Assembly: GCA_963842945.1 (NCBI GenBank)
Contig: CAWJIM010000024.1
Location: forward strand, 96,001-160,000
Origin: an uncultured Gemmatimonadales bacterium
Lineage (GTDB): Bacteria; Gemmatimonadota; Gemmatimonadetes; Gemmatimonadales; GWC2-71-9
Reading direction: 5' to 3'
Length of the DNA: 64,000 nt
Part shown: positions 1 to 64,000 of the stretch, one piece after another
How the letters are laid out: every line of letters begins with the position of its first letter
Position numbering within the stretch: position 1 is the first letter of the stretch
Made by a program: the position numbers and the translations under genes
The notes under the pieces: model-generated
What the model was told of the DNA's origin: nothing
The model's database searches: none
What the model saw: the letters and a program-made list of their open reading frames with translations, nothing else

Positions 1-1816
1 AGGCGATTGCCGCGCGGACACAGCAGTAATCGAACTCGACACCCTGGCCGATCCGGTTGGGTCCGCTCCCCAGAATGACTACGGTGCGCTCTCCGCTGGT
101 TTGCGCCTCATTCTCCTCGTCATAAGAGGAGTAGAGATAGGGGGTGGCCGAAGGAAACTCGCCGGCGCAGGTATCCACCGTCTTGTAAGCCGGCCGGATG
201 CCCAGCCGATGCCGCTCGGCCCGGACGGCGGACTCGGTAATGCCCCGTAGCTCCGCCAGTTGCCGGTCGGAAAATCCAAGCCGTTTCATTTTCCGCAGAA
301 GCGATCGTTGGTCCTCTTCTTTCCCTCCCCGCCTCCCCGCTTCCCCGCCTCCCCGCTTCCTCACCTCCCCGCTTCCCCGCCACTCGTCTTCCGCCTCCAG
401 CAGCTCAACCATCTGATAGAGGAACCAGGGATCAATCCCGGTGGTCTCCGCCAGTGCATCCACCGACACGCCGAGCTGGAGAGCGTACTTGAGCTGAAAG
501 ATCCGCTCCGGCGTCGGCGTGCGTACCCCGGCGAGCACCGCCTCGCGACTGGTGTCCTGCAGGCGATCGTCCGCCGGCGTGCTGCCCGCACTCCAGCCGA
601 TCCGGTCCGATTCCAGCCCGCGCAATCCCTTCTGAAAGGCCTCCTTGAAGGTGCGGCCAATGGCCATCACCTCGCCCACCGACTTCATCTGGGTCGTCAA
701 AGTGGGATCTGCCGCAGGGAACTTTTCGAAGGCAAACCGCGGAATCTTGACCACCACATAGTCGAGCACAGGCTCGAATGAGGCCGGCGTAGTCCTGGTG
801 ATGTCGTTGGGCAGCTCGTCCAGCCGGTATCCCACCGCCACTTTGGTCCCGATCCGCGCGATGGGAAAGCCGGTGGCCTTGGACGCGAGCGCGGAGGAGC
901 GAGAGACGCGGGGGTTCATCTCGATGACGAGCTGCTCCCCGGTGGTCGGACTTACCGCGAACTGAATGTTGCAGCCGCCCGCGGCCACGCCGATTTCGCG
1001 GATGATCTTGATGGCGGCATCGCGCATGGTCTGGTACTCGCGATCGGTGAGCGTCATGGCCGGCGCCACCGTGATCGAGTCGCCGGTGTGAACGCCCATC
1101 GGATCGAGATTTTCAATCGAGCAGACGATCACCACGTTGTCCGCCCCGTCCCGCATCACCTCCAGCTCGAATTCCTTCCAACCGATGATGCTGCGCTCCA
1201 CCAGCACGGAGCCCACCGGCGAGAGCTCCAGGCCCCGCCGAATCAGAGTCTCGAACTCCTCCCGGTTGTAAGCGATTCCTCCCCCCGAGCCACCCAGAGT
1301 GAAGGAGGGGCGGAGAATGGCCGGGTAGCCGGACACCTCAACGGCAGCCAGGGCCTCCTCCACGCTATGAACCGTGCGGCCTTCGGGAGTGGCGAGACCG
1401 ATACGCTTCATGGCCTGGGCAAATTCCTCCCGGTCCTCCGCCAGACGGATGGCCCGCTCGTTGGCCCCGATCAGCTCGACTCCGAACCGCTCCAGCGTGC
1501 CATTGCGCTGCAAGGCCATCGCCACATTCAACGCCGTTTGTCCTCCCATGGTCGGCAGCAGGGCCTGGGGGCGCTCGCGTTCGATGACCTTGGCCACCCA
1601 CTCCGGAGTGACTGGCTCGATATACGTGCGATCGGCCAACTCCGGATCGGTCATGATGGTAGCCGGATTCGAGTTGACCAGGACGACCCGGTATCCCTCT
1701 TCCTTGAGCGCCCGCACCGCTTGGGTACCGGAGTAGTCGAACTCGGCTCCCTGGCCGATGACGATCGGGCCCGAACCGATGAGCAGGATGGTCGAGAGAT
1801 CAGTGCGTTTGGGCAT
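1..1816 (-). CDS. carB: Carbamoyl-phosphate synthase large subunit (5' part; runs off the window)
   Basis: Manual translation from ATG at 1816: [30 protein letters not shown]...[22 protein letters not shown]...[19 protein letters not shown]. Absent from the ORF track because there is no stop in the window. Confidence 0.97.
325..380. repeat. Seven tandem 8-nt units (YTCCCCGC) inside carB, in frame
   Basis: ctccccgc ctccccgc ttccccgc ctccccgc ttcctcac ctccccgc ttccccgc; encodes [19 protein letters not shown]. Confidence 0.9.
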
Positions 1817-2750
1817 CCACCATGTCCCGCAGGGTCTGGTCCAACGTGATGGCGGGCGACCAGCCGGTTGCTTGCCGTAGCTTGGTTGCGTCACCTACGA
1901 GATGAGGGATGTCGCCGCTCCGGACCAGGTCGGAATCGGGAAACGGCTCCGCCTCTACCCCGATGATGTCCGCGATGCGCCGAAATAGCTGCTCCAGCGT
2001 AATCCCCTCACTGCGCGCGATGTTATAGGTCTCGCCGGGAATCCCGCTGCTGATCAGCGCCAGATAGGCTTCTACCACATCCCGAACATCGAGCAGGTCG
2101 CGCACCGGCTTCAGATTGCCGGTGGGCACTCGGCGGGGTCCGCCGGCCTTTACCGCCAGCAACCGGTCGATGAATGCCGGCACCACGTACGGAGGGCGTT
2201 GGCCCGGTCCCGTATGAGTAAAAGGGCGGGCGATAATCACCCGGAGCTGGGTCCGGCGCCAGGCCTCCAGCGCGGCGATCTCCGATGCGGCCTTACTGGC
2301 TGCGTAGGGCGACTGCGGCTGCACCGGGTGACTCTCAGCTCGAGGCAATGCCGGCCCTGCACCGTAGACCTCCGAGCTGGAGACGTGCAGGACGATGGGA
2401 TCCGACTGCCCTCGCTCCCGCGTCGAGATCAGAGCGTCCATGACCCGTGCGGTGCCCGCGGCGTTGATTACCCAGGCGCGTCCGGGATCCTCTCGAGCTT
2501 CCCGTACCGATGCCATGGCGGCCAGGTGAACGACGGCATCCTGAGGAGCGCTCAGGGCCTGGCGGACAGCGCGCTCGTCATCGAGCTCCAAGGGTACCGT
2601 TCGAACCCGATTACTCCAGGGTTCGCCGCCTGAGTTCTGCTGCCCCTGCACTGGCCGGCAGGCGGCGGTCACCTCGTGACCGGTCTCCACCAGCCGTCCT
2701 ACCAAACGCCGTCCGACAAAGCCGTCCGCGCCGGTTACCAGCACCCTCAT
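1800..2750 (-). CDS. NAD-dependent epimerase/dehydratase, Rmd-like (GDP-4-keto-6-deoxymannose reductase)
   Basis: TGADGFVG Rossmann motif, SSSEVYG, YAASK; directly downstream of gmd. Confidence 0.8.
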
Positions 2751-2763
2751 CCCTGGGAAGCCC

Positions 2764-3750
<987 letters not shown>

Positions 3751-3816
3751 TCATCAGCCCGCACTCGTTAGGTTTGAAGGCTTTCTCGCGTCCGACAAGA
3801 TACCAAGGTGGAGCTT

Positions 3817-4008
3817 ATGGCACGGGTTTGCGCCGTGTGCGCCAAAGGGCCGGTTACCGGCAACAACGTCAGCCACGCCAACAATCGCACCAAGCGGCGC
3901 TGGTACCCCAATCTGCAGACCGCGCGCGTTCTGGTCGATGGCGCGCCCAAGCGGATCAGGGTCTGCACGCAGTGCCTCAAGAGTAATCGGATCAAGAAGG
4001 CGAGTTGA
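3817..4008 (+). CDS. rpmB: 50S ribosomal protein L28
   Basis: [37 protein letters not shown] ggag upstream. Confidence 0.97.
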
Positions 4009-4014
4009 CGCCAG

Positions 4015-4043
4015 AAAAAAGGGGACCCGAAGGTCCCCTTGTT
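4015..4043. terminator. Bidirectional intrinsic terminator between convergent rpmB and rplQ
   Basis: Hairpin aaggggacc-cgaa-ggtcccctt, with A6 on the left and a T-rich tract on the right. Confidence 0.85.
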
Positions 4044-4063
4044 CGTTTCTGGCCGGCAGCCGC

Positions 4064-4420
4064 TCACTCCGCAAGCAGCTCGATCCTCGCCACATCGGCC
4101 CCATCTCCCTCGCGGTGGCCCAACTTGAGAATCCGGGTGTACCCACCCGGACGTGCCGCGAAGCGGGGCCCGATCTCGCCGAACAGCCGAGTGAGGGTTT
4201 CCCGATCCTTGATCCGGCGCTCCACCAGCCTCCTGGCGTGGAGGTCGCCCCGCCGAGCCAGCGTAATGAGCTTCTCGGCGAAAGGCCGCAGCTCCTTGGC
4301 CTTGGCCTCGGTGGTGATGACCCGGCCATGCTCAAAAAGGCTGGTGGCCATGTTGTTCAACATGGCGCGTTTGTGACTGGAGGTGCGGGAAAGCTGCCTA
4401 CCCTTGGCGCGATGCCGCAT
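4064..4420 (-). CDS. rplQ: 50S ribosomal protein L17
   Basis: MRHRAKGRQLSRTSSHKRAMLNNMATSLFEH...RPGGYTRILKLGHR. Confidence 0.98.
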   Translation of the reverse strand: MRHRAKGRQLSRTSSHKRAMLNNMATSLFEHGRVITTEAKAKELRPFAEKLITLARRGDLHARRLVERRIKDRETLTRLFGEIGPRFAARPGGYTRILKLGHREGDGADVARIELLAE

Positions 4421-5481
4421 CAGGTGCCGTCTCCAATGATGGTCGTTGACGGCTGCACCACCGGAGCGACGCCCGGCCGTACGATCCTGAGCTCGCCGTC
4501 GGTCTCTTCAAAGCCCATTCCGAAGTTGAGCCCCTCGCGCTGAAGCAGCTCCGCGATCTCGCTGAGAGCCTTTTCGCCCACGTTCTTGACCTTGAGGAGA
4601 TCATCCTCCGAGAACTCCACCAGGTCCCGCAGGGTCCGGATGTTGGAGTTCTTCAGGGAATTCAGCGACCGGACGGACAGGCCGAAGTCGTCAATGGGGC
4701 GGCTCAGCCGCTGACGCAGGTTGCTGCCGGCCGCTCCGCCGGTTGCGGCGCCGGCGTCCCGCATGGTCGGCACCTTGCCGAAGTCCACGAAATACTGGAA
4801 GTGGACCTGCGCCAACGCCGCGGCGTAGGCGATGGCATCTTCCGGGGTGATGGTGCCGTTGGTCTCGACGGAAACGGTGAGACGGTCATAATCGGTGCGC
4901 TGGCCGACACGGGTTTCCGCCACCGTGAAGTTGGCCCGGCGCACCGGATTGTAGATGGCATCCACCCGAACCAGATCGATGGGAAGCGACCGGTCGGCGG
5001 GGTGCATCTCAGCCTCGACGTAACCGCGACCCTTGTTGACGTAGAGCTCCATGCTCACGTCCCGATCGTCCTGCAGCGTGAACAGCAGGTGGTCGGGGTT
5101 CTTGATGACCACGGACCCGTGCTCCTGAATGTCACGAGCGTACACTGGCCCGGCGCCCTCGCGACGGATGTGCAGCACCGCATCGTCGACGTTGTCGGCC
5201 AGCACGAGGGTGAGCGCCTTCAGCCGTTGCACGATCTGGTGCACGTCTTCGAGGACGCCCTGCACCGTCTGATGCTCATGAACGACGCCATCGAGCCGGA
5301 AGCCCCACACCGCGCTTCCGCGCAGCGAGGAGAGCAACAGCCGGCGGAGCGAATTGCCGAGGGTGTAACCAAAGCCACGCTCGAGAGGCTGGAGACGGAA
5401 TTCGGCAGCATTGGGATTGTCGTCCCGCTTGGTCATCTCGACGAGATGGGGGCGAACCAATCCGGTCAGATCAATGGTCAT
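4420..5481 (-). CDS. rpoA: RNA polymerase alpha subunit
   Basis: PLERGFGYTLGNSLRRLLLSS, DAIYNPVRR, RTDYDRL, LSVRSLNSLK, KNVGEKAL. Confidence 0.98.
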   Translation of the reverse strand: MTIDLTGLVRPHLVEMTKRDDNPNAAEFRLQPLERGFGYTLGNSLRRLLLSSLRGSAVWGFRLDGVVHEHQTVQGVLEDVHQIVQRLKALTLVLADNVDDAVLHIRREGAGPVYARDIQEHGSVVIKNPDHLLFTLQDDRDVSMELYVNKGRGYVEAEMHPADRSLPIDLVRVDAIYNPVRRANFTVAETRVGQRTDYDRLTVSVETNGTITPEDAIAYAAALAQVHFQYFVDFGKVPTMRDAGAATGGAAGSNLRQRLSRPIDDFGLSVRSLNSLKNSNIRTLRDLVEFSEDDLLKVKNVGEKALSEIAELLQREGLNFGMGFEETDGELRIVRPGVAPVVQPSTTIIGDGT

Positions 5482-5507
5482 GGTCACTTCGTGTAATGCT
5501 CCTGTAG

Positions 5508-5563
5508 GATCGTGAGTCGGGAGTCAGGAGCCCCGAGACTCGTGACTCGTGACTCCGGACTGA
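5508..5563. repeat. Inverted tandem-repeat element, 7-nt units (GAGTCNN / GACTCNN)
   Basis: gagtcgg gagtcag gagcccc ... gactcgt gactcgt gactccg gact, between rpsK and rpoA. Confidence 0.75.
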
Positions 5564-5564
5564 A

Positions 5565-5966
5565 TCAGACCCGCCGCTTCTTTGGCGGACGGCAACCATT
5601 ATGGGGAATGGGGGTGACGTCGCGAATCGACACCACGCGAAGCCCCACTGAGGCGAGGGCCTGAATGGCCGACTCGCGTCCGCTCCCCGGTCCTTGAACC
5701 CGCACGTGCACCCGCCGAAGCCCGAGGTTCATTGCTTCCCGTCCGCAATTTTCCGCCGCCACGGTGGCCGCGAAGGGCGTGGATTTCTTGGAGCCCTTGA
5801 ACCCGGCCTTCCCCGCAGAACCCCATGCCAGGGCGTTGCCCCGCATGTCGGTGATGGTAATGAGCAGGTTGTTGAATGTGGCCGAGATGTGGGCAATCCC
5901 CTCGGAATCGACCACTTTCTTCGTGCGCTTGGGGCTCGGAGCCTTGGCTGGTGTTGGCGCGGTCAT
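5565..5966 (-). CDS. rpsK: 30S ribosomal protein S11
   Basis: [51 protein letters not shown]. Confidence 0.98.
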
Positions 5967-5967
5967 C

Positions 5968-6348
5968 TTACTTCTTCGTCACTTTCTTCTTACCGGCAAT
6001 GGCCCGCCGGGGACCCTTCTTGGTCCTTGCGTTGGTGTGCGTCCGCTGGCCCCGGACCGGAAGGCCGCGACGATGCCGGATGCCCCGATAGCTCCCGATG
6101 TCCATCAGCCGTTTGATGTTCATGGCAACTTCGGTGCGGAGGGCTCCTTCCACCTTGACCGACCGTTCGATCATTTGGCGAAGCCGCGCCACTTCCGCGT
6201 CCGACAGATCGCGCACGCGGGTGTCCGGGTTGACCCCAGTCTCGCCCAGAATGCGGCTGCTGGTGGGCCGGCCAATGCCGAAGATGTAGGTGAGGGCAAT
6301 CTCGACCCGCTTCTCGCGCGGGAGATCCACGCCAGCAATACGTGCCAT
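5968..6348 (-). CDS. rpsM: 30S ribosomal protein S13
   Basis: [26 protein letters not shown]...[18 protein letters not shown]. Confidence 0.98.
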
Positions 6349-6350
6349 GA

Positions 6351-6467
6351 TCAGCCTTGCCGCTGTTTGTGCTTGGGGTTGCGCTTGCAGATGATGCGGA
6401 CCACGCCTTGTCGCTTGATGACCTTGCAGTGCTCGCAAATCGGCTTGACGCTGGAACGAACCTTCAC
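6351..6467 (-). CDS. rpmJ: 50S ribosomal protein L36 (zinc-ribbon type)
   Basis: Manual translation [38 protein letters not shown]; too short for the ORF track. Confidence 0.97.
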
Positions 6468-6502
6468 GCTTCTCTCCGGGCCAGGTTTAGGGCTAGCAGG
6501 GC

Positions 6503-6531
6503 AATATAGAAGTGACCTCCCTGTGAGGCAA
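6503..6531 (-). promoter_or_regulatory. Sigma70-type promoter of the alpha operon
   Basis: Minus strand TTGCCT-17 nt-TATATT, about 35 nt upstream of rpmJ. Confidence 0.7.
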
Positions 6532-6560
6532 GTCGAGACTGTACATCGAGAAAGCAGCCC

Positions 6561-6977
6561 TTACCCCACCACCCGGAACTCGACCAGCGTCCACTCCTTA
6601 TCACTTCGGCGGTACCCCAGCAGGAGAACCTGGACCCGCACATTCTGGGTTCCGGCAACGCGGTACTTCCTCTGGAGCTCCACATATCCCTGGTTGGGCG
6701 CCACCTCACGCGCCGCCCGGACTACCGTCTCTACCTCCTGCCCGGTGGACAGAAAGTTCGAGAGGAGAGCTGCAGCCTGATCCGGCCCCAGCGCCACCGA
6801 CGGCTCGGCTCCGGGCAATTGGATTAAAAGGCGAGGGCTCTCGGCTACAAGGGCAGCCGTATTGTGAGCGAACCACGCCTGCCGGGCCTTCTCGGCGGCC
6901 TGATCCAGGTCGTTGCCCTGAGCGTTTCCGAGCGCAGGGGCTGCTGCCAGTGCCATGGCCACTACGATATGACGCAC
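6561..6977 (-). CDS. Hypothetical secreted protein (possibly NTF2-like)
   Basis: Signal-peptide-like N-terminus; coupled to pyrF. Confidence 0.7.
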   Translation of the reverse strand: MRHIVVAMALAAAPALGNAQGNDLDQAAEKARQAWFAHNTAALVAESPRLLIQLPGAEPSVALGPDQAAALLSNFLSTGQEVETVVRAAREVAPNQGYVELQRKYRVAGTQNVRVQVLLLGYRRSDKEWTLVEFRVVG

Positions 6978-7657
6978 CCCGCCTCCTTCATGAGCTCTTC
7001 CAAAACCGCCCGTGGATTCGCGGCCTGAAGCACCGGTCGGCCAACTACCAGGTGGGTCGCTCCATGCCGGATAGCGTCCTCCGGAGAGGACACCCGAACC
7101 TGGTCACCCCTGGCATCTGAGCCCCGTCTGATCCCGGGAACCACCAGATATGGCTTCGGCCCTAGCCGCTCACGCAAGACCGATACCTCACTGGGCGAGC
7201 ACACCAGTCCCTGCAACCCGGCCCCGATCCCCATCTGACCCAACCGCTCGACTTCGGCTACAAGATTCACCGGTGCTAGGCCCAGCGCCTGCTGGTAGGA
7301 AGCCTCGTCATGAGAGGTAAGCACGGTGACCCCGACCAGGGCGAGCTCACCTGCTGAGGCCGCGACCGCCGCCTCGAGCATCGCCTTGCCTCCAAGGACG
7401 TGGACGGTGGCCATGCTGACGCCGAGCTCACGAGCCGAGCTGACCGCACCGGCAACAGTGTTCGGAATGTCGTGCCACTTGAGGTCGAGGAACACATCGA
7501 GGCCCCGCTCGATCAGCCGGCGGACGAACTCGGGGCCTTCCCGCGTCATGAGAATGGAGCCGACCTTGACCCAGCGGAGTGGCGGAAGCCGATCCAGCAA
7601 CGCGAGGGCATCTCCCGCGCGCGGAAGATCCAGGGCCAAGACCAGCTCAGCCACCAC
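6962..7657 (-). CDS. pyrF: Orotidine-5'-phosphate decarboxylase
   Basis: LVLALD, FLDLKWHDIPNTV, VTVLTS, VVPGIR, VVGRPV. Confidence 0.96.
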   Translation of the reverse strand: MVAELVLALDLPRAGDALALLDRLPPLRWVKVGSILMTREGPEFVRRLIERGLDVFLDLKWHDIPNTVAGAVSSARELGVSMATVHVLGGKAMLEAAVAASAGELALVGVTVLTSHDEASYQQALGLAPVNLVAEVERLGQMGIGAGLQGLVCSPSEVSVLRERLGPKPYLVVPGIRRGSDARGDQVRVSSPEDAIRHGATHLVVGRPVLQAANPRAVLEELMKEAGCVIS

Positions 7658-8522
7658 TGCTCTCCAGATCTCGCACGATCCGCTCGGGTAGCCGTGGATC
7701 GGCCAGGGCGCCGGTACCCATAGCCACCAGCGAAGCACCGGCCCGAAGGTACTGCCGCACATCCTCGGCTGATCGCACTCCACCGACGCCGATCACTGGG
7801 ATTCCACCGGTGCGCTCGAGGATGCGCGCCACGGCCAGGACCCCAACCGGCAACAGTGGCGGTCCGCTCACGCCTCCGCTGCCGTGGCCCAGTCGGGCTG
7901 CACCCTCGTGGCGGTAAAGTGTTCCGGGTATGGTGTTCACCGCACTTATCGCATCTGCCCCCGCATCCCTGGCCGCCACGGCCATTCCTCCGATATCCGG
8001 AAGCAGCGGCGACAGCTTGGCCACGAGTGGAAGCTCGGTGCGCCGCCGGCAGGTCGCCACGATCCGCTGAACGCAACCGGCATCGGCACCGAACTCAATC
8101 CCGCCAGCCGAGGTATTGGGGCAGGAAAGATTCAACTCGAAGGCGGCGATCGCCGGTGATCCGTCCAAACGCCTGACCACTTCACCGTATTCTTCCACCG
8201 TAAACCCGACGACGTTGACCAGGACTTGCGCCCGAGTCAAATGGCTGGAGAGCCAGGGAAGCGCCTCCTGCCGAACCCACTCCACACCCGGATTGGCCAG
8301 GCCGATGGAGTTGAGCATGCCCCCGGTGAACTCCGCCACCCGTGGTGGGGCGTTTCCGTGTCGCGGCTCTACGGAGACTGCCTTGGTGATGATACCGCCG
8401 AGCCGATCGAGATCGAGGACTCCGTCGAGCTCGCGGCCGAAGCCAGCTGTCCCGGCGGCGAGAAGAAGCGGATTCTGGAAGCGACGGCCGAACAGCTCTC
8501 GCTCGAGGGAGAGAGAGGTCAC
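7647..8522 (-). CDS. pyrD: Dihydroorotate dehydrogenase (family 1)
   Basis: GNAPPRVAE, MLNSIGLANPG, ELNLSCPN, KLSP, GGVSGP. Confidence 0.95.
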   Translation of the reverse strand: MTSLSLERELFGRRFQNPLLLAAGTAGFGRELDGVLDLDRLGGIITKAVSVEPRHGNAPPRVAEFTGGMLNSIGLANPGVEWVRQEALPWLSSHLTRAQVLVNVVGFTVEEYGEVVRRLDGSPAIAAFELNLSCPNTSAGGIEFGADAGCVQRIVATCRRRTELPLVAKLSPLLPDIGGMAVAARDAGADAISAVNTIPGTLYRHEGAARLGHGSGGVSGPPLLPVGVLAVARILERTGGIPVIGVGGVRSAEDVRQYLRAGASLVAMGTGALADPRLPERIVRDLESSGG

Positions 8523-9963
8523 TGGGGCTCGGGAACCTTGGAGCCTCCTGCGGCAGGCTGAGGGCGACGACCCGGCGGCAGGGGTGGAACGAATTTTCGG
8601 CGAACGCCTGGGGACGGGTCCGGCTGACTGCCAACGAGGCTGCAAACGCCCCCAGTGAGTCCTCCAGCTGACGGTACTCGGGCGTGGCCTCACCCTGGAT
8701 GGCGACTACGTACGGGCTGTCATAGTACTGCTGGTCGAGGATGGTGCGGGCGCTATCGACCCATTCCGGATTCAACTGCTGGGCGGCCAGAATGGCCTTG
8801 GGGGCATAGGCCGAAAATGGCCACTGCTCGGGAATCCGCCGAAAGAGGGACTCCGCCAGTCTGGGCGCCTTGAGGATTTCCCGCGCGGACTCAGCCGCCA
8901 GAAACAGCCGCAGATCTCCCTGTGGAGTCGTGGGCGTCACCGTCCTGGCCGCGGAGTCGACCTCCGAGACGTTGGCTGCGAATCGGTCGATCTCGTCTGC
9001 CGTCACCTTGAACCGGACCGCAAGCTGCTTCAAGCTGTCCATGATCGACGGCAGGTCACCCGGATTACTCAGAAAGGCCAAGCGCAGCTTGATCAATGCC
9101 AGGCCGGCCCGCCCGGCCGACTCCCCTGTCCCTCCAGCGTTAACGGCTTCCCGGAACCGGCGTGCGGCGCGCGCGGTATCGATGGAGCTGAGCCGAAGCC
9201 CGTCTTCCAGAAACGTCCGCGCCCGCAACTCCGGGGTCCGTTTGGAGAAACGCTGCACCCGGTCGACCAGGCCCGAAGCCGCGACCGGATTCTCTTCCGC
9301 CAGCATGACCAGGAGAGAGTCCCAGACCTTCGTAGTATCGCCCTGGAAAATCAGCGAGTCGCTCAGGGCCAGCGCCTCAGGCGCCCGACCGGCGCCAGCC
9401 AGCGCCAACAGCCGCTCTCTCTGGGCCCGAGGCTCGTACACCCCTTCAAGAACGCGTAAGGCCTCCTGGTACTGTCCGGACGCCCGCAGGACCCGCGCGT
9501 GTTGAAAGCGGGCTTCTCGGCGTCGGTCCGGGTTGCGGCTATCCAGCAATTGCATGAAAGCTGCGTCGCCACCGGCGAGATTGCCTGCAGCCATCTGGCA
9601 GCGGCCGGTGGCCAACAGAGCATCCTCGACCAGTTCCGGAGAAGCGCGTGTCGTGGTCGCCAGCCGGCCGAGGGGACCCAGGGCCTGATCGCACTGACCC
9701 AGCCGCGCCAGGGCCACACCTCGAAGCAGCTCGGCCTGCTCGGCGTACTTGCTCTTGGGGTGACGTACCACGACCGACTCGGCCTTGGTTGCCACCTGAC
9801 CCCAGAGATTGTTGGCCTCGAAGGTTCGGCCATCATGCTCCGCCTTCCGGGCCGACTTGGCCAGCCGGTTGGCGTTATACATCCCGTTGTAATAGACGCA
9901 TCCGGCCGTCGCAGTCAGGCTCAGCGCGAGGAGGACACGGGTGAAACGGTGATCGGGCTTCAC
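8519..9963 (-). CDS. TPR-like lipoprotein (C-terminal frameshift near 8600)
   Basis: Lipobox TAGC followed by VYYNGMYNA; helical repeats; alternative-frame end VPEPQ* overlaps the pyrD GTG. Confidence 0.7.
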
Positions 9964-11166
9964 CTCATCCCCCCCGCCTCGACCACAGGCTCCGTCTTGC
10001 GCTGGTATTCGAGCAGATACTCGACAATGGCGTCGGCCAATGCGGCGGCCATGGCCTTTTGGCTGGCGTAGCTGGTGAGAAACCGGCCGTCTTCGGGGTT
10101 CGTGCTGTAGCCCAGTTCGACCAGAATGGCGGGTCGGCGGGCGGTGGTCAGAACCATGAATCCGGCCTGCTTGACCCCGCGGCTGTCCCCGGTGTGCACC
10201 GTCTTCAGCTGGCGCTGGACCAGCTCGGCAGCACGCGCTGATTCGCGAAGATGCTCATTCAGCTGGAGATCTTTCAGTATGAAATCCAGGCCCATACCGG
10301 CTTCACCCGACGGCGCGTTGGTCTCGAAGCGCACAGCTTCGTTTTCCATCTGCGCCACCCGCGCGGCGTCTTCCGTTCTCGCCTCGGCCAAAAAGTAGGT
10401 CTCGAAGCCCCGAATGTCGGTGTAGCCGCGGCGCCGCGCCAGGGAATTGACGTGAAGGCTGACGAAAAGATCGCACGACTCAGTGCAGTAGCTTCCCCGA
10501 TCTCCCAGGGCAATCAGGGTATCAGCCGTGCGGGTCATGTTCACGCCCACCCCCCGACGCCTGAGCTCGTTGCGGAGGAGCAGTCCAACCTGCAGGGTGA
10601 CGTCTTTCTCCTTGGTGCCCCGGGGAAAGAACACCCCAGGATTCCCCGGGTCCACTCCTCCGTGGCCCGGGTCGATGGTGACCTGATGCCCGGGCCGAAG
10701 CCCGTTGGGAAGTCTGGTCTCGGCGGGCGGGCGGCACCCGGGCCACCGGCGGGCGATCGGCGGCGCCCGCTACGCTGAGGCGGGCGCGCGTACCGTCGTA
10801 GCGATAGCGGCTCCCCTGCAGCCCCGGCAGTATCTCAACGATGAACTGAAAAGGGAGAAACAGGGTATCTCGGGTCACCGACGCGGCGCCCGCCAGCGGC
10901 CGCAAACGGTTGCCGCAGAAACAGAGCGGCGCGCCTACCAGGAAACGAAAGTTCTGGGACCCCACTGAGACCTCGGCCCAACCCTCCAGCACCTTGGCCG
11001 ACCCGTCGAGCGCCGACATGAGGGCCGCCGCCGGCAGTACCGGAGCGCCGTTCTCATCGGTCCGCACCGGAATCCGGGCTTCGCCTTTGGTTCCGGCAAC
11101 GACCACAATACCAGGCACTATATGAGCGCCGGTGAGGGCCGCGAGCAGAGCCAGCAGGAGCATCAC
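9960..11166 (-). CDS. N-acetylmuramoyl-L-alanine amidase (Amidase_3), frameshift near 10715
   Basis: IDPGHGG, EKDVTL, FVSLHVNS, GFETYFL, PAILVELGY, split over two frames. Confidence 0.9.
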
Positions 11167-11648
11167 CGACGGCCCCGCACCGAAACGGCTCGAGCGACTT
11201 CGCGCTCCTGAATCTTGCGCTTGATCGCTTCACGCTTGTCGTGTTGTTTCTTGCCCTTACCCAGGGCCAGCGCCACCTTGGCGCGTCCATTCTTGAAGTA
11301 GAGCTCGAGTGGGACCAGGGTGAGCCCGCGCTGTTCCACTGCTCCGATCAACTTCTCGATCTCCCGGCGATGCAGGAGCAGCTTGCGGGTGCGGACCGGA
11401 TCATGATTGTAGCGATTGCCCTGTTCGTACGGAGTGATGTTCATCCCGTCCAGGAAGACCTCCCCGTTTCTCACTCGGGCGTAGGCCTCCCGGATGGAAG
11501 CCTTGCCGTTCCGCAGAGACTTGACCTCGGTCCCGGTCAGCACAATTCCCGTTTCCCAGGTCTCGAGAATATGGTAGTCGTGCGTCGCCTTCGGATTCCG
11601 GGCGACCGACTTCTTCCGCTCGGCGGGTGGAGTGGGTTCGCGGCTCAC
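11163..11648 (-). CDS. smpB: SsrA-binding protein
   Basis: NPKATHDY, ETGIVLTGTEVKSLR, RTRKLLLHRREI, GKGKKQHDKRE. Confidence 0.97.
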   Translation of the reverse strand: MSREPTPPAERKKSVARNPKATHDYHILETWETGIVLTGTEVKSLRNGKASIREAYARVRNGEVFLDGMNITPYEQGNRYNHDPVRTRKLLLHRREIEKLIGAVEQRGLTLVPLELYFKNGRAKVALALGKGKKQHDKREAIKRKIQEREVARAVSVRGRR

Positions 11649-11677
11649 TAGGGGTACCCTAAGCAAAGGATAAGCCA

Positions 11678-11787
11678 AGGTGGGAAGGAAGGGAAAGACG
11701 GGAAGGTCGGGAACCGAAGGCCGAACCGCAGCCTCCCGTTTCTGGGGGCTCCCGTTCATGCCTGCCGTCCCGTCCTTCCCGTCTTTC
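11678..11787. repeat. Inverted tandem-repeat element, 9-nt units (GACGGGAAG family)
   Basis: gggaaggaa gggaaagac gggaaggtc gggaa ... gtcccgtc cttcccgtc tttc, just 3' of tRNA-Leu. Confidence 0.75.
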
Positions 11788-11798
11788 AGCGTTCCTCA

Positions 11799-11882
11799 TG
11801 CCGAAGGCGGGACTCGAACCCGCACGGGCTTGCGCCCACTGCGCCCTGAACGCAGCGCGTCTACCAGTTCCACCACTTCGGC
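11799..11882 (-). tRNA. tRNA-Leu(CAG)
   Basis: GCCGAAGTGGTGGAACTGGTAGACGCGCTGCGTTCAGGGCGCAGTGGGCGCAAGCCCGTGCGGGTTCGAGTCCCGCCTTCGGCA: cloverleaf with long variable arm; CCA not encoded. Confidence 0.97.
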
Positions 11883-11894
11883 GAGCGCGAAAAC

Positions 11895-13326
11895 CTAATA
11901 CCGCGGCATCCCCACTTCAATCCGATCCGCCCAGGCGTCGATTCCGCCCGCGAGGCTGCGTACCCGGCTGAAACCGGCGCCTTTGAGCAGCTGGAGCGCT
12001 TTCATGGAGCGAGCCCCATGGTGGCAGTGAGTCACGATCTCGGCGTGACCATCGAGCTCGCCGAGCCGCTCGGGGAGCTGGCCCAGCGGAAGCAGGCGAG
12101 CGCCCTCAATATGCGCGATCTCCCACTCATGCGGCTCCCGCACGTCGATCAGCACCAATTCCGGGCCTTTCTGTTGCATTTCCCGGGAGAGCTCCTCGGC
12201 GGTGATTTCCGGCCCGTCATAGGCGGGCTCCGCGCCGATCCCACAGAACGCCTCATAGTCGATCAACTCTCGAATACTCGGCTGCTCTCCGCAGACCGGG
12301 CAGGAGGGGTCCTTCCGCAATTGGAGCTCACGGAACCGGAGCTTCAGGGCGTCGAACAGCAGTAGCCTGCCCAATGAGCGAGTCGCCGGCGCCAATGATC
12401 CACTTGATGGTCTCCAGCGCCTGGATGCTCCCGATGATTCCCGGCAGCACCCCGAGTACGCCTCCCTCGGCACAGCTGGGGACCAGTCCCGGCGGGGGCG
12501 GCTCGGAGTACAGACACCGGTAGCAGGGACCTTGGCGGGCATAGAAGAGCGACGCCTGTCCCTCGAAGCGGAAAATGCTGCCATAGACGTTCGGCTTCCC
12601 CAGCAGCACGCACGCGTCGTTCACCAGGTACCGAGTGGGGAAGTTGTCGGTCCCATCCACTACGATGTCGTACTCCCGCAGGATCTCGAGGGCGTTCTGG
12701 GACGTCAGTCTCGTCTCGTGCTTCTCGATGCGCACGTTGGGATTCACATCGCTCAGCCGGGCCTCGGCCGACTCGAGCTTCGGCTGGCCCAGTGTGGATG
12801 TGCCGTGGACGATCTGCCGCTGCAGGTTCGTCAAGTCCACCACATCGAAGTCCACGATCCCGATCGTTCCCACCCCGGCCGCCGCCAGATAGAGCGAGAG
12901 CGGCGAGCCCAGCCCTCCGGCTCCGACGGTGAGCACCCGCGCCGACTTGAGCTTCCGTTGGCCCGCGACGCCCACCTCTGGGAGCAGCAAGTGCCTGGAA
13001 TAGCGAAGGACTTCAGCCTGGGACAGGGCGGCCTCGCTGCCCAGCGCCGGAGATCCACCGGCGATGCTGGGCACGATCGTAAGCACATCCCCGGACTGCA
13101 CCGGTGTAGCCCTGGAGGAGAGATGCCGGATGTCGGTCTCGTTCAAGTACAAATTGACGAAGTTCCGAAGCCGGCCATCGTCCTGGAGCAGGTGGCGCTT
13201 GAGGCCGCCATGGGCGGCGAGCAGCCCGTCGAGCACCTCGCCCACGGTGTGGCCCGGCAACTGGATGGTATCCTGCCCCGCGGTAAAGCCTCGCAACGGC
13301 GTGGGGATCGAGACGGTGACAGACAT
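11895..13326 (-). CDS. Ubiquitin-like (MoaD/CysO) - MoeB/E1-like - rhodanese fusion (MoeZ-like), frameshift near 12370
   Basis: N-terminal IPTPLR...IVPSIAGG, then RYSRH, GAGGLG, NLQRQ, PCYRC and CPVC; C-terminal rhodanese DVRE...HCHHGARS. Confidence 0.9.
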
Positions 13327-13329
13327 ATT

Positions 13330-13755
13330 TCAGACCTCGTTGAATACGTCGAGAGACTCCGGCAGCATGGCCGACCGATCACCGGCCAGCTGCCAACTGG
13401 TGGCCTCGACCGCACGTCCGCGGTCGACCCGCACGATCAGGTAACTGTACCAGGGCCAGGCATGCTCGGCGTCGAACGCCGAGGGCGCCGCCGGGTGGTC
13501 CGGGTGTGAGTGGTAAAAGCCGAGCACCTCGAGGTTGTCCTGGCGAACCTCTTCCTCGACTCTCTGGAGATCCTCGGGAGCGATCAGATATCGGTGCGGG
13601 TCGGCTGCACGGCGATTCACCACCGGCAGGAGTCGCCGCACCTCCTTGATCTCACCCGGCTGCCCAGCCAGCACACCGCAGCATTCCCCGGGATAGGCCT
13701 GCTCGCCCTCGTGATGGATTGTCACCATCAGCGTCTCGCTGACCCGTAACGTCAC
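13330..13755 (-). CDS. JAB/Mov34 (M67) metallopeptidase, Mec-like
   Basis: YPGECCG and GFYHSHPDHPAAPSAFD JAMM motif. Confidence 0.93.
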   Translation of the reverse strand: MTLRVSETLMVTIHHEGEQAYPGECCGVLAGQPGEIKEVRRLLPVVNRRAADPHRYLIAPEDLQRVEEEVRQDNLEVLGFYHSHPDHPAAPSAFDAEHAWPWYSYLIVRVDRGRAVEATSWQLAGDRSAMLPESLDVFNEV

Positions 13756-14669
13756 GTGACCCTCCAGCGGTGAAGGTCACTCAGATATCTCACCCCCGAG
13801 TCGCACCCAATCACAACCACATAGGCCTCCGGATCCTGCTGCACGATATCCAGTGCCGCGGCTACCGCCGCTCCGGCGGACCAGCCGACCAGGTATCCCG
13901 AGTGCCGCGCCAGCCAGCGGGCCGTGCGGTCGGCCGCCTCGGTGGAGATCTCCGCTACGGCGTCAGGAAGTCCGGGATTGTACAGCGCGGGCGGATGACT
14001 CGTTGTAGCCAGGTGCTTCAATCCCTCCAGCCCATGCAGAGGAGAGTCCGGCTGCACTCCGATCAGTCGGATGTCCGGGTTCTTCTCCTTCAGGAACCCA
14101 CCGGTTCCCATCATGGTTCCGGTCGTTCCCATCGCGGCCACGAAGTGCGTAATCCGTCCTTCGGTTTGCGTCCAGATTTCGGGGCCAGTGGTCTCCCGAT
14201 GCGCCGCCGAGTTGGCCGGATTGCCATACTGGTCGGCGAAGTAATAGCGATCTGGCTCCTCCCGTAAAATCTGGCGGGCCCGTTCGGTTGCTCCGTCGGT
14301 ACCCTCCAGCCGATCGGTCAGCACGACTTCCGCGCCGTAGATCTCCAGCAGCGCACGGCGCTCCGGGCTGGCATTGGCAGGAACACAGATCGTAACCTCG
14401 ACCCCTGCGGCGGCGCCCAGCATCGCATAGGCGATTCCGGTATTGCCGCTGGATGCGTCGAGTAGCCGGCGCCCGGCTAGCTCCCCCCGGCACAGGGCGT
14501 CCCGAAGAATGCTGCGGGCAGCGCGGTCCTTGACACTTCCCCCAGGGTTGAGCCACTCGGCCTTGAGAAACACCTTCGAACGAGAGGATTCCAGTGCAAT
14601 GGGGAGCAACGGCGTGTTGCCGACCGCCTTCCAGAGCGCAGGTTCCCATCCGTGCGGTTCCGCGTCCAT
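13752..14669 (-). CDS. cysM: PLP-dependent cysteine synthase (CysM-like)
   Basis: VGNTPL, KAEWLNPGGSVKDR, ASSGNTG, MGTTGT. Confidence 0.88.
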   Translation of the reverse strand: MDAEPHGWEPALWKAVGNTPLLPIALESSRSKVFLKAEWLNPGGSVKDRAARSILRDALCRGELAGRRLLDASSGNTGIAYAMLGAAAGVEVTICVPANASPERRALLEIYGAEVVLTDRLEGTDGATERARQILREEPDRYYFADQYGNPANSAAHRETTGPEIWTQTEGRITHFVAAMGTTGTMMGTGGFLKEKNPDIRLIGVQPDSPLHGLEGLKHLATTSHPPALYNPGLPDAVAEISTEAADRTARWLARHSGYLVGWSAGAAVAAALDIVQQDPEAYVVVIGCDSGVRYLSDLHRWRVT

Positions 14670-14686
14670 CCCGAGTCTCCAAATGC

Positions 14687-14713
14687 AAAAGGCCCGACCG
14701 TGGGGTCGGGCCT
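14687..14713 (-). terminator. Intrinsic terminator between rrf2 and cysM
   Basis: aggcccgacc-gtgg-ggtcgggcct hairpin followed by TTT on the minus strand. Confidence 0.6.
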
Positions 14714-14734
14714 CAGTTTCTCAACCGAAGAGCG

Positions 14735-15193
14735 TCAGCTTGCCGACGAGATCCCGACCAGTTCCTGGACTTCGGTTTCCTGCTTCATCAAATCGGCCAG
14801 TGAAATGCTGGCAAGCAGCTCGTCCACCCGCTGCTGGAGTGCATGCCAGACCGGCCGGATGCTGCAGGTGTGTCCCGGATTACATCGATCGGCGTCCACC
14901 GGGTGAGTGGCGCAGTTGATCTCGAAGGTTTGATGCTCCGATGCAGCCATAACATCCCGTACCGAGATGGCGGCCGGCTCCTTGGCCAGGAAGTAGCCAC
15001 CCTTGGCTCCTCGCACGCTCTCGACCAGACCGGCCCGCCGGAGCCGCAGCAGGATCTGCTCGACATAATCAGCCGGAAGTCGCTCGGTGTCGGCGAGCTC
15101 CCGGGCGGCAACAGGTCCACTGCCGTGACGTCCACGCTTGGCAAGGTGGATCGAGATGATCAGGCTGTATTCGGTCCAGGTGGTGACCCGCAT
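14735..15193 (-). CDS. Rrf2-family regulator with three Cys (IscR-like)
   Basis: YVEQILLRLRRAGLVESVRGAKGGY; C-x9-C-x5-C. Confidence 0.93.
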   Translation of the reverse strand: MRVTTWTEYSLIISIHLAKRGRHGSGPVAARELADTERLPADYVEQILLRLRRAGLVESVRGAKGGYFLAKEPAAISVRDVMAASEHQTFEINCATHPVDADRCNPGHTCSIRPVWHALQQRVDELLASISLADLMKQETEVQELVGISSAS

Positions 15194-15199
15194 GCTTTG

Positions 15200-15228
15200 A
15201 ATATGCCTGTGAAAACAGGTGGAATCAA
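15200..15228 (-). promoter_or_regulatory. Putative leaderless sigma70 promoter with a palindrome in the spacer
   Basis: TTGATT-17 nt-CATATT-6 nt-ATG; spacer contains CCTGT-TTTC-ACAGG. Confidence 0.55.
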
Positions 15229-15256
15229 ATCTGAGCTGAAAACGGGAGCTACGCCG

Positions 15257-16057
15257 CTACTGCTTTTCCGCCGAAGTCCAGCGAGCCACCTCTTCTGCGC
15301 TCATGTTGCCGTAGGGCCGAATGCGCGCGTCGCGAAACGAGCCGCCGAGCACGTCGCCCAAGTACTGAGACCAGGAGAGCAGAGTTCCGTAGCAGACCGG
15401 CTCAGTGGCATCGGGTGCGCCGACCTCCGCATCCAGCCGCTGCAACAGCTCCCGCATGACGCCCTCGGGGACTCGGGAGCGGGCCGAAGGGAAGATGAAT
15501 CCGAACATGACCAGATGAGCCAGCAGCACCCGCCAGTGGGGTCCGAACCGCTGGATCAGTCGATCCCAGTCCAGCCGCTCACCAAGCGCGAGGATGAGGT
15601 GGGAAACATCGGCCCCGTCATATCGCTCGCGCTCCATGACGAAGGCCTTCGACCAGATGGTCTCCTCCGGCGGTGCGATCTTTACCGGGACATTGAGGAC
15701 TTCACCGTCCGCAGCGTGCTCGAACCAGCCGTCGTCCACCGCCGCCACTCCGTTCCCGGAGCTGAAAATCACGTCGATGAACCCCTCCGGCGACCGGATC
15801 TTGGCCAACCAGTGCGAAAACACCAGCTCGGTCTCGTACCCGGCCGTGGCGCACGCTTCCAGCAGGCGCTGGACGTCCAAAGGCCGTGCGAAGATGTCCA
15901 GGTCCTTGGTAGACTTGTCGATGCCGGCCTGGTGGATGAACGCGAAGGCGCCACCGACCAGGAACGGCACCTTGGCCCGGTTGAGCACCTCCATCGCGTT
16001 CCGATAGAACAGCCGGGAGGGTGTCTCGACTAAAGACTGGGTCGGGGCGAGCGCCAT
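15257..16057 (-). CDS. Nucleotidyltransferase-superfamily protein
   Basis: FLVGGAFA...TKDLDIF Pol-beta-type motif. Confidence 0.8.
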   Translation of the reverse strand: MALAPTQSLVETPSRLFYRNAMEVLNRAKVPFLVGGAFAFIHQAGIDKSTKDLDIFARPLDVQRLLEACATAGYETELVFSHWLAKIRSPEGFIDVIFSSGNGVAAVDDGWFEHAADGEVLNVPVKIAPPEETIWSKAFVMERERYDGADVSHLILALGERLDWDRLIQRFGPHWRVLLAHLVMFGFIFPSARSRVPEGVMRELLQRLDAEVGAPDATEPVCYGTLLSWSQYLGDVLGGSFRDARIRPYGNMSAEEVARWTSAEKQ

Positions 16058-16158
16058 GCCAGACTCCGCAGAGGGGACTTTATGATAAGTCGGCCCCGAA
16101 CCTTCGGGGTGTGGCCCGGATCACCGCAGCCGTTCACTTGTCACTGGATTGTGCCAGC

Positions 16159-16968
16159 ATGACCAAATCCCCTGGTACCGTGCGGATCGCTGCCCTGGGA
16201 GACATTCACCTGGGCGGCCGAGGGTTGGAGCCGCCACTGCAGATGCTCCTCAGCCAGGTCTCAGCGCACGCCGACATCCTCGCGCTATGTGGTGACCTGA
16301 CCGACCGGGGCGACCCGGACGAGGCGCGCGAGATGGCCAAGGCGCTCGGGTCCGTCACGGTTCCGATCGTCGCGGTGCTGGGTAATCACGATTATGAGTG
16401 CGGGAAGGTCAGCGAGGTGACCCGGATCCTGTGCGACGCAGGGGTCCGGGTGCTCGATGGCGACGCGCATGAGGTGTTGGGGGTCGGCTTTGCCGGAGCC
16501 AAGGGCTTTGCCGGCGGGTTCGGCCGGGGAGCCCTGGGACCCTGGGGAGAGCCTCTCATCAAGCAGTTCGTCAGAGAGGCGCTAGACGAGGCCCTCAAGC
16601 TGGAGACCGCGCTCAGTCGCCTACGCACGCCACGTAAGGTTGCGCTGCTCCACTACGCGCCCATCGCCGCAACCGTGGAAGGAGAGCCGCGGGAGATCTA
16701 CCCGTATCTTGGCTCCAGCCGGCTGGAGGAGCCGCTGGGGCGGTATCCGGTGGACGTGGTGTTCCACGGACACGCCCATCACGGCGCGCCCCAAGGACGG
16801 ACCATGGGGGACGTGCCGGTATACAATGTCTCGATGATGCTGTTGCAGCGGACGTACCCGGACCGGCCGGCATTTCGGGTGGTGGAGCTTCAGGTGGACG
16901 ACAACACCAATGAGGGAGCCGCCGGCGTCACCCCGCTTCGACGGGTTACCGACCGCCCGGTTGCTTGA
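16159..16968 (+). CDS. Metallophosphoesterase (calcineurin-like)
   Basis: GDIH, GDLTD, GNHD, LLHYAP, HGHAH. Confidence 0.93.
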   Translation: MTKSPGTVRIAALGDIHLGGRGLEPPLQMLLSQVSAHADILALCGDLTDRGDPDEAREMAKALGSVTVPIVAVLGNHDYECGKVSEVTRILCDAGVRVLDGDAHEVLGVGFAGAKGFAGGFGRGALGPWGEPLIKQFVREALDEALKLETALSRLRTPRKVALLHYAPIAATVEGEPREIYPYLGSSRLEEPLGRYPVDVVFHGHAHHGAPQGRTMGDVPVYNVSMMLLQRTYPDRPAFRVVELQVDDNTNEGAAGVTPLRRVTDRPVA

Positions 16969-18406
16969 CCGGCTGGGGTTCGAGCTCACCCGGCACACCG
17001 GGCTCAGTCATGGCTCGTAGGTCCAGAACCTCCTCTAATTCCCTTCCCTTCAACAGCCCCTTCTGGATCACGAGCTCCTTCACCGTGAGACCGGTTGCCA
17101 CCGCTTCCTTGGCCAGCTTGGCCGCTTCGCCGTAGCCGATACGGGGGGCCAGTGCTGTGACCAGGGCCGGGCTCCGCTCCAGCCAGTACCGGCACTGCGC
17201 CTCATCGGCCTGAATTCCGTCGATGCAGCGCTCGGCCAGGACCGCAGTCGCGTTCCCCACGATGAAGAGAGCGAACAGGATGTTGTGCGTGACCACCGGC
17301 ATCATCACGTTCAGCTCGAGCTGCCCTGCCTCGGTGGCAAGCCCGACCGTGGTATCCAGCCCCAGCGCTTGGTAGCAGACCTGGTTTACCATCTCGGCGA
17401 TGGAGGGGTTCACCTTGCCCGGCATGATGCTGGATCCCGGCTGTACCGAGGGAAGAAGAATTTCGGCGAAGCCGGTCCGGGGCCCTGACGCGAGCAGCCG
17501 GAGGTCGTTCGCGATCTTATTCAGGTCCAGCACATACGCCCGAAGCGCCCCGCTGAAAGTGGCAAAGTCGCCCAGCGACTGCATCAGCTGAATCAGGTCA
17601 CGTCCTGGGCGAAGTTGCATGCCCGTAATCCGGGATAGTTGCTTCACCATCAGCTCGGCATACTCCGGCTCGGCGTTGAGACCGGTGCCCACGGCGGTTC
17701 CGCCGATGTTGAGCTCGCGCAGCCAATCCGCGGCCGCCTCCAGCTTGTCCCGATGGCGCTGAACCGTGTGGCCGTACGCGGTGAACTCCTGGCCCAGGCG
17801 GATCGGGGTGGCGTCCTGCAGATGGGTTCGGCCCGATTTGATGATGTGATCGAACTCTTCGCCTTTAGCCAGGAGCGAGGTCGCCAGCCGGTCGAGGGAT
17901 ACCAAGGTTCCCGAGAGGGTGGCCAGAGTTGCCAGCCGCATAGCGGTGGGAATCACGTCATTCGTGCTCTGCGCCATGTTGACGTGATCGTTCGGATGCA
18001 CCGGCTGATACGACCCGCGCGTCGAGCCCAGGAGCTCGTTGGCCCGGTTCGCCAGCACCTCATTACAGTTCATGTTGTGACTGGTACCGGCACCAGCTTG
18101 ATACACGTCCAGAATGAATTGGTCCCGGTGCTTGCCACCGAGCACCTCGTCGGCCGCCTGCACGATGGCATCGGCCAAACGGGCCTCGAGCCGCCCTGTC
18201 TGCTTGTGCACCACTGCAGCCGAGCGCTTGATCCATACTACCGCGTCGACGAAGGCTGGGAGGGGGCGAAGTCCGGAGATGGGAAAGTTTTCCGATGCGC
18301 GCAGCGTTTGGATACCATACAGCGCGCTGGAAGGCACTGCTTTTTCGCCGAGGGGATCGCGCTCGATGCGAGTCGGCGCGGCAGCTTTTGCGTCGTGTGG
18401 AGTCAC
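16946..18406 (-). CDS. aspA: Aspartate ammonia-lyase / class II fumarase family
   Basis: GAGTSHNMN, HPNDHVN, GRTHLQDATP, GSSIMPGKVNP. Confidence 0.85.
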   Translation of the reverse strand: MTPHDAKAAAPTRIERDPLGEKAVPSSALYGIQTLRASENFPISGLRPLPAFVDAVVWIKRSAAVVHKQTGRLEARLADAIVQAADEVLGGKHRDQFILDVYQAGAGTSHNMNCNEVLANRANELLGSTRGSYQPVHPNDHVNMAQSTNDVIPTAMRLATLATLSGTLVSLDRLATSLLAKGEEFDHIIKSGRTHLQDATPIRLGQEFTAYGHTVQRHRDKLEAAADWLRELNIGGTAVGTGLNAEPEYAELMVKQLSRITGMQLRPGRDLIQLMQSLGDFATFSGALRAYVLDLNKIANDLRLLASGPRTGFAEILLPSVQPGSSIMPGKVNPSIAEMVNQVCYQALGLDTTVGLATEAGQLELNVMMPVVTHNILFALFIVGNATAVLAERCIDGIQADEAQCRYWLERSPALVTALAPRIGYGEAAKLAKEAVATGLTVKELVIQKGLLKGRELEEVLDLRAMTEPGVPGELEPQPVKQPGGR

Positions 18407-18423
18407 TTCACATCCGGGGAAGA

Positions 18424-18771
18424 ATGACCACGTACTTTAGGTCGATCGCCGACATCGCCGGGTTCTCCAGGGAGAAGCCGTTCAAGGCCGACCTGTTTGG
18501 CAGCCCGAACCTGTTCGTCGGGCTGAATTGTTTTCAGCCGGGGCAGTCACAAAAAGTTCACGTCCATGCGGAGTCGGACAAATTTTATCTGGTCCTGTCG
18601 GGAAAGGCGAGGATGATTGTGGGAGAGGAGATGCGAGAGGCGGGTCAGGGAACGGTCGTCTGGGCTCCGGCGGATCTCCCTCACGGGGTGGCTGAAGCGC
18701 TGGAACCGACGGTCATGCTGGTTGTAATGGCCCCGCCCCCAGCCAGTATCAGCTCTCCAGCTGCTCCCTGA
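18424..18771 (+). CDS. Cupin-domain protein
   Basis: PGQSQKVHVH...PADLPHGV. Confidence 0.85.
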   Translation: MTTYFRSIADIAGFSREKPFKADLFGSPNLFVGLNCFQPGQSQKVHVHAESDKFYLVLSGKARMIVGEEMREAGQGTVVWAPADLPHGVAEALEPTVMLVVMAPPPASISSPAAP

Positions 18772-19633
18772 CGTCCGCCGCACCCTGGCGGGCCAACTTC
18801 CTCAGCGCCGGCCAGCCGTAAATCTTTGCCGCCAGCCAGACGCCCAGCACGACGCCCACGCCGTTGGTGTACCAGCGCCAGGCCAACAGGAGCCAGCCCT
18901 GGTGTTCTCCCAGATCTCCCGCAGCGCCGCCCAGAAACCCCAACTCGACTGCGCCGGCGCCGGAGGGCGTCGGGAGGAGCAGCTGACTGTACAGCAGCGC
19001 GAAGGAACCCACCAGCATCGGACCCATGGCGGGCGGGTCCGGCAGCGTGAGCGCGAGAACCGGAAGAATCGCGACCCTGGTTCCCAGATTGACGAAGCTG
19101 AGAGGGAGGCTGACCACGAGTGGCCACAAGGGCATCCGCCGCCAGTACACCCGGGCACGCTTGACCGGCCGACGCAGGTGCCGAGCCACCGGCGAGGTTA
19201 CCCCGCGGGCGTAGCGCCACGCCAGAACACTGATGAGAAAGACGCCCGCGACCCACGGCCAGGCCTCCTCTGCGGCCGCCTCGAGCCGGGGACCGACGCT
19301 GGACCACCAGGCCGGCGCATATTCCCAACCGAGCCAGGCCGCGGCAATGATGATCACGGGCCAGGCCGCGAGAACCTCGAGACTGATACCCACGAAGGCG
19401 GCTGTAGCCGGTACCCGGCTCCGGAGCATCCCGGCCAGTCGAGCCGGCTCGCCGCCGATCCGGAGCGGCGTCAGTGCGCAGGCCGCGTCTCCAAACGCGT
19501 TGAGAACGAAGGCGTCCTTTACCGATAGCGGATAGCCGAGCCCCTGGATAATCCACTGAATGCGCCAGGCTCGCGCAATCAGATCGGCAACCACCAGGCC
19601 GACGCAAATGAGATGAGCCTCCAACGCCGTCAC
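18749..19633 (-). CDS. Lysylphosphatidylglycerol-synthase TM / UPF0104 flippase-like membrane protein
   Basis: TPLRIGGEP, PTPSGAGAVE, LAWRWYT; multiple TM helices. Confidence 0.8.
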   Translation of the reverse strand: MTALEAHLICVGLVVADLIARAWRIQWIIQGLGYPLSVKDAFVLNAFGDAACALTPLRIGGEPARLAGMLRSRVPATAAFVGISLEVLAAWPVIIIAAAWLGWEYAPAWWSSVGPRLEAAAEEAWPWVAGVFLISVLAWRYARGVTSPVARHLRRPVKRARVYWRRMPLWPLVVSLPLSFVNLGTRVAILPVLALTLPDPPAMGPMLVGSFALLYSQLLLPTPSGAGAVELGFLGGAAGDLGEHQGWLLLAWRWYTNGVGVVLGVWLAAKIYGWPALRKLARQGAADVREQLES

Positions 19634-20361
19634 GCGGGCTGCGGTCCGCCGCAGAGGTCACCGTACCGGCCGGCAGTCCGATGCCTGCACCACCGTTCGA
19701 GAGCTCCCGCGACCGAACGTGCGGTCGCGGTGTGATCGAGATCCTGCGGATGGAGCGCAAGCCTGGGCCAGGCGCTGTCACGCTGGAGGCGCCAACGAGC
19801 CGTGGCAACTGCCGCCGAGCCCCAGGCCCGGAGCGGCGTTCTCGAGCTCCAGCGCACAACCGGCGACGCAACCCGGTCGCCCGACTCCAGCAGGTGAATG
19901 CTGGACGCGTCTTCAGTGAACGCGAGGCCTAGCGCTCGCGCTGCGTTGTCGGTGGCCTCCCGGGCCAGCCAGGCAGGCGCGACGAATCCTGAGGGGTTGA
20001 GACCTACTCGGCGCAGCCGGGAAAGGCCTTGGGCGATTCGGCGTCCGGCAGTCGGCTCCTCCAGAGTGAGAAACTCCGCCTCTCGCGCGGTGTTGCCCCA
20101 GGCTCGCCATGCATCGCGGGCTCCACGCGGCAACCCGTTCTCATCGTGACGCTCTCCGTGCAGGATCAGCTCCGCGCCTTGGTCGGCCCCTGTTTGGACC
20201 CATTTCACGAATTGCGGGTACCGCTCGAGTGGCCACTCGCCGTGCCAGTTCGGTACCACGAGAAGCGCCGGACTCACGCCCCGGCACTGGCAGAGCTCCC
20301 AGAGCTTCCGAACGTTCGTTTCGTGAGCAGGGGTAACGTCGTGAATGGAGACCAGCAGCAT
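19630..20361 (-). CDS. Polysaccharide-deacetylase-like protein (DUF2334)
   Basis: VSIHDVTP, LHGERH, AEF, GFVAPAW, LALHPQD. Confidence 0.82.
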   Translation of the reverse strand: MLLVSIHDVTPAHETNVRKLWELCQCRGVSPALLVVPNWHGEWPLERYPQFVKWVQTGADQGAELILHGERHDENGLPRGARDAWRAWGNTAREAEFLTLEEPTAGRRIAQGLSRLRRVGLNPSGFVAPAWLAREATDNAARALGLAFTEDASSIHLLESGDRVASPVVRWSSRTPLRAWGSAAVATARWRLQRDSAWPRLALHPQDLDHTATARSVAGALERWCRHRTAGRYGDLCGGPQPA

Positions 20362-21710
20362 CACTGATCCAGAATGCGGCGATAAACGCTGAACAGCCGG
20401 TCGAAGACCTGATCCCACCCGTGGTTGGCTTCCACGTACGCGCGCCCCCGGACTCCCAGCTCATCCAAACCTCCGGTGATGAGCCGGATCGCGGCCTCCG
20501 CCAGGGCACTGCCGTCACCGGACGCGAACGAGGCGCCGGCGCCGGATCGGGTGACGGTTTCCGCCACGCCACCCCGGTCAGCCGTGAGTACCGGAGTACC
20601 GCTGGCCAGGGCCTCCAGAGCGGAGAGTCCGAAGGTCTCCAGTGAGCAGGGGGCGACATAGAGATCGACCGCGGCCATGAGATCGGCCAGGCGTTCTCGG
20701 TCTCCCTCGAACGGGAGCCAGACAAACCGGTCACTTCCTGGCTGGCGCTGCAGTCTCGCTCGTGACGGACCGTCGCCTACCAGGATCAGCCGGGCCCCCG
20801 TTCGCCGCTCGACCTCCGGCCAGCTCGCAAGCAGCAGGTCGAGCTCCTTCTCCCGGGCGATCCGTCCTACGAAGAGGGCCAACGGGCCCTGGGGCAGGTC
20901 CAGGCTCCGACGGGTTTCAGACCCATACGCCCGACGCCGCGGGTGGAACCCGTCCAGATCCACCCCGAGAGAAACTCGCTGCACCCGTTCTATCCCCTCA
21001 CGCTCCAATTCGCCAGCCACGAAGTCCGAGGGGGCCAGCGTGGCCTTGACCAGCCGGCTCAAGCGGCGAACGTACCGCCAGGCGAAGCGGCTCGCGGTAC
21101 GACGCATGGCCCCCGCCGTGCGTGGCCAGGGTGCAATGACCCGGGGGAAGTTGCTGTGGTAGAACCACACAGCCGGGACCTCGCCCCCTCGAGTGGCCAG
21201 GTGCACCAGCCACGGCGCACACCAGGCACTGCCGACCTCGATGAGATGGGGCCGCTCGTGCGCCACGATCCGGTTGGTGGAGCGTGTCGCCAGCATGAAG
21301 CGATAGGGTTTCTGGGTCGGGATCGAAGGACCGTGCAGCCGGTAGCAGCGAACTCCGCCGGTCTCGTGTATCGAGTCGCGCGCACCCGGCACAACCAGCA
21401 CCTGGCGCAGCTCGGGGCGACTCTCCACGTACCGCGCCTTCTGCAGCAGGTAGGTACGCACTCCTCCGGTGGTTTCCCCGAAGAATTCGGAGATGTCGAG
21501 CACGCCGAGCGCGCCGGGTCTCAGGCGGGGCGGCAGGACGCTCCGGGAAATGTCCAGCGAAGACCGCGCGTCGATCCCGGAGAACACGTCGAGATCGGGA
21601 ATGGTCCACACGGCGCGATCAGTCAGAACAGTCCCCGAGCGGATAGATGGTGCCGCAATTGGCACAAGGATTCTTGCACCCGCGGATCCGCGGGCGAACC
21701 GGGAAGCCAC
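20361..21710 (-). CDS. Glycosyltransferase family 4 (start uncertain)
   Basis: GGVRTYL, VGRIAREK, VGDGP, ETFGLSALEALASGTPV. Confidence 0.9.
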   Translation of the reverse strand: MASRFARGSAGARILVPIAAPSIRSGTVLTDRAVWTIPDLDVFSGIDARSSLDISRSVLPPRLRPGALGVLDISEFFGETTGGVRTYLLQKARYVESRPELRQVLVVPGARDSIHETGGVRCYRLHGPSIPTQKPYRFMLATRSTNRIVAHERPHLIEVGSAWCAPWLVHLATRGGEVPAVWFYHSNFPRVIAPWPRTAGAMRRTASRFAWRYVRRLSRLVKATLAPSDFVAGELEREGIERVQRVSLGVDLDGFHPRRRAYGSETRRSLDLPQGPLALFVGRIAREKELDLLLASWPEVERRTGARLILVGDGPSRARLQRQPGSDRFVWLPFEGDRERLADLMAAVDLYVAPCSLETFGLSALEALASGTPVLTADRGGVAETVTRSGAGASFASGDGSALAEAAIRLITGGLDELGVRGRAYVEANHGWDQVFDRLFSVYRRILDQ

Positions 21711-21734
21711 AGCGGTTGCACGTCGGTCGGGTCA

Positions 21735-21854
21735 GCGAGGCGGCGGGGCAGCGGGGCAGCGGGGGACCAAGTCGCGAACGTCGGCATCATGCCGTCGTCA
21801 GCGGATGGGAGTGACTGCCCCTCTGCCCCGCTGCCCCGCCGCCCCGCTGTCTCA
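21735..21854. repeat. Inverted tandem-repeat element, 8-nt units (GCGGGGCA / CTGCCCCG)
   Basis: 4 left units at 21735-21766 and 5 right units at 21815-21854; the last unit contains the stop codon of the MBL gene. Confidence 0.85.
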
Positions 21855-22499
21855 CCCAATGCGATAGGCCCCGGTGAGGAATGGATTGGTGAGCCGTTCG
21901 ACCCCGATCGTGGTATCCAGGCCGTGGCCACTATGCACCACGGTCGAATCGGTCAGCGAGAGGAACTCGTTCTGAATCGTGGCCATGAGCGTGGTGGCGT
22001 CGCCTCCCGGCAAGTCCGTTCGGCCCACCGATCCGTTGAAGAGCACGTCTCCCCCGAAGATCAGGCCATAGCCGAGAAAGCTGACACTGCCGGGAGAGTG
22101 CCCCGGCGTGAATCGAACCTCGAAGCGATAATCACCGATTCGCAGGTGCTGTCCAGCCGTGAGCTCCGCGTGGGGAGCGGGCGGACGCTCCAGCTGCATA
22201 CCTACCCAGGTTCCATACTGGGGCAGCGAGTCGTACAGCGGCCGGTCGGCCCGATGCAGGTAGATCGGGGCGCCGGTGGCCTCATGCACGGCCTTCACAC
22301 CCATGATATGGTCGATATGGGCGTGAGTGAGCCAGATGGCCCGAAGCGCCCACTCCCGGCGGTTCAGCTCGGCCAGGAAACGGCTGGACTCCTCGCCCGG
22401 ATCGATGATCACCGCTTCGCCCGCGGCGGCATCCGCCACGAGGTAGCAGTTCTGGGCGAACTGTCCGTTCGGAATCGTCACCACTTCGGGACTAGACAC
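21852..22499 (-). CDS. MBL-fold metallo-hydrolase (glyoxalase II-like)
   Basis: LTHAHIDH, TPGHSPGS, GDVLF, GRTDLPGG, SGHG. Confidence 0.93.
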   Translation of the reverse strand: MSSPEVVTIPNGQFAQNCYLVADAAAGEAVIIDPGEESSRFLAELNRREWALRAIWLTHAHIDHIMGVKAVHEATGAPIYLHRADRPLYDSLPQYGTWVGMQLERPPAPHAELTAGQHLRIGDYRFEVRFTPGHSPGSVSFLGYGLIFGGDVLFNGSVGRTDLPGGDATTLMATIQNEFLSLTDSTVVHSGHGLDTTIGVERLTNPFLTGAYRIG

Positions 22500-23460
22500 C
22501 GGCCTTCGCCTTCGGCTCCGCCCGGCTCTTCCGATCGGACAGATATTTCTCCACTGCGATCGCCGCCGTGGTCGCGTCCCCCACAGCGGTGGTGATTTGA
22601 CGGGTGAGCTGCGCTCGCACGTCTCCCGCCGCGAACAATCCCGAAATGGAAGTCATCATCCGCTCATCGGTGACCAGGTAGCCGCTGGGATCGTGCACGA
22701 CATGCTGCTTCACCAGCCCGGTGTTGGGCCGAAAGCCGATGAAGATGAAGGCTCCGGTGGCGCTGAGAGAAGACAGCTGTCCGGTGACCGTGTCCTGCAG
22801 CTGCACCGACTGCAGGCCAGACGGTGCGCCTTTGAACTCGAGGACCCGTTTGTTCCAGATCACTTCGATCTTCGGGTTGGCGAACAGCCGCTCCTGCAGA
22901 ATCTTCGAGGCCCGGAACTGGTCTCGGCGGTGGATGACGTAGACCTTCTGGGCGTACCGGGTCAGATACTCGGCCTCCTCGACGGCGGCGTCTCCACCCC
23001 CGATAACGGCCAGGATTTCACCCTTGAAAAACGCGCCATCGCACACGGCACAGTAGGAAACCCCCCGGCCGGCGTACTCGACCTCACCGGGTACCTCCAA
23101 CTTCGTCGGCGTACCCCCGGCAGTGAGAATCACCGCGGGCGCCTGGTAGAGATGACCCAGACCGGTGGCGACATCGAAGGTGCCGTCGTCCAGACGCACG
23201 ATCGACTCCACCGTATCCTGCCGTATGTCAGCTCCGAACTTGACCGCATGCGCCGTCATCAGGTCGGCAAGCTGCCGGCCGAGGACGTGCTCGAACCCGG
23301 GATAATCGTCGATCCATTCGGTGTTCAGCAGCTCTCCGCCGGGCACACCCCGCTCGAGTAACAGCGACCGAAGCAGGCCCCGGCCAGCGTACATGGCTGC
23401 GCAGAGCCCTGCCGGGCCCCCACCTACGATGATCACGTCCAGCTCGGACTTGCCGGTCAT
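22492..23460 (-). CDS. trxB: Thioredoxin reductase
   Basis: GGGPAG, GVSYCAVCDG, GGGDAAVEEA, HRRD, AAGDV. Confidence 0.95.
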   Translation of the reverse strand: MTGKSELDVIIVGGGPAGLCAAMYAGRGLLRSLLLERGVPGGELLNTEWIDDYPGFEHVLGRQLADLMTAHAVKFGADIRQDTVESIVRLDDGTFDVATGLGHLYQAPAVILTAGGTPTKLEVPGEVEYAGRGVSYCAVCDGAFFKGEILAVIGGGDAAVEEAEYLTRYAQKVYVIHRRDQFRASKILQERLFANPKIEVIWNKRVLEFKGAPSGLQSVQLQDTVTGQLSSLSATGAFIFIGFRPNTGLVKQHVVHDPSGYLVTDERMMTSISGLFAAGDVRAQLTRQITTAVGDATTAAIAVEKYLSDRKSRAEPKAKAGV

Positions 23461-23530
23461 ACCCGCTCCAGGATGCACACGAAACTCCCTATCGCTCCAA
23501 AATATAGAACGTCTGAGGGTTCCCGTGCGC

Positions 23531-24286
23531 TTAGGCCAGGTGGAGCAGATTTACCGCGCCGTGGCAACTGGACACCGTGCCGACCAGCACATCTATCGGG
23601 GTTCCTTTGGCGCCCGCGGCTGCCACCGCAGCATCGCCCTCGAGCACCTCCGCAACGTCGAACATGCCAACGCCATAGACCCGGTGCTCGCAGACGAAGA
23701 GAACCGGGCCTGCCGTCGGCTGGGAGCGATCCAGTTTCCGGGCGACGGCAGCCAGGGCATCCGCCATCTCCCAGCTCCGGGGGGCTCGGATGATGGGACA
23801 AATCGCTGGCTCGATACAGTGCGTGGGACAAATCCAGTCGGCATAGGAGACATATCGGGTCTGGTCAGGCGCCGTTACATCGTAGGGAGTGCCCGGTGCC
23901 GCGGGCACCGCCGTCGTTTCGATCCTCCTGCCCGGCCAGCGACGGCGAGCCTGGCGAACCAGCCACTCGTACATCAGATGGGGCATGAGGGGTGACGGCA
24001 CGATGGCATCACCGGGACCACTCTGGGGAGCCGGGTGGGAGTCTTCCAGATAGCGGTCGAAAAACTCGCCCCAGTCCTGAACAACGAGGGTTACCCCCTC
24101 CCGAGTGCCGATCTCCCGGGCAACCCGGCACTGTGGATCGCGGTCTACCACCAGAAGCCGGCGGAAGCGGGCCCGGCCTCGTTCCGCGGCACGCAGGAGT
24201 TGCCCGGTATAGAAGGTGCCGTAGCAGCCGCCCCCCACGATGACGACATCGCGAAAGGCCGCGCTACTGGACCAGTCGTCCACCAT
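23531..24286 (-). CDS. Hypothetical protein with Rossmann-like motif and Cys cluster
   Basis: VIVGGGCYG...VVD; CPTHCIEPAICP; SSCHG. Confidence 0.7.
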   Translation of the reverse strand: MVDDWSSSAAFRDVVIVGGGCYGTFYTGQLLRAAERGRARFRRLLVVDRDPQCRVAREIGTREGVTLVVQDWGEFFDRYLEDSHPAPQSGPGDAIVPSPLMPHLMYEWLVRQARRRWPGRRIETTAVPAAPGTPYDVTAPDQTRYVSYADWICPTHCIEPAICPIIRAPRSWEMADALAAVARKLDRSQPTAGPVLFVCEHRVYGVGMFDVAEVLEGDAAVAAAGAKGTPIDVLVGTVSSCHGAVNLLHLA

Positions 24287-24995
24287 CGACCACCAGGATC
24301 TCGCCGGTCACGTAGTCACCACCCTCCAGGAGGTACAGCAACGCCGCCACCACGTCCGCCGGACTTCCCAGGCGGCGGAGCGGCGTCGAGCGCACCAGCC
24401 GCTCGCGATCCTCGGCGCTGTAGTCCTCCGGTATCAGCACCGCCCCAGGTGCAATGGCGTTGACCGTGACGTCGGGAGCCAGGCTTCGGGCCAGCACCTT
24501 GGTCAGCATGACAACTCCGGCCTTGCTGATGGAATGCGCCGCAAAACCGGGCCAGGGTTCGAGGCCTGCCAGGTCCGCCAGGTTCACCACCTTGCCCCGG
24601 CTCTGCCGGAGCGCCGCCGCCGCTCCCCGGGTACAGAAGAATACCGACCGGAGGTTGAGGCCAAGAATGGCATCCCACTGCTCCGGCGTAGTGTCCTCCA
24701 GACTCAGCCGATGCATGACCGCCGCAGAGTTGACCAGAACGTTGAGGCCACCCAGCCGGGCGGCGACCGTACGAGGCAAGGATTCGGCGGCATGTGGGTC
24801 GGTGAGGTCGGCTTGAAAGCATGCGGCGCGTCCTCCCGCTGCCTCGATCTGTCCAGCCAGCTCGCGCGCGCCGGCTTCAGACTGGTGATAGTGCAGCGCG
24901 ACGGTCATGCCCCGTTCTGCCAGTGCCTGCGCCATGGCGCGGCCCAACCGGCGTCCGGCGCCGGTCACCAGTGCCACCTTGCCCCGTAGCTCCAT
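24264..24995 (-). CDS. SDR oxidoreductase, pteridine-reductase-like
   Basis: TGAGRRLG, ALHYHQS, LVNSAA, HSISK (His in place of the YxxxK Tyr). Confidence 0.85.
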   Translation of the reverse strand: MELRGKVALVTGAGRRLGRAMAQALAERGMTVALHYHQSEAGARELAGQIEAAGGRAACFQADLTDPHAAESLPRTVAARLGGLNVLVNSAAVMHRLSLEDTTPEQWDAILGLNLRSVFFCTRGAAAALRQSRGKVVNLADLAGLEPWPGFAAHSISKAGVVMLTKVLARSLAPDVTVNAIAPGAVLIPEDYSAEDRERLVRSTPLRRLGSPADVVAALLYLLEGGDYVTGEILVVDGGRLVQ

Positions 24996-25729
24996 TAGTG
25001 AGCGCCGGAGCCCGGCGGTGCAATCGGTACGATTTTTCCGGTAACGGTTGATGACGGGCTGGCGAGGGCCATAACGCCCTCGGTGACTTCCCGCATTTCA
25101 ACGTACTGAGCTTGGCCTTCTCCCACGGCGGCAACGTTGTCCATGGTTCGCACCATTGCCGGCGCCACCGCGTTCACCCGGATCTTGCGGTCCTGCAGCT
25201 CGAGGGCAAGGCTTTGGGTGAATCCCGCTACGGCGGCTTTGGCGGCGCTGTAGATCGCCATCGGCGCCTGGGGGCTGAAGTACGCGATCGAGCAGAAGTT
25301 GATGATGCAGCCTCGGCTCCGGCTCAACGCGTCAATGGCGGCCTGCGACACCAGCACAGCCGTTTTCAGGTTGATGGAAATCTCCCGGTCGATAGCCTTG
25401 ACCGTGAGATCATTGATGGGGCCATAGGTGGTGAGTCCGCCGGCCACGTTCACCACCACATCCAGGCGGCCGAAGTGCTTGAGCGCAACTTCCACCGCGA
25501 GCGCCGCGATGTCGGGTTCGGTGAGGTCACCGGCGCAGGGCCGGGCATCCACCCCCTGGGCCGCGAACTCCCGAACCCGCTCGGCCACTCCCACCGCATT
25601 CTGGTCGCAAGCCACGATCTTGGCACCGGCTTTTCCGAAGGCGAGTGCGACGGCGTTGCCGATCTGGCCCGCGCGTCCCACCCCGGTGACCAACACCACC
25701 TTGTCCGCGAACTCCGACTTCGGGCTCAA
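24995..25729 (-). CDS. SDR oxidoreductase
   Basis: TGVGRAGQIG, NVAG, YSAAK, RVNAVAP. Confidence 0.9.
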   Translation of the reverse strand: MSPKSEFADKVVLVTGVGRAGQIGNAVALAFGKAGAKIVACDQNAVGVAERVREFAAQGVDARPCAGDLTEPDIAALAVEVALKHFGRLDVVVNVAGGLTTYGPINDLTVKAIDREISINLKTAVLVSQAAIDALSRSRGCIINFCSIAYFSPQAPMAIYSAAKAAVAGFTQSLALELQDRKIRVNAVAPAMVRTMDNVAAVGEGQAQYVEMREVTEGVMALASPSSTVTGKIVPIAPPGSGAH

Positions 25730-26166
25730 GGTGCCAGACTCTCCACCACCAGCTCCGCTCCCGGTGCTCCGGCCTGGCTGTAGAGCACCATCCCGTTGCG
25801 ATCAATGAGACAGACGGAACGGGAAATTCCCTTGCCGTCCGGCTTCAGCGTGCCGTAGGCGCGACTGATCGCGAGGTTGGTGTCGGAGAGCAGGGGAAAA
25901 GGCAGCCCCAGCTTGGCGGCATAACTCGCATGGCTTTCTACCGACGCGGGGTTTACCCCGAACGGGCGGATGTCGTGGCTGGTGAAGGTCTCGATCTCGT
26001 CGCGCACGGCGGAGAGTTGGCGGTTTCAGCCAGGGGTGTTGTTGCCGGGATAGAAGACCAGCAGCACTCGGCTCTCCTGCAGCAAATCCATCAGCCGGTA
26101 CCGCCGTCCATCAGACGCATCGGCCGCAAAGTCGGGTGCGGGGGAGCCAGGTTGCAGGAGAGTCAT
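25726..26166 (-). CDS. Peroxiredoxin (BCP/PrxQ-like) with in-frame UGA at the peroxidatic position; probable selenoprotein
   Basis: MTLLQPGSPAPDF...VFYPGNNTPG[TGA 26026-26028]NRQLSAVRD...LPFPLLSD...RSVCLID. Confidence 0.85.
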
Positions 26167-27030
26167 GAAGCCACCGATCTCTGAGGTTGATTCTTCCACT
26201 CATCCAGTCGATCCAGCCACTCTCGCGGCACCTGCTGTGAGCCCATGGCTCCGTGAGTTGAGCCGGGCTCGGGATCGCCATGCCAGTCGCTCCCCCCAGT
26301 CCGGAGGAGGCCAAGTTGGAGGGCGATATCGGTAAGCCGCGCGCGAAGGTCGGGATCGTGGCTCGGGTGCCGAGTCTCGATCGCGTCCAGGCCCTCTCCC
26401 TTGAATCGTTCAACGATCTCGCGGGTACCGCGTTCCTTCAAGTGCGCGATCGAGACCACACCTCCCGCGGCATGGACAACCGCTGCCACCTCAGCAAAGC
26501 GGGGCAGCGTCTTCTCCACGAACGCCGGACGGCCCCGCCCAATCAGTCGGTCGAAGGCATCGTTGGCGTTGGCGGCCCCGCCATGGCGCACCAGCGCGCG
26601 AGCCACGTGCGGCCGGCCCACGGCGGCACCGCCGGATTCCTGCAGCACATTCTCGAACGAGAGGTCAAGGCCGAGGCGCTGCAGGTGGCTCGACCATCTC
26701 CCGGGCCCGCCGCAACCGATCTGCTCTGCAGCGCTCGAGAAACGCCTCCAGCTCGGCCGACTGCGAAGGAAGCAGGTATCCCAGGACGTGCATCTCGCCC
26801 CAGGGCGCGGCCACGGAGAATTCGCAGCCGGCCACCACCCGAACGCCGTAGCGCTCCCCGGCTGCCAGTGCTTCGGGTATTCCGGCGAGGGTATCGTGAT
26901 CAGTGAGCGCCACGGCGCTTAGTCCGGCGTCACGGGCCCGTCGAACCACTCCCTCGGGTGACACTCTTCCGTCTGAGGCCGTCGAGTGCACGTGCAGGTC
27001 GACAGTCCCAGAGACCGCAGGAGAGCTCAG
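26163..27030 (-). CDS. PHP-domain phosphoesterase, frameshift near 26690
   Basis: DLHVHSTASDG, LTDHDT, HVLGY, GRPHVA, TGGSDWHG. Confidence 0.88.
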
Positions 27031-27293
27031 CGCCGATACCCCATCTCGGGTGCGGTCCAGGAAGGCTGCGAGTAACGAAGTAGCTCCTTCAGCTCCTGAT
27101 CGCTGAGCTGTCCCAGCGACGTCTCCCGGCTCTTGGCGCCGAGCGGAGAATAGCGCACCACCCGCCGCTCCTGTTGCGCGCCGGTGCCGCGGGTGAACAC
27201 CAGGCCGAACTCATCCTTGACGTACTGGGTGACCCGGCCGCTGACCGACACTTCCCACTGCTTGCCGTCTACCTCGATGACCCGCCGCGGCAT
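27027..27293 (-). CDS. Small hypothetical protein
   Basis: 88-aa ORF coupled to both neighbours, with normal codon usage. Confidence 0.75.
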   Translation of the reverse strand: MPRRVIEVDGKQWEVSVSGRVTQYVKDEFGLVFTRGTGAQQERRVVRYSPLGAKSRETSLGQLSDQELKELLRYSQPSWTAPEMGYRR

Positions 27294-28747
27294 CAGGCCC
27301 CGCTCTCCGGAAAGTCCTGCAGTCCCTGCTTCACATCGGCCATGAAGCGATCCGCGTCCGCCCCGTCTACGATCCGATGATCGAAGGCCAGCGAGAGAAG
27401 TCCCTTGGTGCGGACCGCGATCATGTCGGCACCGTCCACGGTGATCACCGCCGGTTGCTTCTCGATGGTGCCGACGCAGAGAATGGCCGCCTGGGGCTGG
27501 TTGATGATGGGGGTGCCGATGGCCGACCCGAATACCCCAGGATTGGTGATGGTGAATGTCCCCTTCTGTACTTCGTCCGGGCTCAGCTTCTTGGTCCGGG
27601 CCCGCTCGCCCAGATCGTTGATGGCCCGGGCAACGCCGAGGAGAGACAACTCATCCGCCCGCTTGATCACCGGAACGATCAAGCCCCAGTCCAAAGCGAC
27701 GGCGATGCCGATGTTGATGTCGCGCCGGAACAGGGTGCTCTCACCAGACACGGCCGAGTTCAGCACCGGATGTTTCCGGAGGTTATCGGCCACGACCTTG
27801 GTGATGAACGCGAGGTAGGTCAGGTTCACCCCCCGTTCGGCGTACTCCTGCTTCCGCCGGGCGCGAATCTGGACGATGCGGGTGTAGTCGATCTCGAAGA
27901 TGGTGTTGACATGGGGCGAGACCCGCCGCGACATGACCATGTGGTCCGCGGTGAGCTTCCGGATCCGCGACCAGGGCTCGACCCGATCGCCGTCCCAAGG
28001 ATCGACGGTTGGAGCCGGCGCAAGCGGGGCGGCGGGGCCGCGGGGCGGCGGGGCGGTGACAGTCCCTGCGGGAACTGGAGTTGGTCTCGAGGGTGCTGCC
28101 CCGTCCGATGTAGCCCAGCATGTCGTTCTTCGTGACCCGGCCGGCGAGCCCGGTGCCGGGTACCGCGCTGATGTCCACGTTATGCTCGGCCGCCATCTTA
28201 CGGACCACCGGGGTCGATTTCCGCCGCAGCCGCTCTTCGGCCGTCTCCGCCGCCCCGTTGCCGCCGGTGGCATCGGCGACGGGCCGGGCTTCAGCGCTGG
28301 CAGTTGCGGGAGCTCCCCTCGGCGGCGGCGCTGAAGGCTGACTGGCGCCGGAGCCACCCTTGGGAGGAGCAGATGGTGCAGGAGCCACTGGGGCCGGAGG
28401 AGCCCCAGTGGGCGCCGCGGGCTTGCTCGGTGCCGGTGCGTTGGGCGGTGGTGCCGCCGGACGGGGGCTCTCGGGTGCGGCCGGTTTCGCCGCTGCACCG
28501 GCAGTGGCGTCGGTCTCGATCCGGGCCACGACGGTCTGACCGCGACGGTCTGACCCTCCTGCACCAGGATCTCGGCCAGTACACCGGCATTCGGAGCCGG
28601 GATCTCGGCATCGACCTTGTCGGTCGAGATCTCGAAGATCGGCTCGTCCCGCTTGACCGTGTCTCCCACCTTCTTGATCCAGCGGGACAGCGTGCCCTCG
28701 GCGATCGACTCGCCCATCTGGGGCATGATCACGTCTATCTTGGCCAT
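27293..28747 (-). CDS. 2-oxoacid dehydrogenase E2 (dihydrolipoamide acyltransferase), frameshifts near 28540 and 28115
   Basis: Lipoyl domain ISTDKVDAEIP, E3-binding STPVVRKMA...GRVTKND, catalytic FDHRIVDG. Confidence 0.92.
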   Translation of the reverse strand: MAKIDVIMPQMGESIAEGTLSRWIKKVGDTVKRDEPIFEISTDKVDAEIPAPNAGVLAEILVQEGQTVAVRPSWPGSRPTPLPVQRRNRPHPRAPVRRHHRPTHRHRASPRRPLGLLRPQWLLHHLLLPRVAPAPVSLQRRRRGELPQLPALKPGPSPMPPAATGRRRRPKSGCGGNRPRWSVRWRPSITWTSARYPAPGSPAGSRRTTCWATSDGAAPSRPTPVPAGTVTAPPPRGPAAPLAPAPTVDPWDGDRVEPWSRIRKLTADHMVMSRRVSPHVNTIFEIDYTRIVQIRARRKQEYAERGVNLTYLAFITKVVADNLRKHPVLNSAVSGESTLFRRDINIGIAVALDWGLIVPVIKRADELSLLGVARAINDLGERARTKKLSPDEVQKGTFTITNPGVFGSAIGTPIINQPQAAILCVGTIEKQPAVITVDGADMIAVRTKGLLSLAFDHRIVDGADADRFMADVKQGLQDFPESGA

Positions 28748-28761
28748 GCGAATCTCCGATT

Positions 28762-28878
28762 CGGCGGGTCGGCGGGGCAGTGAGGCGGCAGGGCAGCCAC
28801 CGATACCATCGCCGGTCTTCACCGAAATTAACCGCCCCTCTCTCCCTCCGCCCTCCCTAGCTGCCCGCTGACTCAGCC
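28762..28878. repeat. Degenerate inverted tandem-repeat element, 8-nt units
   Basis: cggcgggt cggcgggg cagtgagg cggcaggg ... C-rich ccgcccct/ctgcccgctg arm abutting the E1-beta stop. Confidence 0.5.
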
Positions 28879-29857
28879 CTAATACGCCGCCAGCCACCTC
28901 GCCGCCCTCACGATGTCCGCCGTCTGCGGCAACACGAAGTCCTCCAGCTGCGGAGCGTAGGGCAGCGGCACGTCGTGCGCGGCCACCCGCTTGATCGGCG
29001 CATCGAGCCACTCGAACGCGAGATCGTTGATCCGGGCGGCGATCTCGCCCGCCACTCCACCGGTCACGGTGTCCTCGTGCACGATCAGCACCCGATTGGT
29101 CTTTTTTACCGTCGCCGCGATGGCCTCATCATCCATCGGCAGACAGCGACCGGAGGTCGAGCACCTCGACGGAGAGCCCGTCCTCCCGCTCCAGCTGCTC
29201 GGCCGCCTCGAGCGCCTTCCACACGGTGGCGGCGTAGGTGATGATCGACAGGTCGCGTCCTTCCCGCGCCAGGCGAGCCTTGCCGATGGGCACCACGTGA
29301 TCGCCCGTGGGCAGCTCTTCCTTGATCCGGCGGTAGAGATACTTGTGCTCGAAGAAGAGCACGCAGTCGTCGTCCCGGATGGCGGCCTTGATCAGCCCCT
29401 TGGCATCGCTCGCCGTGGCCGGATAGACGATCTTGAGCCCGGGCGTATGGAGAAACGCCGCCTCGGGGTTCTGCGAATGAAACGGCCCGCCGCGGACGTA
29501 CCCGCCGCTCGGTCCGCGCACCACCATGGGACACGGCAGAAAGGCGCGGTAGCGGGCGGTCGCGACGTAGTTGGTGAGCATGTCGTAGGCGCAGGAGATG
29601 AAGTCGATGAACTGCATCTCGCAGACCGGACGCATGCCCATGTGCGCCGCGCCGGCCGCCGCGCCAACGATGGCCGCCTCCGACAGCGGCGTATCGATCA
29701 CCCGCTGCTCGCCGAAGCGGGCCTGCAGCCCTTCGGTCACCTTGAACGCGCCACCGTAGGCGCCGATGTCCTCGCCCAGGCAGAGCACCTCGGGGTCCCG
29801 CTCCATCTCCTCGAACAATCCCTGGCGGATCGCCTCGAGATAGGTGGTCTCAGCCAT
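28879..29857 (-). CDS. 2-oxoacid dehydrogenase E1 beta, frameshift near 29140
   Basis: GEDIGAYGG, DTPLSE, EMQFIDF, FHSQNPE, FFEHK, IVHED. Confidence 0.93.
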
Positions 29858-30961
29858 CGTGGGTTCCCCAGCTCGCCGGCCGCTCGTGGCGTCTCACCGC
29901 CGATCGTATCCCCTCCCGGATACCAGAGCACCGGTGCCGCGGCCGGATCGGCGTACACCCCGCGGAGCGCGTCGCGCGGCTCGGGCGCGGGCGACGCCTC
30001 CGCCTCGTCGGTGGCTCGATCGATCTCCAGCCTGACCCGAGCGTCGATCGCGCTCCAGCTCGGCGGCCGGGAATCCGTACTGTCCGGTGAGCTCGCTGGA
30101 TGTAGCGGTCGACCGGATCGTTCTCCCGGGCCCAGCGGTCGATCTCGCCGGGCGGCACGTACGACTGGTTGTCGTGCTCGGCGTGGCCCTTGCGCCGGTA
30201 GGTCACCAGCTCGATCAGGGTGACGCCCTCTCCCGACCGGGCCCGGTCCACCGCCTCCTTGGTGACCTGGTAGGTCGCCACGACATCGTTCCCGTCTGCC
30301 CGCACGCCGGGAATCCCGTAGCCGACTCGCCTTGTCCTTGAAGCTGGTGCACGCGGTCTGCTTGCTGGTGGGAGTGGAGTAGGCGTAGCCGTTGTTCTCC
30401 ACGATCACCACCAGCGGGCAGCGCTGGACCGCGGCGAAGTTGATCCCCTCGTGGAACGCGCCGGTGGAGGTGGCCCCGTCGCCCACGTACACCAGCCCGA
30501 CCCGCGGCTCGTCCCGCAGCTTGAACGAAAGGGTGACCCCGGCCATGACCGGCACCATGTCGCCCAGATGCGAGATCTGGCCGATGAACCCGCGCACCGT
30601 GTCGCCGAAATGAATGTTCAGCTCGCGGCCCCGGGTGGGTGAGTCGCCCTTGGCCATGTATTGCCGCAGGATCTCGAGCGGGGTGGCGCCCTGCACCAGC
30701 ATGGAGCCGAGATTGCGGATCAGCGGAGAGAGGACGTCGCCCTTGGAGCGGTCCAGCGCGTAGGCGGAGCCCACCGCGTCGGCCTCCTGGCCCAGGGAGC
30801 GGAACAGTCCCCCGACCACCTTGGTCTGCCGGTACAGATTGACCAGCCGCTCCTCCAGCGAGCGGGTGAGCCGCATGTAGTAGTACAGCTCGAGCAGCTG
30901 ATCGCGGGTCAGCCCGGGACCAGCGGCCCGTGGACGCGGCGACGGCGCCGCGAGCGGCCAT
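29850..30961 (-). CDS. 2-oxoacid dehydrogenase E1 alpha, several frameshifts
   Basis: TPP motif GDGATSTG...VENNGYAYST; TYRRKGHAEHD. Confidence 0.9.
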
Positions 30962-30970
30962 GCATGAGAC

Positions 30971-33480
<2,510 letters not shown>

Positions 33481-33530
33481 CGTAGAAATTCTCCTAGGGA
33501 TCACAGACATGTTGAGCAAGGGTTATGAAA

Positions 33531-33821
33531 TCAGTAGGCGCCGATGGGACGGTGGCCCGGTTCCGCCCGGGTGTGCACCAGAGTGAGGAAACGCTTGGCC
33601 AGCTTGTCGGCTTCACTCTCGCCGACCTGGTCGGTGTCGACCGTGACCAGGGTGTAGTGGCCGCCTTCCGCCTGCACCGACACGCCGATCCGGCCGATCG
33701 AACCGGCAAACTGACGCCGGCGGGGCCCCTCCTCCACCGGCGCGAGCGTAGCGCCGAAGAACTGCGCGGCTCCGGCCAGCACGTCGTCGGGAGAGAGATG
33801 AGTGCGGTGGAAATACTTCAT
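33531..33821 (-). CDS. Small hypothetical protein
   Basis: 96-aa ORF immediately after the ino1 stop. Confidence 0.75.
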   Translation of the reverse strand: MKYFHRTHLSPDDVLAGAAQFFGATLAPVEEGPRRRQFAGSIGRIGVSVQAEGGHYTLVTVDTDQVGESEADKLAKRFLTLVHTRAEPGHRPIGAY

Positions 33822-35150
33822 TTAGTCTTCCAGATAGTACTCAATACCCAAATGGGTGATCTGCTTCTCACCCATCAGGTACCGAAGCGTGTTCTTGAGC
33901 TTGAGCTGCTGAATGAAGAGGTCGTGCTCGGGGTATAGTCCGGGTGCCACCTGCGGGCTCTTGAAGTAGAAGGAGAGCCACTCCTGGATCCCGGTGAGTC
34001 CGGCCCGCTGGGAAAGATCGAAGAACAGGGCCAGATCGAGCACCAGGGGCGCCGCCAGGATCGAGTCACGGCAGAGGAAATCGACCTTGATCTGCATCGG
34101 GTAACCCAGCCACCCGAAGATGTCGATGTTGTCCCAGCCCTCCTTGTTGTCACCCCGGGGCGGGTAGTAGTTGATCCGCACCTTGTGATACATGTTGCCG
34201 TACAGCTCGGGATAGAGCTGCGGCTGAAGGATGTACTCCAGCACGCCGAGCTTGGACTCTTCCTTGGTCTTGAAGCTCTCCGGATCGTCTAGCACTTCGC
34301 CATCCCGGTTGCCCAGGATGTTGGTTGAATACCATCCGGCCACGCCCAGCATTCTGGCCTTGAACATGGGCGAGAGCACGGTCTTGATCATCGTCTGGCC
34401 GGTCTTGAAGTCCTTGCCGCCGATGGGCACGCCCTTGCTCTTGGCCAACTGCTCCATCGCGGGAAAATCGCAGGTCAGGTTGGGAGCGCCGTTAGCGAAG
34501 GGCACCCGTTCCATGATGGCGGCGTAGGCGTACAGCATGGAGGGCGCGATCGTCGGATCGTTCGCGTCGACCGCCTTCTCGAACGCTTCCAGCGTCCAGT
34601 GGGCCGGACCCGGACTGATGAAGATCTCGGTGGAGGCGCACCAGATCATCACCAGGCGGTTGCATTTGTGCTTGGTCTTGAAGTCCCGGATGTCCTTGCG
34701 CAGGGCCTCGGCCTGGTCCCGCTTGCTGCCGCCCGGCTTGACGTTCTTGCCTTCCAGCCGTTTGACATACGCCTGATCGAACACCGCGGGCATCGGCTTG
34801 ATGCTCTTGAGGAAGCCGGCAATGGGCTCGATGTGCTCGTGCCGGTCCAGGACGCCGGCATGAAGGGCGGCGCTATATGCGTCGTCGGGCACCGGGTCCC
34901 AGGCCCCGAATACCAGATCGTCCAGCGCCGCCAGCGGCACGAATTCCCGGATGAGCGGCGCGCGCTTCTCGGTTCGCTTGCCCAGCCGGATGGTGCCCAT
35001 CTGGGTGACCGACCCGATCGGCCGAGCCGCTCCTCGGCGGATGTTCTCCACTCCCGCGATGAACGTCGTTGCAACCGCACCCAGTCCTACACACAACACT
35101 CCGAGCTTGCCGTCCGCCGGCGCGATTTGCCGGACCGTCGCTTCAGCCAC
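33822..35150 (-). CDS. ino1: Myo-inositol-1-phosphate synthase
   Basis: GLGAVATT, WCASTE, GKDFKTGQT, NILGNRDG, DSILAAPLVLDL, FYFKSP. Confidence 0.95.
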   Translation of the reverse strand: MAEATVRQIAPADGKLGVLCVGLGAVATTFIAGVENIRRGAARPIGSVTQMGTIRLGKRTEKRAPLIREFVPLAALDDLVFGAWDPVPDDAYSAALHAGVLDRHEHIEPIAGFLKSIKPMPAVFDQAYVKRLEGKNVKPGGSKRDQAEALRKDIRDFKTKHKCNRLVMIWCASTEIFISPGPAHWTLEAFEKAVDANDPTIAPSMLYAYAAIMERVPFANGAPNLTCDFPAMEQLAKSKGVPIGGKDFKTGQTMIKTVLSPMFKARMLGVAGWYSTNILGNRDGEVLDDPESFKTKEESKLGVLEYILQPQLYPELYGNMYHKVRINYYPPRGDNKEGWDNIDIFGWLGYPMQIKVDFLCRDSILAAPLVLDLALFFDLSQRAGLTGIQEWLSFYFKSPQVAPGLYPEHDLFIQQLKLKNTLRYLMGEKQITHLGIEYYLED

Positions 35151-35878
35151 TGCTATGTCCTTTTGCCAGGGGATCCAGCGCCGGCCGTTTGATCTTCCTT
35201 ACCTCGTCCATCCGCTGGACCGTCTCAGCGTGCAGCCGCTCTTCCGCCAGCAGAGCCTCGTCCACCAGCTCCGCATGCTGATAGACATACACGAAGCGCT
35301 GCACCACCGTGATAATCGAGGCGAGCGCCAGCAGGGCCACGATCGATTCCAGCAGCAGGGCATGGGGACCCGCACCGGCCAGCAGGGATGCGAAACCCAC
35401 CAGCAGCACCCGCTCCGCCCGCTGCGCGATGCCCACTTTACAGTCGAGTCCCAGCCCCTCGGCGCGCGCTCTGGCATAGGAGACCAGGAGCGAGCCCAGA
35501 ATGGCGATCATGCACAGAATGACGGCGAGGTTTCGGTAGGCGCACGTCCGGCGCGGTGAGGAGGAACGCTCCGATCCCGATGAAGGTCGCGCCATCGCCC
35601 ACCCGGTCCAGCGTGGAATCGTAGAACGCGCCGAAACGGGTGACCATCGCGCCGCTCCGCGCCACCTGCCCGTCCAGGGTGTCGGCCACGCCGCTCAGCA
35701 GGAGCAGGGTGCCGCCCCAACGGATGTGGCCGGTGGCGTACGCCACCGCGGAAACGAGAACGAGACCCGTCCCCACGGTGGTGATCGTATTGGGCCGTAC
35801 CCCGGAGCGAATGAGCCGCTGTACCAACGGGTTAACCGTGGCGTAAAACGGCTTCTCCAACGCACCTAGCAGCTTCAC
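35143..35878 (-). CDS. CDP-alcohol phosphatidyltransferase (PIP-synthase/PgsA-like), frameshift near 35545
   Basis: PNTIT, DTLDGQVAR...GAFYDSTLDRVGD, SYARARAEG, RAER. Confidence 0.9.
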
Positions 35879-36004
35879 CGTCGGCTCGATCCTCGCAGGA
35901 ACGGGTGATCAAAATTGCCGCGAAAGGATAACTGCCAGAACCGGTTAGGGCAATTACACGGGGCAGCGGGGACTTCGGGCGGGCGAGACCGATCCGCTCT
36001 TGGG

Positions 36005-37225
36005 TCAGCGATACAGCAGAGTTGGCAGCCGCCGTTTCCGAAACTGCTCCAGCTTGGAACTCCAACTTTTCACGATTTCACCCGCTGGTACTTCGCGCTC
36101 GATCTGCTCTCGCAACGTCGGTCCGCCCGCCAGGCGATCGAAGTGCGCCGGTATCCACTTAAAGTATTCCGGGTGAGCCTCTCTTATCACACTGAGAAGA
36201 TGGACCGCGGTGGCGGTCGGGTCGTAGGAGGAGCGGTCGGTGACCTCCAGCCTGATCCCGGCCAACGCGGTGTCGGCATACTTGGCATCCCCCGGCTTTC
36301 GCGGCGTGAACTGGACCCCGGAAAACCGCACGCCCGGAAGCGCGGCTGCCCGGATCGCTGTCAGCACACTAGTTGTGTCGAGCCAGGGAGCGCCCACCTG
36401 CTCGAATGGAGCATCCGACCCCCGCCCCACCGACAGGTTGGTCCCCTCGAAGAGGCAGGTGCCCGGGTAATGAAACAGACTTTCCAGGGAACGGAGATTC
36501 GGGCTGGGAGGAATAAAGGGAAGACCAGTCTGGTCCAGCGCCTGATCTCGCCGCCACCCAGCGACCGGTATCACCCGCAGATCAACCCGGATCTCCAGGT
36601 CCTGCGCGGCGAGACGGGCCAGCTCGCCCAGACTCATTCCATGGCGCATCGGGACGGCCAGGCTGCCCACCTTCGAGGTGAAGGCCGGGTCGAGCACGTT
36701 GCCCTGCACCAGGCCGCCGATGGGATTGGGCCGGTCGAGTATCAGCACCGGCAGCTTCCGGCGCGCTGCCGCCTGCATCACCTCGATCGTGGTGGCGAGA
36801 TAGGTGTAGTAGCGGGCGCCTGCGTCCTGCAAATCCACCAGCATCATATCGATGCCTTGAAGCATCTCGTCGGTGGGGGCAGAACTCCGGCCATAAAGAC
36901 TGTAGATTGGAAGCCCAGTGGCCGAATCTTTCGAAGACGCAACCAGAGCGCCCGGATCGGCCGCCCCCTGAAATCCGTGCTCGGGGCTGAACAGCGCCAC
37001 CAGCCGGATCCCGGCATCTCGCAGCCGCGTCACGTCGCTGATCCCCTGTGCATCCACGCCGGCCTGGTTGGTTACCAGACCGACCCGTCGGTTGCGGACC
37101 AGCTGCGTGCTGTCGCTCAGCAGGACCTCGATGCCCGGGCGTACGCGATCGCGGACGGCGCTGGTGCCAGCCGCGCAGCCGATACACCACCCCCAGATTC
37201 CCGTTAGGGCCAAAGCTCTGTGCAA
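36005..37225 (-). CDS. namZ: DUF1343 / NamZ-like exo-beta-N-acetylmuramidase (start approximate)
   Basis: GLVTNQAG, FSPEHG, DLQDAGARYYTY, LDRPNP, PSPNL, SVGRG. Confidence 0.88.
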   Translation of the reverse strand: MHRALALTGIWGWCIGCAAGTSAVRDRVRPGIEVLLSDSTQLVRNRRVGLVTNQAGVDAQGISDVTRLRDAGIRLVALFSPEHGFQGAADPGALVASSKDSATGLPIYSLYGRSSAPTDEMLQGIDMMLVDLQDAGARYYTYLATTIEVMQAAARRKLPVLILDRPNPIGGLVQGNVLDPAFTSKVGSLAVPMRHGMSLGELARLAAQDLEIRVDLRVIPVAGWRRDQALDQTGLPFIPPSPNLRSLESLFHYPGTCLFEGTNLSVGRGSDAPFEQVGAPWLDTTSVLTAIRAAALPGVRFSGVQFTPRKPGDAKYADTALAGIRLEVTDRSSYDPTATAVHLLSVIREAHPEYFKWIPAHFDRLAGGPTLREQIEREVPAGEIVKSWSSKLEQFRKRRLPTLLYR

Positions 37226-38968
37226 TCCAAGTACCTCGTAGTGGCGTTGCTGGTGGTAGGGGCCTGCGGCAGAAGTAGCACCGCTCCGACCCCCCAACCG
37301 GCACAATTTCCGGGGCAGCCGACGCCGCCGGAAGTGGACATCGACGCGCTGCTCGGGTCACTCTCGTTGAGAGACCGGATAGCCCAGCTGGTCATTCCCT
37401 GGATCCCCGGGTCCTACGCCGCGTTCGATGACGAGGCCTTTGCCCGGATGCAGGTCTGGGTGGACTCGCTCCACGTCGGTGGTCTGCTGGTGTCGGTGGG
37501 ATCACCACTCGACGTCGCGGCCAAGCTCAACCGGCTGCAAGAGCGCTCGGCCGTGCCGCTGCTGGTCGGGTCCGACCTGGAAGCGGGCACCGCCATTCGG
37601 CTGAACGGCGGAACGCCGTTCCCTCCCAATATGGGCATTGGCGCGACGGCTCGGGACTCCGACGCCTATGAAGTGGGACGGATTACCGCACTCGAGGGTC
37701 GAGCGGTGGGCATCCACCTGGCCTTCGCGCCGGTGGCGGACGTGAACAACAATCCGGCCAATCCCATTATCAATGTTCGCTCCTTCGGCGAAGACCCCGA
37801 GGCAGTCGGCCACTTGGTCTCCGCGGAAGTCCGGGGGCTCCAGGACAACGGGATGCTCGCCACCGCCAAACATTTCCCGGGACACGGAGATACCGGCAGC
37901 GATTCTCATCTGGTGCTTCCCGTGTTGTTCAGCAACTGGGCCCGTCTGAGCTCGGTCGAGCTGGTTCCCTTTCGAAGCGCCATAGCCGCAGGCGTTACCG
38001 CGATCATGTCGGCTCACATCGCGCTGCCCGGCATGGATGGCGGGCTCATGCGGCCCGGTACCGTGGTTCCCAACATACTCACCGGCATCCTGCGGGACTC
38101 GCTCGGCTTCAAGGGACTGGTGATCACGGACGCGCTCAACATGGGTGGGATCGGCAACGTGTACGGGGCGGAGGCGGGGGTGCGCGCCTTCCAGGCCGGC
38201 GCCGATCTGTTGCTGCAGCCGGCCGATCCGGGCCAGGCGATCGACGCCATGGCGGCAGCGATCGGCCGGCGCGAGATCACGCCCGAGCGGTTGGACCGGT
38301 CGGTGCGCCGCGTGCTCGAGCTCAAGCGGCGGCTGGGCCTGTTCATCCGCAGAACGGTCCCGCTCGACAGCATTCCGGCGGTCGTGGGCAAGGCCGAATT
38401 TCGGGATGAGGCGCGCGCCATGGCATCGCGCTCCATCGTCATGGTGAAGGATGTGAATGGGCTGGTGCACAGCCTACGGCGCAGCCGGCCATCCCTCGCC
38501 ATGATCACCTACGGCGAGGAGGACAGCCGATCGCTGGGCAACGCCCTCGGGTCCGAGCTCAGGACCCGGGGATTTTCGGTGACCACGTTCAAACTGTGGC
38601 CCGCCAGCGGGCCGGCCAGCTACGATTCCGCCGCCAGCGCTATAGCTCAGGGATCAGTCACTCTGTTTGCCATCTCCGACCGGCCCACCGATCGCCGCGG
38701 CAATCTCGGATTCCCGGAGCCGGTCGGTTCCTTGATCTTTGCCACCGCCCGGGCTCGGCCAACCATCCTGGTGTCGCTGGGAAATCCCTACCTCATCAGC
38801 GACCTGCCCGAGGTGGGCTCCTATCTGATCGGCTGGCGCTCGAACTCCGTGACCGAGCAGGCGGTCGCCCGCGCGCTGGCCGGCGTCGCACCGATCACCG
38901 GCCGGCTCCCCATTTCCATTCCGCCGACCTATCCCCGCGGCTGGGGTCTGCAGCGGCACCTCCCGTGA
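37220..38968 (+). CDS. nagZ: GH3 beta-N-acetylhexosaminidase lipoprotein (NagZ-like)
   Basis: Lipobox GAC, APVADVNNNP, RSFGED, KHFPGHGDTGSDSH, TDALNM. Confidence 0.92.
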   Translation: MQSKYLVVALLVVGACGRSSTAPTPQPAQFPGQPTPPEVDIDALLGSLSLRDRIAQLVIPWIPGSYAAFDDEAFARMQVWVDSLHVGGLLVSVGSPLDVAAKLNRLQERSAVPLLVGSDLEAGTAIRLNGGTPFPPNMGIGATARDSDAYEVGRITALEGRAVGIHLAFAPVADVNNNPANPIINVRSFGEDPEAVGHLVSAEVRGLQDNGMLATAKHFPGHGDTGSDSHLVLPVLFSNWARLSSVELVPFRSAIAAGVTAIMSAHIALPGMDGGLMRPGTVVPNILTGILRDSLGFKGLVITDALNMGGIGNVYGAEAGVRAFQAGADLLLQPADPGQAIDAMAAAIGRREITPERLDRSVRRVLELKRRLGLFIRRTVPLDSIPAVVGKAEFRDEARAMASRSIVMVKDVNGLVHSLRRSRPSLAMITYGEEDSRSLGNALGSELRTRGFSVTTFKLWPASGPASYDSAASAIAQGSVTLFAISDRPTDRRGNLGFPEPVGSLIFATARARPTILVSLGNPYLISDLPEVGSYLIGWRSNSVTEQAVARALAGVAPITGRLPISIPPTYPRGWGLQRHLP

Positions 38969-40175
38969 ATGGAGGGCGGATCACTCTTGTCCTCCTGCTT
39001 GCCGCTTGTGTCCCCAGTCATCCCAACGATTCGCCCAGTCCCGTGCTCCGGCTGAAGATCGATTGGCAACCGGTCATGCATTATCTCGACTCGGCGGTAG
39101 CCAGAGGTGCCGCTCCCGGTGCGGTGCTGGGCGTAATCCATGACGGCGAACGCTTCGTCTATGGCACCGGCCGCCTCGGTGACCTCGATGCCAGCCGTCC
39201 CGGCCCCAGCACTGTGTACGACCTCGCTTCTTTGACCAAGGTGGTCGGGCTTACCACCGGGCTGATGTTGGGGGTGAGCGAAGGAAAGATCGAGTTGGAC
39301 GCTCCGGTGCAGCGTTACGTTCCCGCATTCGCCGGGCCGGAGAAGGCAAGAATTACGGTACGCCTGCTTCTGGCTCACGCCGGAGGGCTCCCGGCCTGGA
39401 GACCGTTGTTCCGGGAGGTATCCAGCCGGCAAGACGCCTTCGCGCTGGCAGACACCACTCCCCTCGAATATCCCCCCGGGTCTCAAGACGTCTACTCCGA
39501 TCTGGGCGCGATCGTTCTCACCCAAGTCTTGGAGACCGTCTACCATCAGCGCATCGACTCGCTGCTGGAGCAGCGGATCTTTGGCCCCCTGGGCCTAGCC
39601 TCGTTGCGCTATCGACCGCCGCCGGCCTGGCTTTCCCGCATCGCCCCGAGCGAGATGGACCCCTGGCGCGGGCGAGTCCTTCGGGGCGAGGTGCACGACG
39701 AAAACGCGGCGGTGATGGACGGCGTCTCCGGTCACGCCGGGCTTTTTGGCTCGGTGGAGGATCTGCTGGGGTTTGCGGAATGGATGCTGGAACAGGCGGA
39801 CGGGCGGAAGGCGGTCGGGCGGTCGGATCGACCGGGAGCACGGATGGGATGGACCGACCGTCCGACCGTCCGACCGTCCGACCTTCCGTCGTCCAGACAT
39901 TCACCACCCGCCAGAACCTCGTCCCCGGCTCCAGTCGCGCGCTGGGCTGGGACACGCCGGACTCTGGGAGCAGCTCGGGCCGCCTGCTTTCGCCGCACAG
40001 CATCGGCCACACCGGCTTCACCGGTACCTCCATCTGGATCGATTTCGACCGCCGGGTCGCCATCGTGCTGCTCAGCAACCGGGTGCACCCCACCCGGAAC
40101 AACCCGCGCTGGAATCCGGTGCGTGCCGGCATCGCGGATCTGGTCATGACCACCCTCTTCGAGGACGTGCGATGA
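38965..40175 (+). CDS. Serine hydrolase, beta-lactamase-related (AmiE-like); 1-nt frameshift inside a repeat insertion near 39810
   Basis: DLASLTK, YSD, GEVHDEN, GHAGLF, GHTGFTGTS, LSNRVHP. Confidence 0.88.
39795..39890. repeat. Inverted tandem-repeat element, 8-nt units (GCGGTCGG / CCGACCGT), inside a CDS
   Basis: gcggacgg gcggaag gcggtcgg gcggtcgg ... ccgaccgt x3 ccgacctt. Confidence 0.85.
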
Positions 40176-41972
40176 CACTTCACCTCTCCGACTGGCTCAT
40201 CATCGCGTTGTATTTCGTGATCTCGGCGGCGATCGGGTTGGCCTATACCCGGAAGGCGAGCCGGTCCCTGGCCGACTACTTCGTGACCGGCCGCTCGCTG
40301 CCCTGGTGGCTGGCGGGGACCTCGATGGTGGCCACCACCTTTGCCGCCGATACGCCCCTGGCGGTGGCCGGCTTTGTGGCCAAGTACGGCGTGGCCGGGA
40401 ACTGGCTCTGGTGGAACGGCGCGTTCGCCGTGGTTATGACCGTGTTCTTCTTCGCCCGGCTGTGGCGGCGCGCAGGTGTTCTGACCGACGTCGAGTTCGC
40501 CGAGCTGCGGTATGGCGGGCGGCCGGCAGCCGCGCTACGAGGCTTTCGTGCTCTCTATCTCGCTCTTCCCATCAATCTGATCATCATGGGCTGGGTCACC
40601 CGTGCCATGGTCACCATCCTTCAGGTCACTCTGAACGTGAACCCGTGGCGCGCCGCCATCCTGCTCTTCGGCGTCACGGCCTTGTACAGCGTGTTCTCCG
40701 GGCTCTGGGGGGTGATCGTCACCGATGCCTTCCAGTTCGTGGTGGCGATGGGTGGAACCATCCTGCTCGCGGTATTTGCCGTGAATTCGGTCGGCGGCCT
40801 CGACGTGCTGGTGCAGAAATCCGCGGCCCACTTCGGGTCCGCCGAGGCCGCGTTCGGCGTTCTTCCGCCGCTGGATCAGGCGTGGCTGCCGCTCAGCACT
40901 CTGCTGATCTTTCTGGGCGTGCAGTGGTGGGCGGCCTGGTATCCCGGGCAGGAACCGGGTGGCGGCGGCTACGTGGTGCAGCGCATCCTCTCCGCCAAGG
41001 ACGAGCGCCACGGGCTGCTGGCCACCCTGTGGTTCACCATTGCCCACTTCGCCCTGCGGCCCTGGCCCTGGATCCTGGTGGGATTCGTGGGCCTTGATTC
41101 GCTATCCCGGCCTGGTCAATCCCGAGGAAGGCTACGTCCGGGTCATGGTGGATGTGCTTCCCTCTCCTTTCAAGGGGCTGCTCCTGGCGGCATTCGCTGC
41201 GGCATACATGAGCACCATCAGTACCCACCTGAACTGGGGCGCCTCCTATCTCGTCAACGACGTGTACCTGCGATTCATCAAGCCGCAGGCCAGCCCGCGG
41301 GCGCAGGTCATCGCCTCGCGGATCGCGACCACCGTGCTGATGGTCTGCTCTCTGATTGTGATGAGCTTCCTCAGCAGCGTGGAGCAGGGCTGGAAGATTC
41401 TGATCGGGCTCGGAGCCGGCACCGGACTGGTGTTCATCCTGCGCTGGTACTGGTGGCGGGTAAACGCATGGTCCGAGATCAGCGCGATGATCGCCTCATT
41501 CGTGACCTCCCTTGTCCTGGCGCGCTACGGTTACAACCTGGACGACCTGTCCAAGCCGGCGTATGCCATCACCATGCTGATCACGGTGGGAGTCACCACG
41601 GTGGTATGGCTGACGGTGACCTTCGCGACTCAGCCGGAGAGCGAGGCGACGCTCGATCGGTTCTATCGCCGGGTCCGCCCCGGTGGACCGGGCTGGCGGC
41701 CGGTCTCGGCTCGGTTGGGATTTGCCGGCGACACCATACCCGGGGGCGCCCTGTCCTGGGTGAACTGGGTAGCCGGCCTCGCCACGGTGTACTGCGCCCT
41801 GGTTGGCATCGGGTCCCTGCTCACCGGCTCCCACCTGAAAGCCCTGCTCTACGGGGTCGGCGCGGTGGCGGCTTTCGCGTTGATTCAGCGTAATTTGCGG
41901 GCCGATCAGCAGTATATCGCCAACGTTGACAGGACCCGCGGCGGCGACTTAGAATTCTCTCAGTCCAACTGA
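40172..41972 (+). CDS. Sodium:solute symporter (SSS), frameshift near 41090
   Basis: DYFVTGRSLPWWLAGTSMVATTF, TDAFQF, QRILSAKD, AAYMST. Confidence 0.9.
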
Positions 41973-42024
41973 GGTTTCCCCGCTGGCAGACTTCCCCTAA
42001 GTGGGGCTGACCGAAGGAGATAGA

Positions 42025-42393
42025 ATGAGCGGTGTCGAGCAGCAGTCCCCCGCCACCGGCTTCAGCATGGTGCTGACGCCGAGGGCGGCCGAAGAGGTGC
42101 AGAAGTTCATCACCCAGGAACAGGTTCCAGCCGAGAGCGCCGGCCTCCGGGTCAGCGTGCTTCCCGGTGGCTGCTCCGGGTTCAAGTACAGCCTGAACAT
42201 CGAAGAGCGGCCGCTGGAAGATGATATGGTGGCGGAGGTCAACGGCGTCCGGGTCTTCGTGGACGGCTTCAGCGCCCAGTATCTCACCGGCATCACCATC
42301 GACTACGTGACCTCGATGCAGGGCTCCGGCTTCACGTTCAACAACCCCAACGCCTCCGGCGGGTGCGGGTGCGGCAGCAGCTTTACTGCGTGA
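42025..42393 (+). CDS. A-type Fe-S carrier (IscA/ErpA/HesB)
   Basis: GGCSGFKY and NPNASGGCGCGSSF. Confidence 0.95.
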   Translation: MSGVEQQSPATGFSMVLTPRAAEEVQKFITQEQVPAESAGLRVSVLPGGCSGFKYSLNIEERPLEDDMVAEVNGVRVFVDGFSAQYLTGITIDYVTSMQGSGFTFNNPNASGGCGCGSSFTA

Positions 42394-42511
42394 GCGGTAG
42401 GCGGTGAGCGGTAAGCGGGCGGCCAGAGAAGATCGGATTCTCTGGCCGCCTTCGCGTGTCGCGCTGCCCGCTCACCGCTCACCGCTTACCTTCTCACCGC
42501 TCACCGCTCAC
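42390..42511. repeat. Inverted tandem-repeat element, 7-nt units (GTGAGCG / CGCTCAC), with internal hairpin
   Basis: 4 left units at 42390-42417, hairpin ggcggccagagaa-gatcgga-ttctctggccgcc, 6 right units at 42469-42511. Confidence 0.9.
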
Positions 42512-42515
42512 GCTC

Positions 42516-44005
42516 TTGAGCACACGCCGACCTCGTCGTCGTCGTACTCTACTTCGTCTTTACCCTGGGCCTCGGCCTATGGGTGGCCCGGCGCCAACGA
42601 AGCGCGACCGACTACTTTCTCGGCGCGCGAGACCTGCCGGCCTGGGCCATTCTCCTCTCCATCGTCGCCACGGAGACCTCGGCGCTCACCGTCATCTCGG
42701 TGCCCGGGATCGGCGCGCGCTCCGACCTGACCTTTCTCCAGCTCACCTTTGGCTATCTGATCGGCAGGATCGCCGTCGCCCGCTGGCTCCTGCCCGGATA
42801 CTTCCGGGGCGAGCAGGAGACCGCCTATGCCCGGCTGGAGTCGCGCTTCGGCGTGGGCACACGCCGCCTTACCTCTACCGTCTTCCTGGTCACCCGATTC
42901 CTGGGCGATGCCGTGCGGGTGTTCGCCAGCGCGATTCCGCTGGCGCTGGTCACCGGCTGGAGCATGCCCACCTCGATCGTGGTGATGGGGATCGTCACCA
43001 TGATTTACACCTGGTTCGGCGGGTTCAAGGCGGTGGTGTGGACCGACGTGCTCCAGCTCTCAGTGTATCTGGCAGGAGGCATCGGGGCCCTGCTGGTGGC
43101 GTGGAGCATCGCGGGTGGCCCAGGACACGCGCTCGACCTGGCGGGCCAGGCGGGGAAGCTCAGAATCATCGATGCTCAGGTGGACTTCACCCACACCTAC
43201 ACGCTGCTGGGTGGGCTGGTGGGTGGAGCGCTGTTGTCCGCCGCCTCACACGGCACCGACCACCTCATCGTGCAGCGACTGCTGGCCACCCGCTCGCTGC
43301 GCGACGCCCGCATCGCGCTGATCGGCTCGGGGGTGATGGTGATCCTGCAGTTTGCCCTCTTCCTGCTGGTGGGGTCAGCCATCTGGGCCGCTGGGCTGGC
43401 GCCGTCGAGTGTGCCCGGAGACGAGCTGTTTCCCTCGTTCGTCCTGCACTATCTGCCCACCGGACTGGCCGGCCTGGTGGTCGCCGGGATCCTGGCCGCG
43501 GCCATGGGGACCCACAGCTCCGCCATCAACTCGCTGGCCTCGTCGGCGACGCATGACCTGTACGCGTCCTGGACCGGCCGGCAGGATCCCGCCCACTGCT
43601 CAGGTCGGCCGGCTGCTCTCGGCCATGTGGGCACTGGCCTTGGTGGGAGGAGCGCTCTTCTTTCACTTCGCCGCCAGCGGCAAAGACACTCCGGTCGTGG
43701 TGCTCGCGCTCTCGATCGCTTCGGTCACCTACGGGCCGCTGCTGGGCACCTATCTCCTGGCCACCCGCTGGCCTCGGGCCCGAAGCCGCGATGTGGTGGC
43801 GGCCGTTGCGGTGACGGTCAGCGCGATGCTGATCGTGGTCTTCGCCCGCCAGCTGTCGGCACTCGGAGGGCCGGCCTGGCTGACCCCGCTCGGCCGCCTT
43901 GCCTGGCCCTGGTACGTCCCCCTGGGCACCTTCCTGTGTGTCGCCACCGGCGTCTCCCTCAGCTACCTTCCCCCGTCACGGCAGGCAACGCTTAGCCGCA
44001 GATAA
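42516..44005 (+). CDS. Sodium:solute symporter (SSS), frameshifts near 42520 and 43595
   Basis: DYFLGARDLP, SIVATETS, KAVVWTDVLQ, GTDHLIVQRLL. Confidence 0.88.
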
Positions 44006-44134
44006 CGTTGCCCAGATAAACGCAGATGCGCTCATCGCGGATACTCCGCCAGCCGCATCCGGGTCAGCACCAGCTCGGCAATCAGCCGTGACTGAACGCG
44101 TTATCTGCGTTATCTGCGTTCATCTGCGGCAAAG
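43992..44134. repeat. Inverted tandem-repeat element, 9-10-nt units (CGCAGATAA / TTATCTGCG)
   Basis: gccgcagataac..cccagataaacgcagatg ... ttatctgcg ttatctgcg ttcatctgcggc; perfect terminal GCCGCAGAT/ATCTGCGGC. Confidence 0.85.
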
Positions 44135-44153
44135 TTTTTACTCGGAACGTCAA

Positions 44154-45057
44154 ATGCCGAAAACCCTGATCGGGGCGGATGTCGGAGGGACCAAGACCGC
44201 AGTCGGTGTGTCTCACGACGGGAAGATCGTGGGTCGCGCCGACGGGCCCGGAGCCGCGGTTCGGCCGGGCCGGGCACTGGCGTCGGCCAGCACGATTGTG
44301 GAAGTGGTGCGGGCCGCGCTGTCCAGCGCCGGCCGGCTTCGGGGCGACGTGCTGGTGGTGGGTGCGGCCGGTGCGGGCCGGGAGCCGGAGCGAGACGAGT
44401 TGCGCACCGCGCTACGGAACGAGAACATCGCCTCCCACGTGATGGTCACCACCGACATCGAGGTCGCCCTGGCCGGCGCCTTCGCCGATGGGCCCGGCAT
44501 CGTGGTAAGCGCGGGCACCGGAAGCGTCGCGGTAGGCCGGGATCAGACAGGGAACCGCCACCGGATGGGCGGCTACGGCTGGCAGATGGGCGACGAGGGA
44601 AGTGGCTACGCGATTGGACGGGCGTCGCTCGGCGCCGTGAGCCGCGCCCGCGACGGCCGGAGTCCCCCGACCGCGCTGAGTGAGCGGATCCTGCAGGTCA
44701 CCCGGAGCGCCGACTTCGATGCTCTGGTGCGCTGGGCGGCCGGGGCCTCGCCCGCCGAAGTAGCGGCCCTCGCTCCCCACGTGCTCGAGGTCGGTGCCGG
44801 GGGCGACACCCTGGCACAAGGGTATTGCCGATTATGCGGCGCGAGAGCTGTCCCAGCTCGCCATCTGCCTGTTGCCCAAGATGGAGGTCACGCCACCGGT
44901 GCCAGTGGCGATTACCGGCGGCTTGCTCAACGGCCATCAGCCGCTCCGCCAGGCGCTCCTCGCCAAGCTCCGCGAGGAGTCCGCGTTTCAGCCTACCGAA
45001 GCGCCGGTGGACGCCGTCGCCGGCGCGCTGCGACTGGCCGAATCGGTCGAGCTCTAA
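44154..45057 (+). CDS. BadF/BadG/BcrA/BcrD-family sugar kinase (GlcNAc/MurNAc kinase-like), frameshift near 44820
   Basis: GADVGGTKT, SAGTGS, GGYGWQMGDEGSGYAIG, TGGLL. Confidence 0.87.
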
Positions 45058-46692
45058 CTCGCCCGCCGGCTTGTCCTGGGAAAACCGCCCACCAACCCGG
45101 CTGTGCCGGATTCCATAGAGCACGTAGATCACCAGGCCAAGAGCGAGCCAGATGCCGAACCGGATCCAGGTGAGGGTCGGGAGCTGGAGCATGAGGTAGA
45201 GACAGGCCACGATCGAGATGATCGGGGTGAGGGGAACCAACGGCGCCCGGAATGGCCGCACCCGGTTGGGCTCGATCCGGCGGAGCACGATCACACCGGC
45301 CGACACCAGCACGAAGGCAAACAGCGTCCCGATGTTGGTGAGGTCCACCACCTCGGCGATGTTGGCGAATGCCGCAAAGGTCGCGACGAAGGTGCCGGTG
45401 ATGATGGTGCCGATGTAGGGCGTCTTGAAGCGGGGATGCACCCGCGCCAGAAACGGCGGGAGCAGGCCATCCCGCGCCATCGACATGAAGATCCGGGGCT
45501 GGCCCAGCTGAAACACCAGCAGCACGCTGCTCATGGCGACCACCGCGCCGAGCGATACGATGAATCGCGAGATGCTGAGCAGCCGGGGTGAGCCGTCGGC
45601 CAGCGCGAGCGCGGTGATCATCGGCTCGGCCGTGCCCAGCCGGTTCCACGGCGCCATCCCGGTCATGACCAGCGACAGGACGATGTAGAGCACCGTGCAG
45701 ACCACCAGGCTCATGATGATGCCGAAGGGCATGTCCCGCGCCGGGTCCTTCGCTTCCTCCGCCGCGGTCGATGTCGCGTCGAAGCCGATGTAGCTGAAGA
45801 AGATGATCGCCGCGCCCGCACTGATCCCGGCCCAGCCGTTGGGGGCGAAGCCGCCCAGCGCGGGATCGGTCCAGTGGTGCGGCTTGATCAGGGTGAGCCC
45901 GACCGCGCAGAAGAACAGGATCACCCCGATCTTGAGCAGCACCATCGCGTTGTTCGAGTTGGCCGACTCCCGGATGCCGATGACCAGGATCACGGTGATC
46001 AACGCCACGACGAGAAAGGCCGGCAGATTGGCGATCACCGGGAACCCGAACAGATGCGGTGCCGTCGTCAGGGCCGAGGCCAGGTAGGTGGACGAGGCAT
46101 CGGTGGCCCCCGAAGCCACCGCCTGGGCGGCCATGTGGGCGGAGCGATAGTCCGTGGCGAGCCAGGCCGGCAATGAGATTCCGAAATGGGAGAGCAGCTC
46201 GCGAAAGTAACCGGCCCAGCCGATGGCCACTCCGATGTTGCCCACCGCGTACTCGATGATCAGGTCCCAGCCGATGATCCAGGCCACCAGCTCGCCCAGC
46301 GAGGCGTAGGCGTAGGTGTAGGCCGATCCCGAGATCGGGACCATCGCGGCAAATTCGGCGTAGCAGAGCGCGGCGAATCCGCAGGTGAGTGCGGTCAGAA
46401 GGAAGGAGATGACGATGGCCGGGCCCGCCCCTGGGCGCAGCGGATCGCCCACGATCGCGGTGCCGGTGGTGGCGAAGATTCCGGCGCCGATCGTGGCCCC
46501 GACTCCGAGCGCGGTGAGATGCCACTTGTTGAGCGAGCGCCGGAGACCGCCCCGCTCCCGGATGTCGTCTTCGCAGTCCTGGATGGATTTCCGGACGAAG
46601 AGCCGGCTTATCGTGGGCTTATGAGATGCAGTCGAGCCGGAGCTCGACCGCTTGGCTTTGTCGGGATCAGGTGGCTTGGCTGCAGCAGTCAC
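45050..46692 (-). CDS. APC-family amino acid permease (3' end approximate)
   Basis: GVGATIGAGIF, CYAEFA, GSAYTY, FFSYIGFD, EEAKDP, RVHPRFKTP. Confidence 0.92.
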
Positions 46693-47516
46693 GAGCTGCT
46701 CTTTCCAGGGAGAGTGAAGGAGATTCTGGTGGTGCCGGGAATTGAGGTTCCGTCCGGCGCTCGGGCCGGGGTGAAGCGGAAGGCGCGCATGACCTCGTCG
46801 AACTTCTTGGCGTAGTCGCGATCTTTGATCTGAGGTTCGACCAGGTAGCGCTCGACTCTTCCGTCGGGCCGAACCCAGAAGGTCACGTTGAGCGAAAGCC
46901 CGCGCAACTCCTTGGGCGGATTGTCGAAGGGGAAGGCCATGTCGCGAGGCTCGGGAGGCCGCGCCTTCCCGCCTTCACCACCACCGCCGGTGCCGCCGCC
47001 CGCTCCCGCCGTTCCCTTGCCGGAGCCCTGACCACCTTGGCCGGCATTCCCGGCCCCTGCTCCGCCGCCTCCGCTTCGAGCCGTGTCAGCGACCGCAACC
47101 GCCGGCTGCCGACTCGCACTGGTGTCCGCGTTCTCCGGCGCGACGACCTTGGGCTCGGGCGGAGGAACCGGACGACTGACAACAGGGCGCGGAGTCGGAA
47201 CGGGAGGAGGTGGCCTGTGCGCCGGAGGCGTTTCCGCCTTCGGTAATGAAGGCAGCGTAATATACGCCACCCGGGGACCTCCGCCACCGCCACCGGCGCT
47301 CGCACTGCCCGACCGTCCCGGAAAACCGGGAGCCGGTGTCCGGCCCCAGATCTTCTCTCCCCTGGCCACCAACGCTGCAAGCAACACAACGTGCAATCCC
47401 AGGGACAGAATCAGCCCGAGTGGGCGCTGGCGGGAAACTGGCGGCTTGAGGGTGAATGGCGCAGACGGGCGCGTGGCTGCCTCAGGTTGGAGGACGAGAA
47501 GCGTTCGACTGAACAT
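46689..47516 (-). CDS. TonB-like membrane-anchored Pro/Gly-rich protein
   Basis: TM anchor with SLGLH, Pro-rich linker, C-terminal RFTPAR; downstream of exbD. Confidence 0.7.
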   Translation of the reverse strand: MFSRTLLVLQPEAATRPSAPFTLKPPVSRQRPLGLILSLGLHVVLLAALVARGEKIWGRTPAPGFPGRSGSASAGGGGGGPRVAYITLPSLPKAETPPAHRPPPPVPTPRPVVSRPVPPPEPKVVAPENADTSASRQPAVAVADTARSGGGGAGAGNAGQGGQGSGKGTAGAGGGTGGGGEGGKARPPEPRDMAFPFDNPPKELRGLSLNVTFWVRPDGRVERYLVEPQIKDRDYAKKFDEVMRAFRFTPARAPDGTSIPGTTRISFTLPGKSSS

Positions 47517-47553
47517 ACACCAGTGACGTTGCAGCGGGACACGAGAGCACGGC

Positions 47554-47704
47554 GTAGGACGGCAAAGACGGGAAAGTCGGGAAGGACGGGAAGGTATGCG
47601 AGTCAGGAAAAAGAGGCAGTCGGGGGTGTTCTCCCTGACTGCCTCCTCTCCCATGTCAGCACACCTTCCCGCCCTTCCCGTCCTTCCCGCCTTTCCCGTC
47701 CTAC
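47554..47704. repeat. Inverted tandem-repeat element, 9-nt units, 42-nt arms, GTAG...CTAC ends, internal hairpin
   Basis: gtag gacggcaaa gacgggaaa gtcgggaag gacgggaag gt ... ac cttcccgcc cttcccgtc cttcccgcc tttcccgtc ctac. Confidence 0.92.
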
Positions 47705-48136
47705 TTCGGCGCCTGCCTGCTGCTTCTCCGCCTCCCGGGGGGTGAACCCGATGATCTGGACTCCCGCGCCACGGGCCACGTCCATCGCCTCGATCACATC
47801 CTGATAGAGCCGGTTCGGTCCGGCCTTGATGAACAAGAGCTTGGCCGGACGCTGATCGTAGATCGCGTGGATCTGGGTGTCCAGCTGGTCCCGGGGGACC
47901 GGCTGGCCGTTGATGGAGTAGCCTCCGCCGTCGGCCAGCTCGAGCACGATCTGGCTGGGCGGTGCCTTGGTCGTCTGGGGCGTATCGGGCGGCGGCACCT
48001 GGACATCCAGCGCCATCCGGCTCAAGGGCTGGGTGATCATGAAGATGATCAGCAGCACCAGGAGCACGTCGATCATCGGCGTGACGTTGATGTCCGACTG
48101 CACCCCACCGGAGGAGGCCCCTGCGGTCATTGCCAT
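47603..48136 (-). CDS. exbD: ExbD/TolR biopolymer transport protein (called ORF runs into the repeat; true stop may be near 47701)
   Basis: INVTPMIDVLLVLLIIFMI, YQDVIEAMD. Confidence 0.9.
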   Translation of the reverse strand: MAMTAGASSGGVQSDINVTPMIDVLLVLLIIFMITQPLSRMALDVQVPPPDTPQTTKAPPSQIVLELADGGGYSINGQPVPRDQLDTQIHAIYDQRPAKLLFIKAGPNRLYQDVIEAMDVARGAGVQIIGFTPREAEKQQAGAEVGRERREGREGREGVLTWERRQSGRTPPTASFS

Positions 48137-48138
48137 GG

Positions 48139-48603
48139 TTACTTCTTCTCCTTCTTGTCGTCATCGCCGAACACGACCGCCTTGTTCGGTTCGGTGATCG
48201 CAGCCATGACCCGGACGCCGGAGCGCCGCGCCGTTTCCACGGCTTCCTGTACCTTGGAGTACTTCAGCTGATTGTCGGCCTTGAAGTACAGGATCTTGTC
48301 CTCGGTCCGGGAAGCGAAGGTCGAGCGAAGCTGGTCCTCCAGCGCGCCGCCCGGGATGGGCCGGCCATTCAGGAAATAATTCCCGCTCTGGTCGATGCCC
48401 AGCACGACTTCGTTCTCGCCTTCGGGCCGGGGATCCAGGTTCTTTCCCTTGGGCAGGGTGGCCTTGAACCCGGCCGCGATCAGTGGGGTCACGATCATGA
48501 AGATGATCAGGAGCACCAGCATCACGTCGATCATCGGCGTGACGTTGATGTCCGACTTGACCGCCGTCCCGCCGGCGCCGCCGCTACCCGTGGATATGGC
48601 CAC
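48139..48603 (-). CDS. exbD: ExbD/TolR biopolymer transport protein
   Basis: INVTPMIDVMLVLLIIFMI, KADNQLKY. Confidence 0.93.
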   Translation of the reverse strand: MAISTGSGGAGGTAVKSDINVTPMIDVMLVLLIIFMIVTPLIAAGFKATLPKGKNLDPRPEGENEVVLGIDQSGNYFLNGRPIPGGALEDQLRSTFASRTEDKILYFKADNQLKYSKVQEAVETARRSGVRVMAAITEPNKAVVFGDDDKKEKK

Positions 48604-49333
48604 TGCCGGTCACCGCCTTCTGGGCCTGGAATTCCTTGGTGAAGATCGAACGCCCGAACTCGCTCCCCACGCTCTTGATCAGGTAGTCGATCAGCTCCTT
48701 GGAGCCGTACGTCATCTCGACCGTCAGATTCTCGATCTTGGTGGTGAAGTAGTTGTAGGCCCACACCGCGGGAATCGCCACCATCAGGCCGAAGGCCGTG
48801 GTGATCAGCGCTTCGGCGATACCGGCGGAGATGCCGGCCAGACCGCCCGAGGCGCCCTGCTGCGCCATGCCCACGAACGCGTTCACGATACCCATGGTGG
48901 TGCCGAGCAGTCCGACGAAGGGCGCGGTCGAGCCGACCGTACCCAGCACGCCGAGTCCGCGCTTGAACTCCGACAACACGATCAGCATCTGCCGCTCGAC
49001 CGCCCGCTCGGCCGAGTTGATGTCGGCGGCGGTGATGGTGGCGCGGTCCCGCAGCAGCGGCTTCACCTCGAAGAGCGCCTCGCCCACGACGCGCGACAGG
49101 TGGCTCTTCTTGTTCTTCTCCGCCAGCGCGATCGCCTGGTCCAGGTTCTCCTCCTGGATGGCGCGGGAGAACTGGGGCGCGAACTTCCGGGTCTCGCGCT
49201 CACTCCGCTTCAGCTGGATGAGTTTGGTGATGACGATGGTGAGGGAATAGATGGACATGATCGCCAGGACGACCACGATGCCCTTGGCGAAGGCACCCAT
49301 CTGACCCCACAGGTGAAGTAGATCTACACTCAT
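48584..49333 (-). CDS. exbB: MotA/TolQ/ExbB proton channel
   Basis: STAPFVGLLGTT, GIAEALITTAFGLMVAIPA. Confidence 0.94.
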   Translation of the reverse strand: MSVDLLHLWGQMGAFAKGIVVVLAIMSIYSLTIVITKLIQLKRSERETRKFAPQFSRAIQEENLDQAIALAEKNKKSHLSRVVGEALFEVKPLLRDRATITAADINSAERAVERQMLIVLSEFKRGLGVLGTVGSTAPFVGLLGTTMGIVNAFVGMAQQGASGGLAGISAGIAEALITTAFGLMVAIPAVWAYNYFTTKIENLTVEMTYGSKELIDYLIKSVGSEFGRSIFTKEFQAQKAVTGSGHIHG

Positions 49334-49376
49334 GTTGTGTTGCCTCCAGGGGGAACGAAAGCTACGGCTGCGAGCG

Positions 49377-50075
49377 CTATTGCTGCTTGAATGAGACTGC
49401 CTGCTGGACCAACTGCCGGACCGGCCGCCCCTTGAACTTGGCCGGCTTGAAGACGCTCTTGAGAATGGCCTCCCGGGTCGGCTCGCCGAAGGCCGGGTGG
49501 CTGGTCTTCATGATCTTCAAGGAGTTGCCTTCCACGTGGCCGGTGGTGTCCACGATGAACTGCACCTCGACCCGTCCGGTTATTCCGGCGCTCGCCAGCA
49601 CCGGCGGATAGCGCGGCTGAGGCTGGGAGATGACCTGCACCGGGTCATCCAGCTGGGCCTCGAGGAACACTTCGCCGGTTACCGGACCGGTACCGCCCGC
49701 CACGCCGGTCCCGATGCCGCCCTCCACACCCTTACCGGTGAAGTCCCGGGGATCGAACGGCTTCTCGTTCAGATCGATCGGCGGAATGTCCTTGGGGATG
49801 TCGGTCGGCGCCACCACCGTCTGGAACCCCTTGGGCGGCGGGTTGGCCGCAACCACCACGTCCGGCGGGGGCTGGTCCGGCGGCGGCTTGGGGGGCTCCG
49901 GCGGCTTGAGGAACACCATGGTGGTGTCCACCGGACGGTTCTTCACGCTCTCGGCCACGCCCTGCGTCGCCTTGATGGCGCCGAAGATGATGAGGCCGTG
50001 GATCAGGAACGATAGAACCGTCTGTCCAACCGTGCGCTGATTCTTCTGCTTGGATTCGATCAGGTTCTCGAACAC
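49377..50075 (-). CDS. tonB: Energy transducer TonB
   Basis: TM with SxxxH, Pro-rich linker, YP...G.V.VQFIVDTTG...FKPA. Confidence 0.9.
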   Translation of the reverse strand: MFENLIESKQKNQRTVGQTVLSFLIHGLIIFGAIKATQGVAESVKNRPVDTTMVFLKPPEPPKPPPDQPPPDVVVAANPPPKGFQTVVAPTDIPKDIPPIDLNEKPFDPRDFTGKGVEGGIGTGVAGGTGPVTGEVFLEAQLDDPVQVISQPQPRYPPVLASAGITGRVEVQFIVDTTGHVEGNSLKIMKTSHPAFGEPTREAILKSVFKPAKFKGRPVRQLVQQAVSFKQQ

Positions 50076-50385
50076 GCAACTACCTCCAGGGGGAGGGTGA
50101 TCGTGCCCGGAAAGTAAGGCGCGCTGAAAACACCTGCTTTGCCCTCAGATGTCATTTCGATTACAGCCGCATTAGCAACTGCAACTGCTGCATCCGAAGG
50201 GCGGACACAACCCTACTCTGAGCTACAGAACTGCGGCGTGATCTGACTCACACGGCCTCGGCCTACGTTATCCCTCGCCCGGGTTTTGGCAAGCAACGTC
50301 CGCAGTACGGTGTCTGCGTAACTGCGGACCGCACTGGATGGTTCAGGATTGTCACGACAGGCAGAACCGGGTCGAGTCTTAGCCA

Positions 50386-50790
50386 ATGATTCACCACAGA
50401 GGCACAAAGGACACAGAGGGTCCGGCTCCCCAACTGACTCACGACATCGTGGGTGCAGCCATCGAGGTCCACCGGCAACTTGGACCAGGCCTCCTGGAAT
50501 CAGCATACGAAGCTTGTCTCAGTAGAGAATTGTCATTCCGGGGAATCGACCACAAGAGGCAGGTTTCACTGCCAGTGGAATACAGAGGTCTTCAAGTGGA
50601 ATGCGGCTACCGGCTGGATCTTGTAATCGCAAACGTGATCATCGAGGTCAAAGCAGTTCAAAAGGTACTTCCCATTCACCGTGCCCAGGTACTCACCTAT
50701 CTAAAGTTGACGGGTTACCGCCTTGGCTTGCTGATCAATTTCAATGTTGAAGTACTTCGCGCCGGTATCTACCGGATCATCAATGGATGA
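50386..50790 (+). CDS. GxxExxY protein (PD-(D/E)XK nuclease fold)
   Basis: [24 protein letters not shown]...[19 protein letters not shown]; visibly lower GC than its neighbours. Confidence 0.93.
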
Positions 50791-50826
50791 CGTTACCTCT
50801 GTGTCCTCTGTGCCTCTGTGGTGAAT
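50389..50826. mobile_element. Candidate mobile cassette: 31-bp inverted arms of 9-nt repeats enclosing the GxxExxY gene
   Basis: attcaccacagaggcacaaaggacacagagg (50389-50419) vs cctctgtgtcctctgtgcctctgtggtgaat (50796-50826): 30/31 complementary. Confidence 0.7.
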
Positions 50827-50905
50827 TCGCGGAGTTGCATTCCTGGCTCGCAAAGCGGTCTCGCATTGAACCTTCGGTTACGCCCTGCGGCTGTCCTGCC
50901 TGGTT

Positions 50906-52359
50906 TCAGCCGGACTTCGAATTCGGCTTCGGCAATCGCACGATAAACGTCGAACCTCGCCCCGGCCGGCTTTGCACCGTGATCGATCCGCCGTGCGCCT
51001 CCGCGATCCATTTGGTGATCGCCAGGCCCAGGCCGGTGCCGGGGCGCGCGCCGGTGCGCGAGCGGGCCTGGTCCGCCCGCCAGAACCGGTCGAAGATGTT
51101 CGGCAGGTCGCCGGGCGCGATGCCGATGCCGCTGTCCCGCACGGTAAACGTCACCGCTCCGTCGTCCTGTTCCAGATTCAACGCCACCGTCCCGCCCTGG
51201 GGCGTGTACTTGATGGCGTTGGTCACCATGTTGAGCAGCATCTCCCGGATCCGGTGCCGGTCCACCGCCAGCCGGACCGGGGTCTCGGGCATGCTGTGCA
51301 CCGCGCTCACCCCCGCCTGCTCGCCCAGCATTCCCGCGGTCTCCGCCACATCCGCCACCACCTCCCGGAGATCGCTTTCCTCCACCGCCAGCGGGGCCCG
51401 GCCTTCATCCGCCCGGGCGAGCGTCAGCAGGTTCTCCACCATCTCCGTCATCTGATTGATCTGGGCCAGTGTCTCGTCCAGCGACTGCAGCATTTCCGGC
51501 GGCGTCCCCGGATGGATCAGCGCCCGCTCCACCCCGGCCCGCAGCACCATCAGTGGCGTCTTGAGCTCGTGGCTGGCGTCGGCGGTGAAGCGGTGCAGGC
51601 TGGAGAAGCTGCGCTCCAGCCGGGCCAGCATGCCGTTCACCGTCGCGGCCAGCCGGGACGATCTCGTCGCCGCTGAGCGGTACCGCCAGCCGCCGGTGCA
51701 GGCTGGTGCCGTCGGAGATGGCGTCCACCTCGTCCATGATGCCCTGCACCGGTCTCAGGCTGGTGCCGGCCAGCCAGTTCCCCACCAGGATGGCGCCCAC
51801 CAGGATCACCGGAGCGATCAGCAGCATCGAGCGAAGCAGATCAGACGGTCCGAACGAGGCCTGCCGGGTGGGCGTGGCCACCAGGAGCCCGCCGATGGCG
51901 GGGCCGGCGTTGTCGATCGGCGTCACCAGATACTGCATGCTGCCCACCGGCGGGCCCACGTTGATCAGCGCCTGAATGGCGGCTGAGAGGCAGGGTGTCG
52001 AGCGGCGCGGTCAGGCTCTCCAGCGCCGGCGCGCTGAGTCCCCGGGCAATGTCGGAGAGCGCCAGAAGCTGGCCGGCGGTGTCGGCGACGATCAGGTAGT
52101 CGCGCGCGGCCTCGAGGTAGGCGCTGATTCCGGGGTCCAGCGTGGGATTGAGATTGGACGTGGTCACGATCCGGCCCAGCACCTTGTACGACTGGGCGAG
52201 CCAGCGCTGCGCCAGGTCCGCTTCGAGGGTGAGGCGCTGGTCCAGCTCCCGCACGCTGGCCTGCCGGCGCTCGATGTAGAGCGCGGTTCCAAATGCCAGC
52301 ACCGTCACCGCGAGCGCCACCGTATACCAGAAGGTGAGTCGCAGGCGGATGGTCGCCAT
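50906..52359 (-). CDS. HAMP sensor histidine kinase, frameshifts near 51970 and 51660
   Basis: FTADASHELKTPL, NMVTNAIKYT, DSGIGI, GTGLGLAI; two TM helices. Confidence 0.9.
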
Positions 52360-52360
52360 G

Positions 52361-53029
52361 TCAGGCCTTTACGACGTACCCGACGCCGCGAACGGTGTGC
52401 ACCAGCTTCTGGGCGTGCCCGGTGTCCACCTTCTTGCGCAGCCGGTTGATCACCACGTCCACGATGTTGGTGCCGGGGTCGAAGTGATAGTCCCAGGCAT
52501 ACTCGGTGATCAGCGTCCGGGACATCACCCTGCCGGCGTGCCGCATGAGATACTCCAGCACGGTGTATTCCTTGGGCGTGAGCTCGATCCGCTCGCCGCC
52601 CCGCCTGACCTCCCGGGTCTCACCGTCCAGCTCCAGGTCGCCCACCTTCAGCACCGGAGAGCGGATCTCCTTGGGCCGGCGGCCCAGCGCCTCCACCCGG
52701 GCCAGCAGCTCCTCGAAGGCAAACGGCTTGGTCACGTAGTCGTCGGCGCCGGAGCGGAGCGCCTGCACCTTGAAGTCCACCGCGTCCTGCGCGGTCAGCA
52801 CCAGCACCGGCGTGGTGTTTCCCCGGTCGCGCAGGGTGCGCAACACCTCCAGGCCGTTCATCTCCGGCAGCCGGAGGTCCAGCACGATCAGATCGTAGCG
52901 CCCGCCCGAGGCGAGTCGCAGCCCTTCCATGCCGTCGTCCACCAGATCGGCGTGATAGCGCTGCTCCTCCAGACCGCGCTTGACGTACTGGCCCACGGTG
53001 CGGTCGTCTTCCACCACCAGGATTTTCAT
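52361..53029 (-). CDS. OmpR-family response regulator (CusR-like)
   Basis: [39 protein letters not shown]. Confidence 0.95.
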
Positions 53030-54536
53030 GGATGGACCGGCAGAAATACCCGGAACGTCGATCCCCGGCCGGGCTGGCTCTCCACTTCGATCCGGCCCCG
53101 GTGGTCCTCCACGATGCCGTAGCAGATGGAGAGCCCCAGCCCGGTGCCGCGCCCCGGGCGGCTTGGTGGTGTAGAACGGCTCGAAGATCTTGGACTGGTC
53201 TGCCCGGGGAATGCCCACCCCGTTGTCCTCGATCTCGGCAACCACCTCGTCCGCCTGGTTGGGATTGCGTCCGGTCCGCACCGTGAGCTTTCCCCGGCCC
53301 TCGTTCATGGCGTCCACGGCGTTCAGCATCAGCGCCATGAACACCTGAGTGAGCTGCTCCGCGTTCCCGGTGATGGGGGGAATCGAGCCGTCCAGCTCCC
53401 GGACCAGGCGTGAGCCGCTTGAACTTCTGATGGTGTTTCAGCAGGAACAGCGTCTCCTCCAGAACCGCGTTCAATACGACTCTGGCCTTGGCCTTTCCCT
53501 TGGGGCGGCTGAAGTCGAGCAGGCCATCCACGATCCGGGTGCAGCGGTCGACTTCCTTGTCGATGATCTCCAGATACTCATCCACCCTGGTCCGCTCGGC
53601 CGGCTTCAGGGCGTCCAGCCGCCCGCTGATCGCGGCGACGCAGGCGCTGATGGTCGCCAGCGGGTTGTTGATCTCGTGCATGACGCCGGCGGCAAGCTGG
53701 CCGATGGCCGCCAGCTTTTCGCTCTGCATGATCTGCCCCTGGATCCGGCGCGACTCGGTCACGTCCTCACCGATGGTGATCGACGTGGCTGATCTCGTCG
53801 CCGTCGAGCCGCATCGGAATCTTGCTCAGGCGGAAGGACCGGAGCTCGCCACCGAGGGTGACGTCGAGCTCGTCCTGCACGATCTCGCCGGTCTGGAAGA
53901 CCCGGTCGAAGTCGGCCCGGAGCATCTCCGCCGGCTGACGCGTCAGTACCTCGAACACCCGCCGGCCTACCACCTCATCCCGCCTGAGGCCGGGTGCGCC
54001 GACCTCCCGCTGCCGGTTCCAGAGCTTGATCCGATAATCCCGATCGATCACGTAGAGTCCCACCGGCAGGCTGTCGATCACCAGGCTGATGAACCGCCGC
54101 TGTTCCTCGATCTCGCGGGACTGGGCCGCAACCTCGATCGCGAGATCGGCCGACAGCGCCAAGGAGGCGAGGTAGGGCGCCAGCAGGTCGGCGATGATGA
54201 CCAGGATCTCGCGCTGTTCCGGGTCCTGCTCCGGAACCACCTCGAGCAGCCCCATCAGCGCCTCTTCGTGCTCCAGCGAGAGCCGTATCCCCGAGCCGTT
54301 GCGGGGAATGGCCTGCAGCGACTCCACCAGGGCCGGCTTCCCTTCTTCTCCAGGGGCGAGCTCACCGCTCGGAATCCACTGGTTTGCGGATCGCGAAACC
54401 AGACCATCACCTGGTCCGCCGGCAGCCCGGTCCGGAGCAGCTCCACCACGGCGGCCAGCGCGTCACCCGCTTCTCCGCCGGCGTTGAGCAGTTTGGCTGC
54501 CTGGCCCACCAGCGCCACTCCATCGGACGTCTTCAA
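53026..54536 (-). CDS. PAS sensor histidine kinase (NtrB-like), about 4 frameshifts
   Basis: [55 protein letters not shown]. Confidence 0.88.
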
Positions 54537-54994
54537 TGGGGGCTCCGCCGGCCGGGAGAGGCCACGGCCACACTCAGGATCCGCCAGTCGTCGTCGATCC
54601 GACGGAGCACGATGTGCTCGACCCAGTCTCCCTCGATGGCAGTCGGTCCCGACGGAGTGACCCGCCGGGTGGTCAGCCAGGCCGCGGCTAGATCTCCGTC
54701 CTGCCTGAGATCAGTGCGCACCACCCGAACATCGAAGTTCCGGGGCTCCACCCCGCGGAGCCACCGCTCCATGCTCCGCAGTGCGGCGTCGATGGGAACC
54801 GCCTGATGGTAGCTCGCCGGCGCGCCCGGACCGATGGGGCCGGCGTAGCTCCCGTCCTGCCAGAACAGCGAGCGCACTCCGCTCCAGTCCCTGGCTGAGA
54901 GACGTCGGGCGTAGCGGCTGAGCAGATGTTGAATGGTGTCCTCGTCACGGCGAGACCCGGTGGGGGTACGATCTTCGATCTGGCACCCCACCAT
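54533..54994 (-). CDS. NTF2/SnoaL-like putative lipoprotein
   Basis: DWSGVRSLF...QDGDLAAAW...DDWRILSV. Confidence 0.65.
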   Translation of the reverse strand: MVGCQIEDRTPTGSRRDEDTIQHLLSRYARRLSARDWSGVRSLFWQDGSYAGPIGPGAPASYHQAVPIDAALRSMERWLRGVEPRNFDVRVVRTDLRQDGDLAAAWLTTRRVTPSGPTAIEGDWVEHIVLRRIDDDWRILSVAVASPGRRSPH

Positions 54995-55032
54995 CAGGAG
55001 GCCGATCCAGAGCGCCGCGATCTGTGGTGCCC

Positions 55033-55185
55033 TTACGCGGATCGTCGGTGGGCCTCCAGTTGCGCGAACAGCTCCTCATTCTGGCGGCGGGTGCAGACCG
55101 AGGTAAACGCGGTCATGTCCACCCCCGCCGTCGATGGCAGGGTGAAATCGGATGCTGGAGTGCCCGACGGCGGGAGCGAGGCCAT
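55033..55185 (-). pseudogene. 50-aa internally deleted peroxiredoxin remnant
   Basis: MASLPPSGTPASDFTLPSTAGVDMT-AFTSVCT-RRQNEELFAQLEAHRRSA*. Confidence 0.7.
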
Positions 55186-55197
55186 GACGTCAGCGCG

Positions 55198-55831
55198 TCA
55201 GCGCATCGCCTTTTCGCGCCCACGCGCTTTCTCGAAGCGCCGCGCGACGTCGGTCCAGTTCACCACATTCCACCACGCCGCCACGTAGTCGGGCCGGCGA
55301 TTCTGGTATTTCAGGTAGTACGCATGCTCCCAGACATCACATCCGAGCACCGGAATCTTCCCGCGTCATCAGCGGCGTGTCCTGGTTGGGCGTGCTCTCG
55401 ATGCTGAGCTTCCCGCTTCGGTCGGCCACCAGCCAGCCCCAGCCGCTGCCGAACCGTCCGGTGCAGGCCTTGGCGAACTGCTCCTTGAACTGGGCGAAGC
55501 CGCCGAAGCTGCTGTTGATGGAGTCGGCCAGCTCGCCGTTCGGCTCCTTGGCTCCGCCCGGCGCCATCATCTCCCAGAACATCGTATGATTGGCGTGGCC
55601 TCCGCCGTTGTTGCGCACCGGCGCCTTGATGGCTTCGGGCAGCCGGTCTACCCCGGCGAGCAGCTCCTCCAGCGACTTGTTCTGCAGGTCGGGGTGGGGC
55701 TCGAGTGCCGCGTTCAGGTTGTTGACGTAGGTTGCGTGATGCTTGTCGTGATGCAGCCGCATCGTCTGTTCATCGATATGCGGCTCCAGCGCCTTGTAGT
55801 CGTACGGTAGAGGGGGAAGGGTGAACGCCAT
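55198..55831 (-). CDS. sodA: Mn/Fe superoxide dismutase, frameshift near 55355
   Basis: [48 protein letters not shown]. Confidence 0.95.
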
Positions 55832-56134
55832 GACCAACTCCTCGCGCTGAAGACATCTCACATTCCAGATTCGTTCTGGCTCAATCCGCGAAATATCATT
55901 CCGTGCCGAAGAGGGGTCAACGAGAGCAATGCTGTCATGAGCATCCGGCGCTGGTCTGCTCCGGAGGGGCGCGTTAGCACGGCGAGGAGCGAGGTGGACC
56001 GGGCTTGGGCTCGGAGGCCAGGCTCCCAGGGGGCTCGGTCTGGCCGGGGTCTGTCGCGGAGCCGTGCCAGAGCGCCCAGGCCCGTTCCACCTGCGACCAT
56101 CATCAGCGACGTTAGCCGAACGAGGTTCTGAATT

Positions 56135-56986
56135 ATGCAGCAATCCGCGCTGAACCCCGTCGGTCCCGTCAACCTGGTGCCGCTGTTTCCCGGCCTGCAT
56201 CGCGAGCTGATGACGCTCCTCAGAGGCCTCGAGCCGGCGGACTGGCTGAAGCCCACCGCCTGTGCGCTCTGGTCGGTGAAGGACATCGTCGCCCATCTGC
56301 TGGACACCTGTCTCCGGCGGCTCTCCTTCGACCGCGACCGGCTCCAGACCGGGCCGAGACGCACCTTCGCGGATTATGCCGACCTGGTCGGCTATCTCAA
56401 TCAGCTCAACGCCGAGTGGGTTGGCACCATGCGCCGGGTCAGCCCGCGAGTGCTCATGGATCTCCTCGACCTGGCGGAGCCGCAGCTGCATGCCTACTTC
56501 GCTTCGCTCGACCCCGAGGCACCCGCCACCATCGGGGTCGCCTGGGCCGGTGAGGAGCGCTCGCTCAACTGGTTTGACCTCGGGCGGGAGTACACCGAGC
56601 GATGGCTCCACCAGCAGCAGATCAGGGAGGCCGTCGGAGCCCTCGCCCTGAGCCAGCGGCGCTGGCTCCATCCCACACTCGACATCTTCGTCCGCGCCCT
56701 GCCCTTCACCTACCGCCCGGTCGAAGCCCCGCCAGGCACGGCCGTCCGGCTCGAGATCACCGGTGACGCCGGCGGCGTCTGGACACTGGCGCAAGGCGCG
56801 AGCAGGTGGGAGCTGTTCACCGGCTCAGCCCCCTCGCCGGCCGCTCATGTGACCATGGATCAGGAAGTTGCCTGGAAGCTCTTCTCCAAGGGCCTTCGCC
56901 CGGAGCGGGCCCGCAGTGAGGTCCGCGTAGAGGGAGACGAGAGCCTGGGCCGGCCGATGCTCGGCGCTCTCGGTATCATGGCCTGA
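56135..56986 (+). CDS. DinB / maleylpyruvate isomerase N-terminal domain protein
   Basis: [26 protein letters not shown]. Confidence 0.85.
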
Positions 56987-57191
56987 CTGTGGATCATATT
57001 TTGCACGGTTCCCCCGCCTGAGTGACGCAGCATCTCGCCGGACCTGCTGTTTCTCTCTCTGACAAATCGACCGATACTCGAGAATGCGCCGGGCAGGTGC
57101 ACCGCCCATCCCCTGGGGTGAAACGCAACCGTCGCGGACATATGCAAGCCCATCAAGCACTCAGGCACCCCAGAAGAAGGAATCCCTCAAC

Positions 57192-58298
57192 GTGACTGCT
57201 GCCATCGACATCAACCCGGCCGTAGCCTCGGCCAAGGCCTTCTTCACCGATGCCAGGGCCAAGAACGGACAGCTGGTCAAGCGGAAGACCTGGCGCCCCG
57301 CCAGCGAGCTGGCCGTGGACCTGGGCACCGCCAACACGCTGGTCTTCGTGAAGGGCGAAGGCGTCGTGCTCAACGAGCCCTCGGTCGCCGCCATCGATCA
57401 GGCCACCGGCAACATCCTGGGCATCGGACTCGAGGCCAAGCGGATGCTGGGCCGCACGCCGGAAGGCGTCCTGGCGGTCCGCCCCATGAAGGACGGGGTC
57501 ATCGCCGATTTCCATGTCGCAGAAAAGATGCTGCGCCACTTCCTCCGGATGGTGATCGACCGGACCATCCTCCGGGTGAAGCCCACCGTGGTCGTCTGCG
57601 TCCCGTCCGGGATCACCGAGGTCGAGCGCCGCGCCGTGCGCGACTCGGCCCAGTCAGCCGGCGTCAAGCGGCTGTTCATGGTGGCCGAGCCGATGGCCGC
57701 GGCGATCGGTGTGGGCCTGCCGGTGGAAACCCCGGTGGGCAGCATGGTCATCGACATCGGAGGCGGCACCACCAACATCGCGGTCATCGCCCTGTCGGGG
57801 ATCGTGTGCGATTCCTCGATCAGGACCGGGGGCGACGAGCTCGACCAAGCTATCGTCCAGTTCATGCGGAAGACCTACAGCCTCCTCATCGGTGAGCCCA
57901 CTGCGGAGCGGATCAAGATCAGCCTTGGCTCGGCGGTTCCGCTCGAGCGCGAAGGCGAGATGGACGTGAAGGGCCGCGATCTGGTGTCCGGCCTCCCCAA
58001 GACCATCCGAATCGATTCCCGAGGCGTGCGCGACGCGATCCAGGAGCCGGTCTCCCATATCATCAATGCGGTGCGCCGGGCGCTGGAAATGACCCCGCCC
58101 GAGCTGGCCAGCGACGTGCTCGAGAACGGCATCATGCTCACCGGCGGCAGCTCCCAGATCCGGGGACTCGACCAGCGGCTGATGGATGAGACCGGCTTGC
58201 CGGTCCGGATGGACGACGACCCGCTGACCTCGGTCGTCCGGGGCACCGGCAAGATCTTGGATGACTTCGCCCGATATGGTACTGTTCTAACAACCTGA
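57192..58298 (+). CDS. mreB: MreB-family actin-like protein
   Basis: DLGTANTL, NEPSV, RPMKDGVIADF, EPMAAAIG, DIGGGTT, TPPELASD, LTGG. Confidence 0.93.
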   Translation: MTAAIDINPAVASAKAFFTDARAKNGQLVKRKTWRPASELAVDLGTANTLVFVKGEGVVLNEPSVAAIDQATGNILGIGLEAKRMLGRTPEGVLAVRPMKDGVIADFHVAEKMLRHFLRMVIDRTILRVKPTVVVCVPSGITEVERRAVRDSAQSAGVKRLFMVAEPMAAAIGVGLPVETPVGSMVIDIGGGTTNIAVIALSGIVCDSSIRTGGDELDQAIVQFMRKTYSLLIGEPTAERIKISLGSAVPLEREGEMDVKGRDLVSGLPKTIRIDSRGVRDAIQEPVSHIINAVRRALEMTPPELASDVLENGIMLTGGSSQIRGLDQRLMDETGLPVRMDDDPLTSVVRGTGKILDDFARYGTVLTT

Positions 58299-58319
58299 AG
58301 CTTTTCGCCCAACAGGGCG

Positions 58320-58448
58320 GAACTCCCGTCCCTCATACCGGCATCCCCGCCCAAGCGGCGAGGGTGTCGGTGTGTTGTTTTTATGAACTCCCGCCCCTCA
58401 CACCGGCATCCCCGCAAAAGCGGCGAGGGCGTCGGTGTGAGGTCTTTT
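58320..58448. repeat. Two tandem ~63-nt direct repeats, each a branched hairpin followed by a T tract
   Basis: gaactcccgYccctcaYaccggcatccccgc...gcggcgagggYgtcggtgtg at 58320 and 58385. Confidence 0.85.
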
Positions 58449-58453
58449 AGGGA

Positions 58454-59082
58454 TCAGCTTGGGCCGCTGACCGCTGTGGGAACCCGACGGTCGGCGGTTG
58501 AGCCGTCGCCCAGTTGCCCGAACCCGTTGAATCCCCAACAGAACGCTGCATCCCCTGTGGTCAGCCCGCAAGGCGACGGGAAACGGGCGGGGTTCGGAGG
58601 CAGGCTCCCAGGGGAGAGGTTGTGGGGATGTCGCGGAGCCTGCCGTGAGAGCCCTCGTCCGTTTCCCGCTCCGCGTTGGGTGGGGAGGGATGTCGTTACC
58701 GGTGCATAAGCGAACTGGTCTGCGTATTGTCCGGACCTATGGACGCAAACCCGGCGCTGACCAACTGGAAGCGCAGACCACCGGCGACGGGGACTGGGCG
58801 GGTGCGCTGCGATATGTTGACCGCGCCATCGCCGAGCTGACCTACGCCATCGGCCCCCCAGCAGTAGGCGAGGTCATCGTAGGTCACCCCGCAGCTGTGG
58901 TACATGCCGGCGCTGATCTGGCGGAAGGACAGCGCCGCGGTTGCCTGAACGGCCAGAGCCGGGCTCACCGCCGGCTGTTCGGGCGCGACTGGGGAATCGC
59001 CGCAGCCGGCGGTAGCCGCGAGCAGGGCGAGAAGAAGCGAGACGGGGTACTGTTTGAGCTCGAAGCCTGGGGTCCGACGCAT
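58454..59082 (-). pseudogene. RCC1-repeat lipoprotein with internal deletion or replacement
   Basis: N part: AGC lipobox, ISAGMYHSCG..YCWG..GQLGDG. Separate C part: CGLTTGDAAFCWGFNGFGQLGDGSTADRRVPTAVSGPS*. Confidence 0.8.
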
Positions 59083-59169
59083 GGGATACTCCTGATGTTG
59101 TACCGGTAGTGGTGAATCTACCGTCGCCTCAGTGAGTCAAGCAGCCGTCAAGTGGGTACCTTCCCCGGG

Positions 59170-59973
59170 ATGAGGCCAACCGACGACGTCGCCCCCTGGA
59201 TCGAGCGCATGGCCCGGGTGGGGTACACGGCCAAGGGCATGCTCTACATCACCATCGGCTACCTCGCAGCCAAGGCTGGATTAGGCCAGGGCGGGAGCGT
59301 GACCGACACCAGCGGTGCCATGCGTCAGGTCAAGAGCGCGAGCCTGGGCCAGCCGCTGCTGCTGGTCATCGCCGCGGGCCTGCTGGGATACGCCGGTTGG
59401 CGGCTGGTCCAGGCCATCGCCGATCCCGAACGGCGCGGCACCGACGCCAAGGGCATCCTGATGCGCGCCGGTTTTGCGGCCCGCGGGGTTTTTCACGCCG
59501 GCCTCGGGCTCACTGCCATTCGTCTGGCTCTGGGTCAGCGCGGAGCAGCGTCCAGCAGCCAGGCACCGCACTGGACCGCTCGAGCTTTCCAGGTCCCGGG
59601 CGGCCGGCTTCTGGTCGCAGTCGCGGCGCTCTGCATTGCGGGGTACGGTCTGTACCAGTTCTATCGGGCCTGGTCGCCCCGAATGCGGCGACATCTCCAG
59701 CTCGCGGAGCTTCCAGCAGGAGCGCAGCGATGGGTGCTGGGGGTGAGCCGGTTCGGCGTTGCCGCAAGGGGCGTCGTCTTCTGTCTCATTGGACTCTTTC
59801 TGGGGCGGGCGGCCCTTCACCACGACCCGGCCCAGGCCGGCGGCATCCGAGAGTCGCTCCGAACCTTGGCAGCGACGGGACGCTGGGCCTTTGTGGTGGT
59901 GGCTCTGGGCCTGGTGGCCTATGGCGTCTACCAGCTGGTGAATGCCCGCTACCGGAACATCCGGATAGCCTGA
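59170..59973 (+). CDS. DUF1206-domain membrane protein
   Basis: Three repeats of R.G..A(K/R)G..(Y/F) with GL..YG.Y motifs. Confidence 0.85.
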   Translation: MRPTDDVAPWIERMARVGYTAKGMLYITIGYLAAKAGLGQGGSVTDTSGAMRQVKSASLGQPLLLVIAAGLLGYAGWRLVQAIADPERRGTDAKGILMRAGFAARGVFHAGLGLTAIRLALGQRGAASSSQAPHWTARAFQVPGGRLLVAVAALCIAGYGLYQFYRAWSPRMRRHLQLAELPAGAQRWVLGVSRFGVAARGVVFCLIGLFLGRAALHHDPAQAGGIRESLRTLAATGRWAFVVVALGLVAYGVYQLVNARYRNIRIA

Positions 59974-60391
59974 AGACCGGCCTGGATCAATGCGAAACGA
60001 CGCCGCATCCCATACATCCGGCTCCGGGCAGGGTACGGCGCGCGTGGGGCGCACTACATCGGAGAAACGGTGGACTACATCGTTGGGTCTGCTGGTTACA
60101 GCCTCGGGTGTTTGAGGTTCATCCGGTTCTGCTCGAATGACATCAGGGCTCTGCAGAGTTACTGGCCGAGTCCGGGCGCCTCCCCTGTGAGACCACAGCG
60201 GTTACCAGCGAAACCGGTACCTCTCCTGGCGAGAGCAGCGCACTCACCGGTCCGTCCGATAGCCTTACACTGAGCTCCTGCGCGGGTACATCTCGATCCA
60301 GCTCGAATACGATGGAGCCCGGACGATGTGCGAGGCGGGCCCGGCGGGCTACATCGCCGCGCTGTCGAACTACGGATCTAGGCCCGTGAGC

Positions 60392-60630
60392 TTACGATCG
60401 AGAGATTTTCGCCCTGACCTTCTTAACCGCCCGGGCCGCGCTCGACTTCGCCGAGCTGAGCGCCTTCTCCACCTTCTGCCGAACTCCCTTTAATCCGGTC
60501 CGCTTACCGCTGCGTTTGCTGGAGCTCTTCACCTTGCCTGAGGTGCTCCGCTTAGTGGAGGCGCGTTTGCGGGAGCTGCTCGTCTTTTACTGGATTTGCT
60601 GGAACCGGCCTTTCTGGTCTTCGAAGCCAT
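60392..60630 (-). CDS. Small Lys/Ser/Arg-rich basic protein (histone-H1-like); needs +1 A in a homopolymer
   Basis: RBS GGAGG; MASKTRKAGSSKSSK[K]TSSSRKRASTKRSTSGKVKSSSKRSGKRTGLKGVRQKVEKALSSAKSSAARAVKKVRAKISRS*. Confidence 0.7.
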
Positions 60631-60715
60631 CGTGACCTCCGGATAGGCGGCAAACTCGCGGCTGCTTACGCTGCAATGTCAGTCACGAGTATGTTCTGCC
60701 TCATTCCCCCTCGCA

Positions 60716-61351
60716 ATGGAGCAGTGTTCAGCGATGAGCCGTGCGGAACTGGCGACCCAGCTCGCCGACATCGGGCGGCAATTCTACAGCCGTGGCTGGG
60801 TGTTGGGCACCAGCGGGAACTTCAGCGCCGTGCTGAGCCGCGATCCCCTGCGCCTGGCCATCACCTCGAGCGGAGTGGACAAAGGAAGTCTCTCGCCCGG
60901 GGATATCCTGGAGATCGACCAGCACGGGGGCGTCGTGACCGGCTCCGGCCGCCCGTCGGCCGAGGTCAGCCTCCATCTGGCGATCGTCCGCGCCCGTGGG
61001 GCCGGGGCGGTGTTGCATACCCACTCGGTTTGGGGCACAATTCTCTCTGACGCTCCTGGCAGCGGGCTGGTGGTCCAAGGATACGAGATGCTGAAGGGAC
61101 TCGACGGCGTGGCCACGCACGAGCACCGCGAATGGCTGCCGGTAGTCGAGAATACCCAGGATTGGGAAACCGCAGCTCCATCCATCGAGGCGCTGCTGGC
61201 GACGTATCCCGAAGCCCACGGATTCCTGATCCGGTCGCACGGGCTCTACACCTGGGGACGGGATCTCGCCGAAGCAAAGCGGCAGGTAGAGATCCTGGAG
61301 TTTCTATTCGAAGTGACGGGACGAAAGCGAGGCATGACATGGCCACAGTGA
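60716..61351 (+). CDS. mtnB: Methylthioribulose-1-phosphate dehydratase
   Basis: GTSGNFS, TSSGVDKG, PSAEVSLH, LHTHS, HGLYTWG. Confidence 0.93.
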   Translation: MEQCSAMSRAELATQLADIGRQFYSRGWVLGTSGNFSAVLSRDPLRLAITSSGVDKGSLSPGDILEIDQHGGVVTGSGRPSAEVSLHLAIVRARGAGAVLHTHSVWGTILSDAPGSGLVVQGYEMLKGLDGVATHEHREWLPVVENTQDWETAAPSIEALLATYPEAHGFLIRSHGLYTWGRDLAEAKRQVEILEFLFEVTGRKRGMTWPQ

Positions 61352-61909
61352 GAATTCCCGACGAGCAGCGCACCCTGACCGATCAGGACGAGGTCACCCG
61401 CTATCTGGCGACCCTCGGCATAGACTACGTGCGCTGGCCCAACAGCGAGCGCGTCCCCGACGAGGCATCGGTCGAGGAAGTGCTGGCCGCATACGCGCCC
61501 GAGATCGAGCGTCTGAAGGAGAGCGGCGGCTACGTCACCGCCGACGTCATCGATGTGACGGCCCAGACACCCAAACCTCGACGCCATGCTGGCCAAGTTC
61601 AGCGTGGAGCACTGGCACGATGAGGATGAGGTGCGCTACATCGTTCGGGGACGGGGAATCTTTCACATTCATCCCCGGGACAACGACCCGGTCATCGCCA
61701 TCGAGTGCGAGGCCGGCGACCTCATCCGCGTACCGCGCGGCACCTGGCATTGGTTCGATCTCTGCGGCGACCGGAACATTCGCGCTATCCGGCTGTTCCA
61801 GGACAAGGCGGGATGGACGCCCCACTACACCGACAGCGGCGCCGACAAGGGTTACCAACCCCTATGCCTGGGTCCCTCCTATATCCCGGTCCGGACGGCG
61901 TCGAGCTGA
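61339..61909 (+). CDS. mtnD: Acireductone dioxygenase, frameshift near 61575
   Basis: [37 protein letters not shown]. Confidence 0.93.
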
Positions 61910-62614
61910 AGCAAATCGGCGTCGTCCTGCTGGACATCGAGGGCACCACCACGCCGCTCGATTTCGTCCACCAAACATTGTTCGGATATGCCCGCTCTCG
62001 TGTAGCGGGATTCCTCGAGCGCCAATGGAACGATCCCGAGGTTCGGGGTGACGTCGCCCGGCTCAACGCCGAGCACGTGATCGAGTCGCGCGAGCCCTCG
62101 CTGCCGACGTGGCGTGACAACGCCGGCGGGGTAGCGGCCTACGTCCACTGGCTGATGGGGCGCGACGGGAAGTCCACCGGGCTCAAGTCGCTGCAGGGAA
62201 AAATCTGGGAGGAGGGTTATCGCTCGGGTGAGCTCAAGGGCGAGGTCTATCCCGACGTGCCTGCCGCCCTGGAGCGTTGGCGCAACCAGGGCATCGGCAT
62301 CGCCATCTTCTCGTCGGGCAGTGTCCAGGCCCAGCAATCGCTCTTCAAGAACACCAATGCCGGTGATCTCAGTCAGTTTTTCCGGGCCTACTTCGATACG
62401 ACCACCGGCCCGAAGAAGGAGCCGCGCAGCTATACCCGGATCGCGCAGGCGCTGAACTGCCGGCCCTCCGAGGTGCTCTTCATCTCCGATGTTCCCGCGG
62501 AGCTCGATGCGGCACGAACGGCAGGCATGCAAACCGCCCTATGCGTGCGGAATCCAGCCGATGCCCCGGCCGACGGCGCGCATCAGGTGATTCACACCTT
62601 CGACGGAATTCTGA
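61906..62614 (+). CDS. mtnC: Enolase-phosphatase E1 (acireductone synthase); ends approximate
   Basis: [42 protein letters not shown]. Confidence 0.92.
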
Positions 62615-62652
62615 GCTCCCGGAATTCCCCTCGACTTGAAGCCTCACCCCCG

Positions 62653-62991
62653 ATGCCGCCGATTCCTGCGGACATCGAGGCTGCCGTGTCGGCCTGGATG
62701 CGGGGTCGGGGCTGGCGGGTAAATCCGGTCCGGTGGGAATTGGAGGACCCCAACATGGGCTTCTACGTCTGGCAGGAAGAACCCCGCTCGATGGGGAAGG
62801 GCCATGCGCTATGGCTCGACGAGGCAATGATCCGGCACCTGAAGCCGGAGGAACTGATTCAGGTGCTGGAGCGCGAAGCCGTGGCCGAGGCGATCCGGAT
62901 CAGCTACAAGGTGCGGATCGAGGAACGGGGCGCCGATTACCGGGTGTCGGTGGTGCCCAGGAAATCGGGTGAGTTCAAGAGGACGGAGTGA
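62653..62991 (+). CDS. Hypothetical protein, in frame with mtnC as assembled
   Basis: MPPIPADIEAAVSAWMRGRGW...; coding-like composition. Confidence 0.6.
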   Translation: MPPIPADIEAAVSAWMRGRGWRVNPVRWELEDPNMGFYVWQEEPRSMGKGHALWLDEAMIRHLKPEELIQVLEREAVAEAIRISYKVRIEERGADYRVSVVPRKSGEFKRTE

Positions 62992-63012
62992 TTGCGGGTT
63001 GCAAACGGGATG

Positions 63013-63059
63013 TAGTGGAGCGGACCGGGATCGAACCGGCGACCCCCTGCTTGCAAAGC
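63013..63059 (-). mobile_element. 3' half of tRNA-Ala(TGC); probable att site of an integrated element
   Basis: GCTTTGCAAGCAGGGGGTCGCCGGTTCGATCCCGGTCCGCTCCACTA; no D-arm or 5' acceptor strand upstream; GC drops to the right. Confidence 0.8.
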
Positions 63060-63565
63060 CCTTCCAGGCGGTAGGCGACGCGTTCAATCTGTAGCAACGC
63101 GTAACTCGCAACTGATTGCGGTGACGAACGTTTCATGCGTGTTCGGTGCCCGTTCGTGACTGCCCATGCCACACAGATCAGGTGCGAGTTATGAGAGAAT
63201 GGCCACTGGATGGCCACCAGTAAACCTGATGCCTCATACATGACCCAGAGTCATTCGCACAGGATTTTGAAGGTTGGAGACCCCACTTCAGCGCTTGTTG
63301 TCCCACCGGCACTTAGCACCGAAGCCCTTGGAGCGCCTCACCATCCCACCGGAACCGAGCGGAACGGGGAGGAACCGAAGTACACCCACGGAACTACCGC
63401 CGGTGCTACCGGCCGACCCAATGAGGAGGGGGGCTAACTGGTGAGTCGCTTTAAGTGCCACGGCCAGAAGCCACCGATCATCAACACAATAAGGGTGGCA
63501 GGTCAACTCATTGAGTGCGCTCAAACCCACTGCTGAACATCGAAGCTTGAGCGAGAGGTCGCTGC

Positions 63566-63979
63566 TCAAGATGCGGCCCGTGGGTGTTTAACATGGCAAA
63601 CGAGTGTTGCCTGGCCGGAGGGCGCCCACACGAATCGCATGTGGGTAGTTACCGTCCCCGCTACGCCACACCCCTCTCCCTTAATCACAAGCGCTGACGG
63701 TGGTCCCGAGGGCGTTCTTACCCGACACACCAGAGTGGCATTGCCACTACTGGCAATGGTGACCCGCGAGTCGGATGCAAGCCCGCGGGGCCGAGCAAGC
63801 ACAAGAATGCCTCTTAGAGGCAGCCCGGGCAGCGGAAATTCCCGCCACGGTGCCGAATGTGAGTGCGGAGAGGCCCCGCGGGCCAGCTGCGTTTCGACAG
63901 TAGAAGGTGAGGAGGCTTCGTTGGAGCAGGCTAGCATAAACACCACAAGCGAGACTTGAGCTGCGACTAGATGACGCAT
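63566..63979 (-). CDS. Hypothetical lipoprotein (island cargo)
   Basis: Lipobox MLAC; repeated SG(N/Q)ATLVC motif. Confidence 0.55.
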   Translation of the reverse strand: MRHLVAAQVSLVVFMLACSNEASSPSTVETQLARGASPHSHSAPWREFPLPGLPLRGILVLARPRGLASDSRVTIASSGNATLVCRVRTPSGPPSALVIKGEGCGVAGTVTTHMRFVWAPSGQATLVCHVKHPRAAS

Positions 63980-64000
63980 AATGGCTCCAAGAAAGCAAGA

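Follow-up and report, generated by a model that had tools for sequence, protein, structure and literature searches.

A GxxExxY nuclease-fold gene enclosed by inverted tandem-unit arms is a recurrent and putatively selfish bacterial cassette

Introduction

In an uncultured Gemmatimonadales bacterium, a small gene encoding a GxxExxY protein lies between the tonB operon and a two-component operon, bracketed by two inverted arms that are built from short tandem units. The locus raises the question of what kind of unit this is: a resident gene with repeats at its ends, a passenger of a general repeat system, an insert whose arms act in RNA, or a selfish element whose protein acts on the arms as DNA. 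The original prediction, made from the letters alone, was a minimal selfish cassette of about 440 bp, with a nuclease that recognises or resolves a hairpin or cruciform of the repeats and that may generate or move gene-less ('empty') elements.

Results

Architecture of the locus

The features of the locus are listed below; the window is the whole 64-kb stretch of DNA analysed, and the genome that holds it is designated G000.

50386..50826, plus strand: whole cassette of 441 bp, comprising the ATG, left arm, GxxExxY gene, 5-nt spacer and right arm
50386..50790, plus strand: intact GxxExxY/PDDEXK_3 ORF of 134 aa, with the catalytic residues and the motif all present
50389..50419, plus strand: left arm, ATTCACCAC plus AGAGG/AAAGG units; in-frame codons 2-12, encoding an N-terminal tail predicted to be disordered
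50431..50778, plus strand: PD-(D/E)XK domain, residues 16-131 (Pfam and NCBIfam envelopes)
50796..50826, plus strand: right arm, the reverse complement of the left arm (30/31)
50296..50926, no strand: variable segment from the tonB leader motif (..TTTTGGCAAGCA) to the 3' end of the histidine kinase (HK) gene, made up of the cassette with unique DNA of about 90 and 100 bp beside it; replaced in its entirety between relatives
49377..50075, minus strand: tonB (TonB_C), first gene of the tonB-exbB-exbD operon (context)
50906..51640, minus strand: 3' part of the HK gene (HisKA and HATPase_c) (context)

A repeat search of the window placed the arms at 50389-50419 and 50796-50826, 31 nt each, 376 nt apart and 97% (30/31) complementary, which is the position and pairing originally described. 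The arm sequence is ATT-CAC-CACAGAGG-CACAAAGG-A-CACAGAGG, with TTCACCAC as the arm terminus. Each arm is internally non-palindromic, being a direct tandem array (CACAGAGG x3), and the earlier reading of the arms as built from CACAGAGG-type units was correct, the units being of 8-9 nt. The ATG occupies 50386-50388 with the arm running from codon 2 on, and the stop (50788-50790) is followed by the spacer CGTTA before the right arm; a translated left arm and a right arm 5 nt past the stop had both been claimed.

The pair is unusual within the window. A whole-window scan found it to be the sole gene-size inverted pair of its kind, and a two-unit pattern with at most 2 mismatches matched twice in the 64 kb, both times in the arms (expected 0.05; 0 of 100 shuffles reached 2). 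Arms were scored by local alignment of the upstream window against the reverse-complemented downstream window, the threshold being the maximum of 400 random controls; the pair scored 28.5, while 400 randomly chosen places in G000 with matching geometry averaged 8.3 and did not exceed 14.5. Folded as single-stranded DNA, the arms are predicted to close a 31-bp stem (-81.7 kcal/mol, z = -4.6).

The GC content of the cassette (50400-50799) is 0.52, compared with 0.66-0.71 in the flanking genes and 0.65 genome-wide, confirming the lower GC noted before. The left neighbours (TonB_C, ExbB, ExbD) and the right neighbours (HisKA/HATPase_c and Response_reg/Trans_reg_C) are all on the minus strand and the nuclease gene is therefore antisense to both operons; domain matches and strands alike agree with the placement between tonB and two-component operons that had been proposed. 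No sigma-70-like promoter or intrinsic terminator scored in 50050-50950 with models that are uninformative for the phylum Gemmatimonadota.

The GxxExxY protein

The protein matches PDDEXK_3 (PF13366; 8.9e-41, residues 16-131, 139.4 bits against a cut-off of 22), its sole Pfam match, and GxxExxY (TIGR04256; 1.1e-41, 141.9 bits against a cut-off of 35). The cassette encodes no member of a known transposase family. The GxxExxY motif is G35-x-x-E38-x-x-Y41 and the catalytic residues are E38, D78 and E87-x-K89; alignment A1, of 43 relatives, shows no variation at G35, E38, Y41, D78, E87 or K89. The AlphaFold (AF2) model is an alpha/beta structure with a pLDDT of 91 and a pTM of 0.82, in which residues 1-12, the arm-encoded tail, have a pLDDT below 50.

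A PDB sequence search gave 0 matches at E <= 1 and Foldseek gave none at E <= 0.001, the catalytic domain of I-Bth0305I appearing at rank 19 (E 0.17). With VIA-align the best fold matches were a restriction-endonuclease-like protein and Cas4 SSO0001 (both Z 7.6), then BpuSI (Z 7.4) and BglII (Z 7.2); the Holliday-junction-type Hjc entries, 1gef (Z 6.4) and 1hh1 (Z 5.5), lay below these restriction-enzyme and Cas4 matches (Z 7.2-7.6). As modelled, the fold is a generic minimal nuclease core, with no pointer to its substrate. The Pfam match, the structural matches and the consulted part of PMC3424549, where PDDEXK_3 is given the function 'Unknown' and 'multiple transfers', bear out the earlier statement that these proteins have a PD-(D/E)XK fold and no assigned function. 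The consulted part of PMC8934634 names a GxxExxY domain beside a CRISPR reverse transcriptase and says nothing more of it.

The family is large, with at least 7,999 GxxExxY/PDDEXK_3 proteins matching at E <= 1e-5. The window protein is 53-66% identical to proteins from other phyla and only 35-40% identical to the other GxxExxY genes of its own genus. Among the matches listed, 118 of the 119 close homologues (68-89% identical) carry an arm-encoded tail resembling HHRGTEDTE/HHKGTKDTK.

Recurrence of the cassette across phyla

Arms scoring above the random maximum were found at 28 of the 44 scored loci of the genus and order, three of the 44 having faulty stop coordinates. On contigs sampled at one genome per species, 49 of 76 scored loci had arms (80 loci taken), including 40 of the 63 outside the Gemmatimonadota. 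After merging and de-duplication, arms are present at 74 of 111 distinct homologous loci in about 10 phyla, including Acidobacteriota, Chloroflexota, Pseudomonadota, Planctomycetota, Cyanobacteriota, Thermodesulfobacteriota, Myxococcota, Abditibacteriota and Dormiibacterota. The gene-plus-arms unit of about 440 bp is a real and recurrent cassette, and homologues do not generally lack arms.

The arms of other phyla carry nearly the same word, for example TCACCACAGAGTCACAGAGACACAGAG, AACCGCAAAGGGCGCGAAG and AACCACGGAGACACGGAG, and units of the form ..ACC[AG]C[AG][AG]AG are common to the arms of Acidobacteriota, Cyanobacteriota, Chloroflexota, Planctomycetota and Pseudomonadota. The arm sequence is kept across phyla beyond complementarity, which argues for sequence recognition and not for pairing alone.

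Packing is tight. In the 74 cassettes the right arm starts at a median of 4 nt past the stop; at the left arm an in-frame start lies at or before the arm in 34, the arm is located in the leader in 30, and 10 are ambiguous. Since the arm is translated in 34 and in the leader in 30, its translation is probably a by-product of this packing.

Each cassette has one unit type that is common to both arms: AGAGG, AAAGG, GAAGG, GGAAG, GGAGG or GATGA. The unit pairs are CACAGAGG/CCTCTGTG, CACAAAGG/CCTTTGTG, CACGAAGG/CCTTCGTG, CACGGAAG/CTTCCGTG, CACGGAGG/CCTCCGTG and ..GATGAA/TTCATC... On a FastTree phylogeny of the 111 proteins, counting 65 typed cassettes, unit type changes 14 times, compared with 22-27 times in 300 label shuffles. 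Clade and unit type go together, as the proposed co-variation of protein and repeat would have it; plain co-inheritance would also give this pattern, which marks a coherent unit and not recognition. G000 itself has three cassettes, the intact copy in the window and two decayed copies with arm types of their own:

C19:168241-168441: decayed cassette
C18:60365-60574: decayed cassette

Gene-less arms within the genus

The arm motif, searched as a 28-nt pattern with at most 3 mismatches, gave 586 matches in 61 of 103 genus genomes, with up to 45 in one genome and 1 match for the reversed control. The 103 genomes include one unpublished genome (G047), on which no claim rests alone. Most gene-less arms are convergent pairs 60-190 nt apart, that is, short-loop hairpins. 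In G000 the gene-less copies of the CACAGAGG type are single arms, plus one mixed-unit hairpin. A palindromised left end, and not an internal deletion, accounts for one gene-less subfamily, in which the arm and about 43 nt of the 5' end of the gene (..CTCACGACATCGCGG) stand at either side. The CACGAAGG type occurs in 63 of the 103 genomes, with 47 copies in G089 and 0 in G000.

Arms and genes tend to occur together. More than two arms were found in 28 of the 42 genomes with the arm-bearing gene clade and in 11 of the 61 without it (odds ratio 9.1, Fisher p = 1e-6), in a set that includes non-independent relatives and many incomplete genomes. Some arm-rich genomes have no cognate gene: G063, which is 97% complete, has 32 arms and 0 PF13366 matches, G042 and G001 are arm-rich with no PF13366 match, and in G089, with its 47 GAAGG-type arms, the sole GxxExxY gene is a distant one. 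Because assemblies break at repeats, cognate genes may be missing from such genomes. Metagenome contigs do break at the arms, where depth peaks at 33.7 against 5.3, and the homologues, among the matches listed, are mostly on contigs of 1-2 kb. There is no PF13366 match in 29 of the 103 genomes and many of those in the other 74 are fragments; such frequent decay of copies is typical of selfish genes.

Four RNA read sets contained just a small share of the sequence words searched. In the DNA reads, no contig joins tonB to the HK gene without the cassette. The arm-to-arm joints that the reads contain have other flanks, and are thus gene-less hairpins elsewhere and not excision products.

Turnover at the tonB-HK site

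The cassette is absent from the tonB-HK spacer (87-1131 bp) in all 15 relatives of the first sample that have both flanks on one contig; in the closest relative of that sample (G011, 95-96%) the contig ends on both sides of the site, which makes it uninformative. The other relatives compared at this site were as follows (identities are to the flanks in G000).

G105 (tonB 99.1%, HK 99.0%): identical cassette but for 1 mismatch in 433 nt
G087 (tonB 96.1%, HK 93.3%): another version, with a body 69.5% identical and AAAGG-type arms 90% identical
G056 (flanks 80-83%): decayed copy with an internal deletion
G054 (flanks 96-97%): no cassette; the site is filled by another stretch, of 330 bp, in which a palindromic repeat of about 110 nt is found
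G050 (94%/90%) and G081 (96%/93%): arm-like remnants only
G067 and G061 (about 80-83%): no insert; the HK end abuts the tonB leader

Between close relatives the cassette has been gained, lost and replaced at this site, and the gene is not syntenically fixed: it is missing from the 15 relatives and from G054, and G087 has another version. The empty site that the original prediction proposed to look for in relatives was found in part, since cassette-free sites exist; a clean arm-bounded boundary between filled and empty forms was not present in any of the relatives compared. The DNA just to the left of the arm is unalignable between G000 and G087 (39%). The swapped segment (50296-50926) exceeds the cassette and the DNA outside is unalignable, so that replacement here was not arm-bounded. 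No target-site duplication was seen by eye at the cassette or at about 30 arm termini, with no clean empty site for comparison.

G000 and G105 are about 88-93% identical around the locus, with 500-bp windows ranging from 82% to 97%, and are 97.8-99.8% identical over about 6 kb that include the cassette (47.6-53.6 kb of the window); the one lower bin in this tract (92%) is an indel to the right of the cassette. This high-identity tract indicates that the window copy moved between lineages by ordinary homologous recombination and not by transposition. Five arm sites of G105 could be tested: G000 shares two of them and, at its orthologous sites, lacks the other three, which comprise a pair of gene-less hairpins at each of two sites and a single arm at the third; their boundaries have diverged.

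A parallel packaging in a four-helix-bundle family

Genes for the PF05635 four-helix-bundle 'IVS protein' are present in 84 of the 103 genus genomes, with seven in G000. Inverted tandem-unit arms were found at 22 of the 28 PF05635 loci scored, none of them CACAGAGG-like; the units are CGCCAGT, GGCTATT, AGCTAAC and GAGTCGC, with the arms placed 74-110 nt upstream of the ORF. The hairpins of this family are built from GGGGCAGC or GAGTCGC. In G000, tandem arrays of 7-9-nt units form at least 82 inverted pairs, which belong to several unit families and are mostly gene-less; gene-size pairs of those same families enclose five of the seven PF05635 genes. The four-helix-bundle proteins are not nucleases and yet share the packaging, which means that catalysis by the enclosed protein cannot be a general rule.

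This assigns the other repeat pairs of the window, which had been regarded as 'empty elements':

11693-11787: four-helix-bundle unit families
21733-21853: four-helix-bundle unit families
42390-42490: four-helix-bundle unit families
47567-47700: four-helix-bundle unit families

In this genome their unit families go with four-helix-bundle genes and not with the GxxExxY nuclease, and none of the four is of the CACAGAGG family.

Discussion

Comparison with known systems

The closest likeness is to the REP/REPIN-RAYT system which, in the consulted part of PMC3116915, also has an enzyme gene between inverted repeat copies, with the repeat dispersed in addition as hairpin-forming doublets, several repeat 'flavours' each with its own gene, a co-occurrence and apparent co-evolution of gene and repeat to which the cassettes tend, and a patchy distribution in distant taxa that suggests lateral transfer. 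The same part describes RAYTs as single copies, whereas the cassettes are often several per genome and often decayed. Further differences are that the cassette enzyme has a PD-(D/E)XK fold of about 120 aa and is not an IS200/IS605-like Y1 (HUH) tyrosine transposase, that the arm is a run of direct 8-9-nt units and not a small palindrome, that the left arm is often translated, and that some arm-rich genomes have no GxxExxY gene. The REP/RAYT family is defined by the Y1 transposase and the palindromic REP unit, and the cassette, which has neither, falls outside it.

Intervening sequences of 23S rRNA genes can contain a small ORF for a 23S_rRNA_IVP/four-helix-bundle (PF05635) protein, have inverted repeats that form a long stem, and are patchily distributed. 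The cassette resembles them in its enclosed small ORF, long-stem inverted repeats and patchiness, and the PF05635 genes of the genus share the packaging (22 of 28). It differs in being intergenic (tonB-HK) and in having a nuclease-fold protein, tandem-unit arms and dispersed gene-less copies; its location between tonB and the histidine kinase gene rules it out as a 23S rRNA intervening sequence.

Miniature elements (MITEs) and their parent insertion sequences, such as Correia/NEMIS and the Rickettsia palindromic elements, share terminal inverted repeats, short hairpin derivatives and intergenic, sometimes in-frame, locations. The cassette, however, has no known transposase family, no target-site duplication was seen, and simple internal deletion does not describe the gene-less forms examined, some of which are palindromised left ends. 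Free-standing PD-(D/E)XK homing endonuclease genes are likewise small selfish nuclease genes, present or absent at one site between close relatives, and by analogy the cassette enzyme may cut copies without the gene; the cassette differs in having no intron or intein context and in that the replaced segment is not arm-bounded. The foldback (FB) elements of Drosophila also have long terminal inverted repeats composed of short tandem repeats and many copies without a coding middle, but they are eukaryotic, far larger and unrelated in coding content, and there is no sign of common descent.

A putative DNA-level selfish system

The gene and its arms are a coherent, horizontally spread and often decaying unit, with type-matched gene-less relatives and local turnover. 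As to how it operates, the preferred reading, held tentatively and at somewhat less than an even chance, is a putative selfish, DNA-level system resembling REP/RAYT, with a nuclease whose predicted targets are its own arms. The protein would bind and cut them, recognising either the double-stranded repeats or a hairpin or cruciform formed by the arms. Arm-bounded DNA would then be copied, moved or removed by host repair or recombination, the gene-less hairpins would be non-autonomous relatives, and the arm-encoded N-terminal peptide would be incidental to the tight packing. Of the original prediction as a whole, the recurrent cassette, the non-fixed site, the match of clade and unit and the fold have stood; neither a clean empty site nor a target duplication or excision product turned up in the comparisons, and the nuclease may recognise or resolve the arm hairpin or cruciform and may generate or move gene-less elements.

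Alternatively, a general hairpin-repeat system could exist that depends on a host or unlinked function or on slippage or fold-back synthesis, with the small genes as mere cargo, for example addiction or defence modules. The at least 82 inverted array pairs of G000, mostly gene-less, would fit such a system, as would the arm-rich genomes without GxxExxY and a packaging that is common to two unrelated gene families; the palindromised left ends (arm plus about 43 nt) look like products of fold-back synthesis rather than of transposition driven by a protein. If cargo were captured at random, however, arms and genes would be mixed. Instead the unit families are specific to gene family and clade (0 of 22 four-helix-bundle pairs are CACAGAGG-like, and the GxxExxY tree is followed), gene and arms tend to co-occur, and the arm motif is kept across phyla along with the gene. 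We consider the genes unlikely to be passengers of this kind.

It is less probable again that the arms act in RNA, as in an intervening sequence, by pairing in transcripts such that RNase III cuts out or insulates the insert, or such that translation of the gene is controlled by occlusion at its start; the arms would then render the insertion harmless and would not serve as transposition sites. The 31-bp stem would bury the start region, the left arm running from codon 2; little besides the gene lies between the arms (the distance from the stop to the right arm has a median of 4 nt), the four-helix-bundle 'IVS protein' genes have the same layout, and rRNA intervening sequences with flanking inverted repeats are a precedent. 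Among 107 arm mismatches in 33 cassettes, however, 27 are of the G.U type and 33 of the A.C type in the sense RNA (p = 0.52), so that there is no sense-strand G.U excess, a result still compatible with selection on both strands. The conservation across phyla of the arm sequence itself, beyond complementarity, and the hundreds of gene-less copies also speak against an RNA-level role, and with the arm in the leader in 30 of the 74 cassettes and translated in 34 there is no single translational logic.

That the gene is an ordinary resident, an immobile and conserved housekeeping nuclease with the repeats as a regulatory site or terminator pair, is very improbable: it is intact with conserved catalytic residues and nearly identical in G105 (1 mismatch in 433 nt), but the site is empty of it in most relatives, G087 has a 69.5%-identical version, 29 of the 103 genus genomes have no PF13366 match, copies frequently decay, its GC is 0.52 against 0.65 genome-wide and no terminator-like or sigma-70-like site was scored, and the patchy, shifting distribution contradicts this reading.

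The preferred reading of a selfish DNA-level system has a wider form, which we regard as rather doubtful, in which the GxxExxY and four-helix-bundle cassettes belong to one unrecognised superclass of mobile DNA. Each protein would read its own tandem 'word' and seed hairpins even inside genes; copying would proceed by PD-(D/E)XK cleavage of hairpins together with host repair or fold-back synthesis, and the rRNA intervening sequences would be a special case.

Novelty and implications

In the open-access literature, no description was found of repeat arms around GxxExxY or PF05635/TIGR02436 genes. The consulted part of PMC2700814 describes multicopy sequences of Geobacter metallireducens as heptanucleotide-repeat elements and gives no link to GxxExxY. 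The cassette is a candidate for an undescribed kind of selfish DNA. If the GxxExxY proteins are enzymes of repeat-arm selfish elements, a very large family would gain a function, and a lifestyle like that of REP/RAYT would exist on a different enzyme fold. The hundreds of short 'hairpin repeats' in the genomes of soil bacteria would be explained and one source of breaks in metagenome assemblies accounted for, and the origin of the ORF-bearing rRNA intervening sequences would become testable.

The tonB–HK spacer and its surroundings

The source genome and its relative G105 (contig G105:C25) share 97.8–99.8% identity across about 6 kb (window ~47600–53600), which comprises exbD-exbB-tonB, the GxxExxY cassette, the histidine kinase (HK) gene and the response regulator; the single bin of 92% identity within it contains an indel. 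The DNA around this region is mostly 88–93% identical between the two genomes, and the region is a recent recombination tract. As read from ORFs and domains, three reading frames share the HK gene (window 50906–52359, − strand), a split that reflects either two frameshifts or sequencing errors.

Reading frames of the HK gene
50906–51640, − strand, HisKA and HATPase_c
51405–51959, − strand, weak HAMP
51841–52359, − strand, N-terminal part

The variable spacer between the tonB operon and the HK gene is flanked by a direct duplication, TTTGGCAAGC / TTCGGCAATCGC (window ~50285–50297 and 50915–50930), of which the TTCGGCAATCGC copy is the 3′ end of the HK gene. Only one copy of this sequence is present at the spacer in the relatives G067 and G061. 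In four other relatives (loci L170 in G054, L171 in G081, L172 in G050 and L169 in G087) the spacer carries a palindromic repeat of ~110 nt (GGGTGAGCCGAT...ATCGGCTCACCC), which was found in both orientations. At L171 (G081:C657) the contig continues beyond the arm remnant into rplU-rpmA, not the HK gene; this junction reflects either a rearrangement or contigs wrongly joined at the repeat during assembly.

Other cassettes and hairpins in the source genome

Two further GxxExxY cassettes, both decayed, are present in the source genome (G000:C19:168241–168441 and G000:C18:60365–60574), each still bounded on both sides by its own arm type; the units are CGGATGAA in one and CACGGAAG in the other, the latter with in-frame stops. 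At least 82 inverted pairs of 7–9-nt tandem arrays were counted genome-wide, and 5/7 of the PF05635 (four-helix-bundle) genes lie inside gene-size pairs of GGGGCAGC/GACGGGAAG/GGTGAGCG-type families. The window itself holds gene-less hairpins whose arms are 7–9-nt tandem arrays of these other unit families (GGGGCAGC, GACGGGAAG, GGTGAGCG).

Gene-less hairpins of other unit families in the window
11693–11787
21733–21853
42390–42490
47567–47700

The last of these and an ORF on the − strand (47603–48136) overlap at the ORF's 3′ end, and the hairpin's repeat appears to be translated, given the ..REGREGREG.. tail of that ORF.

Lone arms and palindromised left ends

A lone arm of the cassette family at G000:C20:20894, preserved at the orthologous position in G105 (G105:C42:1194), opens an ORF when read on the opposite strand; this ORF start (MRRILGVLCASVVIGSC..) looks like a signal peptide. 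Some gene-less hairpins (L005 in G024:C102, L062, L066, L074 and L080) have the arm plus ~43 nt from the 5′ end of the gene on both sides. Their structure is that of a palindromised left end, a hint of fold-back synthesis.
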